Source of the DNA: Cyanophora paradoxa CCMP329
Lineage: Eukaryota > Plantae > Glaucophyta
Assembly: GCA_004431415.1 (NCBI GenBank)
Contig: QPMI01000520.1
Coordinates: 186,001-250,000 of the forward strand
DNA: 64,000 nt
Direction: 5' to 3'
Of the stretch, positions 1-64,000 are shown one piece after another. The translations under genes were made by a program, and so were the position numbers. The notes beneath the pieces were generated by a model. It had not been told where the DNA came from and made no database searches. It saw nothing but the letters and a program-made list of their open reading frames with translations. Every line of letters begins with the position of its first letter. Positions within the stretch are counted from its first letter, which is position 1.

Positions 1-3000
1 GGTCGTCCCAGCCGGCCCAGCCCGTCCCGCCCCGGGCCACTCGTCGTGCCCCAGGCTCCCCTCCTCCTCCTCCTCCTCCTCCGCCTCCGCCACCTCCGCC
101 TCCTCCTCTTCCCCGCCGCCTCCTCGAGGTCCCAGAAGGCCGCCTCGCCGTCGTCGGGCGCCTCCGCCGGGCCCGCCCGAACCTCCACTCCTCCGCCCCG
201 CCGTCCCGGCGCGGCCGCCTTCGCCTCGTCCGCGCGGGGCGGCGGCCGCGCCGGCGGCTCCCGCTCCGCAAGCTCTTCCCAGCTCTCCGCCGCCGCCGCC
301 GCCTCACCCGCCTCCGCCGCGCCGGCCCCGCATCCGCCGCGGCATCGGACGCGGCCTCGGCCTCGGCGGGGCCTCCGAGTGCGGGGCGGGGGCCTCGGGC
401 GGCTCGGCGCTGCTGCCCGACGGCTTCCGGCTCCGCGCTCGCCGGCGGCTCGCCCGGGCCGAGGCGCGCAGCGAGCCCAGACGCGGCACCCGCGCCGGGC
501 GCGCCTCGCCCGGCCCCGCCTCGCCCTCGCCGTCCGGCCCATCCTCCCCATCCCCCGGCTCCGCCGCCGCCGCTGCTGCCGCCGCCGCCGCCACCGGGCC
601 GGGTGCTGATCGGGCGCCTCGGGAGCAGGGGCGGGGCGGGGGCGCGGGGGCCGGGCCCCTGCTCGGCGTCCGAGGCGAGCTCCTCCCAGTTGTCCCGCGC
701 GGGGCTCACCGAGGGGCCCCCGCCGGCGGCGAGCACGGGCCCCACGCCCCGGCGACTCCGGCCCCACCGCCGCCCCGCTGCCGGCCCCGCCGCCAGGGCC
801 GGCGGGGGCGGGGGCGAGGGCGGCCGCGGCGGAATGGCGACCTGCGGGGCGCCTGCCGCGGCCGCCCTCGCCCTGGCCTTCTTGGAAGGGGAGGTCGGCA
901 GCGGGGGCGCCCGGAAGAGGCGCCCTCTTCGGCCGCCGCCGCCGGAGCGGGCGGGGCGCTCGAGGGCTCCTCGGGCCTGCCGGGGCGGCGGGGAGGGCGG
1001 GGGACGAGGAGGGTGCCGGCCCATCCGCCTCCTCGTCGGCGGCGTGCCGCTGGCCCCAGCCGCTCTGCGCGCGCGCGCCGTCAGGGCGGGCGGGGCGGGG
1101 CGGCCGAGGGCGCCCCCACGCACCCGGAGCCAGGAGGCGCCCCGCGGCGGCTGCACGCGAACAGGGCGCGCCCCTCCGCCGCAGGAGGCCGCGCCGGGGC
1201 GCGGGCGCGGAGGGCCCCGGGGGGCGGGGCGGGGGCGGGGGCGGGGGCGGCTGGGGGGTGCGGGGAGGGGGCGGGGCACGCGGGCGCGAAGGCGACGAGG
1301 GCGACCATGGCGAGCTTCAGGCTGGCGATGACGTCCGGCGCGAGGTTCGCGCGGGGGCCGGCCGCCAGCGCGGCCGCCCCTCGGGCCGCCCCGCGGAGAC
1401 GGCGAGGCCCTCGCGCGGGCGTCGGGCACCTCCCATGCGAGGCAGCCGTCGGCGGCGACGGCGGCGCCGCCCTCGGCGCGCAGGGCGGCGTCGCGGCAGC
1501 GGTGGAAGTGGCAGGCGGCGGCGGTGGCGGAGGGGGCGTCGGGGCCCTCCCTGCCGGAGACGCAGAGGCCGAGGGCGACGCCGTGCACCTCGCAGCGCTC
1601 CAGCGAGAGGGCGGCCCGGCGCCCCGCCAGGCGCGCCCGCACGAGCCGCGGGCCCGCCCCGCGTGCGAGAGGACCGAGTCGAGGAGGGCGAGGCGGGAGT
1701 CGTCGCCGGCGGCGCGGACGGCGTCGGGGAGGGCCCGGCGGCGAGGACGTCGCAGCGGGCGAGGCGCCAGCGGGCGCGGCGGCCGCGCAGCGCGACGCCG
1801 CCGGCGACGGTGAGGTCCCGGAGCTCGACCACCGCGTCGTCGCCCTCCACGGCGAGGGCCCCACGGCGCCGTTCCCCTCCCCGCGCACCAGCACGTGCGC
1901 CCCGGGCGCCGCCAGCCGCGCCGGGGCCCCCGCCGGCGTCCCCACCAGGTCCCCGCCATCCCCTGCGCGCCCAGGCGGGCCAGCCGCCTCGGCTCGGCGC
2001 GGCGCGGCGGCCCCGCAGGCGGTGCGGGGCGGGGCGGCGCACGCGGACGGTGATGACGACGGAGGGGCCCCGAGGCGGCGGCCGCGGCGAAGGCCTCCTG
2101 CAGCGTCCCGTGCGCCCGCGGGCCCCGCGGCAGCCCCGCGCCCACCTCCAGCCGCACCTCCTGCGCACCTTCCTCCTCTTCCCCCGACCCCCCCGCCCCC
2201 TCCTCCTCCTCCTGCGCGGGAGGCCGTGAGCCGGCGCGGCCTCGCGGGAGCTGGGAATGGGAGGGCGGGGCGGGCCTCGTCGGGGCCGGGGCCGCCCGCG
2301 GGCCTCGGCGAGGGCGCGGGCGGCGGCGGCGGCGGCCTCGCGGACGAGGGCGGGCCCCGCGCGTGCGGCCCGTCCCGCGCGAGGACGCCCGCCGCCGCGC
2401 GGGCCGCCTCCCTGCGCGCCGCGAGCTCGGCGCTCCAAGGGCCCCTGTGCCCGCCTCGACCCGCCGCAGCCGCCTCGGCGGGCGCTCGAGGACCTGCGGG
2501 AGGGCTCAGGGGCGGGGGCGGGGGCGGGGCGGGGCGGGGCGGGGCGGGGCGGGGCGGACGCGGAGGGGCAGGGCCTGCTCGGCGCGGGGCGCGTCGAGGG
2601 CCGTGGGGACGTCCCAGAGGACGCAGGCGGCGGTGCGGAAGGCGTTGGAGCGGCTGCTGAAGAGGGCGGCGCGCGCGCAGGCGTGGAGGCGGCAGTCGGA
2701 GAGCTCCGCGAAGCAGGCCGTCGACTCGAGGGGGCGGAAGGCGACGCCGTAGTCGCAGCCGGCGACGTCGCACGCCTCCATCCGCAGCCGCCCCCGGCTC
2801 GTCTCGAAGGTCACCCCGGAGCCGCCGCCCCCGCGGATCCGCGTCCCCAGCACGTGCAGGCTCGAGTTCTTGCACGCGTCCGACGCCGCCGCGCCGGCCG
2901 CCCCGTGGCGCGCCCCGTCCGAGGGCACGACCACCCCGCCGCCCTCCAGCCGGCACCGCTCCAGCCTCCACGTCTGCGGCGCGGCGCGGCGCGTGAGGGC

Positions 3001-3543
3001 CGGGGCGCGGGGAGCAGGGCGGGGCCGGGGCCGGGGGCGGGGGCGGGGGCACGCACGCAGGCGACGCCGACGAGGGCGAGGCCGCCGACGATCTCGATGC
3101 CGCGCAGCAGCACGCGCGCGCGCGAGCCGAAGAGGAGGAGGGGGCCCAGCACCGCCCCCCGCCCCTGCTCCGCGCGCAGCGTGAAGTCCACGTTCGTCAC
3201 CTGCCCCCCCGCGCGTCGGGCGGCGGTGCGGTGCGGAGCGGCGGTCGCGGGCCGGGAGCGGCGGGCGCACGTCGAAGGAGAAGCCGCAGGCGCTCCCAAG
3301 GGGATCCTCGTCCTCCCTCACGGCGATATCGAGGACGATGTCCGGAAGGTGCGCCGCCGGCAGCGCCACGCCCTCCTTCTGCAGCTGCGCCCGCCGGATC
3401 CTGCACTGCCTCCGCGCCGCCTCCAGCTCCGTGGCCGTCCGCGAGAGCGCCGAGGCGAGGCTGGGGAACACGGAGGCGCGCTGACCGCCCCAGTACGCCT
3501 CCGCGTCCACGGTCACGTTCATGGAGATGCGGCGGGCCTCCAT
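1..3543 (-). CDS. Multi-exon protein with two probable right-handed parallel beta-helix (pectin-lyase-like) regions and a low-complexity tail; the 3' end runs off the window and the 5' end may extend further upstream
   Basis: Exons give VLLRGIEIVGGL..WRLERCRLEGGGV..LHVLGTRIRGGGGSGV..LRMEACDVAGCDYGV..AELSDCRLHAC. A second block gives VVELRDLTVAGGV..WRLARCDV..LSLERCEVHGVALGL. The spacing is typical of beta-helix coils. Several frameshifts occur in G/C runs. Confidence 0.5.
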
Positions 3544-4396
3544 GTCTCAGATCGTCCTCTTGCAGCTGGGTCGTGAAATCGCTGTCAGGCTCCGAGGGTC
3601 AGACCAGGGACTGCTGGTCAAAGCGGCGCCAGCGACATCATTACAGATATGCTCAGGCGCAGCCAACCGCGCATACGTCTCGGCTGTGGGGAAGTGAAGG
3701 AGCGCACTTGACAGGGACGGGGGCGTGTGTACGGGGCCCCAAACGCCTGGTTCCGGTCCGGCTACACTCCAGCGCCGCTCATGGCTGGCGGGGACTCCGG
3801 GAAAAGGACAAGACGGGTTCGGGACGATCGGGGCTGTACGGCGTGCCAATAGTGCGGCAAAGGCCCAATTAACACACAGCGCGGCTTTGCACGCGTCTGG
3901 CTGCACCGGAGGAGTCCCGATTGTGGTATTATGTACCCTTGAAGGCAGGGGGTACGCGTAGGTCGCAGCAACGGGCCTCGACGGCGCGAGCCACAAGCCC
4001 TCAGCCGGTTTCGTTGAAGCCTTGTTAGCTCTTGGTGGCAGCTCATAGGCAGCTCGGCAAGCTCGTGGCGCGACACCGCGGCGGGAGCACGCCGGAGGAG
4101 GAGCCGAAGTGTCTGTGCTGAGTACAGTACCTTTTCGAGCTGCGTGGGAGAGTACCGGAGCGGCGCGACGAAGTCAACGGCTCTCTCTCTCACGCACACA
4201 CACACTTTCTGTGTGGCTCCATGCCGGCTGCAGCCGCGATGCAATCGCAGACCCCCACAAAGCCAGCTGCTTCGGCCCACTCAAAGTCGTTGCAGTCGCC
4301 TCGGACGCCCCGAGGATCCGTCGGTGCGCCGCCGGCTCCCCAGCGCCTCTGCCAGCGGCATTCGCTGCTGAGCGAACAGCAAAGCTTTGCCTTAGC

Positions 4397-7300
4397 ATGT
4401 CATCGCCGATATTCCCGCGCCCCGCGCTCTGGATTGCAGCAACCGCTGATTGCATGCCGAGTGCAGGGTCTCCGCGGGTCCAGAGGGTCCCCGTGCGCTT
4501 TCAGATCTTCAAAAAGACTAGCGTGGGCGACGCTGTGTACGTTGTGGGCGACGTGAAGGAACTGGGCGCGTGGAAGCACCCAGTGAAGCTTAGGTGGAGC
4601 GAAGGCCACATCTGGCGAGGCGAGGTGTGCCTGCCGCTCTCGCTTTATTGTTTGCTTTCCTTATGCACGTCAACAGATCCAGATTCCGCAATCGTGCAGC
4701 CGTTTCGAGTACAAGGCGCGTGAGACTAGTTCTGTGCCGTTGCAGAACGGCCCGCAGCGCTCTGATGCCTGCACGCAGTACGTTTTCGGTGACAGCACCG
4801 GAAAGCAGATGTCCGAAAGCGGCGCCAACCGCACGGGTCGTCTGGACGCGAAGGACGGCCCGACGGTCTTCGAGGACCAGTGGCGGGGCGGGGCCGCGCA
4901 CGAGGGCGACCGGGCGCTGGAGGAGGGCCCCGACGAGGACGTGAGGCGCCTGCGGATCGATGAGGAGGCCGTCGTTGAGCACTCGGGCCCGCGCAGCTCC
5001 CGCTGTGCGTACTCTCCTTGTCTCCGCCGTGCGGGGCTGACGAAGAGCACAGCGAACAACTCCGGCCGCTTCTCGCTTGGGGACCGGTCTGATCTGCTGA
5101 ACGCGAACGCGAGCGCACGGCGGGAGTCCTCGCCGGATGTCGGGAACTGGGGAAAGGGCGGCGCACCGCCGGCATCTGCGCCTGCGCCGCCGCCGTTCGT
5201 CCCTCCGCTGCCTATCACGAAGGAGAACGCGCCGGAGGCGCTGCTGGACCAGCCGCCGCTCTCGGCGCGCTCGTCGGAGGGCGGCGCGGGGAAGAAGAAA
5301 AGGAAGAAGAAGCGGCGCAGCTCGGGGCGTGCCTCGGGCGGCGGCGGGCAGGACGACGGGGACGCCACGGACGACCCCATCCCCACGCCCCGCGGCCTGC
5401 TGCCCACGCCCCGCGGCTCGGCCGCCGCCGAGGTGCGCCGCGCGCCTGCCCCGAGCGCCGCCTGCCGGCCCCTGACGCCCGCGCAGGCCTCGGCGGCACA
5501 GATGACGCCGCGGGGGAGAGCGGCGGGCGGCCGTCGGGCCGCGGCGGCCGACGGAGGCCTGGCGGAGAAGCAGCAGCAGCCGGCGGGCGCCTCGCCGGGG
5601 AAGGCGTCGCGGGCGTCCGAGGCCGCCGCCGCTCCGGCGGTGCCGGCGGGGCGGGCGGGTCGGGGCTGGGGATCCCGCTGGAGGGCCTGCCGGAGGACGT
5701 GGCGCGGCGGCTGCGGGAGATGCAGGAGGAGATGCAGCGCCTCAAGGCGGAGAACGAGCGGAAGCAGGCCGAGATCGAGCGCAGCCGCGCCGAGCTCGAG
5801 AAGTACAAGCGCCTCAACGCCCGCCAACAAGGCCTCATGGCCGCCTCCGCCGCCGCCGCCGCCGCCGCCACCACGGCCTCCGCGCGCGTCTCCGAGGGCC
5901 GCGCCGCCGACCCCGCATCGCCCAGCACGCCCCGGCGCTCCAGCGGCGGCCCGGCGGCAGCGTCGGCGGCGGCGGCGGCGGCGCAGACGGCTGCGCAGCG
6001 GGTGTCGGCGCCGGACGCGGCGGCGGCGGCGCTGATGGCGCGGGTCTCGGCCATCAAGGAGGCGGAGGCGGCCAGGTCCTGCGCCACGGCCGCCCCTCGC
6101 CCGCCGCACTCCGCTTCGGGCCGGGCATCATCCCGCCCCGCCCGCCGCCCCGCCCGGCTGGGACCTCACCGTCAAGGTGATCAAGGCAAACGCCGGCAAG
6201 GCGGAGGCGCCCGCCGCCCCGCGCGCCTCGTCGGGGAGCCTCGCCGCCGCGCTCGAGGCGGCGGCGACGGCCCCCGCTTCCCCCGCCGGGCGGCCCTCGG
6301 CCGGGCGCATCGTGCCGCCCCTCTGGGAGGGGGCCAAGCCCCCGGGCCTCGCCGGCGCGCTGGGGGCCCGAGCCTCAGCCCCGGGGCCCTCGCCGCTGTC
6401 CAGACCGCGGCATCCCGCCACTCCCTCTCCCCGAAGGCTCCCGCCTCCGTCCCCACGCGCCTCCTCCCCCCGTCTCAGGTCCCCATCCGCTCCGGCCGCG
6501 CCCGTCCCGCCCCGCCCCCTCCCCGCCCGGGGCCTCACCCCCTCCTGCTGCTGCAGCCGCCCCTCCCCGCCCCCGCCCGCGCCGCCCGGGGCGGGCGCCA
6601 TCCCACCGAGCGCCCAGGGTGCCAAGGCGTCTGTCCCCGCGCCCCCTGCCGCCTCGGGGGCCGCCCCTCCCCCGCCGCCATCCGCTGCTCCGCCCCCAGC
6701 GCCCTCCGCAGCCGCCGCAGTTCCTCCCCGCCCCCGGTGCCCCATCCGCGGCTGCCGTGCCGCCACCCCTCCGTCCGGGGCTGCTGTCCCCCGCTGCCTT
6801 TATCAGGTGCCGCCGTGCGCCCCCTCCGGCCGGCGTTTCCGTGCCCCCGCCGCCCCCATCGGGCGCCGCCGTGCCGCCCCGCCGCCCCCATCGGGTGCTG
6901 CCGTGCCCCCGCCTCCCACTAGGGGCGCCGCCGTGCCCCCGCCGCCAACGGGCGCCGCCGTGCCGACGCCACCGGCGGGCGCGGCTGTTCCCCCGCCGCC
7001 GACAGGCGCTGCCTTGCCCCCGCCGCCGCCCTCGGGCGGGGTTGTTCCTCCGGTGCTCCGCGGCAGCGCCGTCCCTCCGCCTCCGTCGGGCGCGGCCGTC
7101 CCTCCCCCGCCGGCCGGCACGGCCGTCCCTCCCATCGGAATCGTGCCCCCACCGCCAACAGGAGGGTCCGTGCCGCCCCCACCGCCAACAGGAGGGGCGG
7201 TGCCGCCGCCGCTCGGGGCGCCACGGATCCCCGCCCCGCCGGTGACCCCCGGCAAGTCCGCCATCCCGCCGCCCCCCGGGGCCTCCCCGGACGCCTCGCC

Positions 7301-10300
7301 CAAGCCGCGCACCGGAGCGGCGCCGCCCCGCCCCGCCCCCGCCCGGGCCGGCCTGGCGATCCCGCCCGTGCCGATCGCGCCGTCGCCCTCGCGGCGGAGC
7401 TCGGCGGCCGCCGCCGGGGCATCCCGCCCCCGCCCCGCCCTCCCTGGGCGGCCCGCTCGCCCACGCCGACTCGCTCTCGGCGGCGCTCGCCCGCTCCAAC
7501 TCGTCGGCGGCGGCGGCGGCGGGCCCGCTGGGCCCCGCCCTCGCGCTCCCCGCCGACGTGAAGCTGGCGGTGGTGCCGGCGGGGGCCGTCCCCCCCGCCC
7601 GCAAGGTCGTGAAGCACCCCACCGAGATGCGCCAATTCTTCTGGCAGAAGATCGCCCCCACCAAGGCCCGCCCCGCCCGCCCCCTCGCTGCCTGGCCGGC
7701 GGCCTCACGGGGCCGGGGCGGGGCAGGTGGCGAACTCGGTGTGGTCGTCGCTGCGGGAGGACGACGTCCCCGTGGAGGAGTCCGACCTCCAGGGCCTCCG
7801 CGAGTCCTTCGCCACCCGCGCCCCCGCCCCGCGCCGTCCGCCCCGCCCGCTCTCGCCCGCCCCGAGCCCGCCCCCTAACCCCGCCGAGCAGCGGAGGCGG
7901 CGGCCAGCGCGGGCGGGGGCCTCGGCCGCAAGGTCTCGTTCGTGCAGCCCAAGGTCACCCTCCTCGACAACAAGAAGGCGAACAACTGCGGTGCGGGCGC
8001 CCGACGCGGGGCGGCCCCGGGCGGGCTCTGACGGGGCGCAGCGATCATGCTCTCGCGGTTCAAGGTGACGAACAGGCAGATCCGGGAGGCGCTGCTGGCG
8101 ATGGACCAGAACGTGCTCAAGCTGGACGACCTCGGCCAGATCTTCAACTTCCTCCCGACGGATGACGAGAAGAAGAAGATCTCGGCGTTCAAGGGGAAGC
8201 TGGAGGACCTGGGCAAGGCGGAGCTCTTCCTCTTCGAGGTGATGCGCGTGCCCCGCTTCCGCAACCGCATCGAGGCCTGGATCGCCAAGCGCTGCTTCGA
8301 GGAGCAGATGCCCGCCCTCTCCCGCGTCCGCCCCCGCCCGCCCCGCCCCCCCAGCCCCCCAGCCCCGCCCCTCACCCCGCTCCCGCAGCTGCTCTCGGAC
8401 ACGGTGCTGGCGGCGAAGGAGATCCTCGCCTCGGGCGGCTTCGCGCACCTCCTGCAGGTCATCCTCGTCGTCGGCAACGCCCTCAACGGGGGCACCTTCC
8501 GCGGGGGCGCCTACGGCTTCAAGCTCGAGTGCCTCGTCAAGCTCAACGACACGCGCTCGAGCAACGGCAAGTCCACCCTCCTCCACTACATCGTCGCCTT
8601 CCTCGAGGAGAAGGCCGCCGCCGCCGCCGAGGCCGCCGCCCGCGAGGCCGAGGAGGAGGCGGCGCGCCGCGAGCGCGAGGAGGCCGAGGCCGCCGAGCGC
8701 CGGGAGCGCGAGGCGGCGGCGCGGGCCTCGGAGGCGGCCGCCGCCGACGCGCGCGCCGCCGCCGACCCCGAGAAGGCGGCGGAGGCGGTCGCGGCGGCGG
8801 CGGTCCGCGCGGCGGCGCGGGCCTCGGGGGACCTCACCCCGGCCTGCTCCCCGCCGGACACGCCCCGCGAGGCCGAGGCGGCGGGGCCCGAGGAGACGCC
8901 GGACCCGCTGCCGGCCCTCTCGCCGGCGGCGGCGGCGTCTGAGCGGCTCAAGTCGGCGCTGGCGTTCGGGGCGGAGCTGCCGTCACTGGAGCGGGCGGCG
9001 AAGGGCAACCTGAAGACGATGGAGGAGGAGGTCGCCCAGTTCGAGAAGGACCTCAGGGAGGTGGAGAAGGAGCTCGCCGCGTACCCCACCGACGTCGGCG
9101 TCCTCGCGTACGCCAAGTCGCACGGCGCCGGCGTCGACAAGTTCCTCCCCGTGATGACCGCCTTCGTGGAGACGGCGCGGGCGGAGCTGGCGGAGGCGAA
9201 GGAGAAGCTGGGGACGGCGCGGGCGCTCTTCCGGGCCCTCGCGGCCTACCTGGGGGACGAGATTGCGGAGAAGGCGCCCGACGAGTTCCTCCAGCTCCTC
9301 GCCAAGTTCGTGTCGCTCTTCGAGGGGGCGCGGCGGGAGCTCGCCGCGCAGCGCGAGGCGGACGCCAAGCGGACGCAGCGGGACAAGAAGAAGGCGGCGG
9401 GGCTGGCGGGGCCCAGCGGGCGCCCCTCGGCCGGCCCCGCGGCCTCGCCCAGCGCCTCCCCCGTGAAGGCCGTCACCCGCGGCGGCGCCCGCCTCGACAG
9501 CGTCGCCGAGTCGGACGAGGCCACCGCCCGCCGCGACTCCTCCTTCGACGACGTGCCCCCCCGCCCCGCCCGCCCCGCCCGCCCCTCACCGCCTCGCAGC
9601 TCGTCACCCCCGCGTGCCCTCGCCGACGGGCTCGTCGGCGCCGCCGCCGCCGTCGGTGCGCCGGCCCCGCCCCGCCCCGCGCCCCGGCCCCCGCCGGTCG
9701 CTGACGCCACTCCCGCAGCGGCGATCAAGAAGGAGAAGGAGGAGGCGGCCAAGGCGGAGGCGGCGGCGGCGATCGAGAACGCGAAGATGGCCAAGGCGCG
9801 GGCGGAGGGGTCGGTGGCCGGCCTGGGCCCCGCCGGGGCGCCGCAGCCGGCGGTGCGGGTGGTGACGCGGGCCTCGATGGCCGCCAGCCAGGGCCTCGCC
9901 CTCTCCGCCTCCTCCTCCGCGAGCCGTCCCCCTCGCCCGCCCCTCCCCCACCAACGCGCCCCGCCCCTCCCCCTCCCCCGCACTCCGCCAACCCCGCCCG
10001 CCCGCCGCCCCTCCCCGCCGAGAGCCCCGCCGCCTCGCCCCGCCCCTCCACCGCCGGTCCGCCCCGCCGCCCCTCCTCCCCCGGCGCAGCCGGCCCGCCG
10101 TCCCGCCCCTCCCCGGCCCCGCCCGCTCCTGCCGGCGCGGAGAAGCCGCCAGTGCCGAAGCTCAACCTCACAGCTGCCGCCGTCCCGCCGCCCGCGCCCG
10201 CGGCACAAGTGGAAGCCGGCAAGAGCGCTGTGCCGAAGCTCAACCTCGCCGCCGCCGCCGTCCCGCCGCCGCCGCCCGCGCCCCCGCGGCGGCGGCCGTC

Positions 10301-10725
10301 CCGCCACCGCCGGCCGGGGTTGCGGAGGCGCGGAAGAGCGCCGCACCCGTGCCGAGGCTGGACCTCGCGGGGCCCTCGCCGCGGGCGCCCCCGAGCCGCC
10401 GGCGCCCGTCGCCCCGCCCTCCATCCCCTCGGCGCCCTCCGTCGTCGCCTCGCCCCCAGCCGCCAGCCGGGCCCCCTCCGTGCCCGTCCCCAAGCTGAAC
10501 CTGGCCGGCGCGGGGGCACCGGCGGCGGCGGCGGCGCGGGGGGAGCCGGCGTCGCCGGAGGCGCAGCAGAGCCCGGAGGCGAACGCGCTGGCGGAGATGC
10601 TGGAGCGGCAGCTGAGCTTCCGGGGGGACGCCGCAGGGGACGAGGCCTGCGCCCCCGAGCACGCCCCGCGCTCCGGCGCCACCCCCAGCAAGGCCAAGCG
10701 CCCCACCGGCGGCTCCAAGCTCTGA
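4397..10725 (+). CDS. Formin (FH1 + FH2) with apparent N-terminal CBM20 starch-binding domain and coiled coil
   Basis: Spliced N-terminus VRFQIFKKTSVGDAVYVVGDVKELGAW..IWRGEIQIP..FEYKYVFG..SESGANR..FEDQW is CBM20-like. Coiled coil at about 5700-5830; poly-Pro FH1 at about 6560-7300. FH2 motifs MRQFFWQKI, SVWS, LLDNKKANNCAIMLSRFK, ILVVGNALNGGTFRGGAYGFKLECLVKLNDTRS, TLLHYIV. Formin identity is secure; the CBM20 link crosses 2-3 apparent single-base indels. Confidence 0.8.
6560..7300 (+). repeat. Coding tandem repeat, about 27-30 bp unit encoding G(A/G)AVPPPP(S/T) (FH1 domain)
   Basis: More than 12 consecutive units such as ggcgccgccgtgcccccgccgccaacg. The frame slips within C runs in the first half. 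Confidence 0.85.
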
Positions 10726-11733
10726 GCGCTTTCCGCCCCACCCCCTCCCTCCCCGCTTCTTGCCCTCCTGGCCCCCCGACTGGTCTCTGCTCTGCCCTGT
10801 CTTGTGTATACCGATTGTAGGAAAAGGCGAAGTTTCGAATCCTTGAATGGACGAGCCTCGGGCCCGGGGCCCTGCCGCAGTGCCGCAGCACCTGAGCCCC
10901 TCGGGGCTTCTTTGCAGTTGGCCGCCTGCAATTGCCAAGAACCGTCGGAACTTCGGAATTGCCGCAGTTCCAATCTTCGGAACTTGGAAATTCGGCGTCG
11001 GCACTGCGGCAGTCGACGTCCTGTCTGACGGTCAGGCCCTCAGGGCCTGATCATGCCATGATGGGGCTACAAAGCTACAAGGCTAGCTATAGGGGCTTCA
11101 AGGCTTCAAGGCTTCCTAGAAGTTCCTTGCCAACGTGTAACTTGGCAAGTTGGAGTTCTGCTTCGAGTTCAGGCTTGCCAAGTTGGCTCAAGACTCTCAG
11201 ACTCTGAGAGTGTGAACGTTAACGTTAACGTTGAACTTCGCGATCGCCGAATCACTGCGCATGCTGATCATGAGGTGCCACGGCCCGGCGGTGGCCGCCG
11301 GCCCGCCGCCGGGCCGCGGGCCGAATAAACTATAGCTAGCTTGCCTAGGCCTAGGCCTATAGCTAGGCCCTGAGGACTTCCGAATTTTCGAAGTTCTGCT
11401 GTCACTGTCATGCATATGATCACCGTGGCACTGCAGCACCGCGGCACACTCGAGCTCGAGCTCATCCGGTCAGCCCGCGGCCTGCGCATGCTGGCAGGGC
11501 CGCGGGGCGTTAGTCACTGAGTTTTAGTTTGACTTCGAAATTCAGTTCAAGGCATACTAGGCCTGACCTATAGCTAGGCCGACGTGCATTTGAAAATTCA
11601 TGCAAGATTCCAAAGCATTTCGTAAGCGGAGGGGGAGGGGGGGGGGGGGAGCGGTGGGGGAGGAGGAGGATCCGAAGGGGGGCTGGTGATCATGAAATTA
11701 AAGTACGTAAGACGTGGTGCTGGGGGAAAAATA

Positions 11734-11770
11734 ACGTCGACGTCGACCGCCCGACGGTCGACGTCGACGT
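11734..11770. repeat. Perfect hairpin with 16-bp arms and a 5-nt loop
   Basis: acgtcgacgtcgaccg-cccga-cggtcgacgtcgacgt. Confidence 0.95.
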
Positions 11771-11949
11771 CGGACTCTGCCCTGTCGACGTCGGACTCCG
11801 ACGGGCCGAGCCTCGGAGACTCCGAGATATCGATTCCGGATCCTGCTGATGCGCGGGGCCCGGGCACGGTGTGCCGCGTCCCGGCCCCCTGGGGAATATC
11901 GCGGAGAGTCGAGGTGCCTACCTCTCGAACATGAGAGGCACTGTGGCAC

Positions 11950-12543
11950 GCGCACCTCGTCGAGGTTCTGCTGCGCCTTCTGCAGCTGCGTGCGCGCGCG
12001 CGCGTGCGCGCACGCCGCACTGCCGCAGTGCGCCTCCCGCATGAGGTCAAGGTACCTGCTCGGGTGGTGAGTGCCACGGTAAGTGCTGAGGTGCGCTGGC
12101 CGGCTGCCCCCCGTTGGGCGCTCACGCTCAGGCTAGCTATATAGCGCTAGCGCTCGGGCCTCAACCTCAAGCGCGGGTGGGGGCGCGGGCTCGAGACGCA
12201 CGCGAAATACACAAAGCTCCATCTGTATGTGCTCGGTGATCACGTGATGACGTGGGCCGGGCCTGTCCGCGCGGGCGCGAAGCTCAAGGTCAACGAAGCT
12301 TAAGAAGCCTGCGGCGCAGCGGCCGCCGTAATCCGTCGGGGCGATGACTTCGAGGGCGTCCAGATAGCTCGTATCCCTAAGGGCGCGCCGGACGGAATCG
12401 GTCGCGACGCGGGCCGCTTGAAAGGGCGGCGCGCGGGGCGGCGCGCCGGCTCGAAAAAGGCTCGAAACCGGGCCTGCGGCGGCGGTTACTAAATCGAAAG
12501 CATTTTCCAGTTCTGTCAGTCGAAGGCATACCAATTCTCTCAA
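11950..12543 (-). pseudogene. Possible decayed or truncated gene remnant of unknown family
   Basis: A 136-aa protein-like ORF with lower GC3 than its neighbours is followed by short exon-like pieces (YLDLMRE, LQKAQQNLDE) with G(T/C)GC..CAG borders. These run into palindrome-rich DNA without a clear terminal exon. Confidence 0.3.
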
Positions 12544-12764
12544 AGGCTCGAAAGCAAGTTAGTCGACGCGCATCGCCACAGACTGAATGCTGAAGCTGAC
12601 GCACGCTGGCAGCAGCCAGGCGGCAGCCGAGTAGCTGAGCAGTCAGAGCAGGCTGAGCAGGCTGACAGCAAGGCTGAGCAAGCAGGCAGGTGGGTAGTGG
12701 ATATCGGGCGACGGGTAGAGAGGCAAGCTGACGACGGGGCCGAGGCAGCAGGTCCGCTGTCAGG

Positions 12765-15700
12765 ATGGCGGATCTGGAAGACTGGAAGACCGTCCGCTCG
12801 GAGGACACGAAGCGAGAGCCGCCGGCGACACCGAGCAAGCGAAGAGAGCGGAGCCACCCCGAGGCGCGGATTCGCTTTTGTATCGAGTACAAGACGCACA
12901 TTGGACAGGTTTGCATCCGACTACGACCGCGCCAGCCGGCTGGCTCACCCGGACGCCGCCGTGCGCAGTCCGTACGCGTGGTCGGAAGCGATCCGAAGCT
13001 CGGCAACTGGGTGCGACCTTGCATCCACATTTGCGTCTGGGAATACCGCATTAACAGCCCGGCCGGGGCAGAAACTCGAGAACGGGCTGCGGTTGCAGTG
13101 GAAGGCCGGCGTGTGGGCCGCAGAGGCTCTGCTATCGCCCGGCGAATATGAATATCCTTTTGACCGCCTGAAGCGCGAGTGCTGCGCTCCGGCGCACCGC
13201 GTGGCCCGCCGCGGCGCCTTGACCGCTGGGCGGTTCCCGCGCGCACGTTCAAGTACGTCGTGGTTGAGGAGCACAACGGGCGCGTCTCGCGGCAGGAGTG
13301 GGAGGACGGCGAGAACCGCCGCCTCGTGCGCCCTCCGCCGCTCCGCCGCTCCAGCTCCCGCTCCGCGCCGAGGCGGGAGGCGCGCGCGGGGCAGGTGGTG
13401 GACGAGACGTGCCTGGACGGGGACGACGAGGAGACGGCGGCGCTGCCGCCCACGCCGGGCGCTCCGGAGCCGGCGGCGCAGGCCTCGGTGGAGGTCCCGT
13501 TCGTGATGGAGCTCCACGACCTCTGGCAGGCGCGCCCCCGCCCCCGCGCAGCGCGCCCCCGCCCGCCCCACCTGACGCGCGCGGCGGCGGCGGCGCAGAG
13601 CCCGAACGGGCAGAACGCGGTGCAGTCCGAGTCGACGACCAGCGACGTGCTCGTGGGCTGGAAGCGCGCCCCGCCGCCCGCCCGCACGCGCCGGCAGGCC
13701 CGCGGGGCCCCCTCGCTGACGGGCGGGGCGGGGCGGCAGGGCGCCGGTGGTGCGGGCGCTCTTCGCGGCGGGGGAGGGCGGGGCGGGGCGGGGCCGGGGG
13801 CCGGAGAAGCGGCGGCACGCGGTGGTCCTGTTCAAGGCGACGGCCTGGCTCAAGAAGACACACTGCCTCGCCGTCATCGGTCACCCCGCCCCCCCCGCCC
13901 CGCCCGCCCCGGCCCCCCGCCGGCCCCCACGCTGGCCCGCCCACGCCCCGCGCAGGCAACATCCCGGCCCTCGGCAACTGGTCCTCGGAGAAGGTGCACG
14001 CCGGCGCCGCTGGCCCGCCTGCGGGCGTGACGCGCCGCCCGCCGGCTCCTGGCAGGCGGTGCGGCTGGACGACGGGGACTACCCCACCTGGTCCCTCAAC
14101 ATCGTCTCCCACGACCTCAAGTTCGGTCCGCCCCGCCCCGGCCCCGCCCCGCCCGCCCCGCCCCGCCCCGCGCCCCCGCCCGCTCGCGCGCCTGCTCGCC
14201 TGCTGCGTCGCCGAGGGCGGGGGCGCGCCGCAGAGTACAAGTACATCGTCCTCTCCACCACCGACAAGAGGCGCGCGACCTCTCTCCCACTCGCCGGCCC
14301 CGCCCCTCCCGCCCCTGCTGACGGGGCGGGGCAGCTTCGTGATGTGGGAGGACGGGCCGAACCGGGCGGTGAGCGTGGCGCCGGGCAGCGAGATGCTCGC
14401 CGTCGTCCGCAACGACGGGCCCTTCCGCGTGCGCCCGGCCCCCCTGCGCCCCCCGCCCCCTCCCCTCCCCCTCCCCCGAGCCCCGCACGCGCTCGCAGCG
14501 GCACGGGTGGGGCCCCGACTCGTTCACGGCGCCCATCGACCCGCGCGCCTTCAAGGCGAGCCGGCCGCCCGCCTCCCTCCCCGTCCTTCCCCTCACCGCG
14601 GGGCGGGGCGGGGCGCAGGAGCTGGGCCTGCGGGAGCGCCTCATGGGCGTCGCCTCCTCGGGCATCTCGCTGCCCCCCGGCGGCCGCCTCTCCCCCGCCG
14701 CCTTCGCCGCCGCCTTCGCCCCGGCCTCGGACCAGGTCGCCGCCCCGCGCGCCGCCGGCTCCCGCGCCGCCCTCCTCCGCACCCTCCAGCTCAACATCCT
14801 CGAGAACGGTGCGCCCCGCGCGCCCCCTCGCCCCCACCGCCCCGGCAGGCGCTGACGGGGGGCAGGCGAGCTGCGGCGGCGGCTGCGCATCGTGGAGGAG
14901 CAGAACCGGCGCCTGGTCGAGCTCATGGAGCGGCGCAGCCAGGAGACCCTCGACGCCTTCGCCGTGCCCCCCGCCCCCGCCCCCCCGCCCCCACTGCACT
15001 CGTCTCACGCGCGGCGGCAGGCCAAGGGCGCGGGCCTCCCCGCCCCGGAGGCCAGGCCGGCGCTCCCCGCCCCGCCTCCGGCCCCGGCGGGGCCCCGGCG
15101 GGGCCCGGCGGGGGCGCCGGGGACGCCCTCGGGGCGTGGAAGCAGGGCCCGCCGGGGACGCCCTCCACCCCGCAGGAGAGCAGGGCGGCGGACAAGGGCG
15201 CCGGCCCCGGGGCCCCCGCGCCGGCCGCCGCCACGCCGGCGACCCCGCCGGCCCGCACGGCACGGCGCTGGAGGCGGCGGGGTGGTGGAGCAGGGGCGCG
15301 TGCGGCAGGCGGTGGCGGCGCTCTCGGCGCGGGCGCCGATGCAGCCGCTGTGGCCGCGGAGCCCGTGCTCGCCCAGCACGGCCCCCGGGCCGTCTCGCCG
15401 GCCAGCCACCACCAGGCCTCGCCCCTCCCCTCCTCCGCCTCCAAGGACCCAAGGCCGCCCCGCCCCCCCGCCGACCCTCGCCGGCCCTCTCGCGCGCTGC
15501 TGCTGAGGGGCGGGCAGGGGAGCACGGGGGAGAACACGCGGTTCGGGCTGGCGGCGGCCCGGCGGGTGCTCGAGGAGGCCCGCGAGGCCCTCGCCAAGGC
15601 CGACCACAGCCCCGACCCCGCCCCCGGTGCCCCCGCCCCGCGCGCCGGCAGAGCGCCGCCTGCGGGGCTGACGCAGGGGCGGGGCGGGGCGGGCAGCGGG

Positions 15701-15974
15701 GACGGGGGTGCGCGGGGTGCAGGTGGCGGTGCGGGGGCTGGCGGGGAAGCTGGAGCGGCAGCGGGCCGCCGGGGTCCACTTCCTCAGGGACGCCTTCTCG
15801 GACGACGTCGGCGCCGTCGCGGACCTCGCCGCCGAGGCCGAGGGCCTCCTCCGCGACGCCGCCGCCGCCGAGGCCGCGCTCGCCGCCCCCGCCCACGCCC
15901 CCTCCAGCCCCGCCGCCAGCCCCCTGCCCCTCGACGCCAGCACCGGCGTCGCCCTCGGCGTCGCTACCTCTTGA
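12765..15974 (+). CDS. Tandem CBM20-CBM20 + coiled-coil protein with no catalytic domain seen
   Basis: CBM20 #1: IRFCIEYKTHIGQSVRVVGSDPKLGNWKLENGLRLQW..FKYVVV..WEDGENR..ELHDLWQ. CBM20 #2: VLFKATAW..LAVIGNIPALGNWSSEKAVRL..YPTW..EYKYIVL..WEDGPNR..NDGPFR. Then LRRRLRIVEEQNRRLVELMERR and a helical C-terminus. Confidence 0.8.
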
Positions 15975-16415
15975 CCCGCCCCCGCCCCCATCCGAGTCCT
16001 TCGAGCAAGATAGCATCGCGATCGCGCAGGGCCGGCCAGGGCCCCTAAATTTCCTCTGCAGTTCGTACGCGCTTTCGTTCGTGAATTTGATCCACGCGTA
16101 CGTACACGACCAGGAGAGATTTCTTGCGCATGCATTGTCCTGTGACAGCGCAACACGTGTATGAGCCTGAGCGCGCACGTGCACGCTTCGGACCTCACAC
16201 GACTCAATTTGCCAATCCTGGTACCCAGCCTGGCAGACAAAAACAGCAACGTTCCAAACCAGCCGCGCAGCGAATTCGCTGCTGCAAGAACGTCAAAGTG
16301 CGCACAGTCGTTGCTGGCTGGCGTTCCTGTGATCGGTGCGAGCTCTCCGCCGCTGCGCGCAAGACTGGCGTCGCTCACCTTCCGTCATCAGACCGAGTTC
16401 TCGAGTTTTCTTGCG

Positions 16416-18188
16416 ATGAAGGCGGCCTTGCTTCTCTGCCTGGCCTTGCTGCCCTTCGCTTTTGCCGCTGACCTGAACCTGTTCGAGTCGACTGGTGTTG
16501 GTGCGTGCCGTGGACCGACACACGTGTTTTCGAGTCTGCTGTGTCATAGCGACCGGCAAAACGCCCCGCATATGTACCATAAAAGTCTCAATGAACGTTT
16601 TCGGAGGCCCGCGCCCGCTAGCAGTGGAGTTTGCCAGGATTTAGCGATCCTAGGCTCGACTCGGGAATTCCAGCTCGCTGGGGCCCCTAATGCCGGCGCG
16701 CGCGATGGCATTAAGGTGCATGTCTCACATCGTTTCAGATGGCGCGGTCTTCATGAACGGCGATTCCACGTTCCTGGGCGAGGGTCTGGCGGTCATCGCT
16801 GTGGGGCCGAACGCGACCTACAGCGGTTTCGCCGGGCACCTTCTGCAGGTTACCATCGGTCCGCTCACTTGTTCCTGACCCCGTCGGCCCCGCGCTCCGG
16901 TACCTTTCCGTGCTCACTCGCGCCGCAGTGCACAGTCTGCCAGACGCCGCTGCCCTGGACATCTTCACCGGCAATAACATGGCAACCCTTATTTCCAAGG
17001 GCGCCGCCGTCGTCTCCTCCGGGACTCAGTACACCGCTCCGCTCGTGAACGAGGTGCGGGGCGAGCGTTCATGCCTTTTTCTGCCCGCGCCTTCCTTCCT
17101 TTTCTTCTGCCGACGCCGCCGCGCGCCGCGCCCCGCAGAAGTACTTCTTCTCTGGCGTCTTCTTCTGGAACACGACAGCCGGCGCCGCCAGCGGCTCGCC
17201 CATCAGCTTCGCCAACGGCGCGTACTCGATCGCCTCCGGGACGACCGTGACGATCCGCGCCACCACCGGCCGCGCCAGCGCCACGATCACCGGCACCCTC
17301 GCCTTCGGCCTGACCGGCAAGAAGTACGCGGCCGCCGTCCTCGCCGGTCTTCCCGAGACTGGCTGCTCGGGCCCCGGCATGGCCTTCGCGTACCCCGTGG
17401 ACACCTCTGCCACGTCGGCGTACAAGCTGTGGCTCACCGGCGGCCCCTTCCGCCTCCGGATGACCTCCAACAAGGCGACCGTCCGCTGGGTCGGCTCCAC
17501 CCCCGTCAACAACCTCGGCTCCGCCAACGCCGCCGCTTACGACATCTCCAACACGAACTGGGGCACCGCGGCGCGCACCATCAGCGTCCTGAGCGGCGAC
17601 TTCCCGACCGTGGAGAAGCCCGAGCTGCGGGGCACCCTGGCGCAGGAGACCGTGGCCAAGGGCGGCATCCCCATCGTCGCCCCGACCTGCACGCCCACCG
17701 CCGCTGTCACCACGTACATCCGCACCGGCTCCTGCAACGCCACCCTCCTCGCCAACGTGACCGCCGCGATCACTTCCTCCACCGGCGTCGCCCCCTCGGG
17801 CGTCTTCTGCGGCCCGCCGGCGGCCACCCGCCGCGCGCGCCGCTCGGCTCTCCAGGCGCAGGCGACGGACTACCGGATCGTCTTCCCGACGGCGTCCGGC
17901 GTGCGCGCGCTCCAGACCTCGATCGCCGGCACGGCCACCCTGGATGCCATCGTCGCGGCGCTGAAGGCCGCCGGCGTTAGCGTGGACAAGGCCACCCTGC
18001 AGGTCGCCGGCGTCTCCGGCGGCTCCACGCCCACCGTCTTCCTCGCCTCGACCGGCCTCGGCGGCTCCGGCTCCGGCACGGGCGGCACCGGCACCGGCAC
18101 CGGCACGAGCGCGGCCGCCGGCGTGGCCCCGGCCTTCGCCACCCTCCTCGCTCTCGCCTTCGCCGCCCTCGCCCTCCTCCACTCCTAG
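16416..18188 (+). CDS. Secreted, probably GPI-anchored Thr/Ala/Gly-rich cell-surface protein
   Basis: Signal peptide MKAALLLCLALLPFAFA; 3 introns; (GT)n linker; hydrophobic C-terminal tail SAAAGVAPAFATLLALAFAALALLHS*; several N-x-S/T sequons. Confidence 0.8.
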
Positions 18189-18439
18189 GCGCCCCGGCCC
18201 CCGCCCCCCCGCCCCGAACCGTGCATGTCTGCGCGCCCCCGCTCCTCCCCCCCTTCCTCCGGATCCCTCTCTGCCTGCCAGCTAGTCGGCCGCCCGCGTA
18301 CCACGCCCCACGCCAGTCGTAGGCGCGTACCACGCGGTGGACGCTAGTATTACTGTCAATCTGATGAACCAGCCCAAATCTGCATTCAAAGGTAGCCAGA
18401 CGCCGAAGTAAGAGCTAAGGTAGCTGTTGGGGAGAGGGC

Positions 18440-19827
18440 CTACTCCTCGCCGGGGTCGCCGCGGGCCTGGCGGGCGAAGGCGGCGATGGCCTCGCTGCTC
18501 CCGAGGTCGATGAAGTCGCGGGGGAAGCGGGAGCTCGCCGCCAGCGACGGCACGCAGGCCGTCTGCTCCTCCACCACCCGCAGCTCCCAGCCGCCCTCGA
18601 GCTCGCCCCCCGCCTCGCCCTCCCCTTCGGGGGCCAGGGGCGGCTCGAGCCAGGAGAAGAGGAGGGGGTCGGTGACGGGCCCCAAGGGGTTCACGTCCAC
18701 CAGCCACGCCCGCCCCCCCTCGTCGATCCACGCGTCGAACGCGTCTGCCGCGCCTCAGGCGGGACGCACGGGGGCGGCGGGGGTGGGGGCGCGGACAGCG
18801 GTCGAGGGGGGCGAGGCGGGGGAGGAGGTAGTCGGCGTGGAGCTCCTCGAGCCGCGCCCGCACCTCCCCGCGCATCCCCTTCAGGAACGCGTAGTAGTTC
18901 GAGTGGTCCCGCTGGCACGCCCCTGCCAGAGCGTCGGCGCGGGAGGGAGGAGGGCGGGGCGCGGCGGGGCCGGACCGAGGATGCGGCCGGCGCGGACGAA
19001 GCAGCGGAACTCCATGGACGCGTTGAGGGGCCGCCACTGCCGCAGCGCCAGCACGAACCGCTCCGGCCGCTGCCGCGTCCGCGCGGGGCAGTCGTCGAAG
19101 CTGCCGGCGTCGGGTCGGAGGACGACGACGGGCGCGGGGCGGGGCGGGGCGGACGCCATGTCGAGGTCGTGGGCGATGAAGTCGGAGCCCTTGAGGAGGA
19201 GGAGGACGTCCTCCACCGTCTTGCACTCCAGCGTCCCGCTCGTCGCGATCCACGTCGCGTCCTGCCCCGCCCGCCCCCCTCGCACTCCCCCGGCGCGGGG
19301 ACCCGGGGGCGCGGCCGGCGCGCCTTGGGGCAGCTCCAGTTGAGCTTCGGGAGGACGGAGCCGCCGAGCTCGTCGATCGCCTCCCGGATGCGCGCCTCGA
19401 GCTCGGGGAAGCCAGGGCGGTCCGCCTCGGGGTCCTGCGCCCCGCCCCGCCCTCAGCCCGCGCGCGGCGCGGCGCGGCGCGGCGGCGCGGAGGCACGCGG
19501 ACCCCTTCGTCGCTCCAGTCGTCGTACACCGTGTCCCCTTCCTCGATCTCGCCTGCGCACGCCCGCGCTCGGCCCGGCGCCGGCGCTGGCGCGAGCCGGC
19601 GCGGACCGATCGTGGGACCCCGCCGGTCGCGCGCCGAGGAGGGAATTACGAGGCCGTCCTCGTGCAGGTACTCGACAAAATCCTCCGGCAGCTCGATGAT
19701 GCGCGTCGGGAACGTTACCCGCCTGCGGGCGCGCTTAGCTGCGGAGGACGCGGCGTCGTAAATCTGCTCACTTCAACTTCGGGAGCCACTCCTGGATCTG
19801 GCAGGCCAGCACCTCGCGCTCATCCAT
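18440..19827 (-). CDS. CDC123: Cell division cycle protein 123 (D123 family, eIF2 assembly ATP-grasp protein)
   Basis: CQIQEW..TRIIELPEDFVEYLHEDG; LGGSVLPKLNWSCPKDATWI; LLLKGSDFIAHDL; LALRQW..SMEFRCFVR; DVNP...TDPLLFSW. Confidence 0.92.
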
Positions 19828-20041
19828 GAGCGCGGGCCGAGGTCGCTGCCGCTGTCGCGTAGATTCACGAGCGAGACTACAACGTGCGATAGAGCGGGTC
19901 CGAGTGCGCTGGGACTCGCGGTTGAAGTGCACAAGCCCGGCGAGCCCGGCCGAGCCGCTCTTGGGGGTACAGCTCTGCCCATAGTGGTCGGTCCGTGATT
20001 GTCTCTCTCTGAACGAAGGGGCGCCCGGCAACAGCACCGGG

Positions 20042-21890
20042 ATGGAGAGCAGATCCGCCTTCGCGAGCGTAGGAGCGTGCCCTAGTCAGTCCGCTGTCAG
20101 CCTTGGTTGCCTTGGGTCGGTTCTCGCGGAGGACAGCGTGAGGCGGCCGGCGGAGTCTTCCAGCCGCAGGCGGCACGTAGCAAGGATCGCATGTTCGGAT
20201 AATATCGCTGGGGGAGCGCGGCGGGCGTTCCTTGGCGCGCCCGTGCGGCGGCACGCCGATGCCTCGTGGGTGGGCCGGCGGGCGGCCGACCAAGTCCTGC
20301 ACGAGCGATGCATGCGCATAATAAGATCCGAGGCGGGGCCCCCCACGGCGATGCCGCGCGCCGACAAGCATTTGCGCGGTTCGCTGGTGGGCCGATTCCC
20401 CTGTCGCGCCTGACCTTTTTTTCGTGCGCGGCAGATGCGGACGAGGTTGCGCTGTCCAACGCGGAGATTCTCAAGGCCGCCCAGGTCCGGGACCAGCTTG
20501 ATCGGGCAGTTCACGTCGCTGCTGTCGATATCGCACCCGAGCCTGCACCGGGCCACGAGCTCGAAGCAGTCAACGACGATGCGGATGTTCAGCTTAGCCC
20601 GGAGGAGGAGAAGGCGCGTGCCGAACAACACAAGACCGGTCTGATCCTAGTCAATATCATCACGGTGGGTGGACTCCCCTTGCTAGCGCCACTCTCCCCC
20701 GCCTTGCCCTGACCCCTTTTCGTTAGGCGTTGTACGCTACAAACTTTGCTATTGTGAAGGTTTGTGTGCTGCCCCCCGCGCCGTGCCCTTTTTCTTCTTT
20801 TCCGACCGCCCAATGCAGGACATGGAATCCGTGTGCCATCCGGCAATATCGAGCCTCCTCCGCTTCGGCCTAGCCTCGCTCTTCTTCCTCCCCTCCCTGC
20901 GCGGCGCGAAAAAGGAGAGCATCCTTGCCGGCGTCGAGATGGGCGGCTGGCTCGGGATGGGCATTGTCACGCAGGCGATCGCGCTCTCCACGACAGAGGC
21001 AAGCCGTAGCGCGTTTATCGCGGCGCTCACCGTCGGTGCACCCAGCCCTTCCTGCTTGATCTGAAGGGGATGCTGAACCTCGCCCTGCAGTCATCGTGCC
21101 GGTCATCGAAGCTTTCGTCCTGCGCGCGAAGATCAAGCCGAACAACTGGGCAGCCGCATTCCTTGCGGTGGGCGGAGTGGCGCTGCTCGAGTCGAGCGGC
21201 AACATTGACCCCAACATTGGGGACTTGTTCAGGTGCCGCGCCGCCCGCCGCCGAGCGCGCGAGAGCGCGCGCACTGCTCACGCGCGGCGGCAGCTTCCTG
21301 ATGGCGTTCTCGTGGGCGGTCGCGTTCATCCGGCTGGAGAAGTACTCGAAGCAGCACGACGCAATGGTGCTGACGGCCGGCCAGCTCCTCGGCGTCATTC
21401 TCACCGCCACCATCTGGCTCCTCATCGAGCGGCCGCCCCTCGACATCCCCACCCTCCCCTGGCACGAGGTCCTCTACACTGGTCCGCCCCTTCGCCTCAC
21501 GCGGCCGCCCCGGACGCGCGCCGCTGACGCGGCGCGTGCTGCAGGCGCTATCACGACGGCGCTGACGACCTTCCTGGAGACGGTCGCGCTCAAGTCCGTT
21601 AGCGCCGTCGAGACGGTCCGTCCGCGCCGGCGCCCGCGCGTCCCCCTGCTTGCCGCGCCGACGCGGGCGGGCCCCGTGGTCAGACGGTGATCTTCGCCCT
21701 GGAGCCGGTCTGGGCGGCGGGTTTCGCGTACTTCCTCCTGGGGGAGCAGCTGGAGACGCGGGGCGTGCTGGGCGGCCTCACCATCATGACCGCCTGCGCC
21801 GTCTCCCAGCTCGAGAACCCCAAGCAGCTCCTCAGCGCCCTCGTCGCCCGCGTCCGCGGCGGCCCCGCCGACGCCCCCAAGCAGGAGTAG
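20042..21890 (+). CDS. EamA/DMT-superfamily transporter with long N-terminal extension (probable plastid transit peptide)
   Basis: Spliced ALYATNFAIVK..LLRFGLA..TQAIALSTTEASRSAFIAALTVVIVP..GDLFS..VLYTGAITTALT..VIFALEPVWAAGFAYFLLGE; about 10 hydrophobic segments. Confidence 0.88.
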
Positions 21891-22712
21891 ATCTCTGGGC
21901 GGGGCGGCCCTCGCCCGGCTATAGATTTTGAGGCGCAGGCTTCCGCAGTCACCACCGCCACTTTCTTCAGTACGTAATAATAGTACTACGGTAGGCAATC
22001 TATCCATCTTCACACAATTTTTGAGAGGCAGGGTCGGCAGTTTTTCCCGCTCTTTTTCCCCTTCTGCGATCTGCTACTAGTCCTTTGGGTTTGGGCGGCA
22101 GTCAGGCTCGTAGTACCATATTATTCTCTTAGATGATGCCGGCGTGAGTGAGCCAGCTTGCAGGTAAATTCGCTCAGCGGCTGTAGATTTCGTGTAGATC
22201 TAGACTCATTCCCTGTCAGATCTCTCTGTTCAAACTGATGTCATCGTCCCTCTCGGGACTCTTCTCTGACGTGCCTCGTCATGTACTCTATTATTCTTTG
22301 TGCGATCCGATGATCGACCTGTGCTCAGCGGCTCTGATGAGGTCTGCATGTGGCCCGACCATGTGTGTGCTCCGTAATTGCACTGTACATTCAATGATTT
22401 CGGAATTCCGAAAACGATCGCGAATTCAAATGTACTGCCTGTCAGGCTGCAGGCTGGGCCTTCATAAACCGCGGCCCCTGGCCATGCCATGATGGGCCAC
22501 GAGCTAGGGAGGCGCTGCTTCCCCTAGGCCTGGGACAGCAATCGATCCAGCACTTCAGCTTCCAGGCAGCTGACTGCCAGCCAAGATTAATGCCGCCGAG
22601 CGCCGCTGCTGCCGTCGCGATTGTGCGGAGACATGCGCCGTAGGTTGCTGCTGAACGTGCGCCGGCCAAGGAGACACACACGTAGAGTTCGCCAACGGCC
22701 GACGGACCCGCT

Positions 22713-23318
22713 TCACATCCCATTCTTCAGAAGCAGACGCAGGTCGTCCACGATGGGCGCCATGCGCTCATCGGCCGCCACCGTGTCGAACATCTCCACC
22801 ATAGCCGCCGGCATCTCTGAGTAGAAGGCGAGCACCTGCGCACGGCGCCGTGTGAGGGGAGGCGACGCGGCGACGGCAACGCGCGCGGAGCACACGTTCG
22901 GTGCAGCGCTGTCCCCTAGATCGTAGCACGAGAAGATGTGGCTTGTGCCATGGATGTGTATGACGGGGCTCTGCATCTGCCCGAGAGCCTCGCCTGCCGC
23001 TCGGCGTCACCAAAGAGCACTCCAAACCGATCAAGCAGCGACGCACCGAACTGAATAGCCGCTCGCTTGAGTGAAGAGACCAGGCGCACCATCTCGTCCT
23101 TCTGGATCTCGGTAGGGCTCTGTTGGGCGCTGCGGGGGCTGAGCGGGCATCGCGGCAGCGACGGCAAGGCAAGTGGGCGCGTACAGCAGCTCGCCACGGG
23201 GATTGATGATGCAGCTGACTGTTGTTCCGGGAAAGACACGCGGGATGTCTGAGAGCTTCTCCTGAAGCATCTGCATTACCTTCGGCGACACGCCGGCGGG
23301 CCTCCTGCAACAAGCCAT
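22713..23318 (-). CDS. Small protein of about 135 aa, possible Roadblock/LAMTOR/profilin-like fold; start uncertain
   Basis: Spliced LQEKLSDIPRVFPGTTVSCIINPRGELLAQ..LVSSLKRAAIQFGEALGQMQSPVIHIHGTSHIFSCYDL..VLAFYS..IVDDLRLLL suggests an alpha-beta2-alpha-beta3-alpha pattern; three canonical introns. Confidence 0.55.
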
Positions 23319-23599
23319 CGCGGCTTGGGCGCTTGGTGCTTAGAAGCAAAGCTGGGCTGCGTCTGCGGCACGCTCGCCGAAATCTGATCGATGCCTGGAA
23401 GCTAGCTAGGCGACCCTGTTCAGCCCAGACGCTCTAGCTACGCTGAAGAAGCGGTCCGACGGACTCGGACGGAGGCTAGCGGGGTTAGCTGAGCCACATG
23501 GAAGTTTCGCAGTAGCCCCCCCTAACAGAAGCTGCTGAGAAGCAGCTGAGAAGCTCTGCGAAAATTCACAAGACGAGCGTCTACGAGTAAGCGATCGAC

Positions 23600-24924
23600 A
23601 TGGCTTTCATTACTCCCGCTGTGCCATTCGCTGTAAGCGTTTCCGCCGATCCGCCGCCGCCGCTCCGCCAACCGATCGATCCTTCAGAGCCGCGACGCGA
23701 CGGTGACGCATCTCGTGCAGCTGCGTGCGTATATGATACCGGCTTTCCGTTCACCGCCCGCCCACGTGCGCCGTCACACGGACCGTCATCGCGCAGCCAA
23801 GGCGACGCCGGCGCCAGCGAGACGCGCCGAGGAGCGCCAGACGTGCGTTTGCTCGGCAAGCTCCTCGTCAGACAAGAGGAGGGCGTTCGTCGCCGCCGTC
23901 GCAGCGGTTTTGGTTGGTGCTGGCATCGTTCCGGACGCGCCGTGGGCGCCGCAGCCGGCGTTCGCCGTGCAGGAGTCTGGGCGCAAGAAGGAGGTAAGCG
24001 CAATCGATGAAGCGCCCTGGGCTTCGGCGGTCCTGCTCCTGCAGCTGACCCGGGCGGCTGGCGCGCACGTGCGTGTGGAGGTCACTCGCGGGCTGGACCT
24101 CCAGGGGGAGAACTTCGACAACCAGGCGCGCCTCGCCGGCCGCCGCGCACCCTCTTCCGGCCGCCTGACGGCCGGCGGCAGGACTACTCCGGGAAGAACT
24201 TCCAGACCTCGCTCCTGCGCGGCGCCAGCTTCAAGAACGCGAAGCTGCGCGGCACCAACTTCTTCGGTGCGCATCCGCTCCGCGCGCCGCGCCGCGCCTC
24301 GCGCCCGGAGCGAGCGGACGGGCGGGCGCTCGCGCGGCAGACGCCGACCTGCTGGGCGCCGACTTCACGGGCGCTGACATGACCGAGGTGGCCCCTCCCT
24401 GCGCGCCGCCGCTTCCTACGCGCGCCCCTCTGACGGCGCGGCGGCGCGCGCGTGCGCGCAGGCGATCCTCGAGCTCTCCAACGCGCGCGAGGTCCGCTCT
24501 CCGCCTCCCCCCCCCCCCCCCCCTGCCGCCCCGCAGGCCGGCGCCTGGGCGCTGACGGCCGCGCGCCCCCCCAGGCGGACTTCACGAACGCGGTGCTCGT
24601 GAACGCCTTCGTGAGCAGCAACACCAAGTGGGACGGTGCGCCGGCCACCGGCCTCGGGCCCTTGGACCGGCATCGCGGGCGAGGGCGCTGGCCGAGCGCG
24701 GGGGCGGGTGCGGGGCGCAGGGGCGACGATCACGGGGGCCGACTTCTCGGGGGTCATCCTCCGCAAGGACGCCCAGAAGTACCTCTGCTCCGTCCGCCCC
24801 CCGGCTCGCCCCGCCCCGCCCCTCTCCCTCCAGCCGAGCCGCGCCGGCGGGCGGGCGGCAGATCGCGAACGGCACGAACGCGACGACGGGCGTCGAGACC
24901 CGCGAGTCCCTCGGCTGCCAATAG
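23600..24924 (+). CDS. Thylakoid-lumen pentapeptide-repeat protein (TL17-like)
   Basis: MAFITPAVPFA transit start; twin-Arg lumen signal KRRAFVAAVAAVLVGAG..PAFA; A(D/N)(L/F)xx repeats; C-terminus ADFSGVILRKDAQKYLCSIANGTNATTGVETRESLGCQ*. Confidence 0.88.
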
Positions 24925-25586
24925 TGGCCTCACGCCGCCCGCCCGCCTGCCAAGCCCGAGGCGCGCAGTGACGCCGGGCCGCCGAGCGCTGCGGCCGACT
25001 GTGGTTTAGTTTCGGCCTCGAGCTCCGGGGCTCGGGGCCAGTTTTGTTTAATTTGCTTCCTATGATAATCGGAGTCGCATATGCATGCAATCGCAAAGCC
25101 CGGGGCTGTCGACGTCGGACCCCCGTAACCGATATTGATCATCAAAACGCGACAATGTGACATCGAAGATGTCATGACTAAGACTATTTGGCCGATGGTG
25201 TTACACATTTCTGAACTACCTACTATGGAAAATGGATACATAAGAGACCCAGCTGGAGAATAACCTACATGGGGCGTGGCATGGCGGGTACAAGGGGGCG
25301 CTGGGCCCCCGTCAAAAAAGCGCACGAGGCGCAGTGGTGGTACAGCTAGGATGCGGGTCTAGAGCAGGGGGGGGGTGAGGGGGGGCTGAAGATCTGAGAG
25401 GGGCGACAATAAAGGCACGGCGAGGCGAGAGGTGGAGGGGGAGGGGAGGAGGGCGAGCGAGGAGGAAGAGGAGGGCGAGCGGGGCTGCATGGTGCAGCTC
25501 GCGGACTGGAGGCGCCCGGCGGCGGGCGCCATCGAGTGCCGGTCTGCGAGCCAGGCTGGAGCTAGAGCTGGGCCGTATGGATGAAA

Positions 25587-28500
25587 CTAGAGGCGGCGGG
25601 CGCCGGAGACGCCGGGGACGCAGGCGATGACGTCGAGGACGAGCTGGAGCTGGTCGAGGGAGGCGACGCGCATGCGGAACTGCAGCGTCGCCTCGCCAGC
25701 CTTGGTGATGGTCTTCGAGCCCTGGATGGAGATCCCCAGCGCCGTGATCGCCCCCGCCACGTCCCCCAGCAGCCCTGCCCGCCCCCTCAGGCCCCAGAGG
25801 GCGCGCAGAGGGGCGCCCCTCACCGTTCCGGTCCGCAGCGTCCACCCGCACCAGCGCCGGGTACAGCACCTGCACGCGAGGCCTAAGCGAAGAGGTGGAG
25901 GGCGGGGTGAAACAGGGGTGCCCACGGGTGCGGCGGGCTGGCCGGCCTCGTCGGCCCAGGAGACGGCGACGAAGGAGTCCTCGCGGGCCCCGTCGCGGGC
26001 CTTGAGGCGCGCCAGCAGCGGGCAGCAGTCCCGGTGCACCGTCACCACCTGCGGGCCCCGCCGCGCCCCCTCCGGCCCCGCCGCCGCCGCCCCCTCCTCC
26101 CCCTCCCGCTCCTGCTCCTTGCCGGCGAGGTAGCCGACGACCTCGTCCCCCTTGATCGGGCGGCAGCAGCCGGCGAGCCTGCGCGGCGGGTCAGAGAGCG
26201 GGGAGAGGGGCGCGGGGCGGTGGCGGCGGGGGGCACCGGAGGAGGTTGTTGGAGCCGCGGACGTACATGGAGGAGCCCCAGCGGTCGCCCGAGGGGGCCC
26301 GCGCCGGCGAGAGGGCCGCGGGGCGCCGCGAGGCCGGCGAGGCGGGGGCGATCTCCGAGAGGCCGGGGCGCAGCACGGGGTGCCCGGGGCGCGGCCGCGG
26401 CGGCGGCGAGGGGCCCGGCGAGGCGACCGCCTCCTCCGCGGCAGGGGCGGCCGAGGCCGGCGGGGAGGGCGACTCGTCGTCGGGGGCGGGGCCGGGGCGG
26501 GCGTCGGCGGGGCCGGGGCCGCGGGGCTGGAGGGGGCGGATGGGGGAGGAGGGGAAGGAGAAGCCGCCGGGGGCGCCGACGGGGCGGAAGCGGCCCGGGG
26601 AGGCGCGCTGGAGGAGGGAGCGGCCGATGCGCTCGAGGATGTTCGTCGAGTCGACGGACTGCGCGAGGGCGACGAAGAGCTCCTCCGTGGACGAGAAGCC
26701 GGCGAGCGCCGCGAGCTCCGACTCGAGCATCGACCCGGCCGACCCGTCCTCCCCCTCCGAGGGCGCCGCCAGGCCCTGCAGCTCGAGGTAGAGGCGCAGC
26801 ACCTTGGCCCCCTCCTCCACCATCTGCGCCCGCCGCCGCTTGAGCAGGAACTGCCGGATCTTGTTCCGCGCGCTCCTCGTCCGGCCTGCCCGGGGCGGCC
26901 GTGAGGGGCGCGGGGGAGGGGCGGGAGGGCGGGGCGGGGGCGGACAGTGCTCCATCCAGTCGACGCGGGGGCCCGGGGCGACGGCGGAGGTGAGGACCTC
27001 GACGACGTCGGCGTTCTGCAGCTTGTAGGTGACGGGCGCCGAGCGGCCGTTCACCTTGCACCCGATCATCGCGTGCCCGATCTCGCTGTGGATGTGGTAG
27101 GCGAGGTCGATGCACGAGGCGCCCTTCGGCAGGTTCACGATCTGGCCCTGCGGCGTGAAGACGAAGACGCGCGAGCCCAGCAGCTGCGCGCCGAGGAGAG
27201 CCGTCAGGGGGAGGGGAGGGCGGGAGGACGCGGGGGCGGGGGGTGCGGACGTCGCGGCGGACGGCGTCGACGAACTCGCGGGAGGAGGAGAACTCCTTCT
27301 GCCACTGCCGGATCTCGTTAAGCCAGGCGTAGTTCCGCGGCACCAGCCGGTTCAGCTGCAGGCCCTCCTTGAAGAGCCAGTGCGCCGCCATCCCGTGCTG
27401 CGCGCGGCGTCGGGGGCGCGGGGGCGGGGGCCCAGGGGCCCAGGCGCGCACCTCGGCCATGAGGTGCATGCGCTCGGTGCGGATCTGGACCTCGAGGGGC
27501 ACGAACCAGTGGCGGTAGTGGGCGACGACGGCGGTGTGCAGGCTCTGGTACGAGTTCGGCTTCGGCATCGCCACGTAGTCCTTGAACTTGCCCGGCAGCG
27601 GCTGCCACAGCCCGTGCACCAGCCCCAGCACCCGGTAGCACGCCTGCGCCGGGGGCTCGGCGGGGCAGCGCGGGAGGCGGGGGCGGGCGGGCGGGGGCGG
27701 GCGGACCATGCGCTCGGCCATCTCGGTCTCGGCGGTGCGGGGGGCGGCGTCGGGGGCCTTGAGGACGACGCGGAGGGCGACGAGGTCGTTGATCTCGGTG
27801 AGGGAGTTGCCGGTGCGCTGCATCTTGCGCCACAGGCTGTAGAGCTCCTTGGTGCGGCCCATGACCGTCACCGAGATCGAGTCGCGCAGCGCCGCGTCCT
27901 CGTGCAGCGCCTCCTCGAGCTCGCGCTTCGCCTGGTCGACCACCGAGTCGATCTGCGCGCAGTACGAGGCCACGTGCCGCTTCAGCTGCGAGTACTTCTC
28001 GCTGTGCTGCGCCCCCGGCGGTGAGCGGCGGGAGAAGAGGGGGAGGGGGGGGGCGGGAGGGGCGCACGAGGTACTGGAAGGAGAGGTCCTCGAGCTCGGA
28101 CTTGATCTGGTCGATCCCGAGGCGGTGCGCCAGCGGCGCGAAGATCTCCAGCGTCTCCCGCGAGATCCGCTTCCGCTTGTGCGGCGGCATGAACTGCCCC
28201 CGCACACCCCGCCCCCGTCAGCGCGGCCGGGCGGCAGCGAGCGGGGCGGGGCGGGGCGGGGGCGGGGCCGGGGGCGACCTGCAGGGTGCGCATGTTGTGG
28301 AGGCGGTCGGCGAGCTTGACGATGATCACGCGCAGGTCCTCCGTCATCGCCACCAGCATTTGCCTGGCGCGAGGCGGGGTGGGCCGAGGCTCGCCCCAGC
28401 GCCCCGCCCCGCCCCGCCGGGCCGGGCGGGGCCGACCTGAGGTTCTCGGCCTGCTTGTCCTCGACGTCGTAGCCGGCCATCTTGGGGAGCTTGCTGATCT

Positions 28501-29682
28501 TCGTCTCCCCCTCGACGATCCTCCGCACCTGCGACCCGAACTCCCCCTGCGAGGGCCCCGAGCGGCGCGCCTCAGGCGGGGCGGGTGGAGGGCGGGGGCG
28601 GGGCGGGGCGCGGGGCGGGCGGGCCTCGATCTCCTCGAAGGTGAGGGGCGTGTCCTCGACGGTGTCGTGCAGGAGGCCCGCGCAGACCGTGTCCGGGTCC
28701 ATGTTCAGCTCCGCCAGGATCGTCGCCACGATGACTGGCCCCGCCCCCCCCGCCCCGTCACACGCCGGCCCCGCCGGCCCCGCCGAGGCGCCCCCGCGCA
28801 CTCGGGTGGATGACGAAGGGCTCGCCGCTGCGCCGCCGCTGCTCGTGGTGCGACTGGATGGCGAGGCGGCACGCCCGGAAGACCTTGCTCCGCTCCTCCG
28901 CGGTCATGTAGTCCACCTTCGATTCCAGCTCGTTGCTGCCGGCGCCCCTCAGACGCCGCCCCACCCACGCGCACGGCACCCCTATCCCTCCGACCCCATG
29001 CGCACGCGGGCCGCGGCCAATCGGCCCGCCGCGGCGCCGCGGCGCAGCCGCAACGGCGGCCCCGCACGTGCATCGTGTGCGCATCGGAGCCCGGGCGGGG
29101 CGGACAGGCGCACCTGGTCTGCACGACATCCGAGGGGAGCATCGCCTCGGGGAGCGTGCGGAGGCACTCTTGAATAGAACCGTAGTGCTCGAACTGCCGG
29201 GGCGGGGCCGGCGGGTCCGCGCCGACCCGCGACGCGCTCGCCGCCTGCCGCAAACCGGTCGGAAGGGGAAACGGGTGTATCGCCGAAACGGAGCGCAGCC
29301 GATCGGCAGCTGGATGCGGGCGCACTGGGCGATCGTACTGTGTCCACGATTCGGCACGCTGCAGCTCCTCAACCTGCTCGCTCGCGGTGAGCGGAGGTCC
29401 CGTCTGAACAGCACGCAAACGCACCGTCGGAGCATCATTTCCGGGCCCCGCGTCGAAGCGGAAGTCGAGTGCGAGCGGCGCGCCGAAGAACACGCGGGTC
29501 GCTGCCGGCGGGCGGCGGGATGAGGATCGCCGAGCCGACGCCAACCAAGAACCGGTAAAGAAGGGCCGCTGCAGCTTCCCGCGGGCGGCCGCCGCGGAGT
29601 TGGCTTGCTGACCACTTACTGCGGCCAACGAGCTGACTATGCCTGTCCGCCGGCATGGATCTGCCAGCGGAACGGCAAACAT
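25587..29682 (-). CDS. RSH: Long bifunctional RelA/SpoT homologue (HD, synthetase, TGS, Cys/ZFD, ACT), probably plastid-targeted
   Basis: [109 protein letters not shown]-like C-terminus; N-terminus MFAVP is Ser/Ala/Arg-rich. Confidence 0.95.
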
Positions 29683-29752
29683 GGCACACTAGAGTGGCGG
29701 CGCTTGGAGCCCGGTAAGTTTCGGCTGTACCCCGGTTCGCCACACAAAAACC

Positions 29753-31150
29753 ATGTCGGGTGCGTTCCGCGGCGCCCCGGGCCGTTTGGCGGTTGTCCCC
29801 GTGCTCTGCCGTCGATCTCACCGGTGACCCGCTCCCCCAGGCGAGAAATACGAGCTGTCTTGCGGCCGCAACGAGGATCCGCAGTATTTCTTCTGCGACA
29901 AGGATGGCGACACGTGAGTATGCCCCAGCTCCAAAAAGAGACGATTTCCGGCTCTCCCGCCGCCGCCAGACTCCGGGGCGTTTGAGTAACGGAGTCGCTA
30001 ACCGAACTCTCTAGACACGAGCGCCGCGGTGGCGCACTGAAAGGCCGCTGATCGAACTCGGTGGATGCGTTGCGCAGTTACATGAGCCAGTGCTGCCTGG
30101 CGATGCACGGCAAGGAGGTCGCGAGCCAAGGCGCCTGCCCGGGGTTCCGCGGCGAGCCCATCGGCTGGAACGGCGAGTGCGACGCCGAGCGTGACCACGA
30201 CGAGGATGACTACGACTACGTCGGGGAGGCGGAGTCGCACCAGCCCGTCGGCAGGGGGCTGTGCGTGAAGGCCATCGGCAACGGTGGCATGGTCTACAAG
30301 ACGCTGGACGGCAAGACCGTGAAGGAGGCCAACGATGCGGGCTACAAGGTCGCCCACCTCGGCCCGTGCTACCCCGACGAGGAGGGCCGCACCGTCTCGG
30401 ACACCGGTGCGGATCCCGAGTGGCGCTGCGCCCAGGCATCGCGCGGCCGCCGACGCTTCCCGCTCGCCGCAGTCATCAAGCAGCAGAAGGAGCAGACGTC
30501 GATCACGCACCTGCAGGACGAATCGGGGCGCCCGACGACGGTTGCCACCGTCTTCACTGAGGAGCTGCAGACCGCCATCGACCCGGACAAGGTGCGCGCC
30601 GCGCGCGCCGGCGCCCTTCGCACCCAGCGCCGAAGCTTGTGGGGCGCAGGCGCCCATGCGCTGCTGCTCGGACGGCCGCTACTACCTCTCCGGGAAGACC
30701 TTCCAGGACTACTGCATTAGGAACGGGTGCGCCGCGCGCCGCGCCGCCGCGCGCCAGCCGCCGGTCGGCGCTGACGCTGCGGCGCGGCCGGCAGCTTCGA
30801 CGAGCTGCCGTACGAGTCCTGCGGCTCGAACTGGACGACGACCTCCTCCAAGGTCTCGACCCAGCAGGGTGCGCCCTCGCCGCGCCCCGCCCCGCCCCCC
30901 GCGCCTCACGCCGGCGCAGGCCGCTTCGCGACCCACGACGACGATGGCGCCCAGTTCGACATCGACTTCGTCTCCTCTATGGTGCCGCCGCCGCTGCTGT
31001 GCCGCCGCGCCGGAGGCGCCCGACGGGCGACTCACCGCGCCGCAGCACGAGAGCGGCGCCTTCGCGTCGGCGGCGGCCGACACCGCGGCGGACGCTGACG
31101 TCTTCCAGGCCGAGAGCGAGGCCGCCGCCTACGAGGACTGGGAGCTCTGA
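29753..31150 (+). CDS. Cys-rich protein with one clear and two degenerate Kazal-like modules, acidic tail and no signal peptide
   Basis: ATG TCG G|gtgcg..cag|GC GAG and GAC AC|gtgagt..cag|T TAC joins give [47 protein letters not shown]. Further units are [18 protein letters not shown] and [11 protein letters not shown]. Confidence 0.6.
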
Positions 31151-31427
31151 GGGGCGCGCGCGCCCCGTTCCCGCCGCCAGCCGGCGCCCCGCGAGTGACG
31201 CGGCCGGCGCGCGTCGCCAACCCAACCGTAGCCCCAAATCCAAACCAAAAAAATTCAAAGCCAGCTCGCCAGCGCGCCAGCGCACGCATGCAGGATGATG
31301 CAGCGCGCCGGCGGAGGGCGACAGAGAAATTCTTAACTCGAAGCATGTGCACGTCCAAACGACTGAAAAGCGAAAGGATGAAGGATGGAACTGGGGGGCT
31401 GGGTGCGGGGTGCGGGGGGCGCGGGGG

Positions 31428-33695
31428 TCACATGTTGGTGTAGTTGGGCCCGCCGGCGCCCTCGGGGACGGTCCAGTTGATGTTCTGCGTGGGGTCCTTG
31501 ACGTCGCACGCCTTGCAGTGGAGGCAGTTCTGCGCGTTGATCTGCAGCTTCGGGTCCCCCCCGCTCTCGTCCCCCACGTACTCGTACACCCTGCCCCGCC
31601 CCCGCGCTCGAGCCGGGGGCGCGGCGGGGGGGCGGGGGCGGGCGGGGCGGACTGGGCGGGGCAGTAGCGGCCCTCGGGGCCCTTGTAGAGGGGCCAGTTG
31701 ACCTCGGCGGGGACGGCGGCGTCCCGCAGGCGCAGGTGCGCCGGCTGGTCGTGGTCGTGGTCCGTCCCCGACCTGCCCCCCGCCCCCCCGCCTCGCCCCG
31801 CCCCTCGCGCGAGGGCAGCGGGGCCGGCGCCCGCACCGGAACACGGACTCGCGGATGTCGAAGGTGATCTTGCCGTCGGGCTTGGGGTACTGGATCGGCT
31901 CGAACTCGCCGGCGGGCTTGAGGGACTGGTGGTCGGCGTGCCCGTGGCTGAGGGTGACGGGGATCTTGCCCTTGGTGACGTAGGCCTCGACGCAGGAGAT
32001 GGCGAGGCCGGGGATCATGCCCCACTTGAAGGCGGGGCGGACGTTGCGCTCCTGGTAGAGCTCCTGCCAGACCCAGGAGCGCTTGACCGCGTCGCTGTAG
32101 CCGCGGAAGATGCGGTCGCGGTCGGCGTCGTCGGCGCCGGCGACGACGGCCTCGAAGGCCTGCTCGGCGGCCAGCATCCCCGTCTTCATCGCCGTGTGCG
32201 TCCCCTTGATCTTCGGCACGTTCAGGAAGCCGGCCGAGCACCCGATCAGGCCGCCCCCCGGGAAGACCAGCTCCGGCACGCTCTGGTAGCCCCCCTCGTT
32301 GAGCACCCGCGCGCCGTACGCGATCGGCTTGCCGCCCTCGAGGTGCCTGCGGATGGTGGGGTGGAGCTTGTAGCGCTGGAACTCCCCGTACGTGCTGATC
32401 CACGGGTTCGCGTAGTCCAGCGCCAGCACGAAGCCGACCGCCACCTGCCCCGAGCGTGAGCGCCGGGCGTGGGGCCGGCGCGGGGGCGGGCGCGGGGGCG
32501 CCTGGCGGTCGTTGAGGTGGTAGAGGAGGCCGCCCCCGTACGTGGAGAAGTCGAGGGGGTACCCGATCGAGTGGGCGACGAAGCCCGGCTTGTGCTGCTC
32601 CTCGGGGACCTCCCAGATCTCCTTGATGCCGAGCGCGTACGTCTGCGGCTGCTTGCCGTTGCGCAGGCCGAAGCGCTGCTCGAGGGTCTTGGAGAGGGAG
32701 CCCCGCGCGCCCTCCGCGAACAGCGTCACCTTCGCCCGCAGCTCCATCCCGCGCTGGAACGAGTCCTGCCCCCCGCCCCCGCCCCCTCAGCCGGCGCGGG
32801 GCGGGGATCGAGGCGGGCTCGCGGGGGGCGGGCGGGCCTTGGGGGCGCCGTCCTTGCCGATGCCCATGTCGTTGGTGGCGATGCCGACGACGCGCCCGTC
32901 CTCCTCGTCGTAGAGGACGTGCGCCGCCGAGAAGCCGGGGTACACCTCCACGCCCAGCTCCTCCGCCTGCTTCCCCATCCACCGCACCAGCTCCGAGAGG
33001 CTGATCACGTAGTTCCCGTCGTTGTGCATCTGGGGCGGCACCGGCAGCGGCACGTGGAAGTTCTTGAACATGAACCAGAAGTGGTCGTCGCTCGCCGGCG
33101 TCCGCAGCGGCGCCTGCGCCGGCGGCGTCGGGGCTCGGCATGCACCGCGCGGCGCCCCGACCCGCCCCGGGGAGCGCACCCCGAGGTCCTTCCAGTTCGG
33201 GATAAGCTCATTCAGAGTGCGGGTCTCAAAGACGTTGCCGGACAGAATGTGCGCGCCTGCGCACGGGCAAGAGTCAAGATGCGTGTCGAGTCCGATCGCG
33301 CGGAGAAACGCGGGGGCGCGGTCCAGGGGCGGGGACGCCGGCCACGCACCAACCTCGGAGCCCTTCTCGACGACGCACACGCTGATCTCCTTGCCGGTCT
33401 CCTTTTCGAGCTGCTTCAGGCGAATCGCGGCGGACAGCCCGGCGGGGCCGGCGCCGACGATGACGACATCGAAGTCCATCTTGTCCCGCGGGGACTTGAG
33501 GATGGCAAGCTCTTCAGCTGTGAGCTGCCGCTGGGACGCCGCTCGGGACGCCGTGCCCGCGAGGTGGCGGATGGGTTGGGAGGCGGCAGGCCGCAGGCGC
33601 GCCATGGCTGCTGCAGTCGACTTGCATCGCGCCGTCAGTGACAGGCGGCGCAGCGGCTGCTGCGCCGCCCGCAGAAGAGCGCCGCGAGCCAGCAT
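31428..33695 (-). CDS. ETFDH: Electron transfer flavoprotein-ubiquinone oxidoreductase, mitochondrial
   Basis: [73 protein letters not shown]; Arg-rich presequence; 6 introns. Confidence 0.97.
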
Positions 33696-33987
33696 CTTCG
33701 TGGCGGGGACCGACAGAGGTCGTCAGAGCGCGTCTTTCGAGTGTTCTGCCTAGATACCCACTCAGCCGTAGGTCACTCAGCCGCAACCGGCCTGGAATCC
33801 CCGAGAACTGTGTACCCAACCAGGCGGCGAAAATTGTGATCGGCCGCGCAGCCGCGATTACCGCTGCTGGGCGAAGACCACTGCATGTGCTCTAGTTACG
33901 TACCGGGCTGTTCAACAGTAGCCCGGCAGACAGACTAGGCCGGCTCCGAGCGCGCGCGCGCGCCAGCGAGCAGCCCGCGCCGCAGCC

Positions 33988-36421
33988 ATGTTCTCCTCCG
34001 CGTCCGCGCCGCGTACCGGCCCCGCACGATCGGCGCGGCCCCCTCGGCCGGTCTCCGCGCTCTGCTGCTGGCCGCCGGCCGCGCGCTCGCCTGTGGCGGC
34101 GGACCTTCCCGTCCGGCGGTTTTCTTGGCGGATCTGCACGTCCGGCCACGAAGACAGGCTGCAGCTCCGGCTAGCGGTCAGACGCTTCTGCGTCGTTCGG
34201 AATGTGGCCGCGCCGCCGGTTACGGTGCCCTCCTGCAGCCTAGAGGGGCCCGGAGGAGAAGGAGACGACCGAGGGCGAGCGAAGAGCAGCGGGGCACTGG
34301 AGAGCGCGGGGAGGTGGCTGGACGAGGTCATGGGCGACCCGAAGAAGTCGACGGTGGTCGTGGTCGCCACTCTCGTGGCCATCGCCATTCTCTTTGACGA
34401 TTACCTCGACGAGAACACTTTCGGTGCGGGCGATCCCAGCCCCGGCGGCCGGCCGCCGACGCCCCCGCAGCGTCGACGGGCCTGGGCGTCGGGGCGGCGG
34501 CTCTCGTCGGCTCGAAGACGACTGTTGGCGTCGGCGTGGCGGCGGCCGGCAAGCGCGCGCTCCTGCAGGCCGTCGTCGGCATCCTCCGCCGCGTCGGGGG
34601 CTCCTTTCTCGTCTCTCTGCTCGCGAACTACGCCCTCGAGGGTGCGCCCGCCTCGCTGCCCTCGAGGCGCTGAGCTCTGAGGGAGGGGCGGGGAGGGATG
34701 CGGGCGCAGCGCTCGCCGCAGATGGCGGAGATCGAGAAGCTGAAGCGCAGCATGGGCCGCCTCGAGGCCCTCTCCGCCCGAGTGCGCGACCCTTGACCCG
34801 CCCCCTCCCGCAACGCCGCGCCGACTGCCTCGGTCGCGGCAGGCGCGGCAGCGGGGGGCGGGGCCGGGGGCGGAGGCCGGGGAGGAGGGGGCGGTGGAGG
34901 GCCAGCTGGAGGAGCTGCGGCGGCTCGTGGGCGGCCTCGAGCAGCAGCTGCGCGCCCTCGAGGCCGAGCAGGGCGCCGCCGAGGCGGTCCTCAGGGGCGC
35001 TGCCGCCGCCCCGCCCCCCGGGGAGGAGGGGGAGGGCGCGGGCCCCGTGGTGGAGCTGCGGGAGAAGGTGGCTGGCCTCTACGAGCGCCACGAGGCCGCC
35101 GTCCGCCTCTTCGAGGAGCGCATGCGCGAGGCGCGCCCCGCCCGCCCCGCGACCCCCGCCCCCCACCCCTCGCTCAGGCTCGCCGGCAGGTGCAGCGGCA
35201 GCAGGAGCGCCTCTCGTCGCGGATCGCGCGCGTCGGGTCGGAGCTCTCGCTCTTCGCGCTGGCCTCGCAGCTGCCGGGGGTGGGCGCCTCGGGGCCCTCG
35301 GGGGCGGCGGCGCTGCTGGAGGAGCTCGGCCTCGAGGACGGCTCCCTCCTCGCCCTCCTCCTCAAGTTCCAGAGCGACCCCGGGGCCACCCGCGCCGCCC
35401 TCGCCCGCGCCCTGCCCCCCGCCGCCGCCGCCGCCTGCGTCGCCGCCCTCGAGGGCTACGCGGCGCGCGTCGAGCCGGCCTCGCAGCTGGAGCTGGTCTT
35501 CGACCGGGACGGGGCGAGCGAGGCGCTGCGGGCGGCGCTGCGGGAGGGGAGGGAGCGGGTGCTGCTGGTGTGCCCGTGGGTGACGACCTCGGCGGTCACG
35601 CGGCGGCTCCTCCGCGACGTGCGCGCCTTCCTCGACCGCAACCCCGCCGCCACCCTCGACGTCGGCTTCGGGTACCCCCGCGACTGGCCCCCGGAGGCCC
35701 TGCCCGACGCGGAGAAGTGGAAGTACGCCGGCCTCTTCGAGCTGCTGGAGGCGCTGGGCCCCGCCTACGGCCCCCGCCTCCGCGTCAAGGGCCTCGCCAC
35801 CCACGAGAAGTACCTCTGCTGCGACTCCCGCTTCGCACTCATCGGCTCCCACAACTTTCTATCCTCCCGGCCCCAGCCGCAGGGCGCCGGCCCGGGCGGG
35901 GGCGGGTCTGCCTCGGGCGCGGGGGCGGCGCGGGAGGTCGGGGTGCGGACGACGGACGGGGCGCTCATCGCGGACCTCGTCGCCCGCTTCGACGGCGACG
36001 CCGGCCTCCCCGACTGGCGCCCCGACGCCTTCCTCCACGCCTACCGCGCCTGGCGCGCCTCCCCCTCCGCCCCCGCCCCCGCCCCTTCTCTCTCTTCGCC
36101 TTCCTCCTCCTCGCCGCGCCCCTCGCGATCCGCTCTTCCCGCCGCCCCCTCCGGCCCCGCCCCCGCCTCGCCCCCGCGCAAGGGCCGCCCCGCGCCCCGC
36201 AAGCCCGCCCCGGCCCCGCCCCCGAGCCTGCGGCCCGTGGAGCCGTCCCCGAGCCTGCAAGGAACGCGGCATCGCCGCCTGACCGGAGCGGCGAAGGCGC
36301 CGGGGGGCCCGCTGAGAAGGGCGGACGGCCGACTGGCGGGGCGAGGCGGGGTCGGCGGGCCCAGGGCGCCGGCCGGGGCCCCCGGGCGCTCCGCGGGCCC
36401 CCGGGCCCGAAGGACGCGTAG
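33988..36421 (+). CDS. Single-HKD phospholipase D/nuclease-family protein with N-terminal targeting-like peptide, hydrophobic segments and coiled coil; 3' end approximate
   Basis: [40 protein letters not shown] (HxKxxxxD + GSxN + distal E); [15 protein letters not shown] hydrophobic stretch; [19 protein letters not shown] coiled coil. Confidence 0.8.
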
Positions 36422-36587
36422 TCCCCCATGCCCCTTCTCCCCTTCCCTGCCCCGAACCCCTTCCGTGCTGGCCCGCGCGCCCCCCTCCCGGTCTCTCGAG
36501 GGAACTCGACGCAAGACGCATATTCCGATGGAGAGAGAGCAGACGAGAAAAAGGGTCTGGCTAGAGCTACAGGGACGGGGCGGGGGC

Positions 36588-39462
36588 CTACTCCTTCTTC
36601 TTGGCGGGCTTGCCCTTGGCGGCGGCCTTCTCGGCGTCGATGCGGGCGCGCTTCGTCTCGAGCGCCTCGGCGGCGTCCTGCTTCCGCTTGATCCCGTGCT
36701 GCATGCGCCCGTAGAGGCGCTTCTGCTTCTTGGTCATCATGATCTTGGCGAGCTCCTTCTCCTCCGCCGCCTCCCGCTCCTTGCGGCTCGGCCTCGCCTC
36801 CTTGGCGGCGCCCTTGGCCGCCTTCGCGGCGCCCTCGCCCGCCGAGGAGGCCTCCGACCCCCGCTGCTGCCCCTTCTTCTCCTTCTTCTTCTTGCCCGCC
36901 TTCGCAGGCGCCTCCTCCTCCTCGTCCTCCGCCTCCTCCGCCTCCCCCTCCGAGCCCTCCAGGTCCTGCAGGCGTACGCGCGGCGCTCAGCGCGGCGGTG
37001 ACGGGGCCCCCGGGTGCGGCGGGGCCGCGCACGTCGAGCTCGTTCATCGCCCCCTCGTCCTCCTCCTCGTCCTCGTCCTCGTCCTCGTCCTCCTCGGGGC
37101 CGGCCTCGGGCTCGGGCCCGGCCATGCCGCCGCCGGCCTCGGCGGCGGCGAGGAGGTCGCCGTCGGTGCCCTCCGCGTCCCGCCGCAGCCGCTCCAGGTA
37201 GTGCCGCCGCGCCGGCACGTACCCCTCCGCCTCGTCGTCCACGAAGGGCGAGAGGTGCGGCGGCAGCTCCGCCCCGGGCGCGTACTCCGGCACCGGCAGC
37301 AGCATCCCTGCCCCCGGCCCCGTCAGGCGAGCCGAGCGGGAGGGGCGGGAGGGGCGGGCGGGGGCGGGCGGACCGGCGTTGACGCAGTCGTAGACCCACT
37401 GGGGCTGGACGTACTCGCGCCCCGGGCGGAGGCGGGGCACGACGGGCCGGTCCACCACCTGGTGCGTGATCCGCTCGTCCTCCTCCGCGAACGGCACGCC
37501 TGCCGCCAGCGCTCAGCGGGGCGGGGGGCGCGGGGGCGGGCCCCCGGGGGCGCACCCTCGCCGGCCTCTGTCGCGTAGCCGACGGTGCCGCCGAGGCTCG
37601 AGCAGACGAAGACCAGCGAGTCCCGCGGCACCTGCGGCGAGGAGGCGAGGGGAGTGAGCGGCCGGCGGGGCGGGGCGGGGGAGGCGGGGGGAGGGCGGCG
37701 CTCGCCTCGCGGGAGAGGAAGAAGCGGCACTGCGCGAAGAGCCGCTCCAGCCGCTCCCGCCTGCCCCGCCGACCGATCAGCTCGCGCGGCGGGGCGGGCG
37801 GCGGAGTGGAGGGCGGGGCGGGGCGGGCCCGCACCGCTGGGCCTCGGCGCGCGCCCGCTCGTCCCCGCGGCCGCCTCCCCCGCCTCCTCCTCCTGCGTGC
37901 GCCGCCGCCCCCGCGTCGGCCCGGGTCGCGGCGGGGCGCGGCCGGCGGCTCCGGCGCTCAGGAAAGAGAGGTGCGCACGCCGACGAACTCGTCGGCTGCG
38001 TCCGCGGCGGCGGCGTCGGGGGCGGCGGCGGCCTCCTCGTCGCCCTCGGGGCCGGCGGCGCGCTGCGCCCTCGCCTCGTCCTTGAGGACGGTCTTCAGCT
38101 TCGTCTTCAGCGACGCGAGCCGCTCCGCCGACGCCGCCTGCTGCTCCGAGGGCGCCGGGGCCGGCGCCGGCTCCTCCTCCGCAGCCGCTTGGGCGGCGGG
38201 GGCGTCGAGCGGGGCGGTGATGAGGGAGGTCACGAGGGAGGCGCCGGCCTCCTCGCGCTCGGCGTCGACGGCGGGCGGGTACCGCATCCCCAGCGAGTGG
38301 AAGAGCTTGAAGTTGACGAACCTGCGGGCGCGCGGCGCGCGGCGGCGGGGCGTGAGAGGGCGGGAGGCGGCGAGAGCGGCGAGGGGGCGGGGAGGGGCCC
38401 GGGGCGCGCTTCATGAGGGTCATGTAGAACTCGAGGAAGGTGATCATGATGCGGTAGTCGACGTCCGTCGGGAGCTCCTGCGCGAAGCGGTGCGGGACGA
38501 CCCAGGTGATCGTCTGGCCCATGACCTCCGCCTGGTAGTAGATGCCCTTGATCGAGACGAAGCAGCGCCGCAGCGCCCGCGCCCGAGAGACGTACATCTG
38601 GAACTCCGCCGCCAGCCGCCCGCACCGCGCCACCGCCTCCGACTCGAGCTGCGCCCCCCCGCCGTGAGCGGCGCGGGTGCTTGGCGGCGGGCGGGGGCGG
38701 ACGCGGTCGGGGATCTGGGGCATGGTGGCGAAGAGGTGGACCATGCAGAGCGCGTCGTCCAGGTCCCGCAGCGCGTCCAGGAAGGTCGGGTACCTGCCGC
38801 CCCGCGCCCCCCGCCCGCTCGCCCCCCCGCTCCGCCCCGGCGGTGCGACGCGCGCGCACCGCTCCTTGACGACGTGGTCGAGCGAGTACGTCGGCTTCTG
38901 CGCGTCGTGCCGCTGCGCGAGGTTCTTCTCGTGGCGCCCCACCAGCTTCTTGTACTTCTTCAGGTGCGCCTGCGCGCCGCGGGGCAGAGGTCAGCCCCGC
39001 CGCAGTTGCGCTTGCACTCCCAGCATCGTTGCGAGCTAGCTGGACGGCGGCGATCGGGCCGGGGCGGGCCTTGAGCAGCCGGAAGGTGTTGAGGATCGGC
39101 TCGTGGGCCAGGAACATGATGTCCTTGGTGAAGTAGTACGTCTTGTCCTTGCCCTTGATCTTCTTCTTCGGCTCGCGCGGGTAGATCCCCTTCATGATGC
39201 ACAGCCGCCTGCTCGCGCCGGGCCGGTTGGCGATCGCGCGCCGGCGCCGGCGAGCGGCGCGGCGGGGCGGACCGAAAGTCGGGGAGCGACAGCTGGAGCT
39301 TCTTCAGGGCCTGGTTCCTCGTCATGTAGCGCTCTGCCGTGCCTCGCACATCCTGCCGCTAGCTCAGCGCGCGTACGCGGGGCGATCGGCCGGTGCGAGG
39401 CTGCGAACCTTCTTGAGCTCGCGCCCCATACGGCGCTTCTTGTGCTTCTTGTCCTGCGCCAT
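36588..39462 (-). CDS. PES1: Pescadillo / Nop7 (60S biogenesis, BRCT domain)
   Basis: [93 protein letters not shown]; about 12 introns. Confidence 0.97.
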
Positions 39463-39955
39463 CTTTGCGGCCACAGTCCCGAGACTGTACCCCAGAGGGG
39501 GGGAGAAGATGCAAAAGCCTGCCGCGCTGCGACGCCGGCGACGCCCCCGGGTTCCCTGAACGCTCTTTGAGTCTCAGCTCGAATGCTTACTCGCCGGCGC
39601 CGGCCACCTGTCCAGCTCGAGCGCTAGCTCGACGGCGCCTGCAGCTGCCACCTCCCTTTAATTGCAAGGCTTCCACCAAGACGGCCGGCCGCGCTACGAC
39701 ACCCCCAGCGTAGCAGCAGCTGCGAAGTACGCGAGGGCCGGGAGGCGAAGGACGCTACGGGTCCGGTCCGGAGGGCGCGGCGCGCGGCGGCGCCACGGCC
39801 ATGTCCAGCGGCGACCGGGTACGGGCCTCGCGACCCCCCGGCCCTCGCCCTCGCGGTCGAGGGCCAGCCCCGTAGCACTGCAGACTCCCGAAAACGTTCT
39901 TCGAATTGATCGGGCGGGGCGCTACGAGGCTGGGGCTAGCGCGCTGCTTCGGGGG

Positions 39956-41706
39956 CTACTTCTTGGGGGCCTTGGCGGGCTTGGCGGGGGCGCAGGCCTC
40001 GACGGGCGGCTGCCGCCAGACGAACTCGGGGGCGTAGGGCCCGCCGCCGAGCTCGCAGGTGCGCCGGCACGTGTACACCGCGAGCGTCCCGAAGTCCAGC
40101 GTCGCGGCCGCCCCCGCCTCCGCCTCCGCCGACTCGTCGAGGCGCAGGTAGTAGAGCAGCTGGGGCATCACCTGCGCGGGGGCGGGGCTCAGAGGGGGCG
40201 AGGCGGGGCGAGGCGGGGGGGCCGCCGGCGCGCCTGGAACTCGAAGGAGCGGGGCCCGCCGCAGCGGGGGCAGGGCGGGACGTCGGCGGAGGCGCAGCGG
40301 CGGTGGGGGTGGACCCAGAGGGGCGCCGCCCCCTCGCCGGCGGCGTAGCGGAGGACCTGGCGCGGGTGCCGCGCCACCGCCCGCTGGAACGCCGCGAAGG
40401 CGGGGTCCTCCTCCCCCACCGCCCCCGCCCCGCCCTTCTCCTCGTCGCCCTCCTCCTCCTCCTCCTCCGCCGATTCCTCCTCGTCCTCCTCCTCCGCCTG
40501 CTCCTTGGGCTTGGCGCCCTTCTTGGCGGCCTTGGCGGCCTTCTTGGCGCGGGCCGCCTCGCGCTCCTCGCGGCGCCGCTCGTTGTACTCCCGCAGCAGC
40601 CGCGCCTCGTGCGAGGCCTCCGCCGGCGCCCCGCCCGCCCCCGCCTCCCCCGCCTCCTCCTCCTCCTCCTCCTCCTCGCTCTCCTCGTCCATCTCGAGCT
40701 CGAGCTCGCGCAGGAGGGAGCCGGCGCGCCCCGCCCGCCGCTTCACCTTCTGCCGCGCCGCCCCCGGCCCCGCCCCCGCCGCCCCGCACACCTCCAGCGC
40801 CGCCATCGCCTCCGCCGCCCCCTCCGCCGTCGCCGCAGCCGAGGCTGCCGGCGCGCCGCCGCCGGCGAGGCTGCGGATGAGGCGGCACTCGGCCTGGTGG
40901 AGGACCCGCCAGTCCTCCGCCTGGTGCTCCCGGCAGCAGTAGTGCGCCGCCCTGCAGCTCCCGCACCGCTGACCCGCCGGCACCCCGCAAAGCCAGCACA
41001 GCGGGCCTGCGCGCCGCGCACGTTGAGCGAAGGCAGCGGGGGCCGGCGGGATGGGCGGGGCCCGCACCGCTTGGCAGCAGGACCTCGTCGTCCCCGTCCC
41101 CGCGCTCGTTTTCGTCCGGCGCGTCGTACCCGTAGTGCTCGTTCCTCCGCGGCAGCTGGCTCCGCAGCGCCACGATGCTGCCCGCCGCAGCGCGTCGGCC
41201 GCCGCTGATCGCGAGCGCCGGCGCAGAGCGCACCTGCCCGGCATGTCGAGACACGCTCCCGACATGCAGCAGAAGATGAACAGTGTCCGGTGAAACGCCT
41301 CAGGCGTCTCCTCGTCGAGCGGCGCGTAGACCTGCGACGGCAGAGGTGGGGGGCGTGCGGGCGGTGGCGCGGCGCGAGAGCTACCTGCATCAGAAATGTG
41401 AGCGGCTTCTGGCAGCTCCCGCATCGCAACGCGTCGCGCCCCGGGACGCCAATGGGGCTCAGCCAGGCCTGCGGCCGCGCGTGAGTGCTACCGTCGACAG
41501 AGGCGGTGCAGCTAGCTTCGAATGACGTGCACCGGCTTGCCCCCCACTTTGCTCGGGAAGAACTTGCGCTTGAGCAGGTGCAGCGATCGCGGCTCGATGG
41601 CGTACGCTATCTGGGCGGGACCCTGCCGCGGCGCCTCCTCCTCCTCACCCTCGTCATCGCTCGCACGCTCCGGATCCGACGCTGGCGGCGCGGGCTTCGG
41701 GGCCAT
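39956..41706 (-). CDS. PDCD2: Programmed cell death protein 2 (MYND zinc finger + PDCD2_C; uS5 chaperone family)
   Basis: FPSKVGGKPAWL, CGSCQKPLTFLMQVYAPL, FHRTLFIFCC, CWLC..CGSC..YCCREHQ..DW..H..C, QVLRY, CPRCGGPRSFEFQVMPQLL, LDFGTLAVYTC. Confidence 0.95.
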
Positions 41707-41964
41707 CTTCGAGTTCTGTACCCAGGCAGGTCGAGCTCTCTCTTGAACCCGAGCTTCCGCGGGCCTCCAGGGGTTTCAGATCACATCTCCCGCCCTGTGC
41801 TGCTCCGTCAGCGTCTCTCTGCAGGCCCATCGCAGCGTACGTCAACTGACGTCGTGCCGGCGCCGCCTCCGTAGCGTAGCGCCGTGAGAAGATCCAGCTT
41901 CGCGTCGAGCGATCGCTCAGCGCAGCCGCATCGCGTAGCAGGCACCCGCGCCGGCACGAGAGCC

Positions 41965-43276
41965 ATGCAGCGGTCCAGCTTCGCAGGCCCCGTCGCGTCG
42001 GCCTCGTCGACGTCGTCGCGAGCGCCGGTTGCTGGTCCAAGCCAGACCGCGCAGCAAGCGCCGCCGAAGAGCGCCCCGTCGGATGCGTCGAAGACGACGC
42101 CCTCCGCGCCGGCCAAGAACGAGCCGACGGTCTGGTACCTGGCGTACGGGAGCAACATGAATAGCAAGGTCTTCGAGGTCCGCGGAGCGGCATCTCGCTG
42201 CTGCGACCGCGCCCCTCGCGCAGAGTGCTTATCTTCGCCCCGCCCTCAGGTCCGGCGAGGCATCAAGCCGATCGAGCGAGCGCCGTGCAAGGTCCCAGGA
42301 TACGAGTGCGCTCGTCCTGATTTGAAAACCCTCGCCGTTAACTTGCGCCCGCGCCCGCAGGCTGAATTTTCACATTGCGGGCATCCCGTGCGGCCCCGGC
42401 CGGCCCTGCGGACGACCGCGAGGCGCCGCCGCGGCCGCCGCTGAGCGTCGCGCAGGTACCTGGAGCCTTCGTTCGCGTCGGTGGAGGAAATCCCCGGGGG
42501 CCCCCGCACCGAGCTCCACGGCGTCGTGCGCCGGCGCGCGCCGCCCCCCGCCGGGCCGGCGGCCGAGCCTCGGAGCGCCCCCGGCAGGTGTACAAGATCA
42601 CTCAGAAGGACTACGAGACGGTGCGGCGCACGGAGGGCGGCGGCGGGCACGACGGCGTCGGCTACGGCGCCCGCGTCGTCAAGGTGCGCGGCCGGGCGCC
42701 CCGCTGGCGGCGCGGGGGCGCTCCCCTCACGGCGGGGGCGCGGGGCAGTGCACGACGTACGACGGGCGGGTGGTGGACGCGGTGACGCTGGTGGCGACGC
42801 CGGGCTCGACGCGGCTCGGGGCGGACCCCTCGCGCCGCTACCGCGAGCTCCTCGTCGAGGGCGCCACGCAGCACGGCCTCCGCCCCGAGTACGTCGGTGC
42901 GCCAGTCCCCGCTGCCTCGCCTCGCGAGCAGTCACCTGAGCGCCCGCCCCAGCCTACCTCTCCTCCCTGCCCGCCTACGAGGCCCGCGGCGCCTCCGCCA
43001 TCGCCGGCCGCGTCGCCCTCGTCGTCGCCGCCACCGTACCCCTCCTCCCCTTCATCCTCGCCATCATCGCATGCCGCCTCCTCGGCTGGAAGAGGTGGGC
43101 GCGCGCACGCGGGCCCCGGCCGGCCCGCCCTCTGACGCGAGGGCGGGCCCTGCGGCAGCCCGCGGTGGGTCCACACGGGCGTGGCGGCGGTGAGCCGGGG
43201 CATCTGGATCCTCCACGACCACGCCCTGGCCCCCCTCTTCGGCCGCGGAGACCGCGCCCCGCCCAAGTCCCAGTAG
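41965..43276 (+). CDS. Gamma-glutamylcyclotransferase-fold protein (GliK-like) with C-terminal membrane segment
   Basis: VWYLAYGSNM..RGIKP..LNFHIAGIPYLEPSFAS..LHGVVYKI..TEGGG..PSRRYRELLVEGATQHGLRPEY; then VALVVAATVPLLPFILAIIA. Confidence 0.85.
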
Positions 43277-43389
43277 CCCTGGCGCACGACAGGCGCGCCG
43301 CATTGAAATGCGAAAGAAGGCATGTAAATCTGACAGCGGCACAAAGCTGGAAACCAAACGGGCGGGCGGGCGGGCGGGCCGGGGCCGCC

Positions 43390-45008
43390 TCAGCGGGACC
43401 CGAAGCGAGAAGACTGTGAGCCGAAGGCGGGGCCGACGTGCGGTGGGCAGGCCCGCGCCGGTGAGGCCGGTCGGGCCGCCGCCGGGCCGGGGGCCGGGGC
43501 GCCGCGGGCGGAGCGGGCCGGGGCGGAGGGCTCGACGCGGACGCGGGGCGGGGCGGGGCGGGTCGGGAGGGAGAAGCCGCGAGACCAGCTGGGGACGGCG
43601 CAGGCCGGCGGGGGCATTGCGGCGACCGTGTTCGTGGGCGCCTGCTCGGCCGCCGCCCTACGAAGAAGCGTTCAGGGCTGGGGGGACGGAGCAGGCCGGA
43701 GGCGAGGCGGGGCCGCGGCGCACTGGAGGGGGTCGGGGGCGGCGACGAGGTTCTGCATCGCCTGCGCGATGCCCGAGGTGTACGGCATGGCCCCCTCCGG
43801 CTCGGAGCCCTGCGCCGGCGAAGTGAGGCGCGAGAGGGGCGCGGCGGGCCGGGCGGCTCACCGGGGGCGGCACGGGGACGTCCCCCCTGACGACCTCGAG
43901 GGCCTGGTGCGGGGCGGGGACGCCTCAGGGGACGAGGCGGGCGGGCGGGGAGGAATGGAGGAGGGGCGGCGGGTGCGCCTCGAGGTTGAGGGCGACGATG
44001 CCGCGCATGAATGCCTGCTTGACCTGCGCGGCCACGTGCTGGCGGGCCGCCACCTCCTCCCCCAGCTGCCGCCGCGTCTCCTCCAGCGCCTCCCGCGCCT
44101 CCCCCAGCGCCCCCTCGTACTTCCCGATCAGCTCGCTCGCCGTCGCCTCCACGCGGCCCTCCCAGTACGACTCCAGCGCCCGCCGCCGCCCCGCCCGCGT
44201 CTCCCGCACCCACCCCCGGAACGCCTGCCGCACGAATTGCTGCCCGCGCGAGTCAGCGGCGGCCGGGGCGCGGCGCTGGCGCGGCGCGGCGCTGGGGCGG
44301 ACCAGGTCGGCCTTGCGCTGCATGAAGCGCATGCGCTTCGAGTCCTTGCGGAACTGGCGCCACGCGGTAAAGATGCGGCCGAGCTGCGCGACGGCGAGGC
44401 GCCGCTGCTGTGTCTTGCACAGCAGGTCGCTCATGCGCTCGATCGTCTCGCGCGCCGTGTCCAGCGCGAAGTCCCGGATGCGGCACGTCGTCTGCAGGTC
44501 GCTGAGCTGCGCCTCGCGCCTCTCGTTCTGCGCGTCCAGCCTGCGGCGCTCGTCCAAGATGCGGGCCTCTGCCTCCGCCCTGAAGTTGCCACGAGACTTA
44601 ACGAAGACGGACTGCGGGGCGCCATCAGGCGATAGACGCGCGCGGTGCCCGCGGTGCCGAGCTGACCGTAAGATCGGCCCTGAACCGATTCAGAAGCGAC
44701 TCAAGCTCAACGATGTCGCTGTCGGGGCCCGCCGGCGGATTCTCAACGCGCGCTTCCCGGGCCTCCGAGCGTGCTGCGGGCTGAATCTCTTCAAACTCCT
44801 CGATCTCATCCTGGCTGTCATCCACGCGCATTGTCCCGTGGAGCTGATCGTCCAGCACAATGCCGAAGATGGGCGGGCCGGTGCGCGGGATGTGGGGCGG
44901 AGGCACACGTCCTGAGATCTCTGCCTCGATGACCACGTCCTCGCTAGCTTCGCTCGACGAGGAAAAGGCTTGGGCCCGCCCGATGCGGCCATCCGCGTCC
45001 ATCATCAT
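43390..45008 (-). CDS. POC5: Centriolar protein POC5; 3' end approximate
   Basis: Sfi1-like centrin-binding repeats (GRIFTAWR, RQAFRGW), coiled coil and the signature VKQAFMRGIVALNLEA. Confidence 0.85.
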
Positions 45009-45321
45009 ACTCAGCGGATTTCAGCTCTAAAAGAATGCCGCTGCGAAGCGGAGCTTACTCAGGCTCGGGCAAGCTGGCGGGGCCTCGGGTTGCGAGGGCG
45101 CTTTGAACTTGGCTTTCAAATTAACGGGGTACACAATTCTCTCGCTGTCTTCATGCGTTTGGTTCAGCCGCCTCGCGCGTATCATTGCGCCTCGAGCTCT
45201 GAAAAAGCTGCCCGCGACCGCGTTTCTTGTTTTCCCTCTTGATCCGGCCCTAGCTTCTCGTGATGCGTCGCTCTACGCGGTCTGGTGCGCCGAGCCGGCC
45301 CGGCCAGTGCTGCGTCGCCTT

Positions 45322-46250
45322 ATGACCGCTTACACGCCGCCAGCGCTTTCCAGGACGCTCCATCCAGTGCATCCAGTGCGCGCCCCCGCTGTCCCCACCG
45401 CCGGCCCCGTCAGCGGCTCGTCGTTAAAATTGTGGTTGGTGCAGCTGCTCTTGCCGTCGCCGGGTTGCCCTCACGCCGGCGACCTTCAGCGGCCCCGGCC
45501 GACCCAACGCCGCCCGGCAGCTCTCCTCCACATTCTCCTGCGTCCGTCAGCCCTAAAGGGATGCCCGCCGCGGCACCACGGCGATCCCCGCGCGGACGCC
45601 GCGTTGCTGTATCTGAACGCCGCGGCGCCTGGAGGGGCAGTGGCGCGGCGGGGCCAGCCGGCCGGTAGGGCGCCCCAGGGTGGCGGCATCGGGACCTCGG
45701 TGAAGTTTATTCTCCGCATGGAGCGCCTCGCCTTCCGCGCCCAGTCGGTCCGCCCCGCCCCGCCCCCGGAGCCGCCTGCGCCGCCCGGCCCCGGCGAGCC
45801 CCGGGCTGAGGCGGCGCAGGCGCGGGCGGTGAGCAAGGCGGTGCGCGAGCTGAGCAAGCACACACACACGTACGCCACGGCACCGCAGGGCCGGGCCCTC
45901 CTCTCCGTGCGCCGCTCCCCTCCCCGAGCGACGCGGCGCGGCGCGGGGCGAGCCTGGCGGCCGCAGGAGGTGGAGGCGCCGTCCCCCGCGCCAGCCTTCG
46001 AGCCGTACCGCTACACGCCGGCCGCCGCCGACTTCGACGCCGCCTCCGTGCGCCGTCCTCCGAGCCCGAGAGAGGCCCCCCCCCCCCCTCACCCCCGCGG
46101 CAGGGGGACGGGGCAGCGGCGGGGTACGAGCCGATGGACCTGGGAGAGGGGGCCGCCCCGGGGGAGGCCGACGCGGACGGCGCCGCCGTCGCCGCGCTCG
46201 CGGCCGAGGCCGAGCGACCCTGGTACTACGACTGGAGCTACGCCATCTAG
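45322..46250 (+). CDS. Hypothetical multi-exon protein; start uncertain
   Basis: Exon-like pieces GGGIGTSVKFILRMERLAFRAQS / ARAVSKAVRELSKHTHTYATAP / EVEAP..YRYTP / YEPMDL..PWYYDWSYAI* are bounded by GT(C/G)CG..CAG introns. Confidence 0.5.
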
Positions 46251-46340
46251 GCGGCCGCAGACCTGTCTTCTAGCGCTTTCGATTTTACGTGCACGAGCGT
46301 GCATTATCATTCAATGATTCAATTGGTGGTATATATATTG

Positions 46341-46410
46341 TTTTCCAAGTGGATGTACAGATAGCAAAGTATAGGTTTTCGAAGTGGATGTAAAGATAGC
46401 GAAGTACAGG
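46341..46410. repeat. Tandem duplication, 2 x 35 bp with 4 mismatches
   Basis: ttttccaagtggatgtacagatagcaaagtatagg / ttttcgaagtggatgtaaagatagcgaagtacagg. Confidence 0.9.
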
Positions 46411-46968
46411 AGGCCGGGCCGGGGCCGACGCCCGGTCGGTGCCTCAGGGCCTCGCTGTACATGTAAGTAGAATCACAAACTTTCAAGTTTGAAAGCCAAG
46501 AAGCTTGTGCTCTGCGCCTCAGCTCTCTGATTCTGCTCTTACGCCAATGTCACAGTGTGGCACGCGTACGGTATGTATACAGGTGTATGGCCGAGTGTTT
46601 CGAATTCAGGGCCCTCGAAATCAGCGATCTAGCGGCACACCGACAATCATTTTGAATCATCTTTGAATGCGAGCCTCATCCCGCGACGGTGACCGACTCA
46701 GGGGGCTATGTGCACGACAGCAGTGAAACCGAATGGTTCATATTCGAATTCTTGAATACGATCACAGATGCTGCACAGAAAGGTGGAAACGTTTAAATCT
46801 AGTAGAAGAAATACAAGATCTAGAAAATATTGATTACATGACAGTCTCTCGACTGCAGCTGTGAAACAGAGAGCAGGGGGTGGGGCCCCCAGCGAGGCTC
46901 GGCCCGCCCGCGGCCCCTAGGACCGAAACAAAGGCGCGCGGCAGCCGCGCCGCCGGGGCGACAAACGC

Positions 46969-49750
46969 TCAGATGTGCCCCTCGGGCGTGGAGAGGTCGC
47001 ACGTGTGGTCGAGGATCTGCGCGCGGGCGGGCGGTTGGCGGGGCCGGCGGGTGGCGGGCGGGCGGGCGGGGCGCACGTCGGACTGGAACTGGGCGGCGAC
47101 GGCGATGGTGGACTCGACGTCGGCGGGGCTGACGGGGCGGCCCTGGGCGCGGGCGAGGCTCTGGGCGAGGCGGATGGTGTTCTTGATCTGGCGCCCGTTG
47201 AGGTCGTGGCGGGCGAGGGCGGCGGGGTCGAGGCCCTCGACGCCGGCCGCCTGCAGGAGGGTGCGCCAGACAGCCCCCCGCGCCTCCGCGTCCAGCGGCG
47301 CGTACTTCAGCGCCACCGAGATGCGCGAGTGGAAGGCCTGGTCGAACGCCGACACCCGGTTCGTCGTCAGGAAGAGCACCCCTGCGCCCCGGCGTCAGCG
47401 GCGGGCGGATGGGGGCCGGCGGGGGCGGGCGGGGCGGGGGCGGGGCGGGCCCTGGTGGTACTCGAGGAGGCGGAGGAAGATGCCGACCATGGCGTTGCGC
47501 TTGACGTCGGTGAGGGTGCGGCGCTCGAGGAAGATGTCGGCCTCGTCGATGAGGATGACCGCGTTCCAGGCCTGCGCCACCTCGAGGATCTCGCGCAGCC
47601 GCTGCTCCAGCTCCGAGGTCGTCGTCCCCAGCTCGCCCACCGAGACGCTGTACAGCGGCCGGTGCAGCAGCTCCGAGATCGCCTCCGCGGTGAGCGTCTT
47701 CCCCGTCCCGGGGGCGCCGTGCAGCAGGAAGATGCAGCCGCCGCCCTTGCCCGAGATGATGTCCGAGAAGGTGTGCTCCGAGTTCTTCACCAGCGCCGCG
47801 ATCATCTCCTTCTTCGTCTCCTCCAGCACCAGCCGCCCGAACGCCTCCTCGTCGAACTGCGCCCCCCACGCCCGTCAGCCGCCGTCGCGGCGTGCGGGGC
47901 CGGCGGCGGGGCGGGGCGGGCCTGGATGTCGGAGATGTCGCGCAGGAGCAGCTCGCCCCACTTTTTGCACGAGAACGAGAAGCCGGCCACCGAGTGGTGC
48001 GTCGTCCACAGCTTCTCCTCCGGCACGTCCTCGATCTTGCCCTCGTCGCCGTCCTCAGAGTCGAAGCCGCTGTAATCCGGATTGAAGAGCTTGAAAGAGC
48101 GGCCGTCGACCATCACGCGCCCGTCCGCCTTGAAGTGCGTCGAGCTCCACCAGCCGCGCCGCTGGATCGTCCCCTTGTACATCATGTAGTGCGCTGCGCC
48201 CGCCGGTCAGAAGCGGCGGACGGGCGCGGCCGGCGCGGCCGGCGCGCGCACCGCCGAGGCCGATGCGGCGGAAGAGGCGGCCGCGCTCCGTCAGGCGCGC
48301 CTCGGTCGCCGCGTCGAGCGGCTGCAGCGGCAGGTCCTTGATGGGGCGCGCCCCGTCGTACTGCCCGATGCTGAAGCTCTCATTGCTGCGGAAGAAGAAG
48401 CGACCGTTCGACTTGATGATCTCGCCCTCCACGATGAACGTTGTGCGGCACCAGCCGCGGTGGTACGAGACGCTGGTGACTTCGAATCCTGTGCCGCCGC
48501 CGACGTCAGCGGCGCGGGCGGGACGGCCGCGGGGGGCGGGGGGCGGGGGGCGGGGCCGGGGGGCGGACCGAGGGTGTCGTCGCCGGAGGAGGAGACGACG
48601 CGGGTGCCCTTGGGGAAGAGGTAGAAGAGGGTGTTGAAGGCGATCGCGCCCTCCGCGATCATCGCCTCCGCCCGCCGAGTCCCCTCCTCGAACTCCTTCG
48701 CGAGGTGCGAGACCAGCTGCTTCCACTTCTTCTCGTTCCCGGTCTGGGCGTCCCGCAGCGTGGGGAAGTGGAAGAGCAGCTCGTCCGCCGTCAGCTTCGG
48801 CTCGTTGTCGTAGAGGCACGAGAGCGAGACGTGCCGGCGCAGCTCGCTGCGCGCGTGCCCCCGTCAGCGACGCGGGGCGGCGGGGCGGGGGCGGCGCACT
48901 TGCGGAGCCAGTGGTCAGTGATAACCATGAACTGGCGCTCGACCTCCTCCCCGTTGCACATCTTCACCTTCTCGCGCACGAGCTTGAAGCACTCCACTTC
49001 CTCGTCCTCCTCCTCCTCGTCTCCCTCGCCTTTCGCCTTCTCCTCCTTGGCCGCTGGGTCCGGTGTCAGGGCCGACGGGCGCGTGCGCGAGCTCGAGAGA
49101 ACGGGGCGCGGCGCACGGGCGGGCCGCTCCTTGCGCAGCACTCGGAGCAGTGCGCACGGGAAGACGTCGCTCACGCGCAGCGACTCCTCCTGCTTCGCCG
49201 ACGCCGGCGCGTCGTGCAGCACGAAACCGCTGCGCGCGCGCGCGCGTCAGCGGCGCCCGCGGGCTGGGCTGGGCGGGCGGGCGGGCGGGCGTACTGCTTG
49301 AGGATTTCGACGTCGGAGTCCTCGTGCAGCTGTGCCCGGAGCTCGGCGAGCGTCGCGGAGAGCGCGATGTGCGTGTACGCGCAGGGCGACGCGTCCCCCT
49401 CCATCTTGATGTTGAGCCGCACCTTCGTCTCCGCTGCGGAGCGAAGCGGGCTTAGCCTCTCGTGCGCGTCAGCGAATCGCGGTGGCGCTCACCGGGCGCG
49501 GGCTTCGCCTCGGAGCTTGAGGCTGCGCTCGCCAACGCCGCCGCCGTGCTCGAGCCGTTCGCGCTGCTCGAGGAGACGGGCACTTGCACGGCTGCGGGCG
49601 ATAAAGCCATCGGCGTGCTGTTTGTTCGTTTGCACTCGCCCATCTGCAGCAGCTCAACCGCCTGTTCGAGCACCTGTGGCGAGCCTGTTTAGCGGCTTAA
49701 CGGCGCGCGGGACGAGACGGGCGGCTCACGTCTAGAGCGACAGGCGCCAT
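46969..49750 (-). CDS. AAA+ ATPase copy A (N-terminal ubiquitin-like region, central domain, single AAA domain)
   Basis: Starts MAPVALD; FSDIISGKGGGCIFLLHGAPGTGKTLTAE (Walker A), ILIDEADIFL (Walker B), LFLTTNR, AFHSRI, LNGRQIKN; 10 introns. Confidence 0.92.
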
Positions 49751-50206
49751 GGCTAGAAGTGATGAAGTCCCGGAAAGAGTTAAGAGTTTATCTGCTGCGG
49801 CTTCGCTGCACTCTGTGTTCGTAGCTCGACGCGGAAAGCTGCGAGCACAACTGCGGGAAGGGAGAAATGATCGCGGTTTCGAGCGCGGACTCAGATGTCT
49901 GTTCGAAGCGCGGTTGCCTCGGGTGAGGCATGAGCCATATCCGAATGAAGTCCGATGAACGCTCCGGGGAGGGGGAGGAAGGCCAAAGATAGAGATCGAG
50001 TTCATTCCCCCCTCTCCAACCATGTACGCCCCTCGTACGAAGCAGCTTCGTACGCCGCCACCTCGGATGAGCGCCAGCACCAAAACCGCGCCTCGGCGGG
50101 TTGCGCGCCCATTGTGCACAGCGCCTAGCTTCGTCGCGCCGATCGCGTCGATAGCAGCCCGAATACACCTCGCAGCTCAGCCCCCTCGCGCCCGACCGCC
50201 CCAGCC

Positions 50207-52994
50207 ATGCCTCCGGTTGCGCTTGACGTGCGTGAGACCCACCGCCTGCCCTCCGCTGGGCCGAACGCTCTTCGCGCCGCTGACCGCCGCGCCCCCTCAG
50301 GTCGTCGAGCAGGCAGCCGAACTCCTTCAACAGAATGTATGCAAGCGTACCACATCGGGCTCGACTGCCCAGGCCAACGAAGTTGCTGCGTCGCCTGCGT
50401 CTGCTGGGCCACTCGCTTCCGCCGCAGCGGCTCCCGCCCAGGCTGAGGTGAAGCCTCCGGGTGCGTGCAGCGAGCGCTCGACCTCTTCCGCCCAGCGTTG
50501 ACCGCTTCCCTCGCTCCGCAGCGGAGACGAAGGTGCGGCTCAACATCAAGATGGAGGGGGACGCTTCGCCCTGCGCGTACACGCACATCGCGCTCTCCGC
50601 GACGCTCGCCGAGCTCCGGGCACAGCTGCACGAGGACTCCGACGTCGAGATCCTCAAGCAGTGCGCCCGCCCGCCCGCCCGCCCAGCCCAGCCCGCGGGC
50701 GCCGCTGACGCGCGCGCGCGCAGCGGTTTCGTGCTGCACGACGCGCCGGCGTCGGCGAAGCAGGAGGAGTCGCTGCGCGTGAGCGACGTCTTCCCGTGCG
50801 TACTGCTCCGCAAGCTGCGCAAGGAGCGGCCCGCCCGTGCGCCCGCCCGCCTCGCCGCGTCGCGCGTGTCAGACGCAGCTTCGCTTGCATCTCTCTAATT
50901 CGGATCCCCCGCTAGCGCCCAAGCCCGCGAAGGCCGAGGACAAGGACAAGGAGGAGGAGGAGGAGGATGTGCCGCCCCCGTTCAAGCTCGTGCGCGAGAA
51001 GGTGAAGATGTGCAACGGGGAGGAGGTCGAGCGCCAGTTCATGGTTATCACCGACCACTGGCTCCGCAAGTGCGCCGCCCCCGCCCCGCCGCCCCGCGAC
51101 GCTGACCGGGGCACGCGCGCAGCGAGCTGCGCCGGCACGTCTCGCTCTCGTGCCTCTACGACAACGAGCCGAAGATCTGCCCTGACGAGCTGCTCTTCCA
51201 CTTCCCCACGCTGCGGGACGCCAAGACGTGCGAGCCAAAGAAGTGGAAGCAGCTCACGGAGCTCCTGGCGAAGGAGTTCGAGGAGGGGACTCGGCGGGCG
51301 GAGGCGATGATCGCGGAGGGCGCGATCGCCTTCAACACCCTCTTCTACCTCTTCCCCAAGGGCACCCGCGTCGTCGCCTCCTCCGGCGACGACACCCTCG
51401 GTCCGCCCCCCGGCCCCGCCCCCCGCCCCCCGCCCCCCGCCCCGCCCGCGCCGCTGATGTCGCCGGCGACACAGGGTTCGAAGTCTCTAAGGTGTCGTAC
51501 AACCGCGGCTGGTGCCGCACGACGTTCCTCGTCGAGGGCGAGCTCATCAAGTCGAACGGCCGCTTCTTCTTCCGCCAGAAGGAGAGCTTCAGCATCGGGC
51601 AGTACGACGGGGCGCGCACCATCAAGGACCTGCCGCTGCAGCCGCTCGACGCGGCGACCGAGGCGCGCCTGACGGAGCGCGGCCGCCTCTTCCGCCGCAT
51701 CGGCCTCGGCGGTGCGCGCGCCGGCCGCGCCGGCCGCGCCCGTCCGCCGCTTCTGACCGGCGGGCGCAGCGCACTACATGATGTACAAGGGGACGATCCA
51801 GCGGCGCGGCTGGTGGAGCTCGACGCACTTCAAGGCGGACGGGCGCGTGATGGTCGACGGCCGCTCTTTCAAGCTCTTCAACCCCAACTACAGCGGCTTC
51901 GAATCCAACGACGGGGAGGAGGCGAAGATCGAGGACGTGCCGGAGGAGAAGCTGTGGACGACGCACCACTCGGTGGCCGGCTTCTCGTTCTCGTGCAAGA
52001 AGTGGGGCGAGCTGCTCCTGCGCGACATCTCCGACATCCAGGCCCGCCCCGCCCCGCCCGCCGGCCCCGCGCGCCGCGGCGGCGGCTGACGGACGGGCGG
52101 GCGCAGTTCGACGAGGAGGCGTTCGGGCGGCTGGTGCTGGAGGAGACGAAGAAGGAGATGATCGCGGCGCTGGTGAAGAACTCGGAGCACACCTTCTCGG
52201 ACATCATCTCGGGCAAGGGCGGCGGCTGCATCTTCCTGCTGCACGGCGCCCCCGGGACGGGGAAGACGCTCACCGCGGAGGCGATCTCGGAGCTGCTGCA
52301 CCGGCCGCTGTACAGCGTCTCGGTGGGCGAGCTGGGGACGACGACCTCGGAGCTGGAGCAGCGGCTGCGCGAGATCCTCGAGGTGGCGCAGGCCTGGAAC
52401 GCGGTCATCCTCATCGACGAGGCCGACATCTTCCTCGAGCGCCGCACCCTCACCGACGTCAAGCGCAACGCCATGGTCGGCATCTTCCTCCGCCTCCTCG
52501 AGTACCACCAGGGCCCGCCCCGCCCCCGCCCCGCCCGCCCCCGCCGGCCCCCATCCGCCCGCCGCTGACGCCGGGGCGCAGGGGTGCTCTTCCTGACGAC
52601 GAACCGGGTGTCGGCGTTCGACCAGGCCTTCCACTCGCGCATCTCGGTGGCGCTGAAGTACGCGCCGCTGGACGCGGAGGCGCGGGGGGCCGTCTGGCGC
52701 ACCCTCCTGCAGGCGGCCGGCGTCGAGGGCCTCGACCCCGCCGCCCTCGCCCGCCACGACCTCAACGGGCGCCAGATCAAGAACACCATCCGCCTCGCCC
52801 AGAGCCTCGCCCGCGCCCAGGGCCGCCCCGTCAGCCCCGCCGACGTCGAGTCCACCATCGCCGTCGCCGCCCAGTTCCAGTCCGACGTGCGCCCCGCCCG
52901 CCCGCCCGCCACCCGCCGGCCCCGCCAACCGCCCGCCCGCGCGCAGATCCTCGACCACACGTGCGACCTCTCCACGCCCGAGGGGCACATCTGA
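50207..52994 (+). CDS. AAA+ ATPase copy B, inverted paralogue of copy A
   Basis: Starts MPPVALD; same 10 intron positions and motifs as copy A; the AAA exons are essentially identical. Confidence 0.92.
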
Positions 52995-53742
52995 GCGCCC
53001 CGCCGCTCCGGCGGCGCGGCTGCCGCGCGCCTTTGTTTCGGTCCTAGGGGCCGCGGGCGGGCCTCGCTGGGCCCCCCCCCCTCTCAGATCTGCGAAGATC
53101 TGTGTAGAGACTGTAATCTCACGTATCTTTTCTAGACTCTCACCTTTCTGTTCAGTATCATCTATCGAATTATTGAATGCTTGATACCAATCTGATTGCC
53201 CACCGTGGCCACGATGCATATGCAAGAGCCGTGTGACCCGCTGAGCCGTGTGGCAGGCAAATTCAAAGGCGCGGAGCCCTGGAACTTGGGCTGGAAGCTC
53301 GAGCCCGCTGTAGGCTATATATATATATAGGCCGGTACCTGTCGACGTCGACGTTGACGTCAAGTCCGACGGTCAACGCGCGCGGCTGCGCATGCGCGCG
53401 CGACTGCCGCGTGCAGATGACGGTGCAGCTGCACGCAGCGCCCGGCTGCTCAACGGTTGCGAGCTTGATCATACGCTAGCCTAGTAGCTAGCTCCGAGGC
53501 TCGCGCGCGCGCTGTGCATACGTGTACGCGCGCGCGCGCGCGCACGTCACGGCCGGCCGTGCCGAGCTCCGGTGTAGGGTGTATTCGATTTAGCGCCGCA
53601 TGCAGCGGCTGCTGCACATGCTGCGCTGCTGCGCATGCGTGTCCGACGGTCGCCGAGGCCCAGGGGAACGTTAATAGCGAAGTGAACCACCCCCGGGGGC
53701 AAAACGTCGCCCGGGTACAGTCGCAGGACTGCGCAGCCCACG

Positions 53743-56700
53743 ATGCAGAAGAAGAAGAACTTCAGGCGAAAGGACGACGGCGGGGCCGCTGAAGGAGCGG
53801 ATGGAGCAGCGGCGCCCGCACCATCGCCGCCTCCGCCGAGCGCGCCGAAGCCGGAGGCAAAGGCGGGCGCAGGCGCGGCCCCGAAGAAGCCGGCCACGCT
53901 CCTGAGCTTCGCGGAGGAGGTACGCATGCCCGGCTCGCGCGCGGACTGCCTCCTCACGCGACCGCGATGCAGGAGGGCGACGCGCCACAGATGAACTTCA
54001 AGAAGAAGACATCGGCGGTGCCGGACCCGGTGGCTCATTCGAAGGCGTCGAAGTCCGAAGAGCGGCGCCCGGCGTACGGGTGCGCTCCGCCTGCCACCCA
54101 GCGACGTCCCGCCGGCTCCGCGTCGACGCGGCGCGCGGCGCACAGGACGCAGGCGGCGGCGGGCGGGCAGTACACGCGGGAGGCGCTGGAAGCGCTGCGG
54201 AAGAACGCGGTGCACTACAAGTCGAACTCGGACGAGGCGCGCCCGCCGATGCACAGGGGCGGCATGGACGTGGACGGCGAGCGTGCGCGCTGCCGGCCGG
54301 GCGCGCGCAGGAGGCGGCTGACGGCTGCTGGCGGCAGAGGAGGAGGAGGAGGAGGAGGCGGTGGTGCGGAAGGCGAAGCAGCAGCGGGAGCAGGCGCGCG
54401 CGAAGAAGAAGTCCTCGGGCGAGGCCGACTACATCCCCCTCACCGACCGCGGTCCGCCCGCCCCTCCCCCGCACTACCGCACCCGCTGCCCCCGCCCGCC
54501 GCCTCGCCCACGCCGGCCGCCGGGGGGGCGCCTGGGGGCGCAGGGCGGGCGAAGGTGGAGATGATGGGGGACGTGGTGGAGCGGGGGCCGGGGGGGCGCC
54601 GCGTGGAGGCCGACCTCTCCCGCGTCCCGCCCTCGCCGCCCGCCGTCGCCGTCCCCGAGGAGCCGGCCGAGGAGGACGAGGAGGACGAGCTCGTCCGCTG
54701 GGAGCTCCAGCAGGCCCGCCCCCTTCCCCCTCATCCCCGCCCTCTCCTCTGCTCCGCTTTTCGTGACGCGGCGCGGGGGCGGCAGATCCGTAAGGGCGTG
54801 CGGCGGCCGATCGGGCGGCAGCAGCAGCAGGCCTCCCCCGCGGGGGCGGCCCCCGCCGCGCAGGCGGGGATCGCGGGCCTGCAGCTGGAGGGGGACGGCC
54901 CCGCCCCGCAGGCGGCGGCGCCGCCCCCCGCGGGGGCGGGGAAGGCGACGGACCCGCTCTTCGTGTACCGGGGCATCGAGAAGGCGATCGAGAACCTGAA
55001 GGGCCACCGAGAGCGGCGCTCGCGGCAGCTCACCAAGGCCGTCGACGAGATGGCGGAGGCGGGGCGGGCGTGCGAGCGGCTGGAGGCGGAGCGGGCGGCG
55101 GCGGGGGAGCGCTTCACGTTCTTCCTGGAGACGAAGCTGTACATGGACGACCTGCTCGACTGCCTCTCAGACAAGGCGCCCCAGATCGCCGAGCTCGAGG
55201 AGCGCGTCCTCGCCCTCCGCGCCGAGCGCGCCCAGGCCGCCGCCCGCCGCCGCCAGCAGGTCCGCCCCGCCCCCGCCCGCCCGCCCCGCCCCGACCAGCC
55301 CGCTCGCTGGCGCGCTGCCAAGCTAGCGGGCCCAGCGCCGCGCCGCGGGGCTCTGAGGTCGGGGCAGGACGCGCAGGACGAGCTCGACGACGCGCGTGAC
55401 GCCCTCGGCGGTGCGCGCGCCCCGCCCCGGCCGCCCCGCCCCGCCGCCCCCGCCCACCCTGGGCCCCGGGCGCAGCGCCGGCGTCGGGTACGGGTCGCTG
55501 GACGCGCGGCCGGAGGGGGAGCGGGAGGCGGGGGAGGCGGACGAGTTCGGGCGGGACCGCTCCCACTACCTGCGCGAGTCCCGCGCCCGCCGCCGCGCTG
55601 AGCGCGCCGCCCGCCCCAGGGCCCGCCCCGCCCCTCCGCCCCCCGCCCCGCGGCTCTCGTCTGAGGCGGGGCGGCAGGCGGCGGGGCGGGGGACGAGGAC
55701 ACGGAGCCGGAGGACGAGGCGGAGGCGGCGCGGGCGGGGGGCGAGCTCGCAAGCCTCCTCGCCGAGGTGACCCCCCGCCCCCGCTTAGCGAGGCCCCGCC
55801 CCGCCCCGCCCGCGAGTCTAGCTCCAGCGTCCAGGCCCTCGCCCCGCCGCCCGCCGCCCCGCCCGCCTGCCCGGCCTCACCTCGCGCGTCGCTGCGCCTC
55901 CGTAGGAGGGGGGTCCCGCCCCCGCCCCCGCCCCCTCCCAGTCCCCTCCAGTCGAGTCTCGTCTAGCCTCGCGCCCCGCGGGGCGCCCTCGGGGAGTGAC
56001 CATGGGGCGACGGCGCGCAGGGGCAGGGGCTGTTCGGGGAGGTGGTGGAGGAGTTCGTGGACGTGGCCCTCATCAAGCGCCGCCTCGAGGCCTGGAAGAT
56101 CGCGCACCCCAAGGCGCCCCGCCCCGCCCCGCCCCGCCCCGCCCCGCCCCGCCCTGCCCCGCCAGGCCCTGTTCCCAGCCCCGTAACGCGCGCGCTCGCG
56201 GGCGCAGGCGTACGAGGAGGCGTACGTGAGCCTCACCCTGCCGGCCCTCTTTGCCCCCTACGTCCGCCTCCAGCTCCTCCAGGTGCGGCCCCGCCCCCGC
56301 CCCCGCCCCGGAGACAACAGCGCGCCCCGCGCCGGCGCTCCTCCGCCGGCGGCGCCCTCTTAAGGGGCGGCTGCAGTGGGACCCGCTGCAGCGGCCGGCC
56401 TTCGACCACATGAAGTGGTACAAGGACCTCTTCGACTTCGGCGTCTCCGACTCCCGCCCCGTGCGCCCCAGCCGAGCGCAGCCTCCAGCCTCTCCCCGCC
56501 GCCTCCCCCTCATCCCTCGCCCCCGCAGCCGCGGGACGGGGACCCTGACCTGGACCTCGTGCCGCGGCTCATCGAGAAGGCCGTGCTGCCCGTCGTGCGG
56601 AGCGCGCTCAGCAAGGCGTGGGACCCGCTCTCGCGGACGCAGAACGCGGCGGCGCTCGCCCTCGTGCGCGAGCTGCAGATCTACCTCGACCCCAGCGGGG

Positions 56701-57593
56701 AGCCCCTGCGGGTGAGCCCCCCCGGCGAGCGAGCGCCGCCGGCTCTCTCCCGCGGTCTCACGCTGCGGGGCGGGGCGGGGCAGGAGCTGTACGAGGCGGT
56801 GGTGGGGCGGCTGGCGGCGGCCTGCGAGGCGCTGCCCCTCCCGGCCTTCCCCTTCGACGAGGGGGACGCCTCGCTGCGCGCCGAGCCGCCCGCCACGCCC
56901 CACGCCCGCGCCTACCGCTTCTGCGAGCGCCAGCTCGCCCTCGCCATCAAGGCAAGCCACCACCCTTTCTTCCTCCCCCCACACCCCACCCCTCCTCCCT
57001 CTCGTACCCCTCCCCGTCCCCGATCTATTCGTCCCTCTTTCCGTGCATCTTTCCATGTCGTCCCTCCCCCTAGCTCCCGCCCCCGCCCGCCCCCGCTGCT
57101 ACCCCTCCTTACACCCGCTACTATCTCTTTGCCTTCGCTGCCCCCTTGCGCCCTCCTCACCGCGCCCGCGGGGCGCAGCTGCTGCGGAACGTGGCGGGGT
57201 GGAGCGAGGGGGCGGTGGTGACGCGGGAGTCGCTGGAGGGCTCCTGCGTGGCGCCGCTGCTGGCCGGGCAGGTGGTCCCCTACCTGCGCGCCAAGAAGAA
57301 CTCCTTCGCCGCCCTCTTCTTTCTCGAGAAGGCCCGGCCCCGCCCCGAGCCCAACGCTTCCAGGCCCCGCCCGCCCCCGCCCCCCGCTCACCTCCTCGCC
57401 CCAGGTGGTGGCGGCGCTGCCGGCCTCGTGGCTGGGGGCCGGCGGGGCGCGGGTGGCGCTCCGGCCGCTGCAGGAGTACGCGGGGCAGCTGCTGCCGCTG
57501 CTGGCGGAGGCGCGGAGGGGGGACCCGGGCGGCCTCGGCGCCCGCATGGACCGCGTCGCCGAGGCCCTCGCCGTGGGCCCCCGCCGCCCCTGA
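53743..57593 (+). CDS. PAXBP1: PAXBP1 / GCFC / ILP1 family (NTR2-like spliceosome disassembly factor)
   Basis: KKNFRRK, LLSFAEE, YTREALEALRKN, DYIPL, WELQQIRKG, FFLETKLYMDDLLDCLSDKAPQIAELE, AYEEAYVSL..FAPYVRLQLLQWDPL, DLVPRLIEKAVLP, WDPLS. Confidence 0.9.
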
Positions 57594-58114
57594 GGCCCCC
57601 GCCCCCCCCCCCCCCCCTGCCGAGGCTTCAAGATAGACCTGTAGTCAGTGATCGTGCATACAGACTACTGGACCATTCGCACTGATCATGATGCAGCGAG
57701 TCGAGGTTGAGTTGGACTCCGGGGAGCCTAGGAGGCCCCTAAAGCTAGCTATAGCTCTCACTCCGGAGTCTCGGACTCCGAAAAGGCTGTGCTGTAGAGG
57801 CGTGTATACTCTTAGTATTACGTTACGGTACTCGTATGCCACTCAGTGACTGTGGCACGGCGACATGAGGGGTCCCGGGTCCCGGGAGTCCGTCGGGCCG
57901 CCGGGGGCAAAGATGCTGCCCTCAGGGCCTGGCTGCGTGCGAACCAAGATCTCCTGCCCTTCCGAAGTTCAGGCTTCAAAGGCTTGATCATGACAAGCCG
58001 TGACTCAGTGAAGCATGAGCAGAAGGTGAAGGGGACCCGACGCTTAACTGAGTAAGCATAAAATACGGTCATCGGGCTGTGTCACAGTGTGCCGTATACT
58101 TGTAATTGATTTTC

Positions 58115-58234
58115 GATCATCAAATGTGCCCCGTTGACTCAGTGACTCGGCGTTGATGCATGAATTCTTCAGATTCGGCAGCCGGGGATCATGATCAGAT
58201 GTGCCCCGTTGATGCATGAATTCGGCAGCCGGGG
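58115..58234. repeat. Imperfect tandem duplication whose copies differ by two direct-repeat-flanked indels
   Basis: tgtgccccgttga[ctcagtgactcggcgttga]tgcatgaattc[ttcagattc]ggcagccgggg versus tgtgccccgttgatgcatgaattcggcagccgggg. Confidence 0.9.
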
Positions 58235-58640
58235 CCCGGCGGGCGGCGTTGCCAAGTTGCTTATGCCAGTATGGTCGGCTTAGGATCCAGATCCATCGGG
58301 CCCCCCTGCAGCCTGGCAGCTGGGATAGTATCTATGATATCGATATTGATCATGATACGAGGTCCATCCGATGATCCCCGGGCCCCGAGCTCACCGCCGG
58401 GCCGAAACAACTCTCAGAGTCTTCATCATGCATCACAGAGTCATGATCAATTGACTGTCACAGTGTTCCCACGCAGAGCGCTAGCGTAGGCAAGCACACG
58501 CAAAGTTGCCAAGTTGAAATACGCACAATTGCAATTCCGTTCAAGAACTATACTGGCACAGAATAGAAACATTTCAAGCAGCAGCGCTTAATCAGGAGAT
58601 TCGCACAGAACAGAAACATCGAAAACGAATTTCCAGCGGC

Positions 58641-61101
58641 TCAATTCCCTTTCTTGGGCGAGAACGTCGTGTTCGGCGCGTCGGGCGCGGTCCTCGGCGC
58701 CTGCGGCGCGCCGGCCGCGTGCGGGGCCGGGCGGCGGTCGCGGGCGCCGCCGCCGCGGGTGGCCGGCCTCCTCGCCCGCAGGTAGTCGTCGGCGGCGTCC
58801 AGCAGCCGCCTGCGCCCGCGCCCGCGCCCAGACCAGCTCAGATCAGATCAGATCGCAGGAGATGTGAGCGATGGGATCGGGCCCGGGGTCGGATTTCACG
58901 CGGGCGCACGTGAGGGCGTCGAGGTTGAGGACGTCGGTGGCGGCGCTGGTCGAGGTCTCGCTCGCGTAGCTCTTGATCGGCACGACGCACGCCGCCGGCA
59001 CCCCCACGCCCCCCGGGCCCGCCAGCCGGTCCCGCGCCCGCAGCATCTGCGTGCCGCCCCTCGATCAGCGCGCGCGCACATGCAGAGCGCCGGCGTCGCG
59101 CACCTTCTCGCTCTCGAAGACGCCGGAGACGTCGGGGCCGAGCCGCCGGTCGATCTCGTCCACCTTCGAGACGAGGATGAAGACGCGCAGGTCTGCCGGA
59201 GGGGCGTCAGACAGCGAGGCAGGCCCAGGCCGGGCCCCGAGGGGGGGCGGGGCGGGGCGGGCGGGCCGGTGGCGGTGCCGCGGGCGCAGGCGATGAAGGC
59301 GCGGAGGCGGTCGAGGTAGCGGCGGGAGGTGAGGGACTCGGCGGGGACGATGAAGGCGACGACGTGCACCCGCTCCGCCAGCGTCGGCGCCCGGTCCCGC
59401 ACCAGCCCCTCCGTCGAGAGCGTCATCGGCCTGCCCCGCCCCGCCGCCCCCCGCATCACGCCAGAGCTGGCCCCCGAGCCGCGGTGGAGGCCGGCGGAAG
59501 GGGGGGGGGGGGGGGGGGGGGGGGCGGGGGCGGGGGCGCATGCGCACGTGCGGAGGTCGAAGCCGTCAGGGACGTGCCCGCGGATGATGTTCTCGAACTC
59601 GTCCTTCGTGTACGTCTCCTCCGTCCACCCTGCCGCCCCCGCCCTCAAGGTCCCGGCGGGGGGGGGGGGGGGGGGGGGGGGGGCGGAGATCTGGAGCCGG
59701 CGGGCACCCATGGTGTCCCAGAGGCAGACGTTCGTGCCCTCCAGCTCGCGCTTGGTGAGGGGCGTCGTGATTGACGCGGCGCCGCTCCCCACGTTCGCCA
59801 GCATGGAGACGCGCCCCAGCTGGCGGGGGGGGGGGGAGGGGGGGGGGGGGCGCCGCTGAGTGGGAGGCGGCCAGCGCTGGGGCGCGGGGCGGGCACGAAG
59901 GCGGAGTCGAGGGCGTTGAGCCAGGAGCTTTTCCCGGCGCCGACGCCCCCGAAGAGCAGCACGTTGTACACCTCCACGCCAAGATGCTCCCCGCAGTACG
60001 GCATCCGCCCGCAGAGCGCCTCGCTCAGCCGCTTCTTCTCCCTGCGCGACGCCCGTCGGTCGGCCGAAGGGCCGGGACGAGGGGCTGGGGAGGCGGAAAA
60101 TGGGGGAGGGGGAGGGGGGGGGAGGGGGAGAGGGGGGGAGGGGGGAGGCTACAGAGGGCACGGAAGGAGGGGAGGATGGCATCGCACGGGGTACAAGTGG
60201 AGAGAACGGATGGCTGGGAGGAAGGGATACAGGGGGATGCAGGGGGGGGGGGGGGGGGAGGCGCGCAGGGAGTGAGGGCGGGGGAAGCGGCCCGGGGGAA
60301 GAAGGCGCACGACTCGGTGAACTTGAGAGAGCGCCAGACTCCCATGCTGCCGGCACTCCGCCCGGCATCTGCGTGGGTCACAGCCGGCAATTAGCTATAG
60401 AGAAACGGGGTCAACGGAGTCAAGCGGAACGGGCAGGGTCACCGGGGTAAAGCGGGACGACTTGGTAAACCTCCAGCTGCGTGATGGCTGTGCCGGTTGC
60501 GGGGAACGTGCCCGCGGGTTCGCTGAACGTGCGGGGCTCGCTGCGGAACTCCAGGCGGCTATTGTTGAAGAAGTGGAGGTCTTGATCAGTTGTGCTGCTC
60601 CCGAACCCCGGAAGCCAGCCGTCGTAATCGTTCACCGTGAGGGATGAATTTGGCTTTGGACGAAACACGGCGGGCTCGTCATCGGCAGCGGGCCCGTGCA
60701 GCCGGAAGATGAATGCGAGGGTGTCTTCCTTAGTCACACCAGTCAACTCCCATCTGAGCATCCCATCTTGCTCACGAGCTAGCTACGCTGTGCGCGGCAC
60801 CACGTGCGCACGAGCGGGCCGTGAAGCCTCCGATGATGTGGCCAGTAGAAAGGCGAGCGATTGTCACGGTCGGGCCCTTCCTGAGACACGCCTTCTTGAA
60901 CTCTGCAGATATGGAGGCCGTTGCGGGCGTGCACTCGAACAGCTTCGTGAACGTGCACCTGGTCGGCGATGTCAGTACAGCTTAGCAAGCGCGCCCCCGC
61001 GGACTCTGGGCGCACCGATCGAAGCCCGTCCAACTCTCGATGAGATCCGCGTACTCCTCTCCCTCACGCCCGACAAGGAAGTCGCGCTCCAGCGCCATCA
61101 T
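58641..61101 (-). CDS. TLDc + P-loop GTPase-like protein of the IFI44/IFI44L architecture
   Basis: Phase-consistent splicing. TLDc: KLFEC..FKKACLRKGPTVTIARLSTGHIIGGFTARSW..AFIFRL..PGFG..LEVYQV. Linker: VWRSLKF. GTPase-like: NVLLFGGVGAGKSSWLNAL, LWDTMG, IIRGHVPDG, PTLAERVHVVAFIV, ILVSKVD, PIKSYASE, LLDAADDYL. Confidence 0.85.
59500..59683. repeat. Intronic homopolymer tracts: G25 at 59500-59524 and G26 at 59658-59683 (poly-C on the coding strand)
   Basis: Directly visible; both lie within introns of the IFI44-like gene. Confidence 0.9.
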
Positions 61102-61122
61102 GAAACAGACTATACCCGTGTG

Positions 61123-62117
61123 ATGCTCAGCTGGTGGCCAAAGCGCGAGCCCGATGACATCTGGCGCGAACTCCAGAGGAGCCAGAGCGTCGGCCGGGCC
61201 CGCAGCACCGTCGAGGGGCTCCTTCGCGAGATGCAGAAGCGGGACGAGCTCCAGCGCGACCTCATCGACGCGCTCCGGCGCGAGAACGACGACCTAAGAG
61301 AAAAATGCGGGCAGAAGCGCCGCAACTGGAACACCTGGAGCAGCAGCGAATCACCAGCTGGGTTCCAGGTTCGAGGTCCCAGCGAAGCGCCTAGGCCTGC
61401 GCATGCAGCAGGAGACAGCGAGCCTTTACAGTCCTCTGCCGCGTCCACGTTGCCTTGCAACCGTACGCATGCAGCCTACTTCGCTCACTTCTGCTGCCCA
61501 TTGACGCCAGGGCCGCAGCGCCTCCGAACGCGTCCGCGGCGCCGGCGCCGGCGCCACCACCGCGCGCGCGACGCGTTGTGCGGGTGGCGTACGACGTGCG
61601 GGGCACGCTCGTCTTCTCGGGAGGGAACGTCGTCCGGTGCCTTCTCGATGCAGCGAAGGCGATACTCGCATCGCGCGGCGTCGATCTAGAGTTTAGCGGG
61701 AGCGCGTCGGAGCCGGCGCCCCAGGCGGCGATGCTGTTCTGGCGGGAGGAAAGCCGAGGCGCGCCGGACCAGGTCCTCGCCGCGCTGTCGGAGCTCGCGC
61801 CCGGTGCGCCCGCCCCTTCCCCATTCTCGCCATAAGCCCCCCTCCCGCCCCCACACTCCTTAACGCCACCCGCAGCGGCGCCGCGGAGGGCCGTGGTCTT
61901 TATGCACCGCGCGCAGCTCGAGCCGGGCGAGCCGCGGCCCAGGGCGATGCGGCACGAGGCGTTCGTGGCGGACCGCCTGCGGCCGGCGGCGGCGGCGCTG
62001 CTGGACGGCGTCTTCGACGACACGGTCGAAAACGTCGCGGAGGTGGCGCTCGCCGCCCAGCAGAACGCGGCGCTCGTCGGCGCGCTCGCCGACTTCCTCG
62101 CCGCGAGCGCGAGCTAG
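61123..62117 (+). CDS. Hypothetical protein: N-terminal coiled coil + C-terminal alpha/beta domain; start could instead be 61231
   Basis: VEGLLREMQKRDELQRDLIDALRRENDDLREK; then VVRVAYDVRGTL..AAMLFWREESRGAPDQVLAALSEL..AVVFMHR..QNAALVGALADFL*; two canonical introns. Confidence 0.65.
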
Positions 62118-62350
62118 CCAGCCAGCCCAGGTAGACCGGGCAATGAGTCGAGGCGTTCACCGAATGCGTGCAGGCCTATCCCTTGCCACGGCGCCCCCTC
62201 CCGGTCCAGCTTCCAGCGCGCGGTGGGCGAGCGGGAGACGCCACGCGGGAGCCCCGATCCCACAGAGACCCAGGGCTGGCACGCCACGAGCGCGGGGCCT
62301 CAGCGTCTTAGCCTCGGGGATCGTATTGTACAGCGCGCTGCCCTGCCCGG

Positions 62351-63333
62351 CTACTTTGCTTCCAGCGCGGGGCGCTTCGCGGGGTCCGCCTGCCGCCGCA
62401 CCGCCCCAGTCAAGGGCGGGCGGGGAGGGACGGGGCCGGGGCGGCGGACCAGCTCCCAGAGATACGTGGCGAGCTCGGTCCTGCCCATCTCGCCCGGCCG
62501 CACGTGGAAGGGCCGCACGTCCGCCGAGTCCTTCACGCTCACGTCTGCGCCACGCCGCCGCCGCGCCCCGGTGAGCGGGCGGGCGGGCCGGCTGCGGGCG
62601 GGCGGGCGGGCGGAGCGCACAGCCCTTGACGTCGGGAGACGAGCGGTCCCACTTCACGCGCGTCGCGTGCGCGTAGAGCTCCAGAGCAAAGCTGCCCCCG
62701 GCCACGTCGGCCGCGGCGGCGCGCGCCACACACGCCCGGCGACGCACCTCTCCCGCTCGATGTCCCGCTTCTCCAGCTCCGCAATGTCCTGCGCCTGGCC
62801 CTGCAGCTGCTCCACCGTCCTGCGCATCTCCTTTATCTGCCCCTCCAGCGCTCTGCGGGCGCGCAGCGGGGTCAAGCAAGCGGCAACACTCGGCGGCGCT
62901 ACAAAAGTTTATACAGAGCGCACATTCTCTCAGCTTCCATCCGCTTTATGTTCTCCAGAATCGTCTCTTTCTGCCTCTGCACCGTTCGCATCTTCTCCTG
63001 GTGCACCCGCTCAGGCTCCGGCCTCTTCGAGTCCGCCCGCACGCGCTCCACGTTATCGGAAAGCTCTGCCAACGGAAAAGGCGAGGGCGTGCCGTTAGCT
63101 AGGTATGACGCAGGCCGAGGTTTGTCCGAGCACTGGCTCAGCTGGAGGGCGGGCGCACCCCGAAGCGCATGCTTTAGCCGCTCCCTATGCTGCGTGCAGA
63201 CTTCCTTCGCTTCGAGCTGCATCTGCCGAATGCTGTGGATCTTCGCGACGTCCTTGCTCTGCGACTCCTCGTACACGTCCATGAGCTGATCAAGCATGCT
63301 CATCGCCTCCAGCAGGTTCGGCAGGCCCGCCAT
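62351..63333 (-). CDS. SPC24: Kinetochore Ndc80-complex subunit Spc24
   Basis: Long coiled coil followed by an RWD-like tail LELYAHATRVKWD..VKGYVS..VRPFHV..ELATYLWEL. Confidence 0.75.
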
Positions 63334-64000
63334 CGCTAGCTTCGTCGGAGGAACCGTTTGAGTCGCGATTACCGTAGCCCGACGTCAAGCCAACAAGCCG
63401 CCATGCTTCAAGCCAAGAGCCAATTGCAAGCCGATGCGGATTGCGGCTTGCGGCTTGACTGGAATTTGATCTTCAACGCGTATACGTACAGCGGCCGTAG
63501 CTATAGTACGGTTGCAATAAATTGCCACGGCCGCGGTGCACGTGCGCGTGCCACGGCCGCCGTGCACGTGTGCTATGCGCTACTGTAGATCTAGCTAGGC
63601 TATAGTTAACGTTAGCTCTAGCTGTCGACGTCGCGCGCCAAACAACCCCACATGCACACGTGGTTAACGTCGCCCCTTTTCCGCAAACCAGATCCCAGCG
63701 CCCCAAGAAGGCATGCGCTTGCACGAGGGCCTGAAAAAGAAGTTTGAACACATGATCGCATCAAGAGCTACGGCTCGGGAGCTGGATACACAAGAGCCGA
63801 ATACGAATCAGGAGCACGCTGGGCTCCGTAACAGAAGGGCAGCTTTATACACGAACTCATGATGAATGATACAATCTCAAATTTTGTGGCGAGCTCAAGG
63901 GCTGCTGAAAAATAGATAAGAGCATATAGTGCAGCAGATTGCTGAGTACCTGCATACGAGACCGAAGCACACACTGCAAGAGAACTACGCCTGATTCCTG

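What the first reader, a model, noticed from the sequence alone, without database searches (positions are those of the whole stretch)
4397..10725. Formin with an N-terminal starch-binding CBM20 domain: a candidate starch-granule actin nucleator
Seen: a spliced CBM20-like domain starts about 15 residues after the ATG. Exon-like sequence then continues through a basic motif (KKKRKKKRR), a coiled coil, FH1 and FH2, without the AT-richer spacer that separates other genes here. Established: formin N-termini I know of are GBD/FH3, PTEN-C2, signal+TM, PDZ or C2, and glaucophytes store starch in the cytosol, where actin is. Inference: this protein could nucleate or tether actin on starch granules for positioning or partitioning. 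Caveats: the join crosses apparent indels near 5650 and 6070-6150, and the Trp of the CBM20 WExGxNR motif is Ser (MSESGANR), although LGxW, EYK and the second-site Trp are kept.
Basis: partly seen in the sequence, partly recalled or inferred. Interest (0 to 1): 0.88.

Follow-up and report, generated by a model that had tools for sequence, protein, structure and literature searches.

The report
Formin with a starch-binding head
One Cyanophora paradoxa gene encodes an actin-filament-building formin whose front end is a starch-binding module; one other microbial eukaryote has the same layout, no paper I could search describes it, and it suggests that actin is assembled on the starch granules lying in the cytosol.

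Summary
The architecture is real; the function is inferred. Pfam finds CBM_20 at the 5' end and FH2 downstream on the + strand. Spliced RNA contigs from three studies tile about 3962-9551 with three short holes and no UTR-like drop in GC.

The true start is ATG 4221, so CBM20 begins about 42 residues in.

The public Cyanophora paradoxa model tig00020961_g16673.t1 (EukProt, 1885 aa) already joins CBM_20 and FH2. A 4168-nt contig from another organism (L001) carries one unbroken 1286-codon ORF with the same collinear CBM20-FH1-FH2 layout.

The CBM20 fold is confirmed (pLDDT 84.6; TM 0.84 to STBD1 CBM20). Cyanophora keeps three of four canonical site-1 residues, with Ser for the second Trp; L001 keeps all four.

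No paper searched links FH2 with CBM20. Most likely reading: a formin anchored to cytosolic starch that assembles actin there (about 0.5). One-gene architecture: about 0.9.

The parts
3962..4220 (+). 5' UTR, minimum extent (part of exon 1)
   Evidence: RNA contigs X1 and X3 lie unbroken on 4000-4322 and run 38-46 nt beyond 4000. In-frame TGA at 4119; no ATG in 4000-4220.
4221..4323 (+). Start codon (ATG 4221; second in-frame ATG at 4239, used by the public model) and the coding part of exon 1
4324..4466 (+).
   Evidence: Joint 4322>4466 (cut +1) in X1 and X3, with 157 nt on the shorter side; splice sites.
4487..4890 (+). CBM20 starch-binding domain, spliced from exons 4467-4624, 4677-4715 and 4779-5004. 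Introns: 4625-4676 (GT..AG) and 4716-4778 (GC..AG)
   Evidence: Pfam CBM_20 E 3.4e-15 on P0003 residues 36-114. Joints. AF2 pLDDT 84.6. Foldseek TM 0.84 to STBD1 CBM20 8x8k.
5005..5052 (+). Intron 4 (GT..AG, 48 nt)
   Evidence: Joint seen in X1, X3 and X8, three studies.
5290..5318 (+). Polybasic motif KKKRKKKRR in exon 5053-5432
   Evidence: the exon is covered by RNA contigs. Not conserved in L001.
5433..5486 (+). Intron 5 (GT..AG, 54 nt)
   Evidence: Joint in X1 and X3.
5487..7665 (+). Long exon: linker, coiled coil, FH1 and the start of FH2. The window carries 1-nt deletions here relative to the RNA
   Evidence: RNA contigs lie on 5485 to about 5632, 5660-5983, 5954-6476, 6879-7306 and about 7361-7663. 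RNA has an extra base after 5511, 5535, 5560, 6092, 6361, 6450, 7415 and 7432. GC3 frame track.
5696..5830 (+). Predicted coiled coil (DVARRLREMQEEMQRLKAENERKQAEIERSRAELEKYKRL)
   Evidence: Only weak, sub-threshold coiled-coil Pfam matches (DivIVA E 7e-5, ATG14 E 9e-4). GC3 1.00 in frame 1.
6560..7440 (+). FH1: proline-rich region; its core is a tandem array of 27-nt units (xGAAVPPPP) at 6804-7207
   Evidence: Tandem Repeats Finder; translations.
7603..9321 (+). FH2 domain. Exons: 7603-7665, 7727-7835, 7892-7990, 8042-8325 and 8389-9321. Introns: 7666-7726 (GC..AG), 7836-7891, 7991-8041 and 8326-8388
   Evidence: Pfam FH2 E 1.9e-84 on P0003 residues 944-1439. Joints. Aligns to DAAM1 and mDia1 FH2 structures, E 2e-43.
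8611..8940 (+). Ala/Glu-rich insert of about 110 residues inside FH2, specific to Cyanophora
   Evidence: Covered without a gap by RNA contig 8389-9551. Absent from DAAM1 and from L001.
9322..10725 (+). C-terminal tail. It holds at least one further intron (model: 9655-9717), four VPKLNL-type repeats (10152-10536) and the stop TGA at 10723-10725; the last residues are -SKL
   Evidence: RNA depth dips over 9516-9712.

Best explanation
Shown: window positions about 3962-10725 (+) are one gene of Cyanophora paradoxa, public model tig00020961_g16673.t1. Its mRNA starts translation at ATG 4221. The protein of about 1,900 residues runs: short N-terminal leader, CBM20 starch/glycogen-binding beta-sandwich, disordered linker with a polybasic patch, coiled coil, FH1 with a dozen or more proline tracts, FH2, and a long repetitive tail. 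Inferred mechanism: the protein stays in the cytosol, because it has no signal peptide, no transmembrane segment and none of the N-terminal Phe that cyanelle transit peptides carry (that last point is from my own knowledge). The CBM20 docks it on the surface of the cytosolic starch granules. The coiled coil and FH2 dimerise it. FH1 feeds profilin-actin to FH2, which nucleates filaments and rides their barbed ends. Filaments would then grow from the granule surface and could tether, cage, move or partition granules, or hold them near the cyanelles. In Cyanophora the canonical glucan site keeps the first stacking Trp, the Lys and the Asn but has Ser for the second Trp, so binding is probably weak and reversible. 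The orthologue L001 keeps the complete site. My probabilities: one-gene architecture about 0.9; glucan-anchored actin assembly about 0.5.
For: One transcript. Spliced contigs in runs X1 and X3 (GT..AG or GC..AG joints, so RNA), and the two shorter spliced pieces listed for a third study (X8: 4897-5173 and 8167-8547), lie on the gene. The listed X1/X3 pieces cover from 3962 or earlier to about 5632, then 5660-5983, 5954-6476, 6879-7306 and about 7361-9551. Among the loose ends that were listed (24 of more than 800), none is an A-run; the listed ones sit at GCC/GCG repeats. Coding GC3 periodicity runs unbroken from about 4480 to 10720, and GC does not fall to the intergenic level of 0.53-0.65. 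An in-frame stop at 4119 closes the ORF upstream of ATG 4221. The public model P0003 (EukProt EP00741_Cyanophora_paradoxa_P017262) holds CBM_20 (E 3.4e-15) and FH2 (E 1.9e-84). Conservation. L001 (JGI 3300017186, 53% GC) has one 1286-codon ORF with CBM_20 (E 3.3e-15), three long proline tracts and FH2 (E 2.4e-84). It is collinear with P0003: CBM20 39% identity (E 3e-24), FH2 45% (E 2e-71). CBM20 identity. AF2 pLDDT 84.6 and pTM 0.77. Best structural matches are starch/glycogen-binding CBM20 domains: glucoamylase at rmsd 2.0 A, STBD1 at TM 0.84. STBD1 site 1 is W293/K322/W334/N339 (PMC11406230); Cyanophora matches W, K and N, and L001 matches all four. The nearest CBM20s found in metagenomes belong to laforin-like CBM20-DSPc proteins, which are intracellular glucan-targeted enzymes. 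FH2 competence. It aligns over its full length with DAAM1 and mDia1. The columns NNCAIML / NCNILL and KLNDT / KIADT are conserved; their assignment as the actin-contact Ile and Lys is from memory. Starch is cytosolic in Cyanophora (PMC13666283, citing Plancke 2008).
Against: No single RNA contig joins CBM20 to FH2. Listed contigs leave holes at 5633-5659, 6477-6878 and 7307-7360, and contigs cannot show transcript ends. An open frame is no evidence here, because at over 80% GC all three frames are open for long stretches. P0003 was predicted on this same assembly, so it is not independent of the assembly. Only L001, one contig, links the two domains in the second organism; L002 starts downstream of the CBM20. 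The second stacking Trp of site 1 is Ser in Cyanophora, and site-2 Tyr527 of glucoamylase is Val, so starch affinity may be low or lost. Nothing here shows localisation, glucan binding or nucleation. No further CBM20-FH2 protein was found, so the family is known from two sequences.
Confidence: 0.5

Rival explanations
1. Glucan sensor rather than anchor. The CBM20 works as a regulatory head that takes the place of the missing GBD/DID. Binding of starch or soluble malto-oligosaccharides would switch the formin on or off and so couple actin assembly to carbon status, as the CBM48 of the AMPK beta subunit couples a kinase to glycogen. No stable residence on granules is needed.
For: The protein has no GBD/FH3/DAD, so some other control of FH2 is needed. 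The weakened site 1 (Ser for Trp) fits transient, low-affinity binding. The AMPK beta glycogen-binding domain is a weak match (Foldseek E about 1e-2, TMq 0.38-0.39) among the hits of the low-confidence single-sequence model (pLDDT 58.6).
Against: No DAD-like partner motif conserved between P0003 and L001 was found; only CBM20 and FH2 align. The L001 orthologue keeps a full-strength site 1, which is more typical of a docking module.
Confidence: 0.2
2. Degenerate or re-purposed CBM20. In Cyanophora the domain no longer binds alpha-glucan and serves as a protein-protein module or a vestige. The formin then acts elsewhere, for example at the cleavage furrow or the cortex, perhaps through the polybasic patch.
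For: The site-1 Trp is replaced by Ser, and this is confirmed by RNA. Site-2 Tyr is Val. A KKKRKKKRR patch could bind acidic lipids or act as an NLS.
Against: The first Trp, the Lys, the Glu and the Asn of site 1 and the conserved W-SEGHIW core are kept. The fold is predicted with pLDDT above 90 in the core. The orthologue has an intact site, so the ancestral role was most likely glucan binding. The polybasic patch is not conserved.
Confidence: 0.15
3. Two neighbouring genes merged by mistake: a small CBM20 protein (4221 to about 5600) and a separate FH1-FH2 formin (about 6500-10725), fused by the gene predictor and by my reading.
For: No listed contig bridges 5633-5659 or 6477-6878. The public model needs three invented 'introns' to get past frameshifts; RNA contradicts two of them and no listed contig covers the third.
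Against: RNA contigs run on from the CBM20 exons to about 5632 and resume 27 nt later. GC stays at or above about 0.76 over 5251-7950 (300-nt windows) with GC3 periodicity, unlike every intergenic stretch seen here. There is no room for a 3' UTR, a promoter and a 5' UTR. The same fusion exists as one 1286-codon ORF in another organism.
Confidence: 0.05

Closest known systems
Plant-type class II formins (PTEN-C2 - FH1 - FH2), e.g. hits P0006, P0007, P0013
   Same: They are among the best FH2 matches outside Cyanophora (33-38% identity). The logic is the same: an N-terminal targeting domain, then FH1, then FH2, with no GBD/FH3/DAD.
   Different: Their N-terminal module is a PTEN-like C2 domain that binds membranes. 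Here Pfam finds no PTEN_C2, and CBM_20 stands in its place.
Diaphanous-related formins (DAAM1, mDia1, FMNL3, INF2)
   Same: The FH2 aligns over its whole length to their solved structures (E 2e-43 to 1e-26). FH1 lies directly upstream and a coiled coil lies upstream of FH1.
   Different: No GBD, FH3 or DAD is present. An Ala/Glu-rich insert of about 110 residues sits in FH2. The tail is about 450 residues long and repetitive.
Intracellular CBM20 targeting proteins: STBD1 (glycophagy receptor), laforin (CBM20-DSP), GDE5
   Same: The N-terminal CBM20 has the same fold (TM 0.84 to STBD1 8x8k; laforin 4rkk and GDE5 2z0b also match). It sits in a cytosolic, non-amylolytic protein, where the module serves to bring another activity to the polyglucan. 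The closest CBM20s found in metagenomes are laforin-like.
   Different: The cargo here is an actin nucleator, not a phosphatase or an autophagy adaptor. Cyanophora lacks the equivalent of STBD1 W334.
Organelle-anchored actin assembly factors (own knowledge: CHUP1 on chloroplasts, INF2 on ER/mitochondria, Spire/FMN on vesicles, Toxoplasma FRM2 near the apicoplast)
   Same: The proposed working principle is the same: a nucleator fixed to a cargo builds actin on that cargo to position or inherit it.
   Different: Those are anchored through membranes or membrane proteins. Here the anchor would be a membrane-less polysaccharide granule. The comparison is from memory and was not tested here.

Membership tests
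Formin (FH2 family, PF02181) | FH2 domain above the curated threshold | tested here: met
   P0003: 284.4 bits against a cut-off of 34.8, profile positions 3-371 of 372. Window exons alone: 217 bits.
Formin (FH2 family, PF02181) | Proline-rich FH1 directly N-terminal to FH2 | tested here: met
   27-nt tandem array at 6804-7207 encoding xGAAVPPPP units; proline-rich from about 6560 to 7440.
Formin (FH2 family, PF02181) | Conserved actin-contact Ile (knob) and Lys (post side), and the GNxMN motif | tested here: met
   Alignment to DAAM1 shows NNCAIML / NCNILL, VVGNALNGG / AFGNYMNKG and KLNDTRS / KIADTKS. Which columns are the critical Ile and Lys rests on my memory of the Bni1p, mDia1 and DAAM1 mutants.
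Formin (FH2 family, PF02181) | Nucleates actin and caps barbed ends processively | not testable with these tools
   Needs pyrene-actin or TIRF assays.
CBM20 (PF00686) | Domain above the curated threshold | tested here: met
   P0003: 56.1 bits against a cut-off of 23.3, profile positions 2-85 of 97. L001: 56.1 bits.
CBM20 (PF00686) | Beta-sandwich fold superposable on solved CBM20 domains | tested here: met
   AF2 on a 10-sequence alignment: pLDDT 84.6. Foldseek: glucoamylase 2vn4 at rmsd 2.0 A, STBD1 8x8k at TM 0.84.
CBM20 (PF00686) | Canonical binding site 1 complete: two stacking Trp plus Lys and Asn (STBD1 W293, K322, W334, N339; PMC11406230) | tested here: not met
   Cyanophora has W (LGAW), K (EYKY) and N (ANR) but Ser at the second Trp (MSES); RNA agrees with the genome here. 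L001 has all four (WETGPNR).
CBM20 (PF00686) | Binds granular starch, glycogen or cyclodextrin | not testable with these tools
   Needs pull-down, ITC or SPR.
Diaphanous-related formins | GBD/FH3 (DID) at the N-terminus and DAD at the C-terminus | tested here: not met
   No Drf_GBD, Drf_FH3 or Drf_DAD at E <= 0.01 in P0003 or L001.
Plant class II formins | N-terminal PTEN-like C2 domain | tested here: not met
   No PTEN_C2 in P0003 or L001, although the FH2 relatives P0006, P0007 and P0013 have it.
Laforin-type glucan phosphatases | CBM20 followed by a dual-specificity phosphatase domain | tested here: not met
   No DSPc in P0003. DSPc is present in the CBM20 relatives L003, L005, L006, L008 and L009.

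The most novel reading that the evidence does not exclude
CBM20-formins are a conserved, previously undescribed class of actin nucleators that dock directly on a membrane-less storage-polysaccharide granule. In organisms that keep starch in the cytosol, they would build actin from the granule surface to position, cage or partition granules. This would be the first direct molecular link between the actin cytoskeleton and starch.
Probability: 0.4. Interest if true: 0.8.

Novelty: new variant of a known kind. Interest (0 to 1): 0.62.

Why it matters
Formins are aimed at their site of action by their N-terminal domains. The known ones bind Rho GTPases, membranes or scaffold proteins. A carbohydrate-binding head would extend that logic to a polysaccharide granule.

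How cytosolic starch granules are positioned and inherited in glaucophytes, red algae, dinoflagellates and relatives is not known to me. This gene gives a concrete, testable candidate.

It also fills a gap named in the main survey of plant-lineage formins, which had no glaucophyte data (PMC2386819). Together with unverified notes of other CBM20 fusions in this genome, it hints that Cyanophora uses CBM20 as a general address label for its starch granules.

There is also a practical point. The locus shows that this assembly carries many single-base deletions in G/C runs, which break reading frames and force gene predictors to invent introns.

Tried and rejected

2. I reject the long 'joints' as splices (5982>8718, 5983>6567, 5986>8334, 6156>7505, 6271>8668, 6534>8357). 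They have only 20-21 nt on one side, non-GT/AG ends, and sit in GCC/GCG or proline-codon repeats.

3. Two 'introns' of the public model are contradicted by RNA contigs that cover them and are frameshift bypasses: 5640-5695 (contig 5660-5983) and 7254-7305 (contig 6879-7306). A third, 6743-6812, is untested.

4. Word-indexed protein searches gave little. The FH2 ORF returned two distant formins. The linker ORF returned nothing. The CBM20 region of P0003 returned only itself among proteins of 1037-3299 aa. These blanks say little, given the length and word filters.

5. The second half of the CBM20 searched alone, with intron read-through, gave no Pfam or PDB hit. This was resolved by using P0003.

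6. The single-sequence AF2 model was poor (pLDDT 58.6) and was replaced by the alignment-based model.

7. The metagenome scan with the CBM20 alignment returned 11 loci, none with FH2.

8. Exact look-up of the L001 protein in four start variants found nothing, so its organism stays unknown. There is no dinoflagellate spliced leader at its 5' end.

9. ESM Atlas searches by features and by shape found only ordinary CBM20 clusters.

10. ORFs of the upstream neighbour gave no Pfam family.

11. Joined step left out: no hand-joined spliced model was sent to any search or folding tool. Exons were searched by reference, and the joined protein was taken from the public record P0003. A spliced, indel-corrected translation was made inside a script only to trace the frame.

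Full report
**What is in the window**

The region is extremely GC-rich, with 0.64-0.86 GC in 300-nt windows from about 4650 to 10800. It is flanked by AT-richer stretches of 0.53-0.65 GC at about 3450-4800 and 10800-11850.

Exon-by-exon Pfam searches by reference found two domains on the + strand:
- CBM_20 in 4397-4627: E 2.2e-8, 34.2 bits against a cut-off of 23.3.
- FH2 in 8044-9420: E 5.6e-64.

**Transcript evidence**

I laid the contigs of four public runs on 4000-9900.
- Runs X1 and X3 come from two studies. Their contigs skip short GT..AG or GC..AG segments, so they are RNA.
- Run X8, from a third study, shows two of the same joints.
- Run X12 lies unspliced on 4000-5401, so it is DNA-like.

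The RNA-proven introns are 4324-4466, 4625-4676, 4716-4778 (GC..AG), 5005-5052, 5433-5486, 7666-7726 (GC..AG), 7836-7891, 7991-8041 and 8326-8388.

In the mRNA the frame is closed by TGA at 4119 and opens at ATG 4221, which is the first ATG in 4000-4322. The N-terminus therefore reads MPAAAAMQSQ...GSVG/SPRVQRVPVRF, and the CBM20 starts about 42 residues in.

The listed RNA contigs lie on these stretches:
- 3962 or earlier to about 5632
- 5660-5983
- 5954-6476
- 6879-7306
- about 7361-9551 and beyond

Three holes remain, at 5633-5659, 6477-6878 and 7307-7360. All three fall in extreme G/C runs or in the FH1 repeats. Among the loose ends that were listed (24 of more than 800), none is an A-run; the listed ones sit at GCC/GCG repeats. 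Contigs cannot show ends, so this is weak evidence.

**Assembly errors**

The RNA contigs carry one extra base after 5511, 5535, 5560, 6092, 6361, 6450, 7415 and 7432.

A GC3 phase track shows an unbroken coding signal from about 4480 to 10720. The frame changes exactly where those bases are missing.

After the listed corrections a single stop remains. It is explained by the uncorrected shift inside the hole at 5633-5659.

Because all three frames are open for long stretches at this GC content, I do not count ORF length as evidence. The evidence is the RNA tiling, the periodicity and the lack of any UTR-like composition.

**Public model**

An exhaustive HMMER search with the FH2 piece returned P0003 at 100% identity (1885 aa). 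P0003 is EukProt EP00741_Cyanophora_paradoxa_P017262, also named tig00020961_g16673.t1. This identifies the organism.

Pfam on P0003 gives CBM_20 at residues 36-114 (E 3.4e-15) and FH2 at 944-1439 (E 1.9e-84). There is no GBD/FH3/DAD and no PTEN_C2.

Mapping P0003 back to the window shows that it uses the RNA-proven introns and starts at the second ATG, 4239. It also has three further 'introns': 5640-5695, 6743-6812 and 7254-7305. RNA contigs cover two of them, so those are frameshift bypasses. The linker and FH1 of the public protein are therefore partly mistranslated, but its architecture is right.

**Independent support from a second organism**

FH2 hit P0005 (43% identity) led to contig L001: 4168 nt, 53% GC, JGI sample 3300017186.

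L001 has one uninterrupted ORF of 1286 codons. It holds CBM_20 at residues 45-124 (E 3.3e-15), three long proline tracts and FH2 at 788-1171 (E 2.4e-84).

BLASTP shows that it is collinear with P0003:
- CBM20: 39% identity, E 3e-24.
- FH2: 45% identity (E 2e-71) and 36% identity (E 3e-27).

At 53% GC an ORF of that length cannot arise by chance. The same fusion in a genome and in a foreign contig makes a merging artefact very unlikely. The organism behind L001 could not be named.

**The CBM20 domain**

With a 10-sequence alignment, AlphaFold gives pLDDT 84.6, above 90 in the core. Foldseek places the model on solved CBM20 domains: glucoamylase at rmsd about 2 A, and STBD1 at TM 0.84. Laforin and GDE5 are also in the list.

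STBD1 binds maltotetraose at site 1 through W293, K322, W334 and N339 (PMC11406230). The alignments show:
- Cyanophora keeps the first Trp (LGAW), the Lys (EYKY) and the Asn (ANR), but has Ser at the second Trp (MSES). The RNA contig over this exon has no differing letter.
- L001 and all nine other relatives keep Trp at that position.
- Glucoamylase site-2 Tyr527 is Val in Cyanophora, while the later Trp (HIW) is kept.

A metagenome scan seeded with two conserved peptides found the closest CBM20s in laforin-like CBM20-DSPc proteins of AT-rich eukaryotes. None of those loci has FH2.

**The formin part**

FH1 is a 27-nt tandem array at 6804-7207, inside a proline-rich stretch from about 6560 to 7440.

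FH2 aligns over its whole length to DAAM1, mDia1, FMNL3 and INF2. The GNxxN motif is conserved, as are the columns I remember as the actin-contact Ile and Lys.

An Ala/Glu-rich insert of about 110 residues (8611-8940) is exonic by RNA. It is absent from DAAM1 and from L001.

**Mechanism**

Everything beyond the architecture is inference. The leader has no hydrophobic segment and no N-terminal Phe of the kind cyanelle transit peptides carry (the Phe rule is my own knowledge). Starch in Cyanophora is cytosolic (PMC13666283).

The simplest reading is a formin docked by its CBM20 on starch granules that grows actin from their surface. The rivals are:
- a glucan-responsive regulatory head;
- a degenerate CBM20 with another role;
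- two merged genes.

I rate these at about 0.5, 0.2, 0.15 and 0.05.

**Comparison with what is known, and novelty**

The survey of formin architectures by Grunt et al. lists GBD/FH3, DAD, PH, C2, PDZ, PTEN, TM, ANK and RhoGAP. It lists no carbohydrate-binding module and states that glaucophyte data were lacking (PMC2386819).

Full-text searches for FH2 with 'starch binding' found nothing, and FH2 with CBM20 found one paper which, by its title and abstract, is on Fusarium oxysporum cell-wall degradation; I did not open it. Formin with Cyanophora returned three papers whose titles are on other subjects; I did not open them.

The gene model and its Pfam hits already sit in a public proteome. The sequence is therefore not new, but the architecture appears undescribed. 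I call it a new variant of a known kind.

First-stage notes on other pieces of this genome mention CBM20 fused to an ADP-ribosylglycohydrolase, to NADAR and to a pseudokinase. They are unchecked and I use them only as a lead.

No hand-joined spliced sequence was sent to any search or fold. Exons were searched by reference, and the joined protein was taken from the public record P0003. The spliced translation served only to trace the frame.

Noticed in passing
window 5511, 5535, 5560, 6092, 6361, 6450, 7415, 7432 (and probably about 5633-5659, 6093-6165, about 6870-6880, 9940-10420): The window's assembly lacks single bases in G/C runs compared with RNA contigs of two studies. The frames break, and the public gene model bridges the breaks with invented introns. 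Other GC-rich genes of this assembly probably have the same defect.
   Followed up: partly
window 4716-4778 and 7666-7726: Two of the nine RNA-proven introns use GC..AG instead of GT..AG. All nine are very short: eight are 48-63 nt and one is 143 nt.
   Followed up: partly
window 10714-10725: The protein ends in -SKL, the canonical peroxisomal PTS1 tripeptide. L001 does not share it. It could be chance; not examined further.
   Followed up: no
window 10152-10536: Four copies of a VPKLNL(A/T)(A/G)-type motif lie in the C-terminal tail, in three different frames of the window (more assembly indels). I could name no known motif; it is absent from L001.
   Followed up: partly
window 8611-8940: An Ala/Glu-rich insert of about 110 residues sits inside the FH2 domain, between the LLHY helix and the AAK helix. 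RNA shows that it is exonic. It is absent from DAAM1 and from the L001 orthologue.
   Followed up: partly
window 9552-9717: RNA depth collapses over 9516-9712, and the long FH2 contig leaves the genome at 9551. The public model places an intron only at 9655-9717. A single 165-nt intron at 9553-9717 would keep the frame, but the joint was not among those listed.
   Followed up: no
L003, L005, L006, L008, L009 (metagenome contigs, 25-28% GC): The closest CBM20 relatives found carry CBM_20 (one or two matched stretches) followed by a dual-specificity phosphatase domain. They are laforin-like proteins, presumably of ciliates or other AT-rich protists.
   Followed up: partly
window 2506-3543 (-): A divergently oriented ORF starts at ATG 3543. 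It has strong GC3 periodicity and no Pfam family, and it lies about 420 nt from the formin transcript's known 5' end, so the two may share a promoter region.
   Followed up: partly
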